From positions 1 to 57,367 of the forward strand of contig JAJRWI010000048.1 of assembly GCA_024276825.1 (NCBI GenBank): a DNA stretch of 57,367 nt, given 5' to 3'. The notes beneath the pieces were generated by a model. It made no database searches, was not told the origin of the DNA, and worked only from the letters and a program-made list of their open reading frames with translations. How positions within the stretch are numbered: position 1 is the first letter of the stretch; the number at the start of each line of letters is the position of its first letter. Source of the DNA: an archaeon (GTDB taxonomy: Archaea; Asgardarchaeota; Thorarchaeia; Thorarchaeales; Thorarchaeaceae). Positions 1 to 57,367 of the stretch are shown here, in pieces. The position numbers and the translations under genes are program-made.

Positions 1-9244: not shown

Positions 9245-10399
9245 TTATGTGTCTACAACAATTCTTCCCGGTGTGAAGTTTGCATTTGGGCCTACCGTTG
9301 TTGTTCTCATGGGATTGCCAATTAGCACCCACTCCAGCATTGTGAGGGCTTCATATGTATCAACCACACTCTTCTCCCCAGTTCTGACCATCTCAATCTC
9401 TCTTATCACTTTCCTATCTAGACGCGCCCAGAGCTCCTTTTCCACATTTATCTTAACCTGACCTATGAAGTCATAAGAGTCCAAAAAATCTAGGAACCCA
9501 AACTTCCAGCCATCTGCATAGCAGCAGTCTCTCCAATCATCATAGGGCTTGCTGTTGTTTATTGTGTCCAATGTGGAGCCAATATAACAGACGCCTTGTT
9601 GCAGAAATGCCTGAATCAATGGTCCATCACGAGCTGTGCTGCACGCCTCTGCAAAGACAACAGGGTATCCCTCGAACCTTATCTCTTGCGCCTGTTCATA
9701 TGAAAGGATTACAGAATTATGTGAAGCCCATCTCTCAGGGGAGCCATGAATTCTTCGTGTGAAAACCCCATCTGAGAATTGAAGAATGAACTCGCTTACT
9801 TCCATTAGACGTTTGTCTGAGTTGGTGTACTTTTTCAATACTTCAACATCAAAGCCAAGCTGTGCTAGACTATCAATATGTCTTGTAGACCTGCCTGGCT
9901 GAGAGTCAAATACAATGGCAATATTACTGTCTATAATCGGGGGGTCCATATGAAATAGAACTACATCTGGCGTGCCATAAACACGTCCAACAGGAGTGTC
10001 CGGAATATCATCATTGTTTGCATCCTGAATGAAAAAGTCGGTCCATGCATAATCATCTTTATGCCCAAAAGGCGTACCAGGTAATTGTTTCTGATCACCA
10101 ATTAACAATATGGAATCGTGTTGGTTCTCATCATAATGTTTCAATAGTGTCTTTTTTGTAAATACGCTTGATCTCCGATTTTCAATAACAAAATCACAAT
10201 CTAACTCTTTAGCTCTTTTCTCGTAGATGGCAGCATCGTTCTTTGGAACTTTGCCGCAAATAATCAACAATCTTCTTAGTACATCTCTTGGAAGCCTACT
10301 AAGACCAAAAGATAGCTCCTTGTCAGTTCTCCTGCGAGCCTTTGTAATCTTCTTTCTGATTACATTGACGGACCCCTTTCTCTTTCTTAACACATTCAT
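9245..10399 (-). CDS. Putative peptidase C25 (gingipain-like, clan CD) domain protein without signal peptide
   Basis: ILLIGD...LP, DANNDDIPDTPVGRV, HGSPERW, VVFAEACST, YIGST, WVLIGNP: His-Gly and Ala-Cys dyad pattern. Confidence 0.65.
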   Translation of the reverse strand: MNVLRKRKGSVNVIRKKITKARRRTDKELSFGLSRLPRDVLRRLLIICGKVPKNDAAIYEKRAKELDCDFVIENRRSSVFTKKTLLKHYDENQHDSILLIGDQKQLPGTPFGHKDDYAWTDFFIQDANNDDIPDTPVGRVYGTPDVVLFHMDPPIIDSNIAIVFDSQPGRSTRHIDSLAQLGFDVEVLKKYTNSDKRLMEVSEFILQFSDGVFTRRIHGSPERWASHNSVILSYEQAQEIRFEGYPVVFAEACSTARDGPLIQAFLQQGVCYIGSTLDTINNSKPYDDWRDCCYADGWKFGFLDFLDSYDFIGQVKINVEKELWARLDRKVIREIEMVRTGEKSVVDTYEALTMLEWVLIGNPMRTTTVGPNANFTPGRIVVDT

Positions 10400-10464
10400 G
10401 TTTCTACCTATCTATCTCGCATTAATTAATATGACTCTCATTCTAGGCGCTGCTTCAAGTTCGC

Positions 10465-11601
10465 TTATGAGAGTATTTTCTTGATAGTGCTTGCAATCTG
10501 CTCGACTTGCTCCTCAGTCACGAATGGATGCACAGGGATGTCAAAATGAACATCACCCACTTCCTCTGAATTCGGAAGGCTGAGTTTCGAATAGTCCGGG
10601 TATTTTACGAACTTTGCCCATCGCCACTGCTCGATGTTTATGTAGGTGTCCTGCTTATGACAAGGTAATGCATAGACAGACCGAGATCCAATATTGTTCT
10701 CTCTGAGTTTCTGTACCATTTCATCTCTTGTGACTCTCTTTGAATAGATCCGTGGTGCGTAGATATGATATGACGATTCGCCGCCAACCTCCATTATTTG
10801 GGGCCGTAGCTCCTCAACATCACTCAATAACTCGTTGTAGAGCCTAGCATTGCGTTGCCTTATCTCAACCGCCTTTGGTAGCCTCTTTAACTGGACTCTT
10901 CCTAGAGCCGAAACCACATCTAGCATTCTGTAATTGTAGCCAATTCTGAAGTGACTGTATCCCCCTTTCTTGCCGCGACCATGATTTTTTATCATCAGGG
11001 CCTTCTCATAAATCTCCTCATCATTTGTTGTTATCATCCCCCCCTCGCCAGTCATCATGTTCTTTGTGGCATAGAATGAGAATGCTGCCACATGACCGAT
11101 TGAGCCGATCATTTTTCCCTCAAACTTTGCACCATGGGCTTGGCACGCATCTTCAATGACCTGCAGATTGTGCTTCTCGGCAATCTCCATAATATGCTTC
11201 ATATCACAAGGAGAACCGAAAATGTGAACTGGCATTATCGCTCTGGTCTTCTTGGTTATAGCTTTCTCTATTAGTTCGGGATCAATATTGTAAGTCTCCT
11301 TCTTTATATCAACAAAGACGGGGATTGCACCAATCATGGCAATTGTGTTGGCTGATGCAATGAATGTAAAGGGTGATGTGATAACTTCATCACCAGGTTG
11401 AATATCCATGGCCTCTAGCGCAGTACTTAGCGCTGTTGTGCCATTAGTGGTCACGGTGGCATATTTTGTGCCAACATACTCAGAAAACTCTCTCTCAAAC
11501 TCGCGGGCCACCTTGCCCTCTGCGAGCATCCCTGATTGAAGCACTTTCCGAACTGCCTGTTGTTCTTCTTCATCCAGATATGGTCTTGCTACGGGTATCA
11601 T
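10465..11601 (-). CDS. DegT/DnrJ/EryC1/StrS PLP-dependent aminotransferase
   Basis: NGTTAL, GDEVIT, TFIASA, IEDACQAHGA, FSFYATKNMMTGEGG, GYNYRM. Confidence 0.95.
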   Translation of the reverse strand: MIPVARPYLDEEEQQAVRKVLQSGMLAEGKVAREFEREFSEYVGTKYATVTTNGTTALSTALEAMDIQPGDEVITSPFTFIASANTIAMIGAIPVFVDIKKETYNIDPELIEKAITKKTRAIMPVHIFGSPCDMKHIMEIAEKHNLQVIEDACQAHGAKFEGKMIGSIGHVAAFSFYATKNMMTGEGGMITTNDEEIYEKALMIKNHGRGKKGGYSHFRIGYNYRMLDVVSALGRVQLKRLPKAVEIRQRNARLYNELLSDVEELRPQIMEVGGESSYHIYAPRIYSKRVTRDEMVQKLRENNIGSRSVYALPCHKQDTYINIEQWRWAKFVKYPDYSKLSLPNSEEVGDVHFDIPVHPFVTEEQVEQIASTIKKILS

Positions 11602-11604
11602 TGG

Positions 11605-12180
11605 TCATTCACCAAATTGATCAGCATCACGAGGACTCTGTTCCTGGTCAGACATATCCTCTCTTTTCATCCTCTGTCTATTTCGGCCTTCAAAAAAACC
11701 TACCCCTCCGATACTTACAACCATTATCATGAGTGTTATCAGCATATAGAAGAGGTCCGACAGCATGAATACTATTGCCAGTCCAATACCGCTTGCCAGT
11801 CCTGTTATGGCCCGAATCCGTACTGTTGTCTTTCGTGGTGTCACTCTCTGAGTGACCCAATCAATTATTGTTGCGAAACCCAGTGGCAGTGCTACGAGAA
11901 ACCATAGCCATGAGGGTTGAAATAGTCTGAATGGAGTGATTGAGTCAAGGAGGAGGAAAATGGGAATACTGAGAATCAGACCGCCATATATCCCTGAGCA
12001 TCTTGCACAGAAATACAATGAGTGGCCTTTGATTGTTATTCTAAGACAGTGTCCATATTGACTCGGTGGATGATGAGACAATAGCAAGTTGATGCTCTCC
12101 ACAACGCTCTTCTTTCTGCCCCATTCTTCGGGCGATAACTGAAGTTCATCAGATATGTCATTGCTGACCAATGGAATCAC
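11605..12180 (-). CDS. DUF2085 family membrane protein
   Basis: H...FCARCSGIYGG, IDWVTQ, IRAITGL. Confidence 0.8.
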   Translation of the reverse strand: MIPLVSNDISDELQLSPEEWGRKKSVVESINLLLSHHPPSQYGHCLRITIKGHSLYFCARCSGIYGGLILSIPIFLLLDSITPFRLFQPSWLWFLVALPLGFATIIDWVTQRVTPRKTTVRIRAITGLASGIGLAIVFMLSDLFYMLITLMIMVVSIGGVGFFEGRNRQRMKREDMSDQEQSPRDADQFGE

Positions 12181-12284
12181 TACTGTCTACTCTGTTGAGA
12201 AACTTATCATTGTTGTCCTATTGGAATTTTCGTTTATTCATAAACTTAATACAAATCAGTTTCATAACAAATAATGAGGGTGCA

Positions 12285-14063
12285 ATGAGATTACGATTAA
12301 TACTCACAATTACAATTCTGCTGTGTTCAATCGCGTCATCATTTCCTAATCATTCTCAGCCAGTTGATCCAATTGAAATCATAGACGCTTCCGCAGTTGA
12401 CTCTCCGCCCATCATGATTACCAGTGATGCTGACCTTCTAATTTTTCCGGGGAATGGCACTTATGACAATCCCTACCGGATTGAGGGCTATTCAATCTCT
12501 GATTCTGGTTCTTTACCTTGCATTTCCATTAGCAATACAACACTCTGGGTATTAATTCAGAATTGCACACTGACCAATAGCACATCTGCGGCGATTGATT
12601 TGAAATCGCTGGCGAATGTAATAGTCCGAAATGTGTCATGCCAAAATACAGTCAATGGAATACGGCTCAATAATGTTGTTAATGTGAGTGTAGAGAGTAG
12701 CACCTTCAAGAACTGTGATTTGGGAGTTAGTATTATCAACAGTGATAACTGTCAGATTTTGAATAACACTGTGCTTCAAGGCAGTACAGGAGTTCACCTG
12801 TCAGGAACTAGTGAGATTCGCGTGAGTCATAATCTCATTCAAGATATGGTAAGTCAGGGAATCTATATAGATAACAACCTAAATCTGATTGACAATAACA
12901 CGCTGGTTAACAATACAGTGGGCATTGAGTTCAAGAATGGGAACTCCAACATGATCTATCAAAATGAGTTATTCAACTGCTCATATGGTGTCTTCTCTAT
13001 TGATTCGATGTATTGCGATATTTCGAATAACACATTTATGGACATCAAATATGGTGTGTATCTATATCAAGGCAATGCTGGATACTCAATCTCATGGAAC
13101 GCATTCTACCCGAGTGGTGAACTCACAGTCTTTGACGACATGCCAGAGAATCACTTCTTTTACAACTTTTACTGGGACTATGATGGCAGTGATCATGACA
13201 ATGATGGCATTGGCGATACACCATATGCAATAGCTGGTTCTGGTAATAATCAGGATGTGTCACCTTTAATGAATCCTCCCGGTTCAGTAGTAAACGATAC
13301 AAAGCCCCCCAATGTATACTGGGATCAGCCTTTCGAGAAACTCGAATATGGGGAGGAAATGCTCGTTAATCCAACCATTATTGATGTGAATGGTGTCAAA
13401 TCAGCAGTTCTGTCGTTCAACAATGGTGCTGACCAGTGGTTCAATATTTCCATGACTAGCAAGGGCATTAAATGGCAGGCAACTATCCCTGCATATTCAT
13501 CTGATGTAGTTATTGTATACAGAATATACTCTTGTGATGGGAAGGATAATTGGGGTGTTGCTGGGGACTGGAGCTACTCTGTTGCTCGTGATGCATACTC
13601 ACCACAAGTAATCGACAGTGTGTTCCTAGGTGAAGCGTTTGCGACCGTTATGTCGTCATCAGAAATCTTTGAATCGCATACTTTCAAGGCTGATGTAATT
13701 GATGAGTCTGAAATCGCATATGTTGTTGTTTATTATCAATTCAAGGAATACTTGACCACATTCGATAATGGCACTGTTGAATTGAGTTACGATATTATTT
13801 CCAGCACATGGACAGTGACCATCAACTTTCCTCATGCTGTTGATAGATATACTGCAATATTTCAATATGAAGCGGCTGATGTCTATGGCAATATTGGTTC
13901 TTCTCCTCCATATGAACTGACATTTATTGCCAGTTCTCAGACATTGACCAGGCCCCATTCCTCTCCAGCTTACGGATTCACCCTTGTTTCATTGGGTATT
14001 ACCGCAGCAGTAATTGTTGTCATATTGATAATGGAATTTAGGGGGAGGACCCGTTCACCTTAA
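12285..14063 (+). CDS. Surface protein with right-handed parallel beta-helix (NosD/CASH) repeats and C-terminal membrane anchor
   Basis: Signal peptide from ATG 12285; GNGTYDNPYRIEG; N-rich beta-helix repeats; YWDYDGSDHDNDGIGDTPY; C-terminal TM. Confidence 0.88.
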   Translation: MRLRLILTITILLCSIASSFPNHSQPVDPIEIIDASAVDSPPIMITSDADLLIFPGNGTYDNPYRIEGYSISDSGSLPCISISNTTLWVLIQNCTLTNSTSAAIDLKSLANVIVRNVSCQNTVNGIRLNNVVNVSVESSTFKNCDLGVSIINSDNCQILNNTVLQGSTGVHLSGTSEIRVSHNLIQDMVSQGIYIDNNLNLIDNNTLVNNTVGIEFKNGNSNMIYQNELFNCSYGVFSIDSMYCDISNNTFMDIKYGVYLYQGNAGYSISWNAFYPSGELTVFDDMPENHFFYNFYWDYDGSDHDNDGIGDTPYAIAGSGNNQDVSPLMNPPGSVVNDTKPPNVYWDQPFEKLEYGEEMLVNPTIIDVNGVKSAVLSFNNGADQWFNISMTSKGIKWQATIPAYSSDVVIVYRIYSCDGKDNWGVAGDWSYSVARDAYSPQVIDSVFLGEAFATVMSSSEIFESHTFKADVIDESEIAYVVVYYQFKEYLTTFDNGTVELSYDIISSTWTVTINFPHAVDRYTAIFQYEAADVYGNIGSSPPYELTFIASSQTLTRPHSSPAYGFTLVSLGITAAVIVVILIMEFRGRTRSP

Positions 14064-14172
14064 ACACTATTTCAACTCCCCAATGATCTGACGCATTCAC
14101 TAATCCTTATTACTCGGTTATGGTCCATCAAAACAATCATAATCTAGTAATGCAAAACTGGAGCGACCTAAT

Positions 14173-14499
14173 ATGACTGATGAATTCCTAGAACTGATTA
14201 GAGAACGCATCGCTGTGGGCCTTGCAAGAGAAGAAACAAAGAAAGCAATTGAAGGCTGGAACAGAACAGCGCTGCTTGTATTGAAAGATGGAAGGGAATA
14301 TCATTTCATTGTAAAAGATGGAAATATAATGGTTGAACCTGGTTCGGTTGAAAATCCTGACATGAAGATTATCAGTGATGAAGACACAATCCGCAAGCTC
14401 TTTATGGAGGAGATGCGGGCTGAAGTCGCTCTATTAAAACGCAAACTGAAGATCAAGGGTTCAACTTCTGATCTGATGAGGATAAGAAAAATATTCTGA
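14173..14499 (+). CDS. SCP2 sterol/lipid-binding domain protein
   Basis: VKDG..V..G..ENPDMKI.SDEDT...LF...A..ALLKRKLKIKGS..DLM. Confidence 0.88.
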   Translation: MTDEFLELIRERIAVGLAREETKKAIEGWNRTALLVLKDGREYHFIVKDGNIMVEPGSVENPDMKIISDEDTIRKLFMEEMRAEVALLKRKLKIKGSTSDLMRIRKIF

Positions 14500-14510
14500 T
14501 TTATCTTGGA

Positions 14511-15932
14511 GTGGCCGCGATGGACCCTCAAGCATTAGATCAACTCCGAGAAATTGTTGGCGATGAGTACATCTCTACGAGAAAAGATGTGCTTTTATCA
14601 TATTCCTCTTCTGCATCTACAGGCTACGACTCTCAGATGCCCGCTGCTGTGGTGCGCCCTGCTTCAACTCAAGAAGTGTCTGAAATTGTAAAAGTCGCAA
14701 ACAAGTTCAAGATCCCTGTAATCCCTCGTAGTGGTGGCTCCAGTCTTCAAGGCGAAGTCATTCCCTCACCTGAAAGTTTAGTTATTGACCTTTTAAGGCT
14801 GGAAGAGATCAAGTTATACAAGGACCTTCGCTCAGTGACTGTTGGAGCTGGAGTCACTTTTGGTGCACTTGATAAATTCCTCAAGGTCCACGATCTTTGG
14901 GTTCCAGTATCTCCTGAATCCGCTCTAGTCTGTACAGTCGCAGGTAATGTTGCAGTCAATGGGGCTGGACCTGGTTCAAGCCGATATGGTTGCGTTGGCG
15001 AACTTGTTCTGGGACTAGAAGTTGTATTGCCTGACGGTCGTGTGATAAATACTGGGTCAGAGGCTAATCCACATGCACCGGGCCCATTTCTCAGATATGC
15101 TTTTGGTCCAGACCTGACAGGTCTATTCATTGGTTCACTTGGATCGCTCGGCATTATTACTAAGGTTTCGATAAAGACATTCAGACGCATGCATCACTTC
15201 TATTATGACACCTATGGGTTCCCTGATATGCCATCAGTTGAGCGGTTTCTGATCGAGCTTAAGCAGAACGAGGTTCATCCTCTATTTGCTTCAATCTATG
15301 AGGGGAGGATACTCCAGTTCTTTATGGACATGCTTGGCGAGGAATATGGAATTCCAAAACATCAATGGCCTCCCCTAACAGTTTCAATGACTCTTGGCAG
15401 AATGCGAGATGACCTCTTGCAGAGTGATATTAGGATGGTTAAGAAAATATGCGAAGAGATTGATGGTCATGTCATTGGCATCTCCGAGTTACCAAGGGGT
15501 GAATGGGAGGACAGAATGAGGGTCTTCGTGCGGTCATCATATGTGCATGGCTGGCACTGGAGAATATTATATCATCATCAGACACCTGCAAATTGGCACA
15601 AGTCTGTTGACGCAATCTGGGAGATCATGGACAAGCATGGACTACTTGGACATACTGCAGGGTTCCTGTCTGGTCATTCATCTTACAACTTCTATCCACA
15701 TCTCTACTTCTTTCCTGATGATCCCGAAGAGGAGCAGAAAGTCCGTGCTGCTCACAAGGAATTATCACGGCTTTTATTGAAGAGTGGTGCTGTGCCCTTT
15801 AAGTTATCACAATACTGGACTGATGGACTGGCAGAGATGAAACCATATCTGGAATTAATTCGTATAATCAAGGATCGTCTGGACCCGAACGGAATAATGC
15901 ACCCAGAGGTGTTGCCAATCCCGGAGGAATAG
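14511..15932 (+). CDS. FAD-binding oxidoreductase, VAO/PCMH (GlcD-like) family, paralog 1
   Basis: PAAVVRP, PRSGGSSL, VGAGV, TVAGNVAVN, GLEVVLPDG, GPDLTGLFIGSLGSLGIITK, LDPNGIMHP. Confidence 0.9.
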   Translation: MAAMDPQALDQLREIVGDEYISTRKDVLLSYSSSASTGYDSQMPAAVVRPASTQEVSEIVKVANKFKIPVIPRSGGSSLQGEVIPSPESLVIDLLRLEEIKLYKDLRSVTVGAGVTFGALDKFLKVHDLWVPVSPESALVCTVAGNVAVNGAGPGSSRYGCVGELVLGLEVVLPDGRVINTGSEANPHAPGPFLRYAFGPDLTGLFIGSLGSLGIITKVSIKTFRRMHHFYYDTYGFPDMPSVERFLIELKQNEVHPLFASIYEGRILQFFMDMLGEEYGIPKHQWPPLTVSMTLGRMRDDLLQSDIRMVKKICEEIDGHVIGISELPRGEWEDRMRVFVRSSYVHGWHWRILYHHQTPANWHKSVDAIWEIMDKHGLLGHTAGFLSGHSSYNFYPHLYFFPDDPEEEQKVRAAHKELSRLLLKSGAVPFKLSQYWTDGLAEMKPYLELIRIIKDRLDPNGIMHPEVLPIPEE

Positions 15933-15934
15933 AC

Positions 15935-17341
15935 ATGGATGCATCAATAATAAAGCAGATTGAAGATATCGTTGGTCCCGAGTATGTTTCAACCAGAGAA
16001 GATGTATTGCTGACTTATTCATCCTCTGCGTCAATGATTTGCGATACTGCGAAACCTGATGTTGTTGTCAGGCCCAGAACAGCTGAAGAAGTTTCCAAGC
16101 TTCTAAAGCTCGCTAACAAGTACAGGATTCCTGTGACAACACGTTCAGGGGGTTCAAGTCTTCAGGAAGAGGTGATCCCTCACTCTGGTGGCATGATCAT
16201 TGAGATGATGAGGTTCACTGACATCAAGTTGTTCGAAGACCTTCGGTCTGTGAAAGTTGGCGCCGGAATAACCTTTGGGCAATTGGACAAATTTCTGCTT
16301 GAGCATGACCTATGGCTCCCTATGTGCCCCGAGTCTGCGTTGGTTGCTACAGTAGTAGGTAATGTAGCAGTGAATGGTGCAGGTCCGGGCTCGAGTGTGT
16401 ATGGTTCAATTGCTGAATTGGTGCTTGGCATGGAGGTCGTGCTGCCAAATGGTGAGATCATCCAGACTGGCTCCGAGGCCAATCCTCATGCTCCAGGTCC
16501 ATTTCTCAGGTATGCCTTTGGTCCAGACCTAACTGGTCTGTTCATCGGATCACTCGGAGCCTTTGGTGTAATCACAAGTGTTTCGATGAAGACTTTCAAA
16601 CGAATGAAGCATTTCCATCATGAAACCTATGGCTTCCATTCAATAGATGCCGCTGAGCGCTTTCTGCTTGAGATTCAAGAGCATGAGATACACACCGTCT
16701 TCGCTTCTCTTTATGAAGATCGTGTGCTTGATTTATTCATGTCCATGTTAGGCGATGAATATGGAATACCCGAGTATGAATGGCCATTGAGGACAGTGTC
16801 CATGACCATCGGACGACTGAGGGAAGATGAACTGAATAGCGATATTGAGATGGCCAAGAAGATCTGCGAGGATCTGGGTGGCTATGTGATTGGCATTACT
16901 GAGCTCCCAAAAGGCGAATGGGAACTCAAGATGTGGACATTTGTCAGAGCATGTTATGTGCATGGCTGGCACTGGCGGACACTATACCATCATCAACCAC
17001 CATCTGGAAATCGCAAGTCCGTCGAAAAGATCTGGGAAGTCATGGATGAGTATGGCTTTCTTGGACACACAGCAGGGTTTCTGTCGGGCCATGCTTCCAT
17101 GAACATGTATCCCCACCTCTATGCTGATCCAGAGGACCCCGAAGAGCAGCAGAAGATACGGGACGGTCATCAGGATTTGGCCCGCCGATTGTTTAAGACA
17201 GGAGCAGTGCCCTTCAAACTTGCGCCCTATTGGAAAGACATCCTTCAGGAGATTCCTGACTACATGGACCTATTGAGAATGATCAAAGAAGTTCTTGACC
17301 CCAATGGGATAATGAATCCCGGCGTTTTAGGAGGAATCTAA
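15935..17341 (+). CDS. FAD-binding oxidoreductase, VAO/PCMH (GlcD-like) family, paralog 2
   Basis: Same motifs and collinear with paralog 1; ends LDPNGIMNPG. Confidence 0.9.
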   Translation: MDASIIKQIEDIVGPEYVSTREDVLLTYSSSASMICDTAKPDVVVRPRTAEEVSKLLKLANKYRIPVTTRSGGSSLQEEVIPHSGGMIIEMMRFTDIKLFEDLRSVKVGAGITFGQLDKFLLEHDLWLPMCPESALVATVVGNVAVNGAGPGSSVYGSIAELVLGMEVVLPNGEIIQTGSEANPHAPGPFLRYAFGPDLTGLFIGSLGAFGVITSVSMKTFKRMKHFHHETYGFHSIDAAERFLLEIQEHEIHTVFASLYEDRVLDLFMSMLGDEYGIPEYEWPLRTVSMTIGRLREDELNSDIEMAKKICEDLGGYVIGITELPKGEWELKMWTFVRACYVHGWHWRTLYHHQPPSGNRKSVEKIWEVMDEYGFLGHTAGFLSGHASMNMYPHLYADPEDPEEQQKIRDGHQDLARRLFKTGAVPFKLAPYWKDILQEIPDYMDLLRMIKEVLDPNGIMNPGVLGGI

Positions 17342-17343
17342 TA

Positions 17344-18504
17344 ATGCCAACTATCGATATGGAGGAACTAATCGAGGAACTAATGCAATGCAGAAGATGC
17401 GGCATTTGCAGAAATGCTGTATATGACGACATGGGCTTTGATGGTGTGTGCCCCATCTGGCGAAACTCCACTGGCTTTGAACCTGACTTCATGCGTGGAA
17501 AAATCATCATTGCTCTCGCTCTACTCAGCGGCGAACTAGAAAAGACTGCTGAGAATGTCAAGGCCCTCTTTCAATGCACTTTGTGTGGAAACTGCACTGA
17601 GATATGTGCAGCATCATTTGATCCCAAAGAGGCTATGGAAACAGTTCGCTATGTTCTCAATGATGCTCCAAACCCCGTGCGTGATACGCTCGCTAAGAGG
17701 GTCATTGATACTAACACTCCATATGAAGAGGGTCAAGAAATCAAGCAGAACTGGCTGAATGAGCTTGACTTTGAGGTTCCAAACCAAAGTGATGTAGTAT
17801 ATTTCGTGGGATGTACTGCCGCAACAAAACTCCATCAGATCCCTATTGCCACTGCTAAGATACTTCAAGCTGCAAATGTTGAGTTTGCGGTCATGGAGAA
17901 TGAGCCCTGTTGTGGCTCGGTCCTGCTTAGAACAGGAAGGGCGGATGAGGCAGAGGAGAATGCACTAACTGTCGCTGAGAGCATCAAGTCCACAGGCGCA
18001 AAGAGAGTAGTCGTATCTTGTGCTGGATGCCTTAAGACCCTTAGAAAGGACTATGCTGAAAAGTTTGGAATTGAGATGCCTGAGATAGTCCATATTGTTG
18101 AATTCGCACAGAAACTAATTGAATCGGGAGATCTGAATCTCAAGCCTCTTGAAAATTCAACTAAAGTCACATATCATGATCCCTGTCATATGGGTCGCGA
18201 ATTGAATGTCTATGATGCCCCGCGTTCTATACTTGAGAGTATTCCCAATCTCGAGCTCGTGGAGATGCACCCAAACAGAGCACAGGCATTGTGCTGTGGG
18301 GCAGGAGGCGGTCTAAGATCATATGATTCAGAACTCGCGAAGAAAATCGCTGCAGAACGTGTTCGTCATGCAGAAACGCTGGATGTTTCGGCACTTACAT
18401 CCGCATGTCCGTTCTGCGAGCTCAATTTTGTATCAGGCAGCAAAAAAGAGGAGAGTGAGATAGAGGTTCTTGACATAGTCGAACTATTATCAAGGTGCCT
18501 CTGA
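17344..18504 (+). CDS. (Fe-S)-binding CCG-domain protein (GlcF/HdrD-like)
   Basis: CRRCGIC...CP, CTLCGNCTEIC, FVGC, PCCG, CAGC, YHDPC, CCGAGGG, ACPFC. Confidence 0.92.
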   Translation: MPTIDMEELIEELMQCRRCGICRNAVYDDMGFDGVCPIWRNSTGFEPDFMRGKIIIALALLSGELEKTAENVKALFQCTLCGNCTEICAASFDPKEAMETVRYVLNDAPNPVRDTLAKRVIDTNTPYEEGQEIKQNWLNELDFEVPNQSDVVYFVGCTAATKLHQIPIATAKILQAANVEFAVMENEPCCGSVLLRTGRADEAEENALTVAESIKSTGAKRVVVSCAGCLKTLRKDYAEKFGIEMPEIVHIVEFAQKLIESGDLNLKPLENSTKVTYHDPCHMGRELNVYDAPRSILESIPNLELVEMHPNRAQALCCGAGGGLRSYDSELAKKIAAERVRHAETLDVSALTSACPFCELNFVSGSKKEESEIEVLDIVELLSRCL

Positions 18505-18510
18505 CTCAGC

Positions 18511-18978
18511 TCAATATCTTCTTGACCGATCTCGTCGATCGTTTCTTCCGTATCTTCCCCTTCTATCAGAAGAGAATCGCCTTGGCCTTCTGTACTCGTG
18601 ATACTCATCCGACATGTTGTTTTCCATGTTGACCTCTTCTATCGGAGTTTCTGAACCCGAAACTTCGCCATAGCGTCCAATATTCAGTCGTAAATAGCCC
18701 TTAAACAGCGTTGTATATCCATTCTTCAGGACATAGGTTTGGCCAACCTGCATCTCATCAATTGATTGGTCCCAAAGAGGCATTACAACCACGCCCGTGG
18801 AATCGCCAACGACTGCATCTGCAATCCGATGCTCCTCACCATCTGCCCGAGACTTCACATCACGTGGCTCTCCAATTTCCACTAGTTTGAAGGTTACGGT
18901 GAGATTCTTCATTCTTGGCCTAAGTTGCTCCACAGTAGCTTCAATCGGTTCTGTAGATGGATAACTCATTTTGCTCAC
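18511..18978 (-). CDS. ssb: Single-stranded DNA-binding protein, crenarchaeal-type single OB fold with Arg-rich tail
   Basis: DAVVGDSTG...LW, LKNGYTTLFKG.LRLNIGRYG; Arg/Asp/Gly-rich C-terminal tail. Confidence 0.85.
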   Translation of the reverse strand: MSKMSYPSTEPIEATVEQLRPRMKNLTVTFKLVEIGEPRDVKSRADGEEHRIADAVVGDSTGVVVMPLWDQSIDEMQVGQTYVLKNGYTTLFKGYLRLNIGRYGEVSGSETPIEEVNMENNMSDEYHEYRRPRRFSSDRRGRYGRNDRRDRSRRY

Positions 18979-19130
18979 TTCGATAGCTACAAGCTCTCAA
19001 AAGGAGATTATCATCATCGGTCTGCCCATTTGTTGAGTGACTGGTGAAGAAATGATCTTCTTCTTGAGCTTGCATATTTCATTATGTATAGTAACTATAA
19101 AACCATAACTAATACAATAACATGAAAAAT

Positions 19131-19368
19131 TAGGTGGATGCAGAGGGGAATAAAAACTTGCCCTATGGGCTTCGAGGTTCCACCCTCAATTTTGATGAAC
19201 ATGAGTGGTGCTCCAATCCGCTTGCAACCATGGTCTCTCTCTGAACCGCTATGGTGAGAGCGAAATTTCCCTGCAGACGGATATTTCACACCATGGCACA
19301 AAGGACACGCGGAATCCCGGACTTTTGGACTGCGTAAGGAGCCTTATTACCACCTCTGCATCCGACTA
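19131..19368 (-). ncRNA. Candidate structured non-coding RNA of about 235 nt, family not recognised
   Basis: Perfect 11-bp terminal stem (19136-19146 with 19353-19363) extended by G-U pairs on the - strand; several internal helices; TTTATG about 20-25 nt upstream; T5 downstream; GC-richer than AT-rich flanks. Confidence 0.65.
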
Positions 19369-19482
19369 TTATATGACCTGAACCAACATAAACTTTCCTT
19401 ATTTTCCCAACTATTCTACAGGTATAGAATAGTATATAAAGCCTGATGAGCAGATGGTCTTGATACCAATTGGGGTGATCCT

Positions 19483-20550
19483 GTGGAAAAGATCAGAGTT
19501 GCGCTCTTTGGCGTTGGAAACTGTGCAAGTGCACTGGTCCAGGGCATAGAGCATTATCGAGATGCACAAGCCAGTAAAGAGATCATCGGACTGAGCCATC
19601 CTGATTTTGCTGGCTACCATGTCAGTGATATTGAGTTTGTCGCAGCCTTTGATGTGACCACAAGCAAGGTTGGGCTGGACCTCTCAGAAGCCATTTTTGC
19701 AGAACCCAATAATGTTATGCGTTTTGCAAAGGTCCCCACACTCAATGTGAAAGTGCTTAAAGCCCCCATACTTGATGGTGTTGATGACAATCTGCGAGCA
19801 TTAGTTTCAATATCTGAAGATAAGGAAGTTGATGTTACCAGAGCCCTAAAAGACTCGGGAGCAGAGATTGGAGTCTGTTTGATTCCGGGCTCATCTCAAA
19901 AGGCCACCGAATTCTTTGCAAATGCTTGTCTAGAAGCTGGCGTGTCCTTCATCAACGGAACTCCTATCACAATCGCTTCGGACCCAGAATGGCAGAAGAA
20001 GTTTGAAGAACGAAGCCTTGTGCTCGTCGGCGATGACATTCAGGACCAATTGGGCTCAACAGTTCTTCATCGAAGTATTCTGCAATTGCTTGTGGCACGC
20101 GGCGTGAAAGTCGATAAGAGCTATCAACTCGATGTCGGCGGCGGTGCTGAGTCACTTGATTCACATTATAGAGGTAGGATGAGAAAGCGTGGTGTAAAGA
20201 CTTCTGCTATCAGTCAGGATCTTCCATATGAAGCACCCCTCGTTGCAGGATCCTCTGACTATGTTCCATTCTTGGACAATGGGCGTGAGTCTTTCTTCTA
20301 TATTCATGGTCGACAGTTTGGCGGTGCTCCAGTGACCATTGATATTCGAATGGAAGTGACTGATGGTCCAAATGCAGGACCGATTCTCATGGATGCCATA
20401 AGGGGCACAAAACTTGCAATTAAGAGGGGAATAATTGGTGCCCTTGAGTCAATCTCAGCATATGGCTTCAAGAAGCCTCCTGTTCCCACAACAATGTATC
20501 GTGCTGAGAGAATGGTAGAAGAGTTCTTGCTTAACAAGAGGGAACGTTAG
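19483..20550 (+). CDS. ino1: myo-inositol-1(3)-phosphate synthase
   Basis: GVGNCASALVQG, DIEFVAAFDV...KVGLDLSEAIF, LVGDDI..QLG.T.LHR, SDYVPFL, DGPN. Confidence 0.92.
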   Translation: MEKIRVALFGVGNCASALVQGIEHYRDAQASKEIIGLSHPDFAGYHVSDIEFVAAFDVTTSKVGLDLSEAIFAEPNNVMRFAKVPTLNVKVLKAPILDGVDDNLRALVSISEDKEVDVTRALKDSGAEIGVCLIPGSSQKATEFFANACLEAGVSFINGTPITIASDPEWQKKFEERSLVLVGDDIQDQLGSTVLHRSILQLLVARGVKVDKSYQLDVGGGAESLDSHYRGRMRKRGVKTSAISQDLPYEAPLVAGSSDYVPFLDNGRESFFYIHGRQFGGAPVTIDIRMEVTDGPNAGPILMDAIRGTKLAIKRGIIGALESISAYGFKKPPVPTTMYRAERMVEEFLLNKRER

Positions 20551-20554
20551 TCTT

Positions 20555-20959
20555 CTACATGTAAGTCTTCACGTAATTATTGAGGAGCTCCTTGAGCTTC
20601 TCAAGCTCATTTAATATCAGAAACTCCACTTCTTCAGCGGTTTCATGAAGGGTTTCACTGAAGTTCTTCACGCTCTCAAAGCTCTGCATTAACTCTTCAC
20701 GTTTTGCTTTTGTGGTCGCCTTGGGATCATAGACAACAATCAGGTTCTGAGGCTCAAAATTAATCACAATGCTCCTGTCTAGATACATTACTTTCTTGCA
20801 TTTGGGACACTGAACCCGATTAGCCTTGCCTGACTTAAGGTTCTTGATTAACTCGCGGTCCTCGGACAGATCAACATGATCAATAATTTCAGCTTCATAG
20901 ACATGCTTGCACTTTTCACAATGCACTTCTACTGTACTTGTCCCTGGCAGATCAATCAC
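20555..20959 (-). CDS. CpXC-type zinc-ribbon domain protein
   Basis: CEKC...CPKC pairs separated by an ELIKNLKSG helix. Confidence 0.75.
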   Translation of the reverse strand: MIDLPGTSTVEVHCEKCKHVYEAEIIDHVDLSEDRELIKNLKSGKANRVQCPKCKKVMYLDRSIVINFEPQNLIVVYDPKATTKAKREELMQSFESVKNFSETLHETAEEVEFLILNELEKLKELLNNYVKTYM

Positions 20960-21021
20960 CTTTATTGTTTCAACCGATTGTTATTCTCACTTAAGATTTG
21001 CTCATGAGTCAAGTTCCATGG

Positions 21022-21675
21022 TCATTCAGCCTGATCGTCTTCATCAGTGGGGGGCTCCTTGACCTGACCGTTATCTGATGAGACCGACTCTTCAAGAATT
21101 TCCTGAAGTAGATCTGACTCCTTTCCTTCTGTCTTGCGTTTGAACAAAATCCCAGTAATCAAGGCAGTCAATGCAACAGATAATAGGACAATAGGTGCAG
21201 ACTCAAACTGCAAAGCAGCAGCATGGCCAATCAAGGCACCTGCCAGCGTGACAATCACTTTGCCGATAAAATAACTCCCAATGAACTTTGGTACATTATA
21301 CTTCGTCAGCCCGATATAGACTATTAATGGATCATCAGGCACAGGACTTGCGGCAGCAACGAATAGTGCTATTGCGCCCCATTTGTCAACTCGCCTTTTC
21401 TCCTTGTCAAGTGCTGCTATCCGCTCCTCAGACAATACTATCCTAGAGGCACGAATAGCATAGTAATGGATCCCTTTAGCTAAGGTTGCTGAAACTGCTA
21501 CTATTATTCCTATGATTATAGGGTTAAGAAAAGGCAAGGCTAATGCAGCAACTCCTGCAAGAACCATATTGCTGGGACTAAGGAATGGTATCATGTTGAT
21601 TATGAAACACGCAATAAATACGCCAAGATACCCTTCCTGAATCAATGCTATTACTATATCGAATATACTCTGCAA
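21022..21675 (-). CDS. DedA/VTT (SNARE-associated-like) family membrane protein
   Basis: GYLGVFI...NMIPF, LFVAAASPVPDD, KFIGSYFIGK. Confidence 0.8.
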   Translation of the reverse strand: MQSIFDIVIALIQEGYLGVFIACFIINMIPFLSPSNMVLAGVAALALPFLNPIIIGIIVAVSATLAKGIHYYAIRASRIVLSEERIAALDKEKRRVDKWGAIALFVAAASPVPDDPLIVYIGLTKYNVPKFIGSYFIGKVIVTLAGALIGHAAALQFESAPIVLLSVALTALITGILFKRKTEGKESDLLQEILEESVSSDNGQVKEPPTDEDDQAE

Positions 21676-21723
21676 TGGTTCCTTGCTCTCCCATGAATAA
21701 TGAACGGAATCTATCGCATAATT

Positions 21724-22152
21724 CTATTTCTGGACATTCTCAGCCAGAACCTGTTTAATCCCTTCAAGGCTCCTTAATGAATTCACAAGCTCATCCAATT
21801 CGACTGTCAATTGTCCAGGATTGAAGTAGCACTCATAATAGCATCGTGTGCCCCTGAGGCAGACTCCCGTTGCAAACAAGAGGTCCACAAGTCCACACTC
21901 TTTGAAGACTCTTGACAGGTTTGACAAGAAATCATTAGTCAACTTGGCAATTTCGATACTGAGATATACTATATCATCATCGCTGACGGGGAATATCTTG
22001 ACCTGTCGGTCTTTATACACCAATACCATTAATCCAAGATCACTTCCAAGGCCCTCTTTGAATGCCCTTGGAAATGTTACTTTCTCAGACTCATCAAAAA
22101 CAAGGACTCGTCCCATTGTGGCACCTTCATAACTACCCTCATCATCGGTCAT
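21724..22152 (-). CDS. Putative AbrB-like plus ACT-like regulator
   Basis: N-terminal VFDESEKVTFPRAFKEGLG resembles AbrB; C-terminal beta-alpha pattern ends LRSLEGIKQV. Confidence 0.5.
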   Translation of the reverse strand: MTDDEGSYEGATMGRVLVFDESEKVTFPRAFKEGLGSDLGLMVLVYKDRQVKIFPVSDDDIVYLSIEIAKLTNDFLSNLSRVFKECGLVDLLFATGVCLRGTRCYYECYFNPGQLTVELDELVNSLRSLEGIKQVLAENVQK

Positions 22153-22255
22153 TTTAATTGCATCTCCAAATGCTGTGGACTAACGGGATACATCATTCAT
22201 CTATCAGATATAAATAAACCTACTTCGTTATTAATCATACAGACGAGGGAATTAC

Positions 22256-23479
22256 TTGAACAGAAGGAACCTTGTCATCTGGTCTCTATACGACTTTGCC
22301 ACTACGCCAGTAGCTTTTGCAATAAATGCGATGTATTTGCCTTTAATGATAATCTCTGCTGGTGGGAATTATGAGGTTGTTGGTCTTCTGCCGCTGATAA
22401 CTGGTATTGTGGCGACCTTCTGGAACCCATTTGTTGGACAGATTATTGACTCATCAACGGATAGATCAAGAACACGCCATTTAGTAATAATTCTATCAGT
22501 CGTGCTGGCCACTGTTTCTATTGTCGGAATGGTCATGCTTCCCCTACTGAATGCGCTTGTTCTATTATTTGGCACAATGTCTATTGGTGTTCAGACAGGA
22601 TGGACTGCGGTGAACTCTTATTTGGCGAGCGAAACAAGAAAAACCCGACTTGGCTCAGCCTCTGGCTTTGGGACTCTAATGGGATATCTGGGGGGAGGAA
22701 TAGGTGCTGGACTTGCTGTGGTAATTGAGTATATGTTTGGGATGAATTATTCTCTACTATTCATTGCCTGCTTTCTGCTTACCTTCGGAATTGCCCCTGG
22801 CATCCTGCTTGAAGAGTCCAGTGAAACGATGGGAAGCGGCAAATCAATCGCTGACGGCCTTTCAGACTCTCTTGATGTTATACGCAGGAGTAGGTCTCTA
22901 AAGGCCTGTCTAATTGCATCAATTCTATGGACTGATGCACTATCAACCATTATGACATTTGCCTCCCTTATTGCCATTGATGTTCTAAATGTGCCTGAAT
23001 CAAATGCATCACTATTTCTTGCAATGGCACTCCCTGCGGCAATCCTTGGTGGCTTTGTTCAGGGCAAGGCTGGAGACTGCTTTGGTCTAGTAAATGTTAT
23101 GATCTTCAATCTTGTGTTTTGGTCTGCAGGCTATTTGCTCATCATGCTTTACGGTGCTTTCATCCCAATTGTGGTCATCTCAACCGTAGCAGGCTTTGCT
23201 TTAGGTGGCTCAATCACTCTAACACGAGCAATATACGCCAAGATTCTTCCTCGCGGCTTTGAAGGGCGCTTGTTTGGCATTGCAGCCATGTTCTTCTTCT
23301 TTGGCGGTGCTATTGGCCCTTTTCTCACAGGTCTTGTGGCAGTCCTGCCATATATGACGCTCAGAACAGCTCTTATTGTGCCCTTTCTCTTTACAATAGC
23401 ATCAGTCCCCTTTCTAATACTTGTTGATGAAAATAGTGTTGCTTTTGAATATGTGACCAAACATAATCATGTGCTTTAG
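22256..23479 (+). CDS. MFS transporter (UMF1/Atg22-like)
   Basis: WSLYDFA, LGSASGFG...GYLGG, RAIYAKILP.G.EGRLFG; 12 TM. Confidence 0.85.
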   Translation: MNRRNLVIWSLYDFATTPVAFAINAMYLPLMIISAGGNYEVVGLLPLITGIVATFWNPFVGQIIDSSTDRSRTRHLVIILSVVLATVSIVGMVMLPLLNALVLLFGTMSIGVQTGWTAVNSYLASETRKTRLGSASGFGTLMGYLGGGIGAGLAVVIEYMFGMNYSLLFIACFLLTFGIAPGILLEESSETMGSGKSIADGLSDSLDVIRRSRSLKACLIASILWTDALSTIMTFASLIAIDVLNVPESNASLFLAMALPAAILGGFVQGKAGDCFGLVNVMIFNLVFWSAGYLLIMLYGAFIPIVVISTVAGFALGGSITLTRAIYAKILPRGFEGRLFGIAAMFFFFGGAIGPFLTGLVAVLPYMTLRTALIVPFLFTIASVPFLILVDENSVAFEYVTKHNHVL

Positions 23480-23731
23480 ATGACTGCCAAATCGTTCCGT
23501 CCTGAAAAGTTTCGCTATATCAGTGATTTAAGAATTCAATATTATTGCGAGTATCGCTTGTTGTTGAAACTTAAACTTGGATCACAGCCTTCTGAATTGA
23601 GTAGAATGGGAACTCAACTACACAATCAAATCATAGATGATGGCTTGGAACAAAAGACAGTCAATTGGACTTTTAGAATAATTCTATTCCTTGCTGTTCT
23701 GGTCTTAACATTTCTCTTAATTCTGTGGTGA
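23480..23731 (+). CDS. N-terminal half of a Cas4-like nuclease with C-terminal TM helix
   Basis: ISDLRIQYYCEYRL...MGTQLH matches the Cas4/AddB N-terminal Cys and G..H motif; ends in IILFLAVLVLTFLLILW. Confidence 0.7.
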   Translation: MTAKSFRPEKFRYISDLRIQYYCEYRLLLKLKLGSQPSELSRMGTQLHNQIIDDGLEQKTVNWTFRIILFLAVLVLTFLLILW

Positions 23732-23736
23732 TACAA

Positions 23737-24396
23737 ATGAACTACTCTGAATTGGCAATGATAGCCCTGCTTTTTACAATGGTATTTGCTTTGCCATACC
23801 TACTATGGCTTAGGCAAACTACTAATTCAAAGCAACTTTTCATAACATCTAAAGTTGCAAATATTTCTTTATATAAATTTTTGAATCTTCTTCCATCAAA
23901 AAGAGAACTCGGTACTCGCCATAGGTTCTACGAGCAATCAGTACGATCACTGGAGCACAAGCTAGTGGGCCGTTTTGACTCTGCAGTCTTTCATTGGAGT
24001 GCAAATGGCCCCGTTCTTGACATGATAATTGAATATAAATTTCCAGTGAGATTCATCCCACAAAAGGCCTATAGCCATGACATGTTTCAGACAGGGCTTT
24101 ATGCTCTTGCTCTTGCAGACTTGGGTGTGATCACAAATAACACTCGACTTGTTGTGCTTTATTGTCTTCAGGGAGTGGCAAGAAAATGTCTGAAATCTAG
24201 AAGGCATGGATGCAGCCTATGCGGCAGGGGAAGGATCTTTGTGAACTCCTTCAAACGGGTCAAAATCATTAAAGCATTGGAACGCCTTGATCAGGTCTGG
24301 TCTGAACTCAGAAGCCCCAAAGCGGGACCATCCAAGAGCAGGTGCATTGCATGCCCATATAGTCGTGGAAATGGATGCAAGTATTCTGCAGTGTGA
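23737..24396 (+). CDS. C-terminal half of a Cas4-like PD-(D/E)XK nuclease with N-terminal TM helix
   Basis: LVGRFD (motif II), IEYK (motif III), QTGLY (QxxxY), CIACPY...C; SD-like GGTGA 5 nt before ATG 23737. Confidence 0.8.
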   Translation: MNYSELAMIALLFTMVFALPYLLWLRQTTNSKQLFITSKVANISLYKFLNLLPSKRELGTRHRFYEQSVRSLEHKLVGRFDSAVFHWSANGPVLDMIIEYKFPVRFIPQKAYSHDMFQTGLYALALADLGVITNNTRLVVLYCLQGVARKCLKSRRHGCSLCGRGRIFVNSFKRVKIIKALERLDQVWSELRSPKAGPSKSRCIACPYSRGNGCKYSAV

Positions 24397-24434
24397 TTGC
24401 AACCATAAGAGTCATTTTCATCTTTGCCTCCAAT

Positions 24435-24851
24435 ATGCCCATGAAAGAACTGAACGAGTTCTACGAGATTGTCCTACAATCCAAGTCAGCCTTAAAAGAG
24501 ATCTACTATTCATTCTCGTCAGAACAAAAAAAAGGGATAGTCAAACCGCTAGTCGCATTGACAATCAAGATTCAGCAAAGCGTTGAAGACCTTGTGCGTG
24601 CATTCAACAAGTCTTCGAAGGCTCGTGCAGTTCTCAAAGACAAGGTCGTTTCAATCTCACTCAAGAAATGGTCGGGCGGTATTCCTTCTCGGGTGAAAAA
24701 TATCATCAAGCACAAGAAGATGAGTCCAACTCAATTGAGTCAATTTGCTGACAGTCTAATGAAGTATCTTGATGAAATTCATTACACGCTGCAAAAATGG
24801 AATAATGACATCAGGGGCTTGGAGGATATTCCGAAACCTCCTAGAAACTAG
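24435..24851 (+). CDS. Hypothetical basic alpha-helical protein
   Basis: Open frame with amphipathic helices; ATG at 24435 or 24441. Confidence 0.65.
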   Translation: MPMKELNEFYEIVLQSKSALKEIYYSFSSEQKKGIVKPLVALTIKIQQSVEDLVRAFNKSSKARAVLKDKVVSISLKKWSGGIPSRVKNIIKHKKMSPTQLSQFADSLMKYLDEIHYTLQKWNNDIRGLEDIPKPPRN

Positions 24852-24852
24852 A

Positions 24853-25944
24853 CTACCAGCGGAGTCTTGCAGCAACCCCACCAAATGACTTGAGTTGAGC
24901 ACCGGATTCCGTGTGTGTTGAGAATACCATCAAGTTCGCATTTGTTGCCATTGTGAGATCGATAAACTCTTCGAGAAGATCGTGTTTGTCCTCAATAATC
25001 ATAAGGGTTTCCACACGACCCTGTTGAAGGGCCTTACGAACCTCTTTCTCACCATAAGCGACTATCGAGCTGCCCTTCATCAGCTCTTCCATGAACTTGT
25101 CCCAAGCCTGTCTTTCGGCATAGATCTCGGTTTCCTTGAGTACTCGAGATGCTTCTTTCATTGCTTGATAAAGGCCAGTTTCATCAACCACACTGACCGG
25201 AATGATTGTTTCTGCGACCTTCTCACGAATTCTGTAATCAAGACCACTCTTCTCCAAGAACTCCTGTGCCCTGATGGTGTTTCCGCCAAGAACAATGGCA
25301 TCCACCTGATCAAGCTTGTCAAGTAGCAACTCTTCAAGAACTCTCGCTGCATGCTTGAAGAACTCTTGCATCTTTTCCTCCCTAATCCTTAGATAACGCT
25401 TAGCACTCTGTCCGCCTGCTCTTGTCTTTCCAATGATATAGAAGTCCTCGTTTTTCACCAGTTCAATATGCTTGCCCTTCAGATAGCCAATTGTGAGTTT
25501 CCCTCCCTCGATGAGTACAATTACAACTAGGCTCTTTGGTTGGGTCATACTCTCCAATTCATCAAGCACGAACTCCCGCCCACATACATAGATAAATTGA
25601 GATATTGGAGCGGGGGGAACAATCATCTCTCTGATCTCCTTATTTGTACCCCCTTCCTCAAGAATTCCGAAGAAGAATACAATGCCGGTCTCAGGGATTT
25701 CGTTCATCTTTGTTAATTCACTGAGAATGGCAGTGAGGTTATCCTGCACGTTCTTCCTGTTGGCCTTGCTTTTAATGTTATCAGCACCCGAGAGTTCAGT
25801 CCTGACAAAACCGATTACGTCAGTGAGACTCTTTGATGGAGGAACATATAATGTAGTGAATGAACTATGCCTGCCTTTGTAGGCCTTCAATTCCTTTATC
25901 TTTCGCTTTAATGCTTGTCTTGCTGCTTCCAGTTCGTCCACCAC
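24853..25944 (-). CDS. prf1: Peptide chain release factor aRF1
   Basis: ADNIKSK, YVCG..F, RAGGQSA.RY, VAYG, QLKSFGGVAARLRW. Confidence 0.95.
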   Translation of the reverse strand: MVDELEAARQALKRKIKELKAYKGRHSSFTTLYVPPSKSLTDVIGFVRTELSGADNIKSKANRKNVQDNLTAILSELTKMNEIPETGIVFFFGILEEGGTNKEIREMIVPPAPISQFIYVCGREFVLDELESMTQPKSLVVIVLIEGGKLTIGYLKGKHIELVKNEDFYIIGKTRAGGQSAKRYLRIREEKMQEFFKHAARVLEELLLDKLDQVDAIVLGGNTIRAQEFLEKSGLDYRIREKVAETIIPVSVVDETGLYQAMKEASRVLKETEIYAERQAWDKFMEELMKGSSIVAYGEKEVRKALQQGRVETLMIIEDKHDLLEEFIDLTMATNANLMVFSTHTESGAQLKSFGGVAARLRW

Positions 25945-26150
25945 CAGTAATCACAGGAGGTCATCAAGAAGAAGACGTGATGTCCGATTTCTATTCCTCC
26001 GCCCAAATAAAACTATTTTAACATTGTGTAGTGTAGATGAATCAAGGCATATTGATAAGCAACATATGAATCATTGTTTCAGTGAATTACTCCCTTACCA
26101 ATATTGGAGCAATCATCTAGGTTTTATTGTCCTCAAGGCATTGATTAGAT

Positions 26151-26570
26151 ATGAAAAGTCTTACAAAATATCTAACATTTAATGTTCCTGCACGAATGGA
26201 CTTTGTTCATATCACTCCACAGGTACGGAAGGCGGTTGAAGAAAGCGGTGTTCGTGAAGGCCTGTGTCTAGTGAATGCAATGCATATAACAGCGAGCGTA
26301 TTCATTAACGACAATGAAAGCGGACTTCACAATGACTACAAGCGATGGCTTGAGGAACTCGCTCCCCATGAACCGATCAGTCGCTATGACCACAATCGCA
26401 CAGGTGAGGACAATGGCGATGCCCACTTGAAGCGTCAAATCATGGGACGTGAGGTCATTGTGGCGATAACCAATGGCAGACTCGATTTAGGTCCTTGGGA
26501 GGCTATCTTCTATGCCGAGTTCGACGGACGCAGACCAAAGCGTGTGTTGATCAAGATTATTGGTGAGTGA
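26151..26570 (+). CDS. yjbQ: YjbQ/UPF0047 family protein
   Basis: [43 protein letters not shown]. Confidence 0.93.
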
Positions 26571-26571
26571 T

Positions 26572-26718
26572 AGCCTACCCTTGCTAATCTGGTTCATTAT
26601 TGATACTATTTTCTCCATCTACTCCAATATCCTCGCTAATGTCCTTCTCAATAACATCATGTTTGTGCTGGCAATTCCTTCACTTATCTTGGCTAGAAAG
26701 TATTTCACTCACAACTGA
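26572..26718 (+). pseudogene. Start-less C-terminal remnant of a membrane protein gene
   Basis: Manual translation SLPLLIWFIIDTIFSIYSNILANVLLNNIMFVLAIPSLILARKYFTHN*; two hydrophobic helices; begins directly after the yjbQ stop. Confidence 0.45.
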
Positions 26719-26931
26719 GAGCTCAAATAATAATGAAAAAACGATAGCCTCTAATTCATTTGGTTTGAAGACCTAAGCGTATGTTACAAACATCCATATT
26801 TTAGATTATAATCAAACTGCGAATGAGTGGAGAAAAATCGTCAATGCACTTTTTCCCAATAGCCCCCGAAATCTCAAAACTATAGCTCCCCTCCAACTTG
26901 GCGATTTGCTCCGCTCATTTATCATAACAAT

Positions 26932-26959
26932 AAAAAAGTCCTGGGCACTTGGCCCAGGA
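26932..26959 (-). terminator. Hairpin plus U-tract after rubrerythrin
   Basis: TCCTGGGC-acttg-GCCCAGGA stem with A6 on + strand. Confidence 0.6.
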
Positions 26960-26969
26960 AATAGTATTC

Positions 26970-27554
26970 TTAGAAGTCTTTCACATGGAGTTTGAAGTAG
27001 CCCTTGTCATGTTGACAGGCAGGACACTTTGCAGGTGGTTCTTCTCCAATGTGGATATAACCGCAATTCTGACAGACCCATGCGACCTTCTCTTCACGTT
27101 TGAACAATCTACCGCTCTCAACGAGTTCAACCAATGAAGTAAATCTCTCATGATGCCATTCTTCTGATCTCATCACCATTCGCCATGTATGAGCGACTGA
27201 AGTAAATCCTTCTTCTTCAGCAATTTTTGCAAATTCTGGATAAAGTTCAGTGAATTCATGTTTCTCTCCAGCAGCAGCAGACCTGAGGTTTTCAAGAGTT
27301 GTTCCTAGAGCGTTGGCAGGATATGCTGCGGTAATCTCCAATTCGGGAGCTGCATTTCCTTCCTTAAGATGTTTGAAGAACCTCTCAGCATGCTCTTTCT
27401 CATGCCCTGCGGTTTCTTCAAATACCCTTGAAATTTGCACATATCCTTCTTTCTTAGCAATGCTGGCATAGAAGGTGTATCTATTCCTTGCTTGTGATTC
27501 GCCTGCGAAAGATGCAAGTAGATTCTTCTCAGTGCGTGTACCTTTCAGTTCCAT
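26970..27554 (-). CDS. rbr: Rubrerythrin
   Basis: FAGESQARNRY, EKEHA, GEKHE...LYP, E..H, CQNCGY...CPAC. Confidence 0.96.
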   Translation of the reverse strand: MELKGTRTEKNLLASFAGESQARNRYTFYASIAKKEGYVQISRVFEETAGHEKEHAERFFKHLKEGNAAPELEITAAYPANALGTTLENLRSAAAGEKHEFTELYPEFAKIAEEEGFTSVAHTWRMVMRSEEWHHERFTSLVELVESGRLFKREEKVAWVCQNCGYIHIGEEPPAKCPACQHDKGYFKLHVKDF

Positions 27555-27614
27555 TTCCTCTCACCTTTTCTTACTTGTCCCTTAATTGCAATTATTTCTT
27601 GCTTTTATCGTTGT

Positions 27615-28814
27615 CTATCGCAATAGATCATGGATTCTCTTGGCAAGTCCATCAATTTCTGACTCCTCGGCAGCGGTCTCACGGCCATGAACTCTGATGA
27701 CCGGCTCTATAATCTCATATTTGCTGTCTTCAAGGATTTTCCTAACTTTCTTGACTCCTCCACCCGCCCAACCATATGTTCCAAAGAGTGCTATGGGTCT
27801 TTTTGGAAATCGCTTGCCTACAATCTCATTAATGAATGTCCAGACTTTCGGGAATGGGTATGCATCATAAGTTGGCGTGCCAATTACTAATACTCCCGCT
27901 CTAACCGTGTGTGTGATAACATTACTGAGTTCGGCATATGAAAGATTGAATGACATCACATCGAGACCTAAATCTAATAGTTTCTTTTTGATCTTCATGG
28001 CAACCCTCTGTGTAAAACCATACATGCTGCCATAGAGGATCACCACCCTCTTCTCTAGCTCAGGATTGGACCAATCATCATATTTCTGAACAATCCACAT
28101 TGGGTCCTTTCGATAGATTGGACCATGGCTGGGGGCGATAATCTTGATTCCGATTCCTAGGTCTTTGACCTTTGCAATTCCCCGCTGCACAAACTTAAGA
28201 TAGCTTGTGATTATTGTAGACACGTATCTTTTACTCTCTCTCTCAACTCTGTCCAAATCAATCTCATCGTCGAAAACATTTCCGTTTAATGCTCCATATG
28301 CACCAAATGCATCACATGAGAACAGAATCTCATCCTCAACAAGATATGTCATCATGGTTTCAGGCCAATGGAGAAATGGTGCATGTACAAACTTGAGGGT
28401 CTTACTTCCCAATGAGATCTCCTCAAGATCCTCCACAAGTTTTTCCTTGAGTGGCACATCATAGAATGACTTCTGCATTGCAGCGGCCTTCTTGGTATAA
28501 ATTAATGTGGCATTCTTTGCTATCTCTGCCACTAGTGGAAGAGCGCTTGTGTGGTCTGGCTCCATGTGATTAAGAATGATGTAATCGATCTTTTCAGGTT
28601 CAATGATATCTCTTATATTTTCCAGAAGTTCATCTGTCCAAGGTTCTTTCACAGTTTCAATTAATGCTACTTTGTCATCAACTATCAGATACGCATTGTA
28701 CGAAACGCCAAATGGGATCTCCCACAGGTTCTCGAACAGTTGTGTGTGATTATCATCAACTCCAACATAATATACTCCTTTCGCAATCTCTCTGTACATT
28801 TTTATCATTCCCAC
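27615..28814 (-). CDS. fprA: Flavodiiron protein (A-type flavoprotein)
   Basis: NHMEPDH, HWPE, FSCDAFG, APSHG, flavodoxin YGSMYGFT, FGTYGWAGG. Confidence 0.95.
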   Translation of the reverse strand: MGMIKMYREIAKGVYYVGVDDNHTQLFENLWEIPFGVSYNAYLIVDDKVALIETVKEPWTDELLENIRDIIEPEKIDYIILNHMEPDHTSALPLVAEIAKNATLIYTKKAAAMQKSFYDVPLKEKLVEDLEEISLGSKTLKFVHAPFLHWPETMMTYLVEDEILFSCDAFGAYGALNGNVFDDEIDLDRVERESKRYVSTIITSYLKFVQRGIAKVKDLGIGIKIIAPSHGPIYRKDPMWIVQKYDDWSNPELEKRVVILYGSMYGFTQRVAMKIKKKLLDLGLDVMSFNLSYAELSNVITHTVRAGVLVIGTPTYDAYPFPKVWTFINEIVGKRFPKRPIALFGTYGWAGGGVKKVRKILEDSKYEIIEPVIRVHGRETAAEESEIDGLAKRIHDLLR

Positions 28815-28963
28815 TTCTTTTTCAAATTAGAGTCAATATCTACAATTTGGTCTGGCACTTAACTATTGATAACGGTTTCCTTGTTGGCTAACTACTCCGA
28901 AACGAAAATACAGAGTATACTTTACAAGGATAGCTATGAAGAAGGGAAGTTGCAAATTAGGTC

Positions 28964-29374
28964 TTATTCGCCTTCAATAGCTTTTCCTGCGATGATCTCG
29001 TCGATGAACTCAACTATTGACCTTCCTAGCAAACCTCCCATTCCAGCCAGTAATCCTCCGATTATACAACTGATTGCTATGAGTACACCACCCATGTTAT
29101 TCAGTCCAAGTAGTCCAACAAAAAAATTGGCAATCTCAAGGGCATGACCCACAGATATCAGGTAAGCAAAGATTATGAGCCACGATAAAGTTATGCCCAC
29201 AAATCCGACTGCAAATGCTGTACGATGTCTGCGAACCAGAAGAGCTCCAATTATGCCCACTATTATCATCATTGGCCAACCCGCCAGAAATTGAAGGGCA
29301 ATGCCGATTATTATTACAATCATTAATGAGATGGCTTGGTTCTGTTGCTTTATGGAGTCATCAATCTTTCTCAT
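28964..29374 (-). CDS. Hypothetical membrane protein
   Basis: 136 aa with 4 hydrophobic segments; coupled to the upstream acylase gene. Confidence 0.7.
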   Translation of the reverse strand: MRKIDDSIKQQNQAISLMIVIIIGIALQFLAGWPMMIIVGIIGALLVRRHRTAFAVGFVGITLSWLIIFAYLISVGHALEIANFFVGLLGLNNMGGVLIAISCIIGGLLAGMGGLLGRSIVEFIDEIIAGKAIEGE

Positions 29375-29377
29375 TTC

Positions 29378-31978
29378 TCACCCTCCTGGAATGAATAGAA
29401 TGGTTCTCTCAATCATGGTTGAATCTATGTCTGCCGCAATAAATTGGGTGTATGTTGCATAGAAATACATCAAATGATAGTTATACTGTTGGCTGTCCTC
29501 ATCAAAGTCATACCAAAGGTTAAACAGGTCATCCCAATGAGGGCTGAACATGTTTCCGCTCTGCCCGCCAGGATATACACCGTACGATTGGCGTATGTTG
29601 CTAAGGTCTGCGACCATTCTCCACGAAGGTCCATGGCCGACAACCCAGCCACCTGCATTATTCAGAGTGTTCTGTCCTCTATGTGGGCCACCACCAATGT
29701 ATGTCAGTCCTGCAATGTGTCGTATCAGAATGATATGATGGTCTCCATATCTCCAGTCTGAAACCTCACTTCCAAACCTCGGGTCAGAAGTGATATCATC
29801 GAATGCTCGGTATATAGCTCTAACCAGAATGGCATTACGGTCTTCTGTCTGAGGTGTGGTATGGTCATCCAGATAGTACTTGTCATTTGTCTTCAGAATC
29901 CGTTCCAGAACTGGCATCCTAGATAATGGCAGAGTAGAGCTGATAGTCCGCAATTCATCAAAGACCTCATACTGAATCGCATTCTTCAAGAACAGCCAGA
30001 ATGTCGGCGCTGAAGAGTTGATATCCATCACATAATCCCACTCGCTCATCATGCTCATTATAGCATCGATGGTTGAGTTCGTTTCATCGCTGCTATTCCA
30101 TGCATCTATCACGAAAGGCAGGATCTCTTGAGCTCTCACTTCCAATGAGTCTGCCTGAAATCGCTTCATGTCATCAACAGTGACCTCATTATCCACACTC
30201 AACAAATGATTGATCCTTCTCCCTCGGTAGCAGTCCGCAAAGGGCCCGAGTATTGGAAAGCCATAATTTGCGGGGTCTATTGATCTCTGGTTGGCAGATT
30301 GTAGATATCCCTGAGATGGATTGATTGATCTGGGATTGTATGCGAATGGGATATTACTCACCATGCCAATATTATCTGACGTGGCAACAACTGGTAATTC
30401 GCCTGTATAGCCTGCGCGTATTGGTAGCCTTCCTGCCACTGTGATTGCAATGTTGCCTTGATCATCTGCATAGATGATGTTCTGAGCTGGAGAGTCCCAC
30501 CAATAAAGTGCATCATGATATTGCTTGAGATTAGTCGCCTGATTGAGCTTGGTGAGTCCCAGAATTTGTGTGGTCACTCCACCTCCCGTCCAGTTCATAG
30601 CAAGGTTTGGATAGAGTTCCTCATCCAGCCCTGCGTATGGGATAATTGAATCAATGAGCGGACCATGAACTGAGGCCTTGACCTGAAATGGAATATCTAC
30701 TCCCTCTTTTGTGTGAATAGTTTCATTCATAGTCTGAAATTCTCGATATTCGCCATTGTACATATACTCGTCGGGATTACTAGGATTGAGTTGCTCAACA
30801 AAAATGTCAAGAACATCAGCACCCACATTTGTGAAGCCCCACGCTATGTGATCGTTATGTCCAAGAACGATTCCTGGCAGGCCTGGAAACGTCACTCCCA
30901 TTACATTCAACTCGCCCGGTACAACAATGTGGGCTTCATACCAGAGGGAAGGTGCCTGAAGCACTAAATGCGGGTCGTTTGCCAGAATTGGCATGCCCGT
31001 ACTTGTCCTTGAGCCATGAACCACCCAGTTATTGCTTCCAATCTGGTCCATAATTCCAAATGGCGAGATTACATCATTAATCGTCTTCATTAGGGCATTC
31101 AACTTTTTCTTTGGAATCTGGGCCTCCTCTGCATATTCAGAGCCAAATGTGATTGGTACCGGAGATGCAGGCTTACCACCTGGTGCATTTGGATACTCTA
31201 CAATACTAAGATTATACTGTTCAGGGATGATAGGCACGACATATGGGAGCTCATCGGGAAACATGTCATTGTAAAGTGTGTCATTATTGATTGTCTGCTT
31301 AAGCCAGAGCCTTTGAAAGTCAAACATAGAACCGGATAGTGACCATGACATCATACTGGTCCAAAGAAACACATCATATCGAGTCCAAGGCTCGGGAGTT
31401 ATTCCTAGAATTTTGAATTCAATGGGAGTGGTGGCACTGGTCATTGAGTTGATAAATGCATTGACTCCCTCAACCTCCGCGTCTATCAATTCCAATGCAT
31501 ATGCAACGTCGGGGTTGGAATCCGCATTTTCAATAAACCACTCCATACTTTTCAGAGCAGCACGATTCAATCCTATGGTCCTGTAATACTTGTCAGATGA
31601 GTTGGCGTAGCCTCCGACTATTTCACTGATTCGCCCGCCTGCGAGATGATTCTGTAATACCATCTGAAACAGTCGCTCCTTGGCATGAAGGTACCCCAAC
31701 GCCATGAAAGCGTCCTTTGAAGACTCCGCATAGATATGTGGAATTCCCCATTGATCAACTGCTACTTCAACCCTTGCATCCAACCCTGTCAAGTAGATAG
31801 TCTGTTCCTTTGGGTCATTAACCCCCAGTCCGACATCAAAGATTCCGCCGCTGGGCGCGATAATTCCGAGTCCTCCAGTCAGAGGACCAATTGGCATTGT
31901 AAGAATGATTATCATGACAACTGGACCTACTAATGATAGCACAAGATTGAGGACCTTTCTTCTCATCAATATCACCAA
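29378..31978 (-). CDS. Penicillin acylase family (S45) Ntn-hydrolase with N-terminal membrane anchor
   Basis: DQWGIPHIYA, GYLHAKERLFQM, GSNNWVV (nucleophile Ser), LANDPHL, GPSWRMV, PGGQSGN..SPH. Confidence 0.95.
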   Translation of the reverse strand: MVILMRRKVLNLVLSLVGPVVMIIILTMPIGPLTGGLGIIAPSGGIFDVGLGVNDPKEQTIYLTGLDARVEVAVDQWGIPHIYAESSKDAFMALGYLHAKERLFQMVLQNHLAGGRISEIVGGYANSSDKYYRTIGLNRAALKSMEWFIENADSNPDVAYALELIDAEVEGVNAFINSMTSATTPIEFKILGITPEPWTRYDVFLWTSMMSWSLSGSMFDFQRLWLKQTINNDTLYNDMFPDELPYVVPIIPEQYNLSIVEYPNAPGGKPASPVPITFGSEYAEEAQIPKKKLNALMKTINDVISPFGIMDQIGSNNWVVHGSRTSTGMPILANDPHLVLQAPSLWYEAHIVVPGELNVMGVTFPGLPGIVLGHNDHIAWGFTNVGADVLDIFVEQLNPSNPDEYMYNGEYREFQTMNETIHTKEGVDIPFQVKASVHGPLIDSIIPYAGLDEELYPNLAMNWTGGGVTTQILGLTKLNQATNLKQYHDALYWWDSPAQNIIYADDQGNIAITVAGRLPIRAGYTGELPVVATSDNIGMVSNIPFAYNPRSINPSQGYLQSANQRSIDPANYGFPILGPFADCYRGRRINHLLSVDNEVTVDDMKRFQADSLEVRAQEILPFVIDAWNSSDETNSTIDAIMSMMSEWDYVMDINSSAPTFWLFLKNAIQYEVFDELRTISSTLPLSRMPVLERILKTNDKYYLDDHTTPQTEDRNAILVRAIYRAFDDITSDPRFGSEVSDWRYGDHHIILIRHIAGLTYIGGGPHRGQNTLNNAGGWVVGHGPSWRMVADLSNIRQSYGVYPGGQSGNMFSPHWDDLFNLWYDFDEDSQQYNYHLMYFYATYTQFIAADIDSTMIERTILFIPGG

Positions 31979-32215
31979 CCTAGAAACTATATACAGTATG
32001 CAGAACCTGAACTTATTTGTTCCGAATCAAAGAATCTGCATTTTCAACATGCAATATTATCTCTATCATGAAGTAATAAGGCGTCTGACCAATATTCTGA
32101 ACTGAGGTTTACTGTTTTCAAATAGATCCATTCATCTTGAACGCCAAAAAATAGCGAGTGCAATTGTGATTAATGCACCCCCAACACTAATTGCAATTTT
32201 GAACTGCATTGTATC

Positions 32216-32821
32216 TTACCTGTTTGGCATGTCATAACCATACTGGATTGTATTATTGCTGCGTTCAGCAATGTTCTCAAAGGTTGCCTTTGCAGATGGT
32301 GATGAATAATCATAGGCTGAAACATCAATGCCTCGGTACATCAGCATATAGTGAAGATGTGCATAGTTCTCGCTGTACATCAAAGTCCCTATTTCATCGC
32401 CAACTTCGACCACTTCACCACTATTGATCAGAATTGCATCCGATTGAGGGTTATTACTTGTATCATCAGTAAAGCCGGGCTCGAAGACAAGTTTCACAGA
32501 CCAGACCCTGTCTATAACAATTAGAACTGAGAAAAGCGTGTTTCCTGCATAAGGATTAATGGTTTCGCTGACCTCAGATACCCGTCCTGCACATGGCGAA
32601 ACAACGCCAACACACTCTGAAATGACCAAGTCTATCCCATTATGAAATACTCCTGGCTCTCCCCAGTCTGGTGTGTGGTATGCTTAGAGTCCTTCAATAG
32701 AATCTGGATTAGTGATGGGAAACTCTAACTCCGGACATGGCGTTTCGGACATGAGTGCAAAGCCTATGCTGACTGCCCCTAGAATCAGAAATACTATCGA
32801 TAGGATGAGTGTCTTTTTCAT
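32216..32821 (-). pseudogene. Secreted M23-like zinc metallopeptidase interrupted by one in-frame TAA (32684-32686)
   Basis: ATG 32821 gives signal peptide MKKTLILSIVFLILGAVSIGFA...EGL*AYHTPDWGEPGVFHNGIDLV, continuing in frame into ORF 32629-32216 with GEVVEVGDEIG...HLHY. Confidence 0.75.
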
Positions 32822-32954
32822 ACTTATTACTACTTTCAGCGCACTTGATAACAGTTTTCCCCGCTATTAACCAAGAATGAAGAAATCTGCGGATTATATG
32901 CTCGTTAGCAATCTTTTTCTTTGAACCGATTCTTTGATTTGCGGTCGTGATAAT

Positions 32955-34001
32955 ATGGTTAAGACTGACGGATTTAGAGGACGAGATTACATAACTCTTC
33001 TAGAATACACCAAAGAAGAGATTGAGACCCTGATTGATGTTGCTCTAGATCTGAAGAGGAAGTTCGCTGTTTGGGAGCCCCATAAACTCCTCGATGCAAA
33101 GACTCTCTTCATGATCTTCTACAATCAATCATTGAGAACACGAAACTCGTTTGAAGCTGGAATGACGCAGCTTGGCGGCCATGCTCACTTCCTCGACCCT
33201 TCCAAGATCTATGCCCCCGCCCTTGAAGGCGATGAGGTGGCATACTCCACAGAAAGGGTTTCTGATGTGGCACGAGTGCTGTCCCGTATGGGGCATGGCA
33301 TCGCAATCAGATGTTATGGTGACCCGGTCGGCTGGCAGTATGGAAGGGCCAACGAGATCATTCGGAACTTCGCACATTGGGCTGACATCCCTATTATCAA
33401 CATGGAGGATGACAAGTATCACCCTTGCCAGGCACTCGCTGACATCATGACAATCAAGGAGAAGTTTGGCACATTCAAAGGTATCAAATTTGTTATGAGC
33501 TGGGCATATTCACCATCTGTACACAAGCCTCTGGCCGTTCCTCAGAGTGCTATAATAGCAGCCACAAAAATGGGTATGGAAACTGTGCTTGCACATCCCA
33601 AAGGCATGGAACTCGATGATGAGGTCATCAAGCAATGTAAGATCTTTGCCGAAGAGAATGAATCAAGCTTTGATATTGTCTATGACATGGAAGAGGCTTT
33701 TGAGGGCGCCCATGTTGTATATCCAAAAGCTTGGACCTGTAAGGAGTTCATTCCTCCCTTCAATAATAAACCTGAACTTGACAAGGCCCAAGAAGTGTTT
33801 GACAAAAACAAGCACTGGATATGTGATGACGAGAAGATGAAGATCGCAGGACCCAAGGCATTATATATGCACTGCTTACCCTGTGACCGCGGATATGAGG
33901 TGACGAATTCAGTCATTGATGGTCCGCAGTCAATTGTTTGGGATCAGGCTGAGAACCGTTTGCACGGGCAGAAGGCTGTTATGGCACTCACAATGCGATA
34001 A
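32955..34001 (+). CDS. Ornithine carbamoyltransferase-family transcarbamylase, YgeW/AOTC-like (knotted type)
   Basis: SLRTRNSF, HPCQALAD, WAYSPSVHKPLAVPQS, HCLP, QAENRLH; no SMG motif. Confidence 0.88.
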   Translation: MVKTDGFRGRDYITLLEYTKEEIETLIDVALDLKRKFAVWEPHKLLDAKTLFMIFYNQSLRTRNSFEAGMTQLGGHAHFLDPSKIYAPALEGDEVAYSTERVSDVARVLSRMGHGIAIRCYGDPVGWQYGRANEIIRNFAHWADIPIINMEDDKYHPCQALADIMTIKEKFGTFKGIKFVMSWAYSPSVHKPLAVPQSAIIAATKMGMETVLAHPKGMELDDEVIKQCKIFAEENESSFDIVYDMEEAFEGAHVVYPKAWTCKEFIPPFNNKPELDKAQEVFDKNKHWICDDEKMKIAGPKALYMHCLPCDRGYEVTNSVIDGPQSIVWDQAENRLHGQKAVMALTMR

Positions 34002-34006
34002 GTGAA

Positions 34007-34042
34007 GAGGGTTCTCTTCGGACCCTCCCTCCCCTCCTTTTT
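34007..34042 (+). terminator. Hairpin plus pyrimidine tract between convergent genes
   Basis: GAGGGT...ACCCTC stem followed by a C/T-rich tract. Confidence 0.45.
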
Positions 34043-34044
34043 CC

Positions 34045-34917
34045 TTATGGCATTGCACCACTCAGTAGGAAGTGATCAATTAAGAATCCCATGACGAATG
34101 AGATCAATGCTACTCCAAGGCTTATTGCCGCCATCTCGCCGAACCTTGATTTGAAACTCAAGTCTTTTGCGACTGAGATGTAGTAATTAAAAATGGCGAT
34201 GATTATCACTGAGACTGTCAATGTTATTAGTAGACTCATGATAGGTTCGCCAAATGCGAAATATGGAGTGATCAGAAGGAACACCGTGATCAGATAGGTT
34301 GTGCCAGTATACAATGCTGATTTTCTTGCATCTGTGTCACCCTTAGACTTGCTTGAAAGATATTCGGATGCCCCCATTGACATAGCGGCTGATATTCCTG
34401 TGATGAGTCCCGTGAGCGCTATTAGAACCGCGTTCTGTAAGGCAAAAGTGAATCCTGCAAGGGCTCCTGTGAGTTCAACAAGAGCATCATTGAGTCCCAG
34501 AACAATTGATCCAACATACTTCAACCTCTCCTCATTTATCATCTCAATGAGATACTTCTCATGTTCCTCCTCCTCTTTCATCAGTGTATCAATCTCTTCT
34601 AACTTCACATCGAGTTCAGAATACACCAACTGCGCATCTCTCTCCCCTCTCTCTAGAAGCTTAATGCCAAACGTGAGACCGAATACTCTGATTATGAGCA
34701 GGAAGAAATAGTACTGCAGACGTGAAAAACCCACATCTTGCTGTGTATACTTTTTTAGAGTCTCATAATGTTGCATCTCCATCTCTGCAATGCTCTTCAA
34801 CACTTCTTGGTTATGCGGATCATTAGTCTTCTCTGCAACCTTTGAGTATATTCGATATGCGGTTATCTCATCCCTCTGAGCCAGAATCAGCTCCTTCATA
34901 ATTCTTCTGTCTAACAT
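34045..34917 (-). CDS. Rubrerythrin-like domain fused to VIT1/CCC1 iron transporter
   Basis: DE..Y...E..H and EEEHE ferritin-like motifs; GSIVLGLNDALVELTGALAG, SMGASEYLS. Confidence 0.92.
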   Translation of the reverse strand: MLDRRIMKELILAQRDEITAYRIYSKVAEKTNDPHNQEVLKSIAEMEMQHYETLKKYTQQDVGFSRLQYYFFLLIIRVFGLTFGIKLLERGERDAQLVYSELDVKLEEIDTLMKEEEEHEKYLIEMINEERLKYVGSIVLGLNDALVELTGALAGFTFALQNAVLIALTGLITGISAAMSMGASEYLSSKSKGDTDARKSALYTGTTYLITVFLLITPYFAFGEPIMSLLITLTVSVIIIAIFNYYISVAKDLSFKSRFGEMAAISLGVALISFVMGFLIDHFLLSGAMP

Positions 34918-35009
34918 AGGGACTCACTTTGAGTACATTGTCTTTCATCAATTAATAATGTGAGTAATGCTATTAAGGCAATTTTCATAGGTGTATATGT
35001 GATAAATAA

Positions 35010-35618
35010 ATGGCATATGACGATTCGCTGGAACTCATGGTAAAGTACCTGCTGAACATGCAGTTCTACTGCGAAAATGCTGATTATCTCTACAGTCGTG
35101 ATACCAACACCAAAATCCCCATACCCGGAATAAGTACGATCATGCAACGTTTTGCTGATGATATTCTAGAGCATTTGCACCTAATTGTAAAGCAGCAATA
35201 TCATGATTTTCTTGTTGAGGTGGCCAAGAAACTACCAATCCCGGTTGAAAAGATCGAAAGGCAATTTTGGGACAATATTCATGAACTGGACCTTTCTGAG
35301 TTGACAGATCTGCTCGCTGTGAATTTCCTTGTTGGTCCCACCCGCGAAACTCTGCAAAAGAGGATGTTTGACGAATTGATAGGCGACCTGAAAAGAAAAG
35401 CTATAGGAATTATTGGTACTCCCAATGCCGAACAAATCGTTCAAGAAAGGCTTGAAGCGTTGTATGCGCAGACCGATTCGGTTGTATCTATGCTGTACAA
35501 CCTTGTGCTTCTTGAGTTTCTCGCTAACAAATATGGCACCAAATCTGTGATTGAACATGTGACTGAACTAGTAGACAAATATTCTAGCAGGATTGTACAA
35601 AAACTTACTGAAAAATAG
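35010..35618 (+). CDS. Hypothetical alpha-helical protein
   Basis: 202-aa ORF, no motif recognised. Confidence 0.7.
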   Translation: MAYDDSLELMVKYLLNMQFYCENADYLYSRDTNTKIPIPGISTIMQRFADDILEHLHLIVKQQYHDFLVEVAKKLPIPVEKIERQFWDNIHELDLSELTDLLAVNFLVGPTRETLQKRMFDELIGDLKRKAIGIIGTPNAEQIVQERLEALYAQTDSVVSMLYNLVLLEFLANKYGTKSVIEHVTELVDKYSSRIVQKLTEK

Positions 35619-35797
35619 GCATATAGTTATGCAATAAAACGCTGTTTCATTTAGTTGATATTCTTCTGGTTGCAAATAATTGATCGTTTGAACTATAACT
35701 GAAATTCACTATTTCAAAAGCCAGAAAAAAAACAAAAAATTATATAGCATTCTCAAGAAATTCCAATTGCCGTTATGGCAAGATTGGAGGAAATATA

Positions 35798-36325
35798 ATG
35801 AGAAATGAGGTTATTAGGGTTCTTGCAACAGCATCAATTGTTGCTCTAGTTACAATGACAATGTTTTCTTTAATTACCCCTACAACTAATGCATATTTCG
35901 TCGAAGATAACTACTGTCATATTGATGCTGATGCTTTATGGAATCAATGGGGACTACCAGTTTTTGTCTCATATGTGAGTTCAAACAACCCAGGACCCGT
36001 TTATACCAACGGTGAATGGATTATTCACTCTAAAATCACTATGAGCTCTTCTACTGGCGCAATAACTAGCGTGTCCATTGAAGCGTATGCCTATAATTGG
36101 TACTCTCCCACTTCAGTTTCAATAACATATCAACGCATTGATGCATATCATCGACATGCAAAGGTTGACCTTGTATACAAGAGGGCTCATTGGGTTGGAT
36201 TCTGGCAGATTGGATATGATTACTACCACCTTTATGTTGACATTGATTATGTTGCAGAGCCCTACGGGTACGCTGTTGGGGTCAGCTATACCATGACAAC
36301 AGCAGTTGTCTGGGGTCTCTTCTAG
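35798..36325 (+). CDS. Secreted hypothetical protein, Tyr/Trp-rich, beta-strand-like
   Basis: GGAGG RBS; signal peptide ending TNA; followed by a hairpin terminator. Confidence 0.75.
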   Translation: MRNEVIRVLATASIVALVTMTMFSLITPTTNAYFVEDNYCHIDADALWNQWGLPVFVSYVSSNNPGPVYTNGEWIIHSKITMSSSTGAITSVSIEAYAYNWYSPTSVSITYQRIDAYHRHAKVDLVYKRAHWVGFWQIGYDYYHLYVDIDYVAEPYGYAVGVSYTMTTAVVWGLF

Positions 36326-36392
36326 AATTCCATGGATGCTATTGCATACAACGACAATTGGACACGTTTGAAGACTGTGTCTAGCCGATGAC

Positions 36393-36419
36393 GAGGCTCT
36401 TTTGAGCCTCTTTTTTTTT
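36393..36419 (+). terminator. Intrinsic terminator-like hairpin plus T9
   Basis: GAGGCTC-tttt-GAGCCTC-TTTTTTTTT. Confidence 0.7.
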
Positions 36420-36735
36420 CTCTCTCTCTCATAAATCACTAAGAGATGAAAGGCCTTTTGATCCACAAAACAATTCAGGTTAGTGGTGAGCCACTATACT
36501 TCATGAATTTCTGGCAAAACAAGATATCATGTGCTAATATCGCAACTAATCGAATATATTTGATATAATCAACTATCTATTATTCCACTCGAAATCTAGT
36601 ATGTCAGTAAATTGAAATGTCGATTAGTTGTTCGCAATACTAAGAATCTCACTAAGCCCCCCTATTAACACGTCAAATTTTGTTATTAGCTTTGAAATAG
36701 TTATGTTTTACTAACCATAATGAAAATGCGACCAA

Positions 36736-39141
36736 TTAGATTATTGAGCTGATAATAATTATCGAGCTCACTTCTATAGTCGCGATTGCTGGAAACACCC
36801 AGAACTCAGAACTCATAATTCTTTTCCTTGAAAGAGCATCTGTCAGAATGAAAGTGACCTTATAGAACCCCTTTGATTTTGGTAAGAATGAATAGCTGAA
36901 TCGATAATAACTGCTATTCATAACTGATTGGACTACAGTATTCCCCGATTCAATATCATAGACAATGATCTCGCATTGAACTGAATTGAATGCAATCACT
37001 GTGAAATTCACATATGTGTTCTCATCAAATGAGTCGATTATGAAATCATAAACGACTGGTCCTTGTGGAATAATTGAATTGACCAAATTCTGCAAGAATT
37101 GATTATTATCCGCATTTTCTTGGATTGACCTATAAAGCACAAGGTCATCAATAATCGAGTATGATGATAAAGCTATTACAGTGCCGTTCCCAACTCTGCT
37201 TTTGGCAATAATTGCATGCTCATTATCTTGTTCGTTCAAAACAATAGCCTTAGCACTTGTACTATTTTCATCAACATGAATAGTTGTTCCCCATGCTACA
37301 TACAAATTTGAAACATTTGTTGTTAATTCATCCTCAATAATGGAATCATTATAATCTTCTCCATACAATAATCCATGTTGAGAATCTATCCCCTCCCCTA
37401 TTCCATAATAGTTGAAATGTAGCCCAAATGGATTGAGTATTCTATTGCAATCATAAAGATTGAAGTCCGCTTTGTTGCTGGTTGTATTGAAATAGCCTCC
37501 AGCCACAATCAATGTGCCCCCTCTTTCCGCAAATCTCTGTATTGCTGATATATCGGAATCAGAATGATTTTCGACTTGTGATGATATAATCAAAACATCC
37601 AATGTTTCCATATAATCTGAATCTAATTGAAACAGGTCCTCTGTAAAAACATCATACTGTTCAAGTCTTCTCATCAATGTTGTAAAGTATTGACTTTTAG
37701 TTTGATCAATACCACTTGATCTATCAAGTGCTGCCCTGCCGCCAAAACTAACTAAATTAATATCAACTGGAATCTCTCTTTTATCAGGTGGTAGTCCCTC
37801 AAGAGTTATCACCCCAGCAATGTGTTGCTCAACATTGGATTCTAATCCACCAAACCTGAATGAAACTGTAAAGTTGGAGTATCCCTTTTTAACGTAAATA
37901 TAATCTTGACATTGAATGTATTCCTCTATGTCATCATCAATATTGATTGCTGTCTTTCCAATATCATAAGTTGATATGACCTGTATTGTAAAATTATAGG
38001 TCACGGTAGATGCGATGAAGACTCTATAGTATGGGATTGTGAGGAGCCTTCTTGGTGTCACCACTACAATATCCAAATCATTACTTCTTGCTATTTCCAT
38101 ACTTCGTGTGATGTTGATACGTCCCATTCCTTGCTCCTGTGGGTCCAGACCAAGATCATCTGCACCATCCATTATTATTGCCTTGACTTCCAATGGATCG
38201 AGATCTCTATTCTCTTCAAGAATCAATGCAGCCAATCCGGCAACTTGCGGAGCAGCAGCTGATGTGCCAGAGAATAACGTGTAATTCTTGCCCCATGCAT
38301 CATTGATTGGCAATTGATCCAGAGAGTTCTTACCCCTTGCAGTGAATACCTCATAACCCAAAGCTACTACATCTGGCTTGGGCCAATTTCCAATGGGTGA
38401 GTATTCCCTAGATACTGGCCCTCGACTGCTGAATGGAGCAGTAATGTTGTTTGGCATAATCGCCCCGACCCCTATGACCGGAATTGAGGCCGCAGGGCTA
38501 TTAATTGTGTTCGAACTGGGCCCCGAGTTTCCAGCCGAAGCAATAACAACAACTCCATTATCAATGGCTTTTTCACACGCCGTTATTACGGGATCATTTC
38601 TCAGAAACTCGAAAAAGCCACCACCAATGCTCATGCAAATCACATTTGCCCCATTTCTCGTTGCAAAATCAATTGCGCTTGCAATGTCTTCCTTTTGGCC
38701 TCTAAGTCTATTATCAAGAACTTTAATAATCAGCAGTCGTGCCCCAGGTGCAATTCCTTGATATCTTTTATCGCATAACTCTCCCGACCCTGCAATAATC
38801 CATGCTACCATAGTTCCATGACCATTATCATCGTAGCTACTAATACCATCCGAGGGATCCATATCATCACGATTATTTACATAGTCCTTGAATCCAACTA
38901 TTTGACCTTCAAAGTCAGGGTGATTGGCATCAAGTCCCGAATCAATGACTGCTACCAGAACATCTGAAGTATTCACGACCTGATTCTTTATCATATGATG
39001 ATTGATTATCTCATGATCCGAAATGGGTTCTACAAGGGTTGGACTACTATTGGGCGGTTGTGTCGGTATGGCAAAAATGAATAATATGCAGAGGATAGTT
39101 GCAAGGCCTCTCTGAAAATGGCAAATATTTGTTCTTCTCAT
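36736..39141 (-). CDS. S8 serine protease with GIFT/DUF4350-type domain; C-terminal TM anchor cut by a TAA
   Basis: VAVIDSG, DDNGHGT, SAGNSG, FSSRGP, KPDV, SGTSAAAP; RGGTLIVAG...NRILNPFG...GNGTVIAL...DNNQFL; frame continues past the stop to 36673. Confidence 0.88.
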   Translation of the reverse strand: MRRTNICHFQRGLATILCILFIFAIPTQPPNSSPTLVEPISDHEIINHHMIKNQVVNTSDVLVAVIDSGLDANHPDFEGQIVGFKDYVNNRDDMDPSDGISSYDDNGHGTMVAWIIAGSGELCDKRYQGIAPGARLLIIKVLDNRLRGQKEDIASAIDFATRNGANVICMSIGGGFFEFLRNDPVITACEKAIDNGVVVIASAGNSGPSSNTINSPAASIPVIGVGAIMPNNITAPFSSRGPVSREYSPIGNWPKPDVVALGYEVFTARGKNSLDQLPINDAWGKNYTLFSGTSAAAPQVAGLAALILEENRDLDPLEVKAIIMDGADDLGLDPQEQGMGRINITRSMEIARSNDLDIVVVTPRRLLTIPYYRVFIASTVTYNFTIQVISTYDIGKTAINIDDDIEEYIQCQDYIYVKKGYSNFTVSFRFGGLESNVEQHIAGVITLEGLPPDKREIPVDINLVSFGGRAALDRSSGIDQTKSQYFTTLMRRLEQYDVFTEDLFQLDSDYMETLDVLIISSQVENHSDSDISAIQRFAERGGTLIVAGGYFNTTSNKADFNLYDCNRILNPFGLHFNYYGIGEGIDSQHGLLYGEDYNDSIIEDELTTNVSNLYVAWGTTIHVDENSTSAKAIVLNEQDNEHAIIAKSRVGNGTVIALSSYSIIDDLVLYRSIQENADNNQFLQNLVNSIIPQGPVVYDFIIDSFDENTYVNFTVIAFNSVQCEIIVYDIESGNTVVQSVMNSSYYRFSYSFLPKSKGFYKVTFILTDALSRKRIMSSEFWVFPAIATIEVSSIIIISSII

Positions 39142-39216
39142 GGGAAATAATCACGATGCTGGAACCTTATGTAATGCATATTTTTCTTTCCATCGAAGGC
39201 CCTGCAACTAACCTAA

Positions 39217-40251
39217 TCACTCTATTTTCCCCATGGTCAGTGCCATAATTGCCTTCTGAACATGAAGACGATTCTCTGCTACATCATAGACAATCGAGCG
39301 CGAACCATCACACACCTCATCGGTGACCTCGGCATTCCGATCAACAGGACCACAATGTGTGAAGAATGCATCGTTTGTGAGGCTCATCCATTCTTTTGTT
39401 GTGATCCAATCATCATGCTTTGCTGCCCTCTCGATCTCTATCTGTTTCGCCTTTTCAACACCATGCTTTGCCATATTGTCATAGAAGGCTGAGGTCATCC
39501 AGTTCCTTGAATAGACTATGTCTGCACCAGTGTATGCCTCCTCCAAGTCATGCACTATCTCAAACCTACCCCCTGCCATTTCAGCATTCTCCTCGCACAT
39601 CTTGATCACTTCGGGGTCAAGGTCATATCCCGGCGGGTACGCGAGGGTCACGTCCATTCCAAAGCGGGTGTTTATAAGGATGCTCTCCTGAACAGAACAC
39701 CATGACCTGACAAGAGCGCCTTTTCCCCACACCTGAACAAACTTCTTACCCTTGAGATCCTTGCCAGCATGCATCTTGTAGCCCATGACATCTGCCAGCC
39801 CCTGACATGGATGAAACTTGTCATGTGCCATGCTCACTATGGGTACACTGGCATACTTTGCGTACTCCTGAAGAAGCTCATGGCCCTGACCATAATACTC
39901 CAAGGCAGTTTCAAGAATCCTGATCCCTATGCCCACTGCATACCTGCTCATGACATTAGCAGCGTCCTGAATCGTTTCACCCGCCTTCTTGCCAGTCTTC
40001 AGTCTCATGGACTTTGGTTCAAGAAACTGCGCATGACCTCCCAGCTCGGTGGCTGCCGCCTCAAACGACTGCCGGGTCCTTACGCTGGGGTTATAAAAAA
40101 ACATGAAGAATGTCCGTCTGTCAAGGCAGTTATTCAGTGGGTGGTCGTATCTGTTTGCCTTGAACTCAAAGGCAAGATCTAGAGTTCTCTGAAGATCTTC
40201 TATACTCCAGTCCTGCGTGCACAATAAGTCGCGTCCTTTTAGGTCATTCAT
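39217..40251 (-). CDS. Second atypical ornithine carbamoyltransferase-family transcarbamylase
   Basis: SVRTRQSF, HPCQGLAD, HCGP (HCLP variant), AENRLH; no SMG motif. Confidence 0.87.
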   Translation of the reverse strand: MNDLKGRDLLCTQDWSIEDLQRTLDLAFEFKANRYDHPLNNCLDRRTFFMFFYNPSVRTRQSFEAAATELGGHAQFLEPKSMRLKTGKKAGETIQDAANVMSRYAVGIGIRILETALEYYGQGHELLQEYAKYASVPIVSMAHDKFHPCQGLADVMGYKMHAGKDLKGKKFVQVWGKGALVRSWCSVQESILINTRFGMDVTLAYPPGYDLDPEVIKMCEENAEMAGGRFEIVHDLEEAYTGADIVYSRNWMTSAFYDNMAKHGVEKAKQIEIERAAKHDDWITTKEWMSLTNDAFFTHCGPVDRNAEVTDEVCDGSRSIVYDVAENRLHVQKAIMALTMGKIE

Positions 40252-40306
40252 CTCATTTCACAGTACTCTGGTCAGCTCCTACTAGTTTTAGATGTATCGG
40301 AGAATA

Positions 40307-41197
40307 TCACCATGCGCCCTCTTTCGAGTCGAACGCATTCAGAATAATATACAGCACAATTCCCAGCATGAGCACAATTGCAAAGAAACCCGTGAGAAAG
40401 GTCCTTCCTCCCTCAATTGTCCAGTAGAGGTTGCTGCCCGAGAAACTCTGGCCATAGATCGTGCCGTAGATCAGACCAATGGCCATTGTCACATACGGGA
40501 TGCTCAGAAACAAAATGACTGCCAACATTAAAAGGCCTGCTCTCTTCAACCACGCCTTAGATATCCCAATCCCTTGCTTATCGGTCTGTTTCGCCTCATT
40601 CATGGCTTTTGCTTTGGGTTCTTCCAATTCGGTTTCCATTGGTATCCCTCTAAGCAGCAATCTTTCATTCAATCGATAGTATTTCCACCACAACCAGCTT
40701 TTGAAGCCTTCTATTGAGATGTCCCTCTCCCTTGATAACAGACTGTTGCAGAGCCTGTACACCAGTAGCCCAATAATGAATGATGGAACAATGGGCTCTC
40801 TCATATAGTATATCACCAAGACATTGTAAGACACTGCTGACACTCTTAGTGCTATTAGACCTGCAAACAGATTGGACCTTGTCCCTAATACACTTCTTCG
40901 CGTGTGTATGTAATATGAACCTGCTATCATCGCAAATGCCACAAATGACACTATGTCCGCTATGATCCATAGCACCCACAGATTGCTCACCATCGCCCAG
41001 CGAACAAACGGGTTATACTCGTACTCTATCCCATGTATTTGTATTAGCATCATTGTGAATATGACATCTGCCACCCCTATCGGCGCAATCGATAACACAA
41101 ATGCCCTGATCCACCGCTCCCGCCACCATAACGAGAACATCTCCCTCACTGTCATCGTCGCTAATGCAGATTTCTTTTGTCCATATAGCGCCGCCAC
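40307..41197 (-). CDS. Membrane protein with DUF5658-like N-terminal region
   Basis: ADVIFT....G..YEYNPF motif; about 6 TM. Confidence 0.6.
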   Translation of the reverse strand: MAALYGQKKSALATMTVREMFSLWWRERWIRAFVLSIAPIGVADVIFTMMLIQIHGIEYEYNPFVRWAMVSNLWVLWIIADIVSFVAFAMIAGSYYIHTRRSVLGTRSNLFAGLIALRVSAVSYNVLVIYYMREPIVPSFIIGLLVYRLCNSLLSRERDISIEGFKSWLWWKYYRLNERLLLRGIPMETELEEPKAKAMNEAKQTDKQGIGISKAWLKRAGLLMLAVILFLSIPYVTMAIGLIYGTIYGQSFSGSNLYWTIEGGRTFLTGFFAIVLMLGIVLYIILNAFDSKEGAW

Positions 41198-41261
41198 TAA
41201 GGTCGCACCATAATTACATTGTCGCCTCTTCTGATAAATTCTATGCTCGATGCCAGAAACT

Positions 41262-41300
41262 AAAAAAAAAAGAATAGCTGCAGAGAGTCAGACTCTCTGC
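41262..41300 (-). terminator. Hairpin plus U-tract after the ABC substrate-binding gene
   Basis: GCAGAGAGT-cag-ACTCTCTGC stem; A10 on + strand. Confidence 0.6.
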
Positions 41301-41328
41301 TTTTGTTCTAAACTATGTTCTACAGCCA

Positions 41329-43200
41329 TCACAACTTGAACATGTGATAGAAGTATGCTCCATGCATTGGGTTAGCTGCGTACTGGACGTTGTAGACGTT
41401 GGCACGACTGACTAGGAATGTGGTTGCCTGATAGACCCAGATGTAGGCCGCATGCTCGATGATGGCATCCTGAATCTTGCCGTATAGCGAAATTCGCTCG
41501 GCCTCATCCTGACTCTTTGCAGCCTGTTCAATCCATCCGTCTACTGTTGCGGCGTCCCAACCCTCTGACTCGGCAAGTCTGGCCCAGTATCCGTAGGTCC
41601 CTGTGCTCTTCACGTATGGTCCTACGTAGTTATCTGGGTCTGCATAGTCAGGAGCCCAACCGATCATCCAACATCCAACCTTGCCATCGATGGCAGCACC
41701 AATGTAGGTGGCCCATTCGAGGCCTTGGACGTTGATGGTGAGTTCAGAGCTTGGCTGGACAGCGTCATCTCTTGCAAGCATGGCGGTAAGGCCGTCCTTA
41801 AGGAGAAGCATGCCCTTTCTTCGGACCTCATTGCCAGAGTTGTAGTAGAGTGTGATGGTATAGGAGTTGTTAGCAAGGATAGCGTCGAGGCCATCGTCAT
41901 TCATGGCCTTGTTCCAGTAATCAACTGCCTTATCGAGGTCGTAGGTATAGACATAGGCTGAGTCGTTATGACCGAACATTCCTCTTGGGATTGGACCTTG
42001 ACCCTGTACGCCAAAGCCGTTGGTAATAGTGTCAATGAAGGTCTGGTAATCGAAGGCATAGCTGAATGCCTTACGGACATTCTTCAGTCTGAATGGGTTC
42101 TCCACAACTCTATTCAAGGAGCTCTCATTCATTGTTTGAGACATTGTGAAGTGAATTGAAGCAATGTTGAAGCTTGGGTACTTGGCCCAAATCTTGATGT
42201 TCGGATTAAGGCTCTGGACTGTACCGTCGTTTGACTCAAAGGCTGGTGGTGAAACGTTGTTGTAGATCTGGTAAGCGTTGGTAGTTGGCCAGTAGACCAC
42301 ATCAGCATCGCCTGTTTCGAGGTGCTGCTGTCTGCTGTTGAAGTCCTCAACAGTCCTGATGATGACTTTGTCAATAGCACCAGCGTATGGGAACATGGTC
42401 TTAGCGTCTGCCGCTCTCCAGTAGTTGGGGTTCCTCTCGAGAACAACCCTCTCGTCAACTGTCCACTCGGTCAGCATGTATGGTCCAGTACCACAGGTGT
42501 GAGTGTCAATATACTCATTATGTGCACCAATGGTAATACCACCATGAGCCTCAACCCAAGTGGGGCTGATCATTGCACCAACCTCGTAAGTGATTGCTGC
42601 AAGGAATGGTGTGTATGCGTATGCCAGTCTGATTCTGACTGTGTATGTGTCTAGGACGATAATAGCACCGGTCCCATTATCATTGGCCGCCTTCCAGTCG
42701 TTGAATGCGGCAATGTGTGCTGCTGAGCCGGGTCCATCGCCATAAACAGCAGCCTCGATGGCTGCACCGCCAAGGATGGGTTCTGCGACCATCCATACAG
42801 GACCGCCAGGATCAAATACAGCGAGCATTCTCTCGAAGTTGTACTTGACACAAGAAGCGTTGAATGGTGTTCCGTCGTGGAACGTGACTCCCTGACGGAG
42901 AGTGAAAGTGTAATTCAGGCCATCTGACGAAATCGAGACCGACTCGGCCAGCAATGGCACAACAGGGTCTGTACGTAGTGAGTCCCACTCATACGTGAAC
43001 AGAGTTTCGTACACGTTGTAGTGGATCCAGGAGCCGAATGACTCATAGTTGCTGTGCGGGTCCATATACTTTGGATTACCTATAGTTTCCCACACAAGTG
43101 TCTGCCCTGAAGGGGCAGGAGGAGTCATCATGATGTAAATGCCGGCGGCTCCAACTATCACTACGACAACCACGATCGCTAAGATCTGGTTTTTCTGCAT
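41329..43200 (-). CDS. Peptide/nickel ABC transporter substrate-binding protein (family 5)
   Basis: N-terminal anchor; PLLAES..IS.DGL.YTFTLRQGVTFHDGTPF, GTGPY, VRKAFSYAFD, GWAPDYADPD. Confidence 0.95.
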   Translation of the reverse strand: MQKNQILAIVVVVVIVGAAGIYIMMTPPAPSGQTLVWETIGNPKYMDPHSNYESFGSWIHYNVYETLFTYEWDSLRTDPVVPLLAESVSISSDGLNYTFTLRQGVTFHDGTPFNASCVKYNFERMLAVFDPGGPVWMVAEPILGGAAIEAAVYGDGPGSAAHIAAFNDWKAANDNGTGAIIVLDTYTVRIRLAYAYTPFLAAITYEVGAMISPTWVEAHGGITIGAHNEYIDTHTCGTGPYMLTEWTVDERVVLERNPNYWRAADAKTMFPYAGAIDKVIIRTVEDFNSRQQHLETGDADVVYWPTTNAYQIYNNVSPPAFESNDGTVQSLNPNIKIWAKYPSFNIASIHFTMSQTMNESSLNRVVENPFRLKNVRKAFSYAFDYQTFIDTITNGFGVQGQGPIPRGMFGHNDSAYVYTYDLDKAVDYWNKAMNDDGLDAILANNSYTITLYYNSGNEVRRKGMLLLKDGLTAMLARDDAVQPSSELTINVQGLEWATYIGAAIDGKVGCWMIGWAPDYADPDNYVGPYVKSTGTYGYWARLAESEGWDAATVDGWIEQAAKSQDEAERISLYGKIQDAIIEHAAYIWVYQATTFLVSRANVYNVQYAANPMHGAYFYHMFKL

Positions 43201-43464
43201 GATAGTTTTATTCCTCCTTCTCTAACTAGTGTCTCACGCGAGACTCCAAGAACCTCTAGTAAAAGAGTGTTCTCTGGGATTAATTTAGTAATGATTGCAA
43301 CTAATATAGCTATCGACAGTTTGATTTGATGTGTGATTCTGCGCACAATAAACGCATCAAATAAAGAAAACAGACGAGTATTATGCAAAACTAAACGCTT
43401 AAGTATATCATAAAAATCGCAACCCATGATTAGACAATTGAAATGATAATTGGTGGTATGCAGA

Positions 43465-44499
43465 ATGAAACTCCGGGACTTCATCTTGCGAAGAATGATT
43501 CTCGCAATTCCTGTGATATTTGGGGTTCTAGTGATCACCTGGTTTCTCGCCTTCCAGGTTGGAGACCCCGCGGCCATGTATATCAATGAGAACACGCCTC
43601 AATCAGCAATTGAATCGATAAGAAAGGCACATGGTCTTGATGAACCTCCTCACATCCAATTCATTCTATATTTGACAAATCTGTTTCAGGGAAATTGGGG
43701 TGAGAGCACATCGACCAGCTTTAGACCTGTGCTAGAGGTCATTGCACTGAAGTTTCCTGCGACCATAGAGCTGGCCATGCTAGCAATGTTCTTTGCCATT
43801 ATTTTGGGAATCCCACTAGGCATAATCTCTGCTACCAAAAAGGACACGGTTGTCGATCATTTCACACGTGTATTCTCACTAGCAGGGGTTTCAATGCCCA
43901 TCTTCTGGTTCGCACTCATGCTGAAATATGTGTTCTACTATCAGTTAGCCATTATGGGGTTGCCTCACCTGCCTGGCTCGTTTCGGTATGATGACCTGAT
44001 GTTTCCGGACTTCAAGTATACCACCGGATTTCTGCTGTTCGACTCGATAGTGTTCGAACACAATCCAAGACTGTTCCTTGATGCACTGGCACACCTTGCG
44101 ATGCCTGCATTCTGTCTGGGATACCTGACACTTGCAATCATCACTAGAATGATGCGTTCGAGTATGCTTGAAGTAATGAGGGAGGACTACATCACTCTGG
44201 CAAGATCAAAAGGCTTGTCCGAGCGAGTTGTCATCTACAAGCATGCCCTCAGAAACGCACTGATTCCGACTGTCACTGTTATTGGTCTTGCCTTTGGAGG
44301 CCTGATGACAGGCGCAGTCCTTACCGAAACCATCTTCAGCTGGCCCGGACTTGGCACCTGGGCTGCTCGTGCAATTCTGAACTCTGATCTGGCGGCAATC
44401 AATGGGTTTACACTCCTTGTTGCTCTGATCTTTGTGACAAGCAATCTTATAGTAGACCTTGTCTATGGGACGCTGGACCCACGAATTCGATATGGATAG
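43465..44499 (+). CDS. dppB: Peptide ABC transporter permease (DppB/OppB-like)
   Basis: GDPA, FPATIEL, RSSMLEV..EDYI.LARSKGL, HALRNA, ETIFSWPG, DPRIR. Confidence 0.93.
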   Translation: MKLRDFILRRMILAIPVIFGVLVITWFLAFQVGDPAAMYINENTPQSAIESIRKAHGLDEPPHIQFILYLTNLFQGNWGESTSTSFRPVLEVIALKFPATIELAMLAMFFAIILGIPLGIISATKKDTVVDHFTRVFSLAGVSMPIFWFALMLKYVFYYQLAIMGLPHLPGSFRYDDLMFPDFKYTTGFLLFDSIVFEHNPRLFLDALAHLAMPAFCLGYLTLAIITRMMRSSMLEVMREDYITLARSKGLSERVVIYKHALRNALIPTVTVIGLAFGGLMTGAVLTETIFSWPGLGTWAARAILNSDLAAINGFTLLVALIFVTSNLIVDLVYGTLDPRIRYG

Positions 44500-44502
44500 G
44501 GG

Positions 44503-45831
44503 ATGGAAACAATGAGTGAACATTATTTCGACGACGTTGAAAGCTATGAGCTGAAAGGAATGAATCACCTGATCACATGGTTACTTCATCTTCTAGCGGG
44601 CCTTGTCATTCTAACAATAGCAAGTACGATTCTTGCATTTCAGATTACAGCTCTTATCGCAATACAAATTGGATTTTCAATAACTCTTTCCGAATCATTT
44701 GCAATAGGTGCACTTCAATTACTGATTGCAGTGATAGTTAGCTATATCCTGATCAAGCTTTCAATTGCAATTCAAAGCAGCGAGCTCTGGGCATTTTCGA
44801 CATCTCTCTATCTTAACCTGCTACTTTTGATTTTGCTTGCAACAATGGGCACCATTGGAATGATCTTCATATTCCTGCCAATAATCACTCTGATATCTCT
44901 GTTCTTGCCCAACATCAGAGAATACTGGTTCCCCCTGTTCAAAGAAGATATGGGTCCAAGAATCAAAGAGATCAGGTACAGCCTCTATCTTGTCAGAAAG
45001 AGCCCGCTTGTTGTTGCAGGAGTCATAATCATTGTGTCATTCGTGGTTCTTGCTTTCCTGGCGCCATTCTTTACACCCTACGGTCCTGAACAGCGAATCT
45101 GGGCTGACTATAACCTCCCTCCGGGCTCTCCAAGCACAGATCCCAATATGCCAATTCACATCTGGGGCACGGATGACAGCGGTGGTGATGTGTTCAGCAG
45201 AATATTCTGGGCTGCTCAAGTTGACCTTCGTATCTCAGTCACTGTCGTTGCAGTTGCCGTCACTGTTGGCACACTCATCGGAGCGATTTCGGGCTTCTAT
45301 GGCGGCAAGATTGATGAACTTGTGATGAGAATCACTGATGTGTTCTTCGCATTCCCAGGTCTTGTTCTTGCCATGGCCATTGTCATGGCTCTGGGTGAGC
45401 GAAGTCTTGATAACATTGCAATAGCGCTTATGGTCACATGGTGGCCAGGATATGCCCGACTCGTCAGAGGTCAGGTCCTTGCCGAACGTGAAAAGCTCTA
45501 CGTGGAAGCTGCTCGCTCAATTGGTGCAAGCGACATGAGAATCCTGCTCGTGCATATCATTCCCAATACCATTCAACCAATTATCGTGTCAGCAACAATG
45601 GACACTGGCGGTGTCCTTCTCACAGCGGCAGGCTTGTCATGCATTGGCTTTGGCCCTCCTGCAGGAGTCGATGAATGGGGGCTGATGATCTCAATTGGCC
45701 AGTTTTACTATTCTATCGCGCCATGGGCAGTGTTCTTCCCAGGATTCGCAATCCTAATGACTTCTCTTGCATTCAACCTCGTCGGCGATGGCATAAGGGA
45801 CATCATGGATCCCAAACTAAGGAGGCGATAA
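44503..45831 (+). CDS. dppC: Peptide ABC transporter permease (DppC/OppC-like) with extra N-terminal TM region
   Basis: GTDDSGGDVFSR, YVEAARSIGA, HIIPN, FNLVGDGIRD.MDP. Confidence 0.92.
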   Translation: METMSEHYFDDVESYELKGMNHLITWLLHLLAGLVILTIASTILAFQITALIAIQIGFSITLSESFAIGALQLLIAVIVSYILIKLSIAIQSSELWAFSTSLYLNLLLLILLATMGTIGMIFIFLPIITLISLFLPNIREYWFPLFKEDMGPRIKEIRYSLYLVRKSPLVVAGVIIIVSFVVLAFLAPFFTPYGPEQRIWADYNLPPGSPSTDPNMPIHIWGTDDSGGDVFSRIFWAAQVDLRISVTVVAVAVTVGTLIGAISGFYGGKIDELVMRITDVFFAFPGLVLAMAIVMALGERSLDNIAIALMVTWWPGYARLVRGQVLAEREKLYVEAARSIGASDMRILLVHIIPNTIQPIIVSATMDTGGVLLTAAGLSCIGFGPPAGVDEWGLMISIGQFYYSIAPWAVFFPGFAILMTSLAFNLVGDGIRDIMDPKLRRR

Positions 45832-45834
45832 CTA

Positions 45835-46989
45835 ATGGCTGATACTAAAGACCTTGTCCTTGAAGTTCATGGCTTAAAGACCAACTTCTACACATACGAG
45901 GGCGTGGTAAAAGCTCTTGATGGTGTTGAACTGTTCCTCCGCCGCGGCGATACAATGGGACTCGTTGGTGAAACCGGCTGTGGCAAGTCCGTCACCGCCC
46001 GCTCCATCCTGCGCCTTGTTGAACCACCCGGACGTGTGGAAGAGGGCGAGATACTCTTCCGTGAGATCGATCCCAAAACCGGTGAGGTCAACGCAGTGGA
46101 CATCCTCCAGCTCGATGAGGACGAAATGCTTCATATTCGTGGTGGAAAAATTGCCATTGTCTTTCAGGATCCGTCAACATTTCCTAATCCCGTGTTCAGA
46201 ATTGGTGACCAGATTGCTGAAGTGATCTTGCTTCATCAAGACATGAAACATGATGTTCTTGAGATGAAGATAAACAAGCTTGAGCGGATTCTCAACATGA
46301 ATCCACCTCCGGTGAATGTGAGTGAGATAGTTGCCCACCTTGAACAATTACGCTCAATGCGTGGTAATCCCCCAGAGCCAGATGAAAAGGCAAAGAAGAA
46401 GGCTGCCAAGTGGCGCGCCATTGAGATGCTAAAGCTTGTTAGGATGCCCTCACCGGAATCTGTTGTCAATCAATACCCGCATGAGCTGTCAGGCGGAATG
46501 CGACAGCGAGCTCTAATTGCTATGGCACTTGCCTGTAATCCTAGCATCCTAATCTGCGATGAAGCGACAACAGCTCTTGATGTCACTGTACAGGCTCAAG
46601 TACTTAACCTGCTCAACCAGCTCAAGAAGGAGATTGGAACCTCCATTATAATCATCACTCACGATATGGGTGTTGTAGCGGAAACTTGCAACTGGGTCGC
46701 GGTGATGTATGCCGGAACGACAGTGGAAACCTGTGCAACTGATGAGCTGTTTGCGAACCCGCTCCATCCATACACAGAGGGGCTGTTGCATGCAGTGCCA
46801 AAATTGCACGAGGAGCGTGAGCGATTGCCGCAGATCCCCGGCAGTGTTCCAAACCTAATACACCCACCGTCGGGATGCAGGTTTCATCCACGGTGCGATT
46901 TTGCCACGGAGATCTGTAAGACCGAGAAGCCAAAGCTTGAGGAGGTACAACCTGACCACTGGGTGGCATGCCATCACCCTCGGATATAG
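45835..46989 (+). CDS. dppD: Peptide ABC transporter ATPase (DppD/OppD-like)
   Basis: GETGCGKS, YPHELSGGMRQR, DEATTALD, HPYT, C-terminal CRFHPRC...C...VAC. Confidence 0.93.
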   Translation: MADTKDLVLEVHGLKTNFYTYEGVVKALDGVELFLRRGDTMGLVGETGCGKSVTARSILRLVEPPGRVEEGEILFREIDPKTGEVNAVDILQLDEDEMLHIRGGKIAIVFQDPSTFPNPVFRIGDQIAEVILLHQDMKHDVLEMKINKLERILNMNPPPVNVSEIVAHLEQLRSMRGNPPEPDEKAKKKAAKWRAIEMLKLVRMPSPESVVNQYPHELSGGMRQRALIAMALACNPSILICDEATTALDVTVQAQVLNLLNQLKKEIGTSIIIITHDMGVVAETCNWVAVMYAGTTVETCATDELFANPLHPYTEGLLHAVPKLHEERERLPQIPGSVPNLIHPPSGCRFHPRCDFATEICKTEKPKLEEVQPDHWVACHHPRI

Positions 46990-46995
46990 GAGGAA

Positions 46996-48030
46996 ATGAA
47001 AATGACAGAATCTGAATATCTTGTTGAAACTCGCGGACTAAAGAAATACTTTCCACTTACTGGTGGCGTGTTCAGGAAAGTGATTGGAAAGGTGCATGCT
47101 GTCGATGGTGTGGACCTTCATATCCGTCGTGGCGAGACCTTGGGAGTCGTTGGAGAATCTGGTTGTGGTAAGACCACGCTAGGTCGAACGATTCTTAGAC
47201 TGCTTGAGCCCACCGAGGGTGAGATCTGGTTTGATGGCAAGAACATTACCGATGTCAAAGGAAAAGATCTTAGACATATCCGCCGTCAGATGCAGATAGT
47301 CTTCCAAGATCCGATGGCAAGTTTAAACCCGAGGATTACGATCAAGAACTCTGTGGGTGAGCCACTAGTAGTCAATGGGATAGCAAGAGGCCCAAAGATG
47401 AGAAAGATGGTGCTAGAGCTGCTTGAGAAGGTTGGGCTCACAGAAGACCATCTGAACAGGTTCCCGCACGAGTTCAGTGGCGGGCAGCGCCAACGTATTT
47501 GTATCGCACGTGCTCTTGCGCTCAACCCCGAATTTGTAGTTATGGATGAGCCAACCTCAAGCACTGATGTGTCGGTGCAGGCTCAGACATTGAACTTGAT
47601 GAAGGACTTGCAAGATGAGCTGAATCTCACTTACATGTTCATATCTCATGATCTTAGTGTTGTAAAACACATGAGCGACAGGATTGCAGTCATGTATCTT
47701 GGGAAGATTGTGGAACTGACACCACACGACATCTTCAGGTATGCACAGCATCCTTACACATTTGCTCTTGTATCAGCTGTACCTATCCCAGATCCTCGAT
47801 TTGCGGGTAAGGCACAGATTCTCTCAGGGGAGGTCCCAAGCCCGATAAATCCTCCACCGGGATGTCGGTTTAATCCGCGATGCATCTTCGCACAGGAGGT
47901 CTGTAAGACCCAGGAGCCAGAGCTTAGGGATGTTGGTGATGGTCATCTTGTTGCATGCCATTTTGCGGGTACTCTGGACTTTGGAAAGAGTGCGCAACAG
48001 GAGTATGCAGAGGCAACAGGGTCCATGTGA
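46996..48030 (+). CDS. dppF: Peptide ABC transporter ATPase (DppF/OppF-like)
   Basis: [37 protein letters not shown]. Confidence 0.93.
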
Positions 48031-48070
48031 TTCTGTTCACCTCTCCTCCTTCCTCAAGACTGTGATATAG

Positions 48071-48286
48071 ATGGATGAGCCTGACGATTCACCAGAAAGG
48101 GAAGATGAAGAGGAGATCTGGAATGAGATACTCTATCAGGAGGAGCAACGGGAGCAACAGGTGACCCTTGACTGGAGGGATTATGTGGCGCTCTTTATAG
48201 CAGCCTTGCAAACGATTTTTCTTCCCTTGATCATTCTATTAATCGTACTGGTTGCTGCGGGATTTATCCTCAGTATACTATTCTAG
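48071..48286 (+). CDS. Small protein with acidic N-terminus and C-terminal TM region
   Basis: Acidic first half, then LDWRDYVALFIAALQT hydrophobic region. Confidence 0.7.
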   Translation: MDEPDDSPEREDEEEIWNEILYQEEQREQQVTLDWRDYVALFIAALQTIFLPLIILLIVLVAAGFILSILF

Positions 48287-48298
48287 GAGTTAGAAAGG

Positions 48299-48637
48299 TT
48301 GAAGGTGTCAAGAGAGTTCATTATCGAGTGCCTGACGGTTGCCAGCTGGGCTGTAATCATGAATTTCTTGATTTCCATTCTTCTGCTCTTCCTTATAGGT
48401 GCCTATAACATCTTTTTCTGGGTTTCATCAATAATGTTTCTAGAATTTGGAATGCTATTGGTCGTTGGCAGTTGCTTCCTGTCCAGACAACCTCTCGAAG
48501 ACTCGAAGCGGTTTAATGAATCGGGCGAGACCACAATCAGTTGGCGAATAGCACTTGTAGGTCAGAAGATATTTGGGGCATCGCTATTCATCCTGCTGCT
48601 CTCTCTGGTAGTCTTTCTATTTGGCTATTTATTTTGA
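48299..48637 (+). CDS. Hypothetical membrane protein (3 TM)
   Basis: 112-aa hydrophobic ORF co-oriented with the dpp operon. Confidence 0.7.
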   Translation: MKVSREFIIECLTVASWAVIMNFLISILLLFLIGAYNIFFWVSSIMFLEFGMLLVVGSCFLSRQPLEDSKRFNESGETTISWRIALVGQKIFGASLFILLLSLVVFLFGYLF

Positions 48638-49455
48638 GTGATGATCTTGTGCAGTGCTGTGAGCCAGACATGATAAACGAGTTGATCTCGGGTGTTCTTC
48701 TCGTGTTTGCGGCCAAGATAAATTCTGGTTGTCCCTCGGAGTTTAGAGGCCCTTCTATTTCCCACCTGAAGAATCACATTCTTTCCGTCTGTTTCAATCA
48801 GAATACCGTGTGTGTAGAACACTTTGGGGCTCTCTGAGAACGAATAGTCCAGTTCTTTTAAAGGGTCTGGGTAGAGTTCGACTCTTGCGCTTCTAAGGCC
48901 AATCTTGACTTCAATATTCTCCTGCTTGTAAAATGGCACAGGGTCCTTTGTACCTGGAAACTCAGGGGCTATTGCTCTCATTGGAGAAATTGAGAGCTTG
49001 GTCAATCTCCCCTCAACAATACCATTAAAGTCTCCTCCCATTCCCCTTATGATCAACAAATTCCGGTCCAGATCTAAGGTTATTCTGCTCTCCAAAAGCT
49101 CGTCACGAACCACACCAAATGGGTTATCTCTTGATACCGCCTTTTGTTTCCAGTAAAACCATGGAATAGTGACCATTGGCAACATTCTATCGGGGGCAAT
49201 CTCTTTCTTTTCCATCAGCTTCCAAGTGGCATTGTTGATCACAAAAAGTGACATTGCAACATCAGGAGAAGTTGGATGATGCTCTTCTATCAAGCTGGCA
49301 AGAGCCTTGCTATCACTACAGATCGAGTCAATAAAATCAGAGAGTTGCGAATGCCAGAGCTTGGTCCTCCCAGCACTATCAAGGTCTCGCGCTTGCTCTT
49401 CACTAATGATGATGGATGATTCAAATCTCTCCTCGAGTTCTTTGAATGCCTGCAT
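48625..49455 (-). CDS. Hypothetical protein
   Basis: Long ORF; ATG 49455 (MQAFKE) is the likely start; no motif recognised. Confidence 0.7.
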   Translation of the reverse strand: MQAFKELEERFESSIIISEEQARDLDSAGRTKLWHSQLSDFIDSICSDSKALASLIEEHHPTSPDVAMSLFVINNATWKLMEKKEIAPDRMLPMVTIPWFYWKQKAVSRDNPFGVVRDELLESRITLDLDRNLLIIRGMGGDFNGIVEGRLTKLSISPMRAIAPEFPGTKDPVPFYKQENIEVKIGLRSARVELYPDPLKELDYSFSESPKVFYTHGILIETDGKNVILQVGNRRASKLRGTTRIYLGRKHEKNTRDQLVYHVWLTALHKIITQNK

Positions 49456-49772
49456 TCTGAAAGAGCATCTTGTCTGCATAATATTAATGATGAAATGAGT
49501 TGTGAATAGCCTTTTCGATTTGGTCATCTACTAATGCTGTCTGGTCAGATGAGTACGATTCTGACCATTCATTTTTAGTTGGACAACTGTTCATTGTAAA
49601 TTGGACAATCTTAGAGCCCTGCCTGTCCAGAAAATGGCACTGGGCACATCTCAAGAGCGAGTTTTGCAATATTGATTTCAGATCTTTAATTAGTTCTTTG
49701 TTTAATAGTATTCAACTTGATTCTGTTTTCATACAACTCATGCAACTTAGAATATAACATGGCTTGCAAAAT

Positions 49773-50987
49773 CTATAGCCTGCCTTCTTGCAATTCACCA
49801 TGTTTCTTGTAGGACCCATCAGAAATTTGATGATTTGTCTGATAAAGAAGTCCGCCAATAAGAATTAGGGCGATCACATTGAATAAGTAATTGATCCATG
49901 ATAATGGCTGAACCCTATGGAAAATGAATTCTGCTGCAATCCCTCCAACAATTGGGCCAATAGCAGCACCAGCATTCTGAGCACCACTGATAAGTGACAT
50001 GGCACGACCGCGTTCTTCTTCATTGGATAATAGTGCAGCCATTGTTGAAGATGCCGTGGCGGCTAAAGGGTAGATGGGCAATGCCCACATCAGCGACGCA
50101 ATAATCGGGTCCTTAACAAGTGCAAATGCAACAGCAAATATTGCGTAGGATGCATAGGCTGTGATTAACACCTTGATTGGCCCGCGTCTGTCAATAATAA
50201 CTCCAATGAACCCAGTAATTATCACAGCAAGAAGTGTTGCACCTGAATTTGCCAGCCCGACATAGATGGGGAGCCCGTTGAGTTCGTCAATGATCATGAT
50301 TGCCATAAGAAATGCTATTGCATTGATTCCCAACTGACTGCTAGCAACCGCACCAGTTAGTTTCAGCATTCCGGGTCGACGGATCAGTTCGCCAAATGTT
50401 GTGGCTTCTGACTCTTCATCTATGTCAAAGGGAATTTCCTTGACAAAAAGTATACAGAAAATGGCGGCTGTTAGACATAGAATGGCCGCAATCCGATAAA
50501 GAACAAACATTGTAAGACTTTGATAGAACCAGCCACTGAATAGAGCCCCAAAAAACCATCCTGCAGACTGAAACACTAGCAGGAATCCCAAGCGAGCGCC
50601 CTTTTTTGTGGTTTGCGTGGTCAGGTGCGATTGCGCCATTGGCAATGCTGCTGAGAAGAAGATTGATCCTATAATAGCTATTGTCAGATATTGAAGACTA
50701 TTTTGAACGAATGAATAAGACATGAATGTGCCAGAATACCCGAGAAACCCGATTATCATGAACGGTTTACGTTTCTGCATTCTGTCTGATAGTGAACCCC
50801 ATAGATTAACTATCACCATTGTGATAAGATTAGGAGCGGCCCATACTATTGTAAGGGTGATGAAGTCCTCTACACCCAGATCATTGCGCACAAAATACGT
50901 CACAAATTGCCAGCTGATAGCGAGACCCATTGCTTGAAATGCATATGAAATGTAGACCATCATCGAGTTTCTGTCGAAAGTGCTCAT
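49773..50987 (-). CDS. MFS transporter
   Basis: WGSLSDRMQKRK, GVIIDRRG, EERGRAMS...GAAIGPIVGG; 12 TM. Confidence 0.9.
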   Translation of the reverse strand: MSTFDRNSMMVYISYAFQAMGLAISWQFVTYFVRNDLGVEDFITLTIVWAAPNLITMVIVNLWGSLSDRMQKRKPFMIIGFLGYSGTFMSYSFVQNSLQYLTIAIIGSIFFSAALPMAQSHLTTQTTKKGARLGFLLVFQSAGWFFGALFSGWFYQSLTMFVLYRIAAILCLTAAIFCILFVKEIPFDIDEESEATTFGELIRRPGMLKLTGAVASSQLGINAIAFLMAIMIIDELNGLPIYVGLANSGATLLAVIITGFIGVIIDRRGPIKVLITAYASYAIFAVAFALVKDPIIASLMWALPIYPLAATASSTMAALLSNEEERGRAMSLISGAQNAGAAIGPIVGGIAAEFIFHRVQPLSWINYLFNVIALILIGGLLYQTNHQISDGSYKKHGELQEGRL

Positions 50988-51320
50988 TCTCTGAGTGCTC
51001 CAGTTGATTTATGGTTAAATTCAGGTAGTTGGTTTCTTTCTTCATTATTATTTGATTGGTATAAGTAAGGATTAGACTCGTAGATGTTGTGATCATGAAA
51101 CAATACAAATCATATTTTTGGATTATAGCAATCATAGGGGGAATGATCTAGCAATGGCATTCCAATTAGCAAAGTTATGAATTTATAAAGTGTATGTTAT
51201 TATCGAAATAAATAAATATTGATAATATTCCATTATTCCATACTTCTAAAGAAGCAGATTATACAGGTCGGAATCAGTTATTGGACAATTGATAGTTTGA
51301 AACCATAAAGAGGTAAGAAG

Positions 51321-52133
51321 ATGTATGAGTATCTGCTCATCACAATAGTCGTATTGATTATTGCAACTGCAATGACATCAGTCGGAAAGGGAGGAGGTAA
51401 TTTTTATCTTCTTGTGCTGGTCATAGCAGGAATTCCAATTTATGAGGCATCAACTACTGGACAATTCATGCTACTTACTGCATCATATACAGGCATAATC
51501 GTTTTTGGCAAAAGCAAAGCTGTCAATTGGCAATTAGCAATTCCAGTGGGGGTCCTTGTTGCAATAGCAGCTTTTACTGGTGGTTTCCTATCAATCTTAT
51601 TCGATGAGATACTGCTGAAGATGATCTTTGCAATTCTTCTCACCTTGACTGGAGTATTAATGGTCATTCCATTTTCGCCACGTGAGTATAACCCGACTGA
51701 GAAACACAGAGGACACATGATTATACAATCTAATAACAAAGATGTGGTCATCAACATGAGAATAGTAGTGCCTGTCACCCTACTAACAGGCTTCTTTAGT
51801 GGAATGATAGGTGTATCCGGGGGCTCCTTCCTCGTTCCAATGCTGGTTCTTGCCTGTAATTTGCCAATGAAAACCAGTGTCACAACTGTGACTCCATTGA
51901 TCGCTGTTTCAGCCACAATGGGATTTTTGGGTCATGCTTCTCAAGGGCATTTTAATCCATACTTGGCAATCCCACTTGCATTAGTGGCGCTCATTGGTGG
52001 ATTTCTAGGGGGAAAATTCGCACTGAAATCAAAGCCAAAGAATCTCAAGAAACTCTTTGCGGTTTCAAATTGGGCTGCTGCGCTGATAATGACAATCAAT
52101 CTGTTATTGACAGTGGGAATAATCGCTATCTAA
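51321..52133 (+). CDS. TSUP (TauE/SafE) family sulfur-compound exporter
   Basis: VGKGGG, GFFSGMIGVSGGSFLVP, GGFLGG...LKKLF. Confidence 0.9.
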   Translation: MYEYLLITIVVLIIATAMTSVGKGGGNFYLLVLVIAGIPIYEASTTGQFMLLTASYTGIIVFGKSKAVNWQLAIPVGVLVAIAAFTGGFLSILFDEILLKMIFAILLTLTGVLMVIPFSPREYNPTEKHRGHMIIQSNNKDVVINMRIVVPVTLLTGFFSGMIGVSGGSFLVPMLVLACNLPMKTSVTTVTPLIAVSATMGFLGHASQGHFNPYLAIPLALVALIGGFLGGKFALKSKPKNLKKLFAVSNWAAALIMTINLLLTVGIIAI

Positions 52134-52154
52134 AAATCAAAAGAAGGTGTAAAA

Positions 52155-52574
52155 ATGAAAGACTATGAGAGAGATATAACCGAGTTATTGAATACATGCA
52201 CATTCGATTTCTTTGGTCAGTCAAAACACAAATTGACTCCCGAGAAATTACTCAAGACACCAGATGCATTAATCTTGGATGTGCGATCCAACGAGGAATT
52301 CAAGTCCATAGTGGTGTCCTATGGGGCATTCTCAAATATTGATCATATACATATCCCGATTTCGGAGATCACAGAGAGGATTGATGAAGTGCCAAAAGAC
52401 AAGAATATTGCAGTATTCTGTCCATCGAATTTTAGATCAACTCTTGTCTATGCATATCTTAAGATGAAAGGTTATGAGTCAGTTCGTATATTGTCAGGAG
52501 GATATCTTGGATTGGCAGAGCTTACTATGCCGGGCAAATTGTATAAACACCTCAAAGAAGTCAACAGTCAATGA
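52155..52574 (+). CDS. Rhodanese-like domain protein
   Basis: ILDVRSNEE, HIP, VPKDK.IAVFC...RS, L.GG. Confidence 0.9.
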   Translation: MKDYERDITELLNTCTFDFFGQSKHKLTPEKLLKTPDALILDVRSNEEFKSIVVSYGAFSNIDHIHIPISEITERIDEVPKDKNIAVFCPSNFRSTLVYAYLKMKGYESVRILSGGYLGLAELTMPGKLYKHLKEVNSQ

Positions 52575-52828
52575 TTGCATAAAGTAGCACTATCGAAAAA
52601 GAAGATAGGAAGCAAGTCCCTCTCACATTGTCATCTTAGAGATTAACAGACACAATATATACAAACCATTTGTAGACCGAAGGGGTTGCGTGTGGATGCG
52701 TAGAGCTTGGACAAAATTGGACACCAATCAAAAGATTGTCCAAATGGTATGGGGACTTGAATAGTGTCGTGAGAAACAATGGTCTGAAATTTGTCCAGTG
52801 CGGTTCCTGGAAGGGCATGTTGTCCAAT

Positions 52829-52918
52829 TTACGATGAACGGTTAGCGGCTACTGGTTGCATAGATGAAAACCCTACAATTAGAAAAAGAAATAGTAGCAC
52901 GGCAAAGATACTTTTCAA
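52829..52918 (-). pseudogene. Signal-peptide-only gene remnant ending inside the right inverted repeat
   Basis: GGAGG RBS then TTG: MKSIFAVLLFLFLIVGFSSMQPVAA followed by NRSS* encoded by the repeat. Confidence 0.45.
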
Positions 52919-53217
52919 AACATATCATCCTCCGTTGATCAATGGTTAATCAGTTTCCAAATTGAAAAGTAGAAACTGTGAGTTATCAATTTTAAAGCCC
53001 AAAAGGCTTCCGAGTGTGTCGAGTTTTCATTTTTCAATTCCCAAGCCACTTCGGCGGGTTCTCTTTAATTCGAAATTAGTCATTATATTTATTGAAACCC
53101 AGAACTCATTGTAATCATCCTATATCTGAATAATTCATTTGTTGAATATATCTTGAGTCAATCGGACCGAATTGATGACAAGTAGGACAAGACAGTATGC
53201 AATATTGCACATTTGGA

Positions 53218-54423
53218 TTAGAATCGCGGATAGCTCATGAAATTATCGAGTGGGAAGATATGCTCCAATCTACTTGCTGTTTGAAAGGAACATTCAATCT
53301 CTCCAAGACTTCTTAGCAGAGTCGCACCAATTCGTCCACCTATCATCTTTGATAATGCTAAAGGAGTAATGCTGACATCAGGCTCCTTGCCTGAAACCTC
53401 AACATCGAGAGTCTTGTCTGAAGGAGTCAGCTTGTATGTCCCCTCGTTCCATGGGCAGCATTGATCCACAAGTCTAGCAATCACTGATTCAGACGCCTCT
53501 TTTGGCACTCTAATTGACCTACAAAATTTCTCAAAGTCAACAACTCTCATCATCATCGAGCCATCAAGGAGAGTCTTGGGAGCCCATGCGTCCCGCATAT
53601 AGTTTTGAACAGGCTGTTGAATATCGCACCACCAACGAACATGATGCACATTGACTGCATAGTTTCGCACGAGCTCCATTATTGCAGGAAAGACATCATC
53701 AGAGATGTATGAGGATGTGCTGACCTTTAGTAAATGATCTTCCATGTCCTCTGAAGAACCGAGTCTTTTGAAATCGAACTTCACCATACCTACAGGGCCA
53801 GATTCTTTCTCAAGAATGTGAAAATGATTTGTCTTTATCATGGACTCCAAAGTTCGTGTCCGATGAAATAATCGTGATCCAAGTCTCGCCATCGATCTTT
53901 CAATCTCAGTCAGTTTGCTTGCTTCATTTGTATCTTTGAGCTCACGAGAAGTGATTTCGTCAGTAGCAGAAAATGGTTTAATGTCGTGATATCTGAACTC
54001 ATGGCATACGCGAGTTTCAGCAAGAGCATAACCAAATTGCTCATAGAACTCGATTAGAAAGGGATCGAGAATTGATAGTATTGCACCTTTCTCTCTCATA
54101 GCTGGAAATGCCCTTTCAGATATCTTCTTGACAAGTCCCCTCTTTCGATGTTCTGGAAGTGTGGTGACTCCCCAGACACCAGCTATTGGAATTGAACTCC
54201 CCCTAATCATAGAATTGTTGGATATGAAGAAAGCAAGGTTTCCAACAGGCTTCTCATTGTATTTTGCAATGTAAGCGTATTCATTAAATTCTTCATCGGC
54301 CCAATGCTTAACCCAGTCCTCCTTCTTCAAGGTTTCAAAATCAGTGAGAACTTGAAAGGCTTTCCATAATACTCGCAATACCTCGTCTTTGTCAGCCTGT
54401 GTGCCCTTGCATATCTCATACAT
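53218..54423 (-). CDS. Eis-like GNAT acetyltransferase (GNAT-GNAT-SCP2-like)
   Basis: GVWGVTTLPEHRKRGL, SILDPF..FYEQFGY, MMRVVD, CPWNEGTY. Confidence 0.9.
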   Translation of the reverse strand: MYEICKGTQADKDEVLRVLWKAFQVLTDFETLKKEDWVKHWADEEFNEYAYIAKYNEKPVGNLAFFISNNSMIRGSSIPIAGVWGVTTLPEHRKRGLVKKISERAFPAMREKGAILSILDPFLIEFYEQFGYALAETRVCHEFRYHDIKPFSATDEITSRELKDTNEASKLTEIERSMARLGSRLFHRTRTLESMIKTNHFHILEKESGPVGMVKFDFKRLGSSEDMEDHLLKVSTSSYISDDVFPAIMELVRNYAVNVHHVRWWCDIQQPVQNYMRDAWAPKTLLDGSMMMRVVDFEKFCRSIRVPKEASESVIARLVDQCCPWNEGTYKLTPSDKTLDVEVSGKEPDVSITPLALSKMIGGRIGATLLRSLGEIECSFQTASRLEHIFPLDNFMSYPRF

Positions 54424-54580
54424 GATACAACATACATCTGCTTGATAATAAATCAATTATGGAGTAAAATATCTGAGGTCGCTGGCAAACAAATCTCGCT
54501 TTTTTATTAGATAAATATAGATTCATATATGTATATCGGGTATATGGAATACTTTATATTTATATAGAATATAGAGTTTA

Positions 54581-55624
54581 ATGATTAACATGGACGACTA
54601 TGCGATTGACTGTCAGGGTCTGGTGAAGGTGTATCGTTCAAGAAAATGGCAACGATTTATCCCACCTAAATATAAGTTCAAGGAAGTTATAGCTCTTGAT
54701 AACCTCTCATTCAATATCAAGAGAGGAGAGGTTTTTGGGCTTCTGGGACCTAATGGAGCAGGAAAGACTACCACAATCCAATCAATCGCTGGATTGCTCA
54801 TTCCAGACAAGGGCTCAATATCAGTCATGGGCGTAGATCCGATAACTGATCCCGAACGGGTGAAGCAGATAGTTGGAGTTGTCGCAGGTGGCAATCCTCG
54901 CCAATTGTACAATAAGCTCACTGCAAGAGAAAACCTCAGATACTGGGGAAATCTATATGGGCTCTCAGGTCCCGAATTGGAGAGCAGGATTGGTCATCTT
55001 CTTGACCTCATGGATATTGCAGACAGGGCAGATGATCTCATTGAGAACTTCAGTTCGGGGATGATTCAGCGTGTCATAATAGCACGAGGACTCGTTCATG
55101 ATCCGGAGGTTCTTCTCCTTGATGAACCAACAGTGGGTCTTGACCCCAAAGCCAGTCGAGAGATGAGGTCACTGATCAAGAACCAACTTGTAGCGGAGAG
55201 CGAAAAGACAATTCTCTTGACAACTCATGAGATGCATGTCGCAGAAGAACTGTCTGATAGAATCGCAATCATCAACCGTGGCAAGGTCATAGCAACTGGT
55301 CGGCCTGACGAACTCAGAAGACGTGCCAATGGCGGAGTAATGTTAGAGGTGGCCATTAGCAATCTGGACTCGGAATTGATGGCAAGGCTAGCCCATAATG
55401 GAATCAGAGTAGTAAATACGAGAGTGGACAGCGAGAACCCATCAATCTCGTATCTGAAGCTGCAGGCCAAAGATGAAGATGATGCAATCCAGAAACTGAT
55501 TCAAGCTATAATATCACAGTCAAGTGCAAGACTACTGAGCATGAGAGTAAGAGAACCATCATTGGAAGATGCGTTCGTATTTCTCACAGACCAAGATGAC
55601 AGGGAGGTAGCAGTGAATGCATGA
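54581..55624 (+). CDS. ABC-2 type exporter ATP-binding protein
   Basis: GPNGAGKTT, FSSGMIQR, LLLDEPTVGLD, TTHEM, PSLEDAF. Confidence 0.93.
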   Translation: MINMDDYAIDCQGLVKVYRSRKWQRFIPPKYKFKEVIALDNLSFNIKRGEVFGLLGPNGAGKTTTIQSIAGLLIPDKGSISVMGVDPITDPERVKQIVGVVAGGNPRQLYNKLTARENLRYWGNLYGLSGPELESRIGHLLDLMDIADRADDLIENFSSGMIQRVIIARGLVHDPEVLLLDEPTVGLDPKASREMRSLIKNQLVAESEKTILLTTHEMHVAEELSDRIAIINRGKVIATGRPDELRRRANGGVMLEVAISNLDSELMARLAHNGIRVVNTRVDSENPSISYLKLQAKDEDDAIQKLIQAIISQSSARLLSMRVREPSLEDAFVFLTDQDDREVAVNA

Positions 55625-56429
55625 AGCTTGTAAGTGGTATCTTGTAATGAAGGCAACCTTAGTTAAGGAACTGAAGATTCAAAGGCGATATCTTGGATGG
55701 ATGATAGCCAGTCTGGTTCAACCGATAATTTGGATGGTCCTTTTCTCACTAATCGGTACAGGGTTTGGCATTGGAAACACATCAGCAGGATTCGATTTCA
55801 CAAGTTTCCTTATACTCGGTGTGTTGCTATTAATGATCCTGTCTCAGTCTTTATGGGGAGCAGGTCTCGCATTGAGAAACGAGCAGTATCGGGGAACTCT
55901 CGAGTCGACTTTAACAGCTCCGACTAGAATGACAGCCATGTTGGTAGGCTATGCTCTAGTTGATATTGTGCTCGCGAGTTACCTGATTGTGGTGGGCTTT
56001 GCTCTGGGAACCACGCTCTTTGGTCTTGAACTAGTCATCAGTGATCCTGTTGCGCTTGCAATAGCCTTCGCTGTGACCATGTTTGGTGTGTCTGGATTCG
56101 CATTCATGTTCGCCGCAATCACTCTACTGATCAAACAGTCAAATGCACTGATTAACATACTTCAGCCAATTCTGTTTATGCTGACTGGTATATTCTTCCC
56201 ATTGTCTGCGTTGCCCCCTAATGTTCAGCAGTTCTCACTCCTGTTGCCATTGACCACTGGATTTCTTGCAATTCGGGAGATAACACTTGTAGGAGCCACC
56301 ATGAGTGCAGTTATCCCTCTCTTGGTGTCCACAATTATCTCGGGCTCAATTCTAGCCATAATCGGGATTCTATCACTAAGAGCAACAATGAAATGGAGCC
56401 GACGCAGAGGAATACTTGGTGCATTCTAA
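55617..56429 (+). CDS. ABC-2 type exporter permease
   Basis: EQYRGTLE..L.AP, LTGIFFP...LP, LLPLT; 6 TM. Confidence 0.9.
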   Translation: MHEACKWYLVMKATLVKELKIQRRYLGWMIASLVQPIIWMVLFSLIGTGFGIGNTSAGFDFTSFLILGVLLLMILSQSLWGAGLALRNEQYRGTLESTLTAPTRMTAMLVGYALVDIVLASYLIVVGFALGTTLFGLELVISDPVALAIAFAVTMFGVSGFAFMFAAITLLIKQSNALINILQPILFMLTGIFFPLSALPPNVQQFSLLLPLTTGFLAIREITLVGATMSAVIPLLVSTIISGSILAIIGILSLRATMKWSRRRGILGAF

Positions 56430-56448
56430 CAATCTGGGTGAAGGTCTC

Positions 56449-56823
56449 ATGACCGATGATGAAGAGCGAAAGGCAAAGATTGAGAGTCCCGAGTCCTTAA
56501 AGGCTCTTGCAGAAGTTCTCTCGCTCCTTGGCAACCTTACCCGGCTTCGTGTAATAGCTGCACTGAGTAAACGACCAATGTTCATTCAGGAACTGAGTAG
56601 TGAGTTGAAAATATCATACCCACTTCTCCACTTGCATCTCAAGAATATGGAGAAGCATGGACTCGTTAAGAGTGAATACACAGTTGGTACAGACAAATCT
56701 ACACGTTATGTCAAGCGGTATTTCACATTAGTGAAGTTCAAATTGGAAATAACTGATGAGCTCATCGCACAACTTGCAGAAAGGGGCTCAAGAAAGGCTC
56801 GAAAGGGAAAACGTAAGAGGTAA
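56449..56823 (+). CDS. ArsR-family winged-helix transcription regulator
   Basis: LGNLTRLRVI..L..RPMFIQELS.EL.ISYPLLHLHLKNME.HGLV. Confidence 0.88.
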   Translation: MTDDEERKAKIESPESLKALAEVLSLLGNLTRLRVIAALSKRPMFIQELSSELKISYPLLHLHLKNMEKHGLVKSEYTVGTDKSTRYVKRYFTLVKFKLEITDELIAQLAERGSRKARKGKRKR

Positions 56824-56828
56824 GAAAA

Positions 56829-57155
56829 ATGAAGAGAGCATCTAACAAAATTCTAGCTGGACTCTCGATCACATTAATGGGATTTGGGTTTCCAGCGATA
56901 CTCGTATATCTTGCTGCATTTTATGCATTCAACATATGGTTCGTTGGAATCTTTACATTCCTATCTTTGCTTGGCGCTGCTGTTGTGACTTTCATCATTT
57001 TCATATTTGCAGATTCTGACATTTGGGATGACAATGAGGATCTCGAGGAGCGCCACAATGAACTGGTTCGAACAATGGCATCACTCATCCAACGACTTGA
57101 GAGAGTACAAGTAGATCTCAAAGAGATTGATGAAACACTAAGGATGGAGGAATGA
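56829..57155 (+). CDS. Two-TM protein with C-terminal coiled coil
   Basis: Two hydrophobic helices then heptad-patterned LIQRLERVQVDLKEIDETL. Confidence 0.75.
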   Translation: MKRASNKILAGLSITLMGFGFPAILVYLAAFYAFNIWFVGIFTFLSLLGAAVVTFIIFIFADSDIWDDNEDLEERHNELVRTMASLIQRLERVQVDLKEIDETLRMEE

Positions 57156-57158
57156 GAG

Positions 57159-57281
57159 ATGAGGAAAGTATCAAAAAGTGAAGAGATCAAGCTAATGCGT
57201 CGTGCTGAGCAAAAGATCACAGAGATCGAACATCTAGTCAAGTCAATCAAAGAGTCCCTAAAGAGAATTGAAGGATCTTAA
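57159..57281 (+). CDS. 40-aa coiled-coil small protein, below the ORF-track cutoff
   Basis: MRKVSKSEEIKLMRRAEQKITEIEHLVKSIKESLKRIEGS*; GGAGG RBS; starts 3 nt after the previous stop. Confidence 0.55.
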   Translation: MRKVSKSEEIKLMRRAEQKITEIEHLVKSIKESLKRIEGS

Positions 57282-57367
57282 GTGATATTGTTCGGAATAT
57301 CATTCAGTTCTGCATGTATTGGGATGCCCACATTTCTATCTTTGCATTTTATCCACGTTTCCGTCCA

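Follow-up and report, generated by a model that had tools for sequence, protein, structure and literature searches.

A new family of structured RNA encoded head-to-head with ino1 in Thorarchaeota

Introduction

Among known organisms, the nearest relatives of eukaryotes are the Asgard archaea. In a 57,367-nt stretch of thorarchaeal DNA (hereafter the window), the spacer between ssb and ino1 raises a simple question: does it encode an RNA and, if so, of what kind? A first-pass annotation, made by reading the sequence alone, had proposed that this spacer specifies an independently transcribed, large structured RNA, and it had named three things to look for: a strong match to a known Rfam family, dispersed copies of the kind expected of a MITE, and conservation with covariation among relatives. 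Here, we describe a computational analysis of the locus and of its homologues.

Results

The ssb–ino1 spacer contains a stand-alone gene for a structured RNA

The features of the locus are collected in Table 1. The RNA is a GC-rich island (GC 0.51) between flanks with a GC content of 0.33–0.36, in agreement with the AT-rich flanks noted previously. On the given strand, the two arms of its terminal stem read GGATGCAGAGG (19136–19146) and CCTCTGCATCC (19353–19363) and pair with each other. When folded, a 251-nt stretch of the minus strand reaches −90.6 kcal/mol (z = −4.4), a value that none of 200 dinucleotide shuffles equalled, while the fold of the plus strand is weaker (z = −3.7). The minus strand is fixed as the sense strand by the alignment of homologues, in which G-U cells outnumber A-C cells 242 to 98, and it is also indicated by the conservation of a promoter and a terminator described below. 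This upholds the strand assignment of the first-pass annotation.

Table 1. Features of the RNA gene and its surroundings in the window
Feature	Position	Strand	Sequence or description
Structured RNA gene	19132–19363	−	~230 nt; 5' G at 19363; tail ACCU after end of terminal stem at 19136
P1, 5' strand	19353–19363	−	GGAUGCAGAGG; 8/11 pairs change on both sides, 87% paired (helix 1)
P1, 3' strand	19136–19146	−	CCUCUGCAUCC; pairs with 19353–19363
P1b, 5' strand	19343–19349	−	UAAUAAG; pairs with 19149–19156 via G-U; 5/5 pairs change on both sides (helix 2)
P1b, 3' strand	19149–19156	−	UUUUUAUU; from minimum-energy fold and helix 2
P2, 5' strand	19338–19342	−	GCUCC; 92% paired, nearly invariant, one-sided changes only (helix 3)
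P2, 3' strand	19210–19214	−	GGAGC; pairs with GCUCC 19338–19342
P3 variable hairpin	19307–19335	−	8/8 pairs change on both sides (helix 4)
P4, 5' strand	19290–19306	−	Pairs with 19216–19234; 12/12 pairs change on both sides (helix 6)
P4, 3' strand	19216–19234	−	Partner of 19290–19306
P5 hairpin	19262–19287	−	89% paired; 6 basal pairs change on both sides (helix 7); stem nearly invariant
P6 hairpin	19237–19261	−	CUCUCACC-loop-GGU[UCA]GAGAG; 95% paired, almost no variation (helices 8–9)
P7 region	19180–19204	−	Conserved CAYGUUCA, then A-rich loop; overlaps P9
Conserved block	19174–19185	−	GGGUGG(A)ACCUC; near-invariant in most lineages
P8 hairpin	19160–19170	−	GCCC-AUA-GGGC; hairpin in nearly all homologues
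P9	19177–19181 with 19153–19157	−	GGAAC with GUUUU; covaries between lineages; closes P8
Putative promoter	19387–19400	−	TATA-like TTTATG 19387–19392; purine-rich BRE-like AAGGAAAG 19393–19400 just upstream
T5 run	19125–19129	−	3 nt after tail; likely archaeal terminator
ssb	18978–18511	−	Ssb-like OB-fold protein; same strand, 158 nt downstream of RNA
ino1	19483–20550	+	Myo-inositol-1-phosphate synthase; head-to-head with RNA

The ends of the RNA are recognizable in its homologues, with an invariant GGACG at the 5' end (GGAUG in the window) and CGUCC at the 3' end followed by a short tail, mostly ACC. The window RNA matches the full-length covariance model described below over all model positions (1–239), with 137.6 bits. 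Two open reading frames of the window, of 68 and 58 codons, overlap the RNA. Since they give only short, frame-broken matches in the homologues of the RNA, the gene is noncoding. Together, these sequence comparisons confirm positions 19132–19363 of the minus strand as a predicted stand-alone gene for a structured RNA of ~230 nt, whose transcript, ends and abundance are inferred from sequence signals only.

Compensatory changes support a conserved secondary structure

We aligned 47 homologues end to end (alignment A5) with a full-length covariance model, R2, of 239 positions and 65 pairs. Standard pairs occupy 80.1% of the cells, as against 37–46% when partners are slid by one to three columns, a comparison that favours the tested structure somewhat since R2 takes its structure from the minimum-energy fold of one member. 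Among the same 47 homologues, both sides change in 45 of the 65 base pairs. The covariation score is 0.316, compared with 0.154 in shuffles, none of which (0/500) reaches the observed value, and 0.065–0.096 for slid partners. An alignment-free control gave the same picture, the strands of P4 and of inner P1 from each lineage binding their own partners best, with −17.1 kcal/mol for cognate versus −11.5 kcal/mol for noncognate strands in P4 and −16.3 versus −9.6 kcal/mol in inner P1, the sequences of which are unrelated between lineages. Compensatory changes so far above the controls show that the secondary structure is conserved. Covariation among relatives, which the first-pass annotation had wanted to see, is thus found.

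The predicted structure can be summarized as follows. The 5' and 3' ends are held together by a long terminal stem, P1/P1b, beyond which lies a junction with two parts, one in which P2 encloses P3 and P4 and the other consisting of a conserved 3' domain. P4 forms a stalk, at the tip of which stand two adjacent hairpins of nearly invariant sequence, P5 and P6. In the 3' domain, the CAYGUUCA loop and the GGGUGGACCUC block are accompanied by P8, which P9 closes. Purifying selection is evident at two levels, maintaining base pairing in P1, P3, P4 and P9 and the sequence itself in P5, P6 and the conserved 3'-domain blocks.

All helices listed by the first-pass annotation were found where it had placed them, including the P3 stem (ACGC 19307–10 with GCGT 19332–35), the pairing of ACCATGG (19227–34) with 19290–97 in P4, CTCTC/GAGAG at 19235–60 and the hairpins at 19160–70 and 19174–87, and nearly all of them proved right. 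Its suggestion that G-U pairs extend the terminal stem on the minus strand is borne out by P1b, every pair of which changes on both sides. The exception is a crossing helix, ATCCG+TGCA (19216–26 with 19272–82), which had been taken to imply a pseudoknot or a conformational switch. Only 49% of its cells pair, all 500 shuffles do as well, and it is further disfavoured because it competes with the conserved P5 and would disrupt it. Neither a pseudoknot nor a switch is supported.

Conservation of the P3 loop does not extend beyond certain genera, the remaining ones having a wholly different sequence there. When the loop (19313–19330) was compared across loci (L014, L023, L034, L047 and L064), the motif AAGUCGUGGGA or AAGUCCGGGA was seen to be conserved in several genera, and another clade carries UCAGGGUGG in its place. 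It is this motif that had suggested CR-I of RNase P RNA.

A covarying stalk carries two nearly invariant hairpins

The P4 duplexes are 12–16 bp long and unrelated in sequence across lineages. In the stems of P5 and P6 at its end, the sequence itself is conserved and not just the pairing, and the loops of P3, P5 and P6 are free to vary. P5 contains a conserved purine-purine mismatch; most members have G-G at this point, the window and a few others A-A. P6 has an invariant 3-nt bulge, UCA. The palindromic CUGCAG in the P5 loop of the window was considered as a site of kissing-loop dimerization and rejected, the loop sequence not being conserved. One homologue (L073:1426–1649, in genome G003) keeps P5 and the 3' domain, P6 being replaced by unrelated sequence.

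The 3' domain combines conserved blocks with a covarying P9

P9 takes quite different forms across lineages, among them GGUGUGUU/AACAUACC, GGUGCGUC/GGCGUGCC, ACGAGUC/GAUUCGU and UGGAC/GUCCA, and none of 5000 permutations of partners does as well. The P8 hairpin that it closes also differs in sequence (GCCC/GGGC, AGCCA/UGGCU, GUCCA/UGGAC), and 57% of its cells pair in A5, in which this hairpin is poorly aligned. For P7, a candidate register (UCAY/GUGG plus UUC/GAG) is 92.6% paired, its covariation is not significant, and it overlaps P9, which does covary.

A further complementarity links the internal GGUGGA(A)C (19174–19185) to the 3'-terminal GAUCCACC/GUCCACC (19132–19142) in 88% of cells; no compensatory change was found between GGUGGAC and GUCCACC, and a U-A pair is broken in 18 of the 47 sequences. 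An alternative conformer based on this pairing is accordingly not claimed. The same internal block resembles the ribosome-binding site of ino1, GGGGUGAUCC (19471–19480).

The RNA belongs to no known family

Scanning the whole window with Rfam 15 at the gathering threshold gave no match on the RNA. Neither did a search at E ≤ 10 of positions 18950–19520 and of eight divergent homologues, so that the strong match to a known family whose absence the first-pass annotation had made a point of novelty was not found in either search. The matches to snR79, ST7-OT3 and HCV_J7880 lie outside the RNA and look like chance. The first of these (18950–19021, minus strand, 17 bits, E = 3.3) overlaps the start of ssb and has a C/D-box snoRNA-like appearance, with an AUGAUGA box, but is probably fortuitous. 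ARAGORN found no tRNA or tmRNA in the window, as expected from the lack of a tRNA fold noted at first reading. Visual inspection of the conserved blocks for K-turn, C/D-box and H/ACA motifs gave no fit.

Could the RNA nevertheless be a very divergent member of a familiar class, such as RNase P/MRP, SRP, Y, vault, tRNA-like or tmRNA-like RNA? Its paired ends are like those of RNase P, SRP, Y and vault RNAs, and the string AAAGUCCGGG resembles CR-I of RNase P RNA, to which the first-pass annotation had drawn attention. However, the genome of the window (2.9 Mb, 98.3% complete) carries its own RNase P RNA (RF00373, 169 bits, contig C24) and SRP RNA (RF01857, 120 bits, contig C36), which share only words of 7–8 nt with the ssb–ino1 RNA, and an identity as either is therefore rejected. 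The CR-I likeness does not hold up, since the string sits in the variable loop of the P3 hairpin and is absent from many lineages. With no Rfam match, no tRNA-type prediction and no TROVE gene (see below), this explanation is already largely refuted and we consider it very improbable.

Comparison with individual classes is instructive all the same. Like archaeal RNase P RNA, the new RNA has a terminal stem of the P1 kind and the CR-I-like string, and its size approaches that of the minimal type T form, but it lacks a match to RF00373, a CR-V partner and the P4 pseudoknot. With archaeal SRP RNA, it has in common paired ends, a long helix leading to a three-way junction with two side-by-side hairpins, and a housekeeping-style single-copy gene with its own promoter; the P4 stalk with its two capping hairpins presumably recalls the SRP S domain. 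In contrast, SRP RNA is longer (~310 nt versus 230 nt) and has conserved GNAR and GGAA tetraloops where the hairpin loops of the window RNA vary, and the latter has no RF01857 match and no helix-8 motif, the absence of which had been pointed out before. Y RNAs and bacterial YrlA also have a long 5'/3' stem with a small bulge and conserved internal modules, but the window RNA is twice their size, matches none of them in Rfam and contains no detectable tRNA-like module. Moreover, a search for the gene of their partner, TROVE/Ro60 (PF05731), came back negative for the 98.3%-complete genome and positive for control genomes. The major vault protein (PF01505) had no match in the genome, although the control genomes likewise gave none.

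There is also a likeness to orphan large or mid-size structured RNAs found by comparative genomics. OLE, ROOL, GOLLD, raiA and Hgc RNAs are likewise stand-alone, have multi-helix structures backed by covariation and invariant junction or bulge nucleotides, and were of unknown function when discovered. Hgc RNAs were seen as GC-rich islands in AT-rich archaeal genomes, just as the window RNA is GC-rich within an AT-rich spacer. Unlike these RNAs, the window RNA is restricted to one Asgard family, and their Rfam models do not match it; unlike those that reside in mobile elements or phages, it is single-copy and has a fixed chromosomal position. A full-text literature search turned up no description of the ssb–ino1 RNA, nor of Asgard noncoding RNAs beyond rRNA. 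Given that Rfam 15 gives no match and the literature searched no description, the ssb–ino1 RNA is a new RNA family. The newness lies in the family and is not claimed for its function.

The RNA is a single-copy, syntenic gene of one Asgard family

We ran a covariance model of the core, R1, over 151 Asgard genomes. The RNA was found in 23 of the 26 genomes of the window's family, whose contigs are labelled Thorarchaeota, almost always in one copy and once in the window's own genome, whereas the 125 Asgard genomes from 26 other families yielded no credible R1 match. Two weak R1 matches in other Asgard families (E = 0.001 and 0.007) fall in unrelated sequence that has no promoter and were discarded. 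A DNA search of related genomes returned partial matches in five genera of the family. When the most conserved block was used as an exact pattern against 185,579 species genomes, 39 contigs matched; 34 are archaeal, the labels reading Thorarchaeota (29), Promethearchaeota or Hermodarchaeota (4) and uncultured archaeon (3), and the five bacterial matches are attributable to chance. A scan of metagenomes added 19 true copies, the single match on a viral contig being false.

Three genomes of the family gave no match. In one, which is 81% complete, the ino1 locus is absent altogether, and the other two belong to genus g11. After a third g11 genome had been added, an exhaustive scan of the ino1 loci of all three (L080–L082) with the full model found no RNA, the ino1 locus being intact. 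In L081, the only one of these loci with mapped open reading frames, ~125 bp separate the upstream gene from ino1. The ino1 locus of the sister family is also without the RNA. By these comparisons, the absence in g11 is a loss, a natural deletion. Since g11 has lost the RNA with the locus kept, and since L073 has no P6, the RNA is not strictly essential, and the same two cases show that its function is dispensable in some backgrounds.

At every locus with flanking sequence, the RNA lies head-to-head with ino1, and gene order in the entire block is conserved across the family. The position on the other side is less constant, ssb following the RNA only in some genomes and a convergent gene for an Fe-S/CCG-domain oxidoreductase taking its place elsewhere. 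This bears on whether the RNA might be a 5' leader or cis-regulatory element of ssb, as its location on the same strand, 158 nt upstream of that gene, would allow. Because ssb is missing from many loci, where the RNA faces the 3' end of a convergent gene instead, the RNA is not an ssb leader or riboswitch; moreover, in the window, the two are separated by the T5 run and by an AT-rich spacer with a TATA-like sequence. We regard a leader function as highly unlikely.

The RNA is free of repeats and target-site duplications. It occurs as a single copy whose syntenic position never varies and is therefore not a MITE, the possibility that dispersed copies would have raised. Still less likely than the ssb leader is a nonfunctional origin, whether as the remains of a mobile element, a gene for a small protein or a GC-rich spacer with a fortuitous fold. 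The overlapping open reading frames and the tendency of GC-rich islands in AT-rich DNA to fold well might suggest one of these, but they are already refuted by covariation, with compensatory changes above the controls, and also by single-copy synteny, by reading frames that are not conserved and by a promoter in all homologues.

The RNA and ino1 are predicted to have separate promoters in a shared spacer

In the window, the TATA-like box and the purine stretch lie ~27–30 nt upstream of the 5' G at 19363. All 45 distinct upstream sequences of the homologues contain a YTTAW motif with its first base at −31 to −29 and, ahead of it, a run rich in A (−36 to −33). From its spacing, this arrangement is the geometry expected of a putative archaeal TATA/BRE promoter. 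The region downstream of the homologues is pyrimidine-rich and T-rich, with TTTT or TTNTT in 28 of 45. The upstream TTTATG with BRE-like purines and the downstream T5 run, which had been read as transcription signals at the outset, are therefore present in the window and conserved among relatives. The proposal of an independently transcribed, large structured RNA likewise gains support from covariation, from a conserved promoter of its own and from its single copy.

The TATA box of the RNA and that of ino1 (TATATAAA, 19433–40) are ~45 bp apart. Between them, directly upstream of the latter, lies an inverted repeat (19410–19433, with arms 19410–18 and 19425–33). Among 46 homologous loci, 23 have a complete repeat of this type, ATTCTAT-N4-6-ATAGAAT, and many of the rest have a CATAGAATAGT half-site. 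The repeat looks like a candidate transcription-factor operator in a shared divergent promoter region.

This arrangement might mean that the RNA is a locus-bound regulator of ino1, with the RNA or its divergent transcription tuning the expression of inositol-phosphate synthase. The constant head-to-head orientation, the proximity of the TATA boxes and the conserved repeat between them all speak for such a link. On the other hand, gene order is kept throughout the block in this family, so that the position next to ino1 is barely informative about function; a 230-nt molecule with 65 conserved pairs and invariant hairpins would be superfluous for transcriptional interference; and ino1 persists in genus g11, which has no copy of the RNA. 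We consider regulation of ino1 unlikely.

Elsewhere in the same genome, the RNase P RNA gene (locus L001, on contig C24 of genome G000) has a CTTAATG box at about −30 that resembles the CTTATG box of the RNA. This suggests that there may be a common promoter flavour for stable RNA genes in the host organism.

The RNA probably acts in trans within a ribonucleoprotein

What, then, might the RNA do? The best explanation, to which we assign a probability of roughly 60%, is that it is an independently transcribed, single-copy RNA specific to one family of Thorarchaeota that serves as a trans-acting scaffold of a lineage-specific ribonucleoprotein. Acting in trans, the RNA would bind or act through the surfaces of the P5-P6 head, with its purine-purine mismatch and UCA bulge, and of the unpaired conserved blocks in the 3' domain, leaving P1, P3 and P4 no role but to space the structure and protect the ends. 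A long-lived RNA of a ribonucleoprotein fits because the terminal stem sequesters both ends, a trait shared with SRP, RNase P, Y and vault RNAs. Furthermore, since the stems of the head are invariant and its loops free to vary, recognition of a groove, bulge or junction by protein, or tertiary packing, is indicated rather than antisense targeting through the loops. The neighbouring genes offered no clue to a partner protein.

A more specific version, that the RNA is the subunit of a new ribonucleoprotein or represents a new class of ribozyme, that it arose within Thorarchaeota, and that the P5-P6 head together with GGGUGGACCUC/CAYGUUCA forms its functional centre, is held more tentatively, at slightly below even odds. 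Taken by itself, a catalytic or ligand-sensing role, as a new ribozyme or a trans-acting aptamer with the P5-P6 head and junction nucleotides as active site or pocket, seems about as improbable as regulation of ino1. Invariant nucleotides in stems, bulges and junctions amid freely covarying helices are typical of ribozymes and aptamers alike, and the multi-helix junction architecture would suit either. Yet no ribozyme or riboswitch model of Rfam 15 matches, neither a cleavage-site signature nor an expression platform is visible, and there is no downstream gene to regulate where ssb is absent.

An important implication of the scaffold reading, and of its more specific version, concerns the repertoire of Asgard RNAs. 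That nearly all genomes of a family should keep a single-copy, promoter-driven RNA with 65 conserved pairs would imply a dedicated machine, or a catalytic RNA, that has not been described. Were it indeed a ribonucleoprotein subunit or a ribozyme, it would be the first lineage-specific structured RNA of housekeeping style described for Asgard archaea, beside the RNase P and SRP RNAs. Now that the sequence family has been assembled and modelled, both by covariance and structurally, the RNA is open to synthesis, probing, cryo-EM and use as bait, and the loss in g11 and the variant without P6 provide built-in comparisons in which partner proteins might be sought by phylogenetic profiling.

A minor feature of the RNA concerns its G-rich GUGG words and CCAC words, for which there are five recurrences within the molecule; these may reflect tertiary or alternative pairings.

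Follow-up and report, generated by a model that had tools for sequence, protein, structure and literature searches.

Two adjacent short genes in a Thorarchaeota genome, here called A and B, probably encode the two halves of one membrane-anchored PD-(D/E)XK nuclease of the Cas4/Exo5 type, which would meet on the inner side of the membrane. Both are listed as 'hypothetical protein' in public records. They lie in a window of 57,367 nucleotides (the whole stretch of DNA that was analysed), and their features are collected in Table 1. Gene A consists of the N-terminal part of the nuclease domain (about residues 12-55), followed by a putative C-terminal tail-anchor helix. Gene B comprises, in this order, a putative N-terminal signal-anchor helix, a linker, the catalytic core, a four-cysteine insert and a C-terminal three-cysteine motif. 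We envision that A contributes the first helix pair, with the cluster cysteine C23 and the histidine of the GxxLH motif, and that B contributes the beta-sheet core (D81, E99, K101, Q118, Y122) together with the cluster cysteines C203, C206 and C214. The gene break would then coincide exactly with the outer turn of a would-be transmembrane hairpin. With A tail-anchored, its helix ending at the stop, and B beginning with an N-out signal-anchor helix, the soluble parts of both would therefore face the cytoplasm and be able to complement each other.

Table 1. Coordinates of genes A and B and of their predicted functional elements in the window
Feature	Position	Strand	Remarks
Gene A	23480..23731	+	83 aa; open reading frame; 11 orthologs aligned
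A Cys23 codon (QYYCEYR)	23546..23548	+	Predicted N-terminal [4Fe-4S] ligand
A His48 codon (GxxLH)	23621..23623	+	Predicted active-site/metal-site residue, from chain A
A transmembrane helix, residues 64-82 and terminal Trp	23669..23728	+	Nothing after the helix
GGTGA ribosome-binding motif	23727..23731	+	Made by the last Trp codon of A and its TGA stop; 5 nt before the ATG of B
Gene B	23737..24396	+	219 aa; frame differs from gene A
B transmembrane helix, residues 6-24	23752..23808	+	Kyte-Doolittle mean 2.20
B catalytic motifs GRFD (D81), IEYK (E99, K101), FQTGLY (Q118, Y122)	23968..24102	+	
B four-cysteine insert C143, C151, C159, C162	24163..24222	+	All four invariant (17 B orthologs)
B C203-x2-C206-x7-C214	24343..24378	+	Three predicted C-terminal [4Fe-4S] ligands; invariant

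The first-pass annotation had read gene A as an 83-residue Cas4/AddB N-terminal segment with a transmembrane end, and gene B as a chain that opens with a transmembrane helix and carries GRFD, IEYK, QxxxY, CxxC-x7-C and a four-cysteine insert. All of these elements are present: ISDLRIQYYCEYR and MGTQLH both lie within gene A, the C-terminus of which, FRIILFLAVLVLTFLLILW, is followed by a TGA stop, and in gene B GRFD occupies 23968-23979 and E99-K101 of IEYK 24031-24039. The key residues are strictly conserved. Cys23 of A is invariant in 11/11 orthologs and falls in the same column as the invariant cysteine of a family of single-chain archaeal relatives; G44, L47 and H48, also invariant among the 11 A orthologs, align with the invariant GxxxH of that family. 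Likewise, D81, E99, K101, Q118 and Y122 of B are invariant in 17/17 orthologs and align with the family's invariant G-D, ExK and QxxxY, and the C-terminal CxxC-x7-C aligns with the CxxC..C both of human EXO5 and of the single-chain family. Residue invariance across the 11 A and 17 B orthologs far exceeds chance. The four-cysteine insert of B is probably a second metal site.

Profile-profile comparison relates both halves to consecutive parts of the single-chain family. With hhalign against the profile of this family, residues 14-55 of A match positions 29-70 (probability 97%, E 8.5e-11), so that gene A is similar to Cas4/Exo5-like proteins, and residues 76-221 of B match positions 102-252 (probability 99.7%, E 2.8e-25). 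The single-chain profile independently matches 23516-23644 within gene A (E 1e-6). Conventional family searches return far less. Gene A alone matched no model in Pfam, NCBIfam or PADLOC, and its PDB profile search gave only chance-level matches to coronavirus nsp7 (E about 0.1); individual A orthologs have marginal matches to Exo5, Dna2 and PDDEXK_1, one ortholog each (for the Exo5 profile 1/11, E 0.013). Gene B of this window matches PDDEXK_1 with E 0.009 and 16.4 bits, short of the curated Pfam cut-off of 22, and is matched by the PADLOC Cas4 profile with E 6e-5. Among its orthologs, 7/17 match PDDEXK_1 (best E 9.4e-6) and 4/17 match Cas_Cas4 (best E 0.007). Because the pair scores below the curated Pfam cut-offs (PF12705, PF01930, PF09810), its membership in the broad Cas4 family rests on profile-profile and fold evidence. 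With one half only 83 residues long and free of any family match, such a nuclease is invisible to current annotation.

The fold evidence comes from an ortholog in which A and B share one frame and a single TGA was read through for modelling (pLDDT 76.8). This model resembles the Cas4 domain of 7mi4 (Z 12.0), MGME1 (Z 10.5), the DinG nuclease domain (Z 10.3), human EXO5 (Z 10.3, 19% identity), AdnA (Z 8.7) and 4ic1 (Z 8.2). The matches cover model residues 6-280, and thus both halves; model confidence is low at both cysteine-bearing ends. In a prediction of A and B as a complex, the score was 0.93, against 0.00 for the best of three controls, with at least 82% contact agreement between runs and a partner pLDDT of at least 80. 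A score of 0.93 is reached by 58/80 solved complexes and by 2/110 mismatched pairs, a calibration that is rough here, own alignments having been used. The predicted interface joins residues 17-30 of A, around C23, to residues 202, 206-208 and 212-214 of B, and all four insert cysteines (C143, C151, C159, C162) fall in the predicted interface with A. It includes no residues of A 62-83 or B 1-35, and the transmembrane helices are not confidently packed against each other. The halves of split genes tend to pass such a measure by likeness to solved single-chain structures, and it is this likeness, not the binding of two chains, that the modelled score is taken to show. From the equivalence of residues, and consistent with the complex model, we infer that a [4Fe-4S] cluster bridges chains A and B; both the cluster and the active site would therefore be composite.

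What might the assembled protein do? By analogy with Cas4, Exo5 and MGME1, the enzyme would cut DNA, most likely at single-stranded ends, and it would do so at the inner membrane face. Candidate substrates would be viral, transferred or taken-up DNA crossing the membrane, or membrane-proximal repair intermediates; roles in DNA uptake, surveillance or defence, as proposed in the first-pass annotation, are speculation. Alternatively, the pair may not act as a DNA nuclease in vivo, and might instead cut RNA, serve as an iron-sulfur or redox sensor, or anchor DNA to the membrane by binding it. Function is deduced here from family membership only, and the extra four-cysteine site, like a cluster held jointly by two chains, would be in keeping with a sensor. 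Nevertheless, we regard this alternative as unlikely, because orthologs that share only 35-50% identity all have the full catalytic set (H, D, ExK, QxxxY) unchanged, which speaks for the retention of the kind of catalysis usual in the family.

How firmly are the two halves tied to the membrane? Across 22 related loci, the 19-residue hydrophobic windows reach Kyte-Doolittle means of at least 2.19 in A (2.78 for the helix in this window) and at least 2.12 in B. They lie at the extreme C-terminus of A, with 0-4 residues between the hydrophobic segment and the stop in 21/22 loci, and at the extreme N-terminus of B. Lysines and arginines, summed over the 22 loci, number 46 before the helix of A (TM1) and 1 after it, 2 before the helix of B (TM2) and 61 in the 15 residues that follow. 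Hydrophobicity and this strong positive-inside bias support the earlier proposal that both halves are membrane-anchored, and the charge distribution predicts that the soluble parts of A and B are both cytoplasmic. By sequence, gene A has the attributes of a tail-anchored protein: no N-terminal signal, an N-terminal domain predicted to be cytosolic, and one transmembrane helix at the extreme C-terminus. Two insertases of the EMC3/TMCO1 type and an ATPase of the ArsA/Get3 type (E 5e-90) are encoded in the same genome.

It is conceivable that the helices do not cross the membrane at all but form a hydrophobic zipper that joins the halves in a soluble complex, the more so as the predicted contacts between the halves are made by their soluble parts in any event. 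We consider this improbable. The segments are 19-20 residues long, have Kyte-Doolittle means of 2.1-3.5, are flanked by tryptophans and sit exactly at the chain ends, and the charge asymmetry just described separates the domain sides sharply from the far sides. In addition, the single-chain relatives need no zipper and are without a hydrophobic stretch at the equivalent place; in two there is just a borderline hydrophobic window, located in the beta-sheet core.

The putative anchors are encoded on either side of a gene boundary that is itself conserved. The order A-then-B with separate frames occurs in 22/22 related Thorarchaeota loci, all from one taxonomic family, and in every one of them A ends in a hydrophobic helix and a stop and B opens with a hydrophobic helix. 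Hence the related loci do not hold single-chain homologs, and the split and both helices are kept. The three possible frame offsets between A and B are found in 14, 6 and 2 loci. Proteins of the A type, 75-105 residues long, form at least 133 database clusters, mostly named Thorarchaeota, and have been called as separate genes by independent annotators. No fused A-B protein was found in an exhaustive search of 1.84 billion representative proteins with the B profile, in which the B family did not exceed 252 residues, nor when A was searched against longer proteins (weak evidence alone), and no unsplit intermediate with a transmembrane hairpin occurs among 48 distant relatives.

The split is real, and not an artefact. 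One might suspect a frameshift from sequencing or assembly, or a recent pseudogene, in what is truly one gene for a Cas4-like protein with an inserted transmembrane hairpin, since the frame of B continues without a stop for some 15 codons ahead of its start and one indel near 23685-23731 would fuse the frames. The 22 independent genomes, however, are all split, in three frame relations and with the stop always directly after the helix of A; together with the more than 130 clusters of A-type proteins, the lack of a fused form in the protein searches and the invariance of catalytic and cysteine residues in both halves, this makes such an error extremely improbable. Programmed frameshifting or stop-codon read-through to yield a fused A-B protein is hardly credible either: A and B do share a frame with one TGA between them in two loci (L009 and L024), but the other 20 would need a -1 or +1 shift, so that no single mechanism fits, and at the junction B is provided with a start codon and a ribosome-binding motif of its own.

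At this junction, as the first-pass annotation had noted, A and B are in different frames and B is preceded by a GGTGA of its own; B starts at the ATG at 23737. The GTG at 23725, chosen by the open reading frame program, is an unlikely start, since the alignment with orthologs begins at the ATG. The stop codon of A is TGA in 18/22 loci, and the spacing from the stop of A to the start of B is mostly a few nucleotides, ranging from +26 to -70 where the choice of start is uncertain. The stop and the final tryptophan codon of A double as the ribosome-binding motif of B, and translation of B would in this way be coupled to that of A.

The pair is lost or broken in four relatives: it is absent from one (G013) and decayed in another (G005), an in-frame TAA interrupts A in a third (G002), and a TnpB-type element truncates A in the fourth (G020). 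Because of these losses, its role is accessory rather than essential; it is also separate from CRISPR adaptation. In agreement with the first reading, the window contains no CRISPR array or other tandem repeat and no cas1. The only Cas1 match and the only Pfam Cas4 (PF01930) match of the genome lie together on another contig (C11), and the A/B pair is therefore not CRISPR-linked. An operon with a transporter gene had also been suggested. The MFS gene does stop at 23479, immediately before the start codon of A, but it lies upstream of A in just 4/12 loci, which rules it out as a conserved link. The gene context of A and B indicates no functional partner. A further gene, C, was dropped as a functional clue: it matched no known family, its model is a confident four-helix bundle that resembles generic bundles only, and it is also present in genomes without A and B. 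Around the single-chain relatives, the neighbours are heterogeneous (OB-fold proteins, RNase_H_2, RNase_T, NUDIX and ribosomal genes) and include no conserved partner; this context hints weakly at DNA metabolism.

A more far-reaching proposal, which we offer tentatively and which may well prove wrong, is that A and B form an obligate two-chain membrane nuclease with a composite [4Fe-4S] cluster and active site, confined to Thorarchaeota and descended from an Exo5/Cas4-like enzyme that was soluble, and that this nuclease serves in assembly-gated processing of DNA ends or in entry surveillance. If this were true, the nuclease would be active only at sites and times at which the two halves lie next to each other in the membrane and the iron-sulfur cluster has been assembled successfully. 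To our knowledge, nucleases of the Cas4, Exo5, MGME1, AddB and Dna2 types have all been studied as soluble proteins, in which the iron-sulfur 'staple' joins the ends of one chain. Here the staple would join two chains at a membrane, and nature would thus have supplied a way to test whether the cluster serves assembly or catalysis, as well as an example of a gene split where a transmembrane hairpin makes its outer turn. The pair would also give an Asgard lineage a predicted tail-anchored protein whose enzymatic domain can be recognised, a point of interest since the targeting of tail anchors is a eukaryote-like trait.

The closest comparison is with the single-chain archaeal Cas4/Exo5-like nucleases of 230-270 residues (such as P0033, P0043 from Heimdallarchaeota and P0041 from Thermoprotei), which are annotated as 'PD-(D/E)XK nuclease family protein' or 'Cas4 (RecB family)'. 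They have in common with the pair (I/V)SxIAxQxYCE...GxxxH, G-D, ExK, QxxxY, W..R and the C-terminal CxxC..C, and some of them (P0033, P0038, P0045) carry a cysteine-rich insert at the same place. Unlike A and B, each of them is a single chain that lacks a hydrophobic helix where the pair is split: the stretch of about 30 residues that leads from GxxxH to the beta core is replaced in the pair by a helix and stop, a start and helix, and a linker of about 50 residues. Six of nine tested exceed the Pfam Exo5 cut-off (25.9-37.6 bits), and they also match PDDEXK_1 and PADLOC Cas4.

Typical Cas4 proteins have CPR/K as their N-terminal cysteine motif, whereas the pair has CE(Y/K). Otherwise, CRISPR Cas4 (PF01930; SSO0001, 4ic1; Cas4-Cas1, 7mi4) has the same fold, motif set and four-cysteine pattern, but the pair is split, membrane-anchored by prediction and not beside cas1, cas2 or an array, and its genome has a separate Cas4, above the PF01930 cut-off, that adjoins Cas1. 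In lying away from CRISPR-cas loci, the pair is like the Solo-Cas4 nucleases (PMC5704561), including that of Methanosarcina mazei (PMC12501428). The 2017 survey of these (Hudaiberdiev et al., PMC5704561) contains no membrane-anchored or two-gene form of Cas4; the words 'transmembrane' and 'split' are absent from it, and 'membrane' occurs once, in a gene name in a figure legend. Literature searches did not find a membrane-anchored or split Cas4/Exo5 described.

EXO5 holds its [4Fe-4S] cluster by one N-terminal and three C-terminal cysteines. It is a soluble single chain, and A and B, unlike their single-chain relatives, score below the Pfam Exo5 cut-off. Even so, EXO5 (PF09810; 7lw7, 7lwa) is the best PDB sequence match of the B profile (E 0.014, over the W..R..P..CxxC..C region), and the pair resembles it in the 'CE' type of its N-terminal cysteine motif, in the 1+3 arrangement of its cysteines and in a fold that extends across both halves.

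Sequence comparisons show one Cas4/Exo5-type nuclease domain in a conserved two-gene encoding, each half carrying a single predicted terminal transmembrane helix, with the putative catalytic and cluster residues all retained. The window is a Thorarchaeota-type Asgard archaeon contig, whose database relatives carry the name Candidatus Thorarchaeota. Gene A starts at the base that directly follows an MFS transporter stop codon, contains ISDLRIQYYCEYR followed by MGTQLH, and closes with the hydrophobic FRIILFLAVLVLTFLLILW, immediately after which comes TGA. Gene B lies in a different frame and is preceded by GGTGA, spelled where A's terminal Trp codon meets its stop codon. Because the ortholog alignment begins at the ATG, we place the B start there; the upstream GTG of the mechanical ORF call is probably not the start. 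Residues 6-24 of B form an N-terminal hydrophobic helix, and the protein carries GRFD, IEYK and FQTGLY, a four-Cys stretch (C143, C151, C159, C162) and the C-terminal motif C203-x2-C206-x7-C214. All the sequence features that the first-pass annotation had listed for A and B are present.

Coordinates of the split nuclease genes, their neighbours and related loci
Feature	Sequence	Position	Strand	Length	Remark
142-aa gene	window	21724-22152	-	142 aa	upstream of A/B; 60-69% identity
MFS transporter gene	window	22256-23479			MFS_1 E 2.5e-25
Gene A	window	23480-23731	+	83 aa	
Single-chain profile match in A	window	23516-23644			
GTG of mechanical ORF call	window	23725			
GGTGA	window	23727-23731			
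Gene B	window	23737-24396	+	219 aa	ATG at 23737, 5 nt past GGTGA
Single-chain profile match in B	window	23962-24393			
DNA motif (A/C)AAAGAGT(C/A)AT(C/T)T	window	24405-24419	+		32-34 nt upstream of gene C start codon
Gene C	window	24435-24851	+	about 137 aa	directly 3' of B in 12/12 loci
aRF1 gene	window	24853-25944	-	363 aa	convergent; 67-79% identity across family
Cas1 gene and adjoining Pfam Cas4-model match	own-genome contig C11 (L013, L014)	11-1680			Cas1 E 3.8e-69
In-frame TAA in A	related genome G002 (L002)	1226-1228			
Disrupted A	related genome G020 (L017)	1-576			PF07282 TNB domain, E 3.3e-16
Single-chain relative P0043 with its neighbours	Heimdallarchaeota contig (L028)	1859-6711			after two OB-fold-match genes

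Of the 24 other genomes searched within the window's taxonomic family, 21 yielded the B protein; of 16 belonging to other families in the phylum, none did. Across 22 genomes, the window included, a separate open frame homologous to A lies directly upstream of B in every locus. B takes all three possible frames relative to A (14, 6 and 2 loci), A ends in TGA (18 loci) or TAA (4 loci), and the chosen B start ranges from 26 nt past the A stop to 70 nt upstream of that stop, where the greatest overlaps reflect an uncertain choice of start. Common junctions are a TGATG or TAATG overlap, or a gap of 4-5 nt after GGTGA. Two separate, translationally coupled genes can yield such a pattern. We reject programmed frameshifting or read-through, neither of which can yield the observed frames and stops, and likewise assembly error, which cannot yield a 22-locus pattern with three frame relations. 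The split is both real and old. At least 133 distinct A-type proteins, 75-105 aa in length, have been called by independent annotators; most come from Thorarchaeota genomes, and every one is annotated 'hypothetical protein'. Searched exhaustively with the B profile, 1.84 billion representative proteins yielded 21 B-family representatives at E < 1e-30, the longest of at most 252 aa and none with an A part fused to it; longer proteins with A inside them were also sought, and none came up.

How do the two halves relate to known nucleases? Next in rank, at E 6e-9 to 1e-3, the B profile matches single-chain proteins from archaea, some 230-270 aa long. Pfam Exo5 scores above its curated cut-off in 6 of the 9 tested, most of which also match the PDDEXK_1 and PADLOC Cas4 profiles. 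Invariant in 16 aligned single-chain relatives are an N-terminal Cys-Glu, GxxxH, G-D, ExK, QxxxY, W..R and CxxC..C. In profile-profile comparison, A 14-55 aligns with positions 29-70 of the single-chain profile (probability 97%, E 8.5e-11) and B 76-221 with positions 102-252 (99.7%, E 2.8e-25). Searched against the window's genome, this profile found A and B separately and no single-chain copy. C23, G44, L47 and H48 are invariant in 11 A orthologs, and D81, E99, K101, Q118, Y122 and all seven Cys in 17 B orthologs, the overall identity of these orthologs being only 35-50%. This makes A and B consecutive pieces of one Cas4/Exo5-like domain.

In L009, a locus from a relative, A and B are in frame with each other and only one TGA stands between them, which we read as Trp to model a natural 303-residue fusion. 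The AlphaFold model (mean pLDDT 76.8) has a high-confidence core and low confidence at both Cys-bearing ends. Every one of its top structural matches is a Cas4-type nuclease: the Cas4 domain of the Cas4-Cas1 fusion 7mi4 (Z 12.0), MGME1 (10.5), human EXO5 (10.3; 19% identity), the DinG nuclease domain (10.3), type I-C Cas4 (9.7), AdnA (8.7) and SSO0001 (8.2). These matches span model residues 6-280 and thus cover both halves. Complex prediction for the window's A and B gave a score of 0.93, while the best of three controls had 0.00. Among solved complexes 58 of 80 attain the mark of the A-B pair, as do 2 of 110 mismatched pairs, a calibration that is only rough because custom alignments were supplied. 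Contact agreement between runs was at least 82% and partner pLDDT at least 80. Halves of split genes tend to pass this test through likeness to solved single-chain structures; the predicted complex shows A and B fitting together like one Cas4 domain, rather than proving that they bind in the cell. The confident interface includes A residues 17-30, around C23, and B residues 202, 206-208 and 212-214 (the Cys triad) with all four insert Cys; neither transmembrane helix lies within it.

In A, the most hydrophobic 19-residue window averages 2.19-3.48 on the Kyte-Doolittle scale across 22/22 loci and ends 0-4 residues before the stop in 21; that of B (2.12-3.12, 22 loci) starts at or before residue 12 in 21/22. 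Summed over loci, Lys and Arg number 46 in the 15 residues before the A helix and 1 after it, and 2 before the B helix and 61 in the 15 residues following. By the positive-inside rule, A would be tail-anchored and B an N-out signal-anchor protein, both domains cytoplasmic, so that the gene break falls exactly at the outer turn of a would-be hairpin. Cytoplasmic siting also suits a protein that needs an Fe-S cluster delivered to it. Among the gene products of this genome are an ArsA/Get3-type ATPase (E 5e-90) and a pair of EMC3/TMCO1-type insertases, which may serve A. Single-chain relatives lack a hydrophobic segment at the position matching the split; two have a borderline window only, in the beta-sheet core, and no unsplit hairpin intermediate was seen among those examined.

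The pair occupies a fixed chromosomal slot, between the divergent 142-aa gene and, on the other side, gene C followed by the aRF1 gene. An operon with the MFS gene, as suggested in the first-pass annotation, holds in this genome but not as a conserved link, since only 4 of 12 loci have the MFS gene upstream. The 142-aa gene, which keeps its place in genomes without A/B, matches no Pfam family and, in NCBIfam, only PRK08577, weakly (E 0.002). Gene C is also present in Thorarchaeota genomes without A/B, and a single genome from a second taxonomic family has it as well; it is modelled as a confident four-helix bundle (pLDDT 92.8) with a PRPPK C-terminus, and has no notable Pfam, PDB or Atlas match, its bundle fold matches being uninformative. 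The motif upstream of gene C keeps its spacing in 8/12 loci, with related A/T-rich variants in the others, and is conserved as DNA even where the reading frames differ. Probably it serves gene C as an archaeal promoter, in which case A-B would be a separate two-gene unit. A GTS loop is expected in other aRF1/eRF1 proteins; the window's aRF1 has GRHSSF at that site, and NIKS is present. The window holds no repeat array. Only one gene of this genome matches the Pfam Cas4 model; it scores 62.5 bits, exceeding the cut-off, and adjoins Cas1 at the start of contig C11. The two mark a CRISPR adaptation module distinct from the split nuclease. On the Heimdallarchaeota contig, the single-chain gene follows two genes with weak or faint OB-fold matches (tRNA_anti-codon, REPA_OB_2) and overlaps a 573-aa gene, which belongs to no known family, at that gene's end; this is possibly a single-stranded-DNA context for the ancestral type.

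The pair is dispensable. In one related genome (G013) it is cleanly missing between the same neighbours, and another (G005) retains only a decayed N-terminal remnant of A; decay of A where B is gone fits mutual dependence. In G002, A has an in-frame TAA directly past CEYR, the remaining frame being intact and conserved; the TAA may have arisen by nonsense mutation very recently or be an error of sequencing. In G020, a TnpB/Cas12f-like gene has its 3' end in place of the A N-terminus, which looks like an IS200/IS605-type insertion; B is intact despite the disrupted A.

We envision a nuclease in which A C23 and three B Cys would ligate a [4Fe-4S] cluster, A H48 would complete an active site with the D/ExK/QxxxY set of B, and DNA ends, as for its relatives, would be processed at the cytoplasmic membrane face. 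The pair's vertical inheritance among housekeeping genes and its repeated loss suggest that it has an accessory function in DNA processing or surveillance, rather than a role in core repair or membership of a mobile defence island. Full-text literature searches and the main Cas4 phylogenomic survey (Hudaiberdiev et al., 2017, PMC5704561) yielded no membrane-anchored or split member of the family. In the single-chain proteins, about 30 residues connect GxxxH with the beta-sheet core; the split form replaces them with the A helix and stop, the B start and helix, and a linker of about 50 residues.
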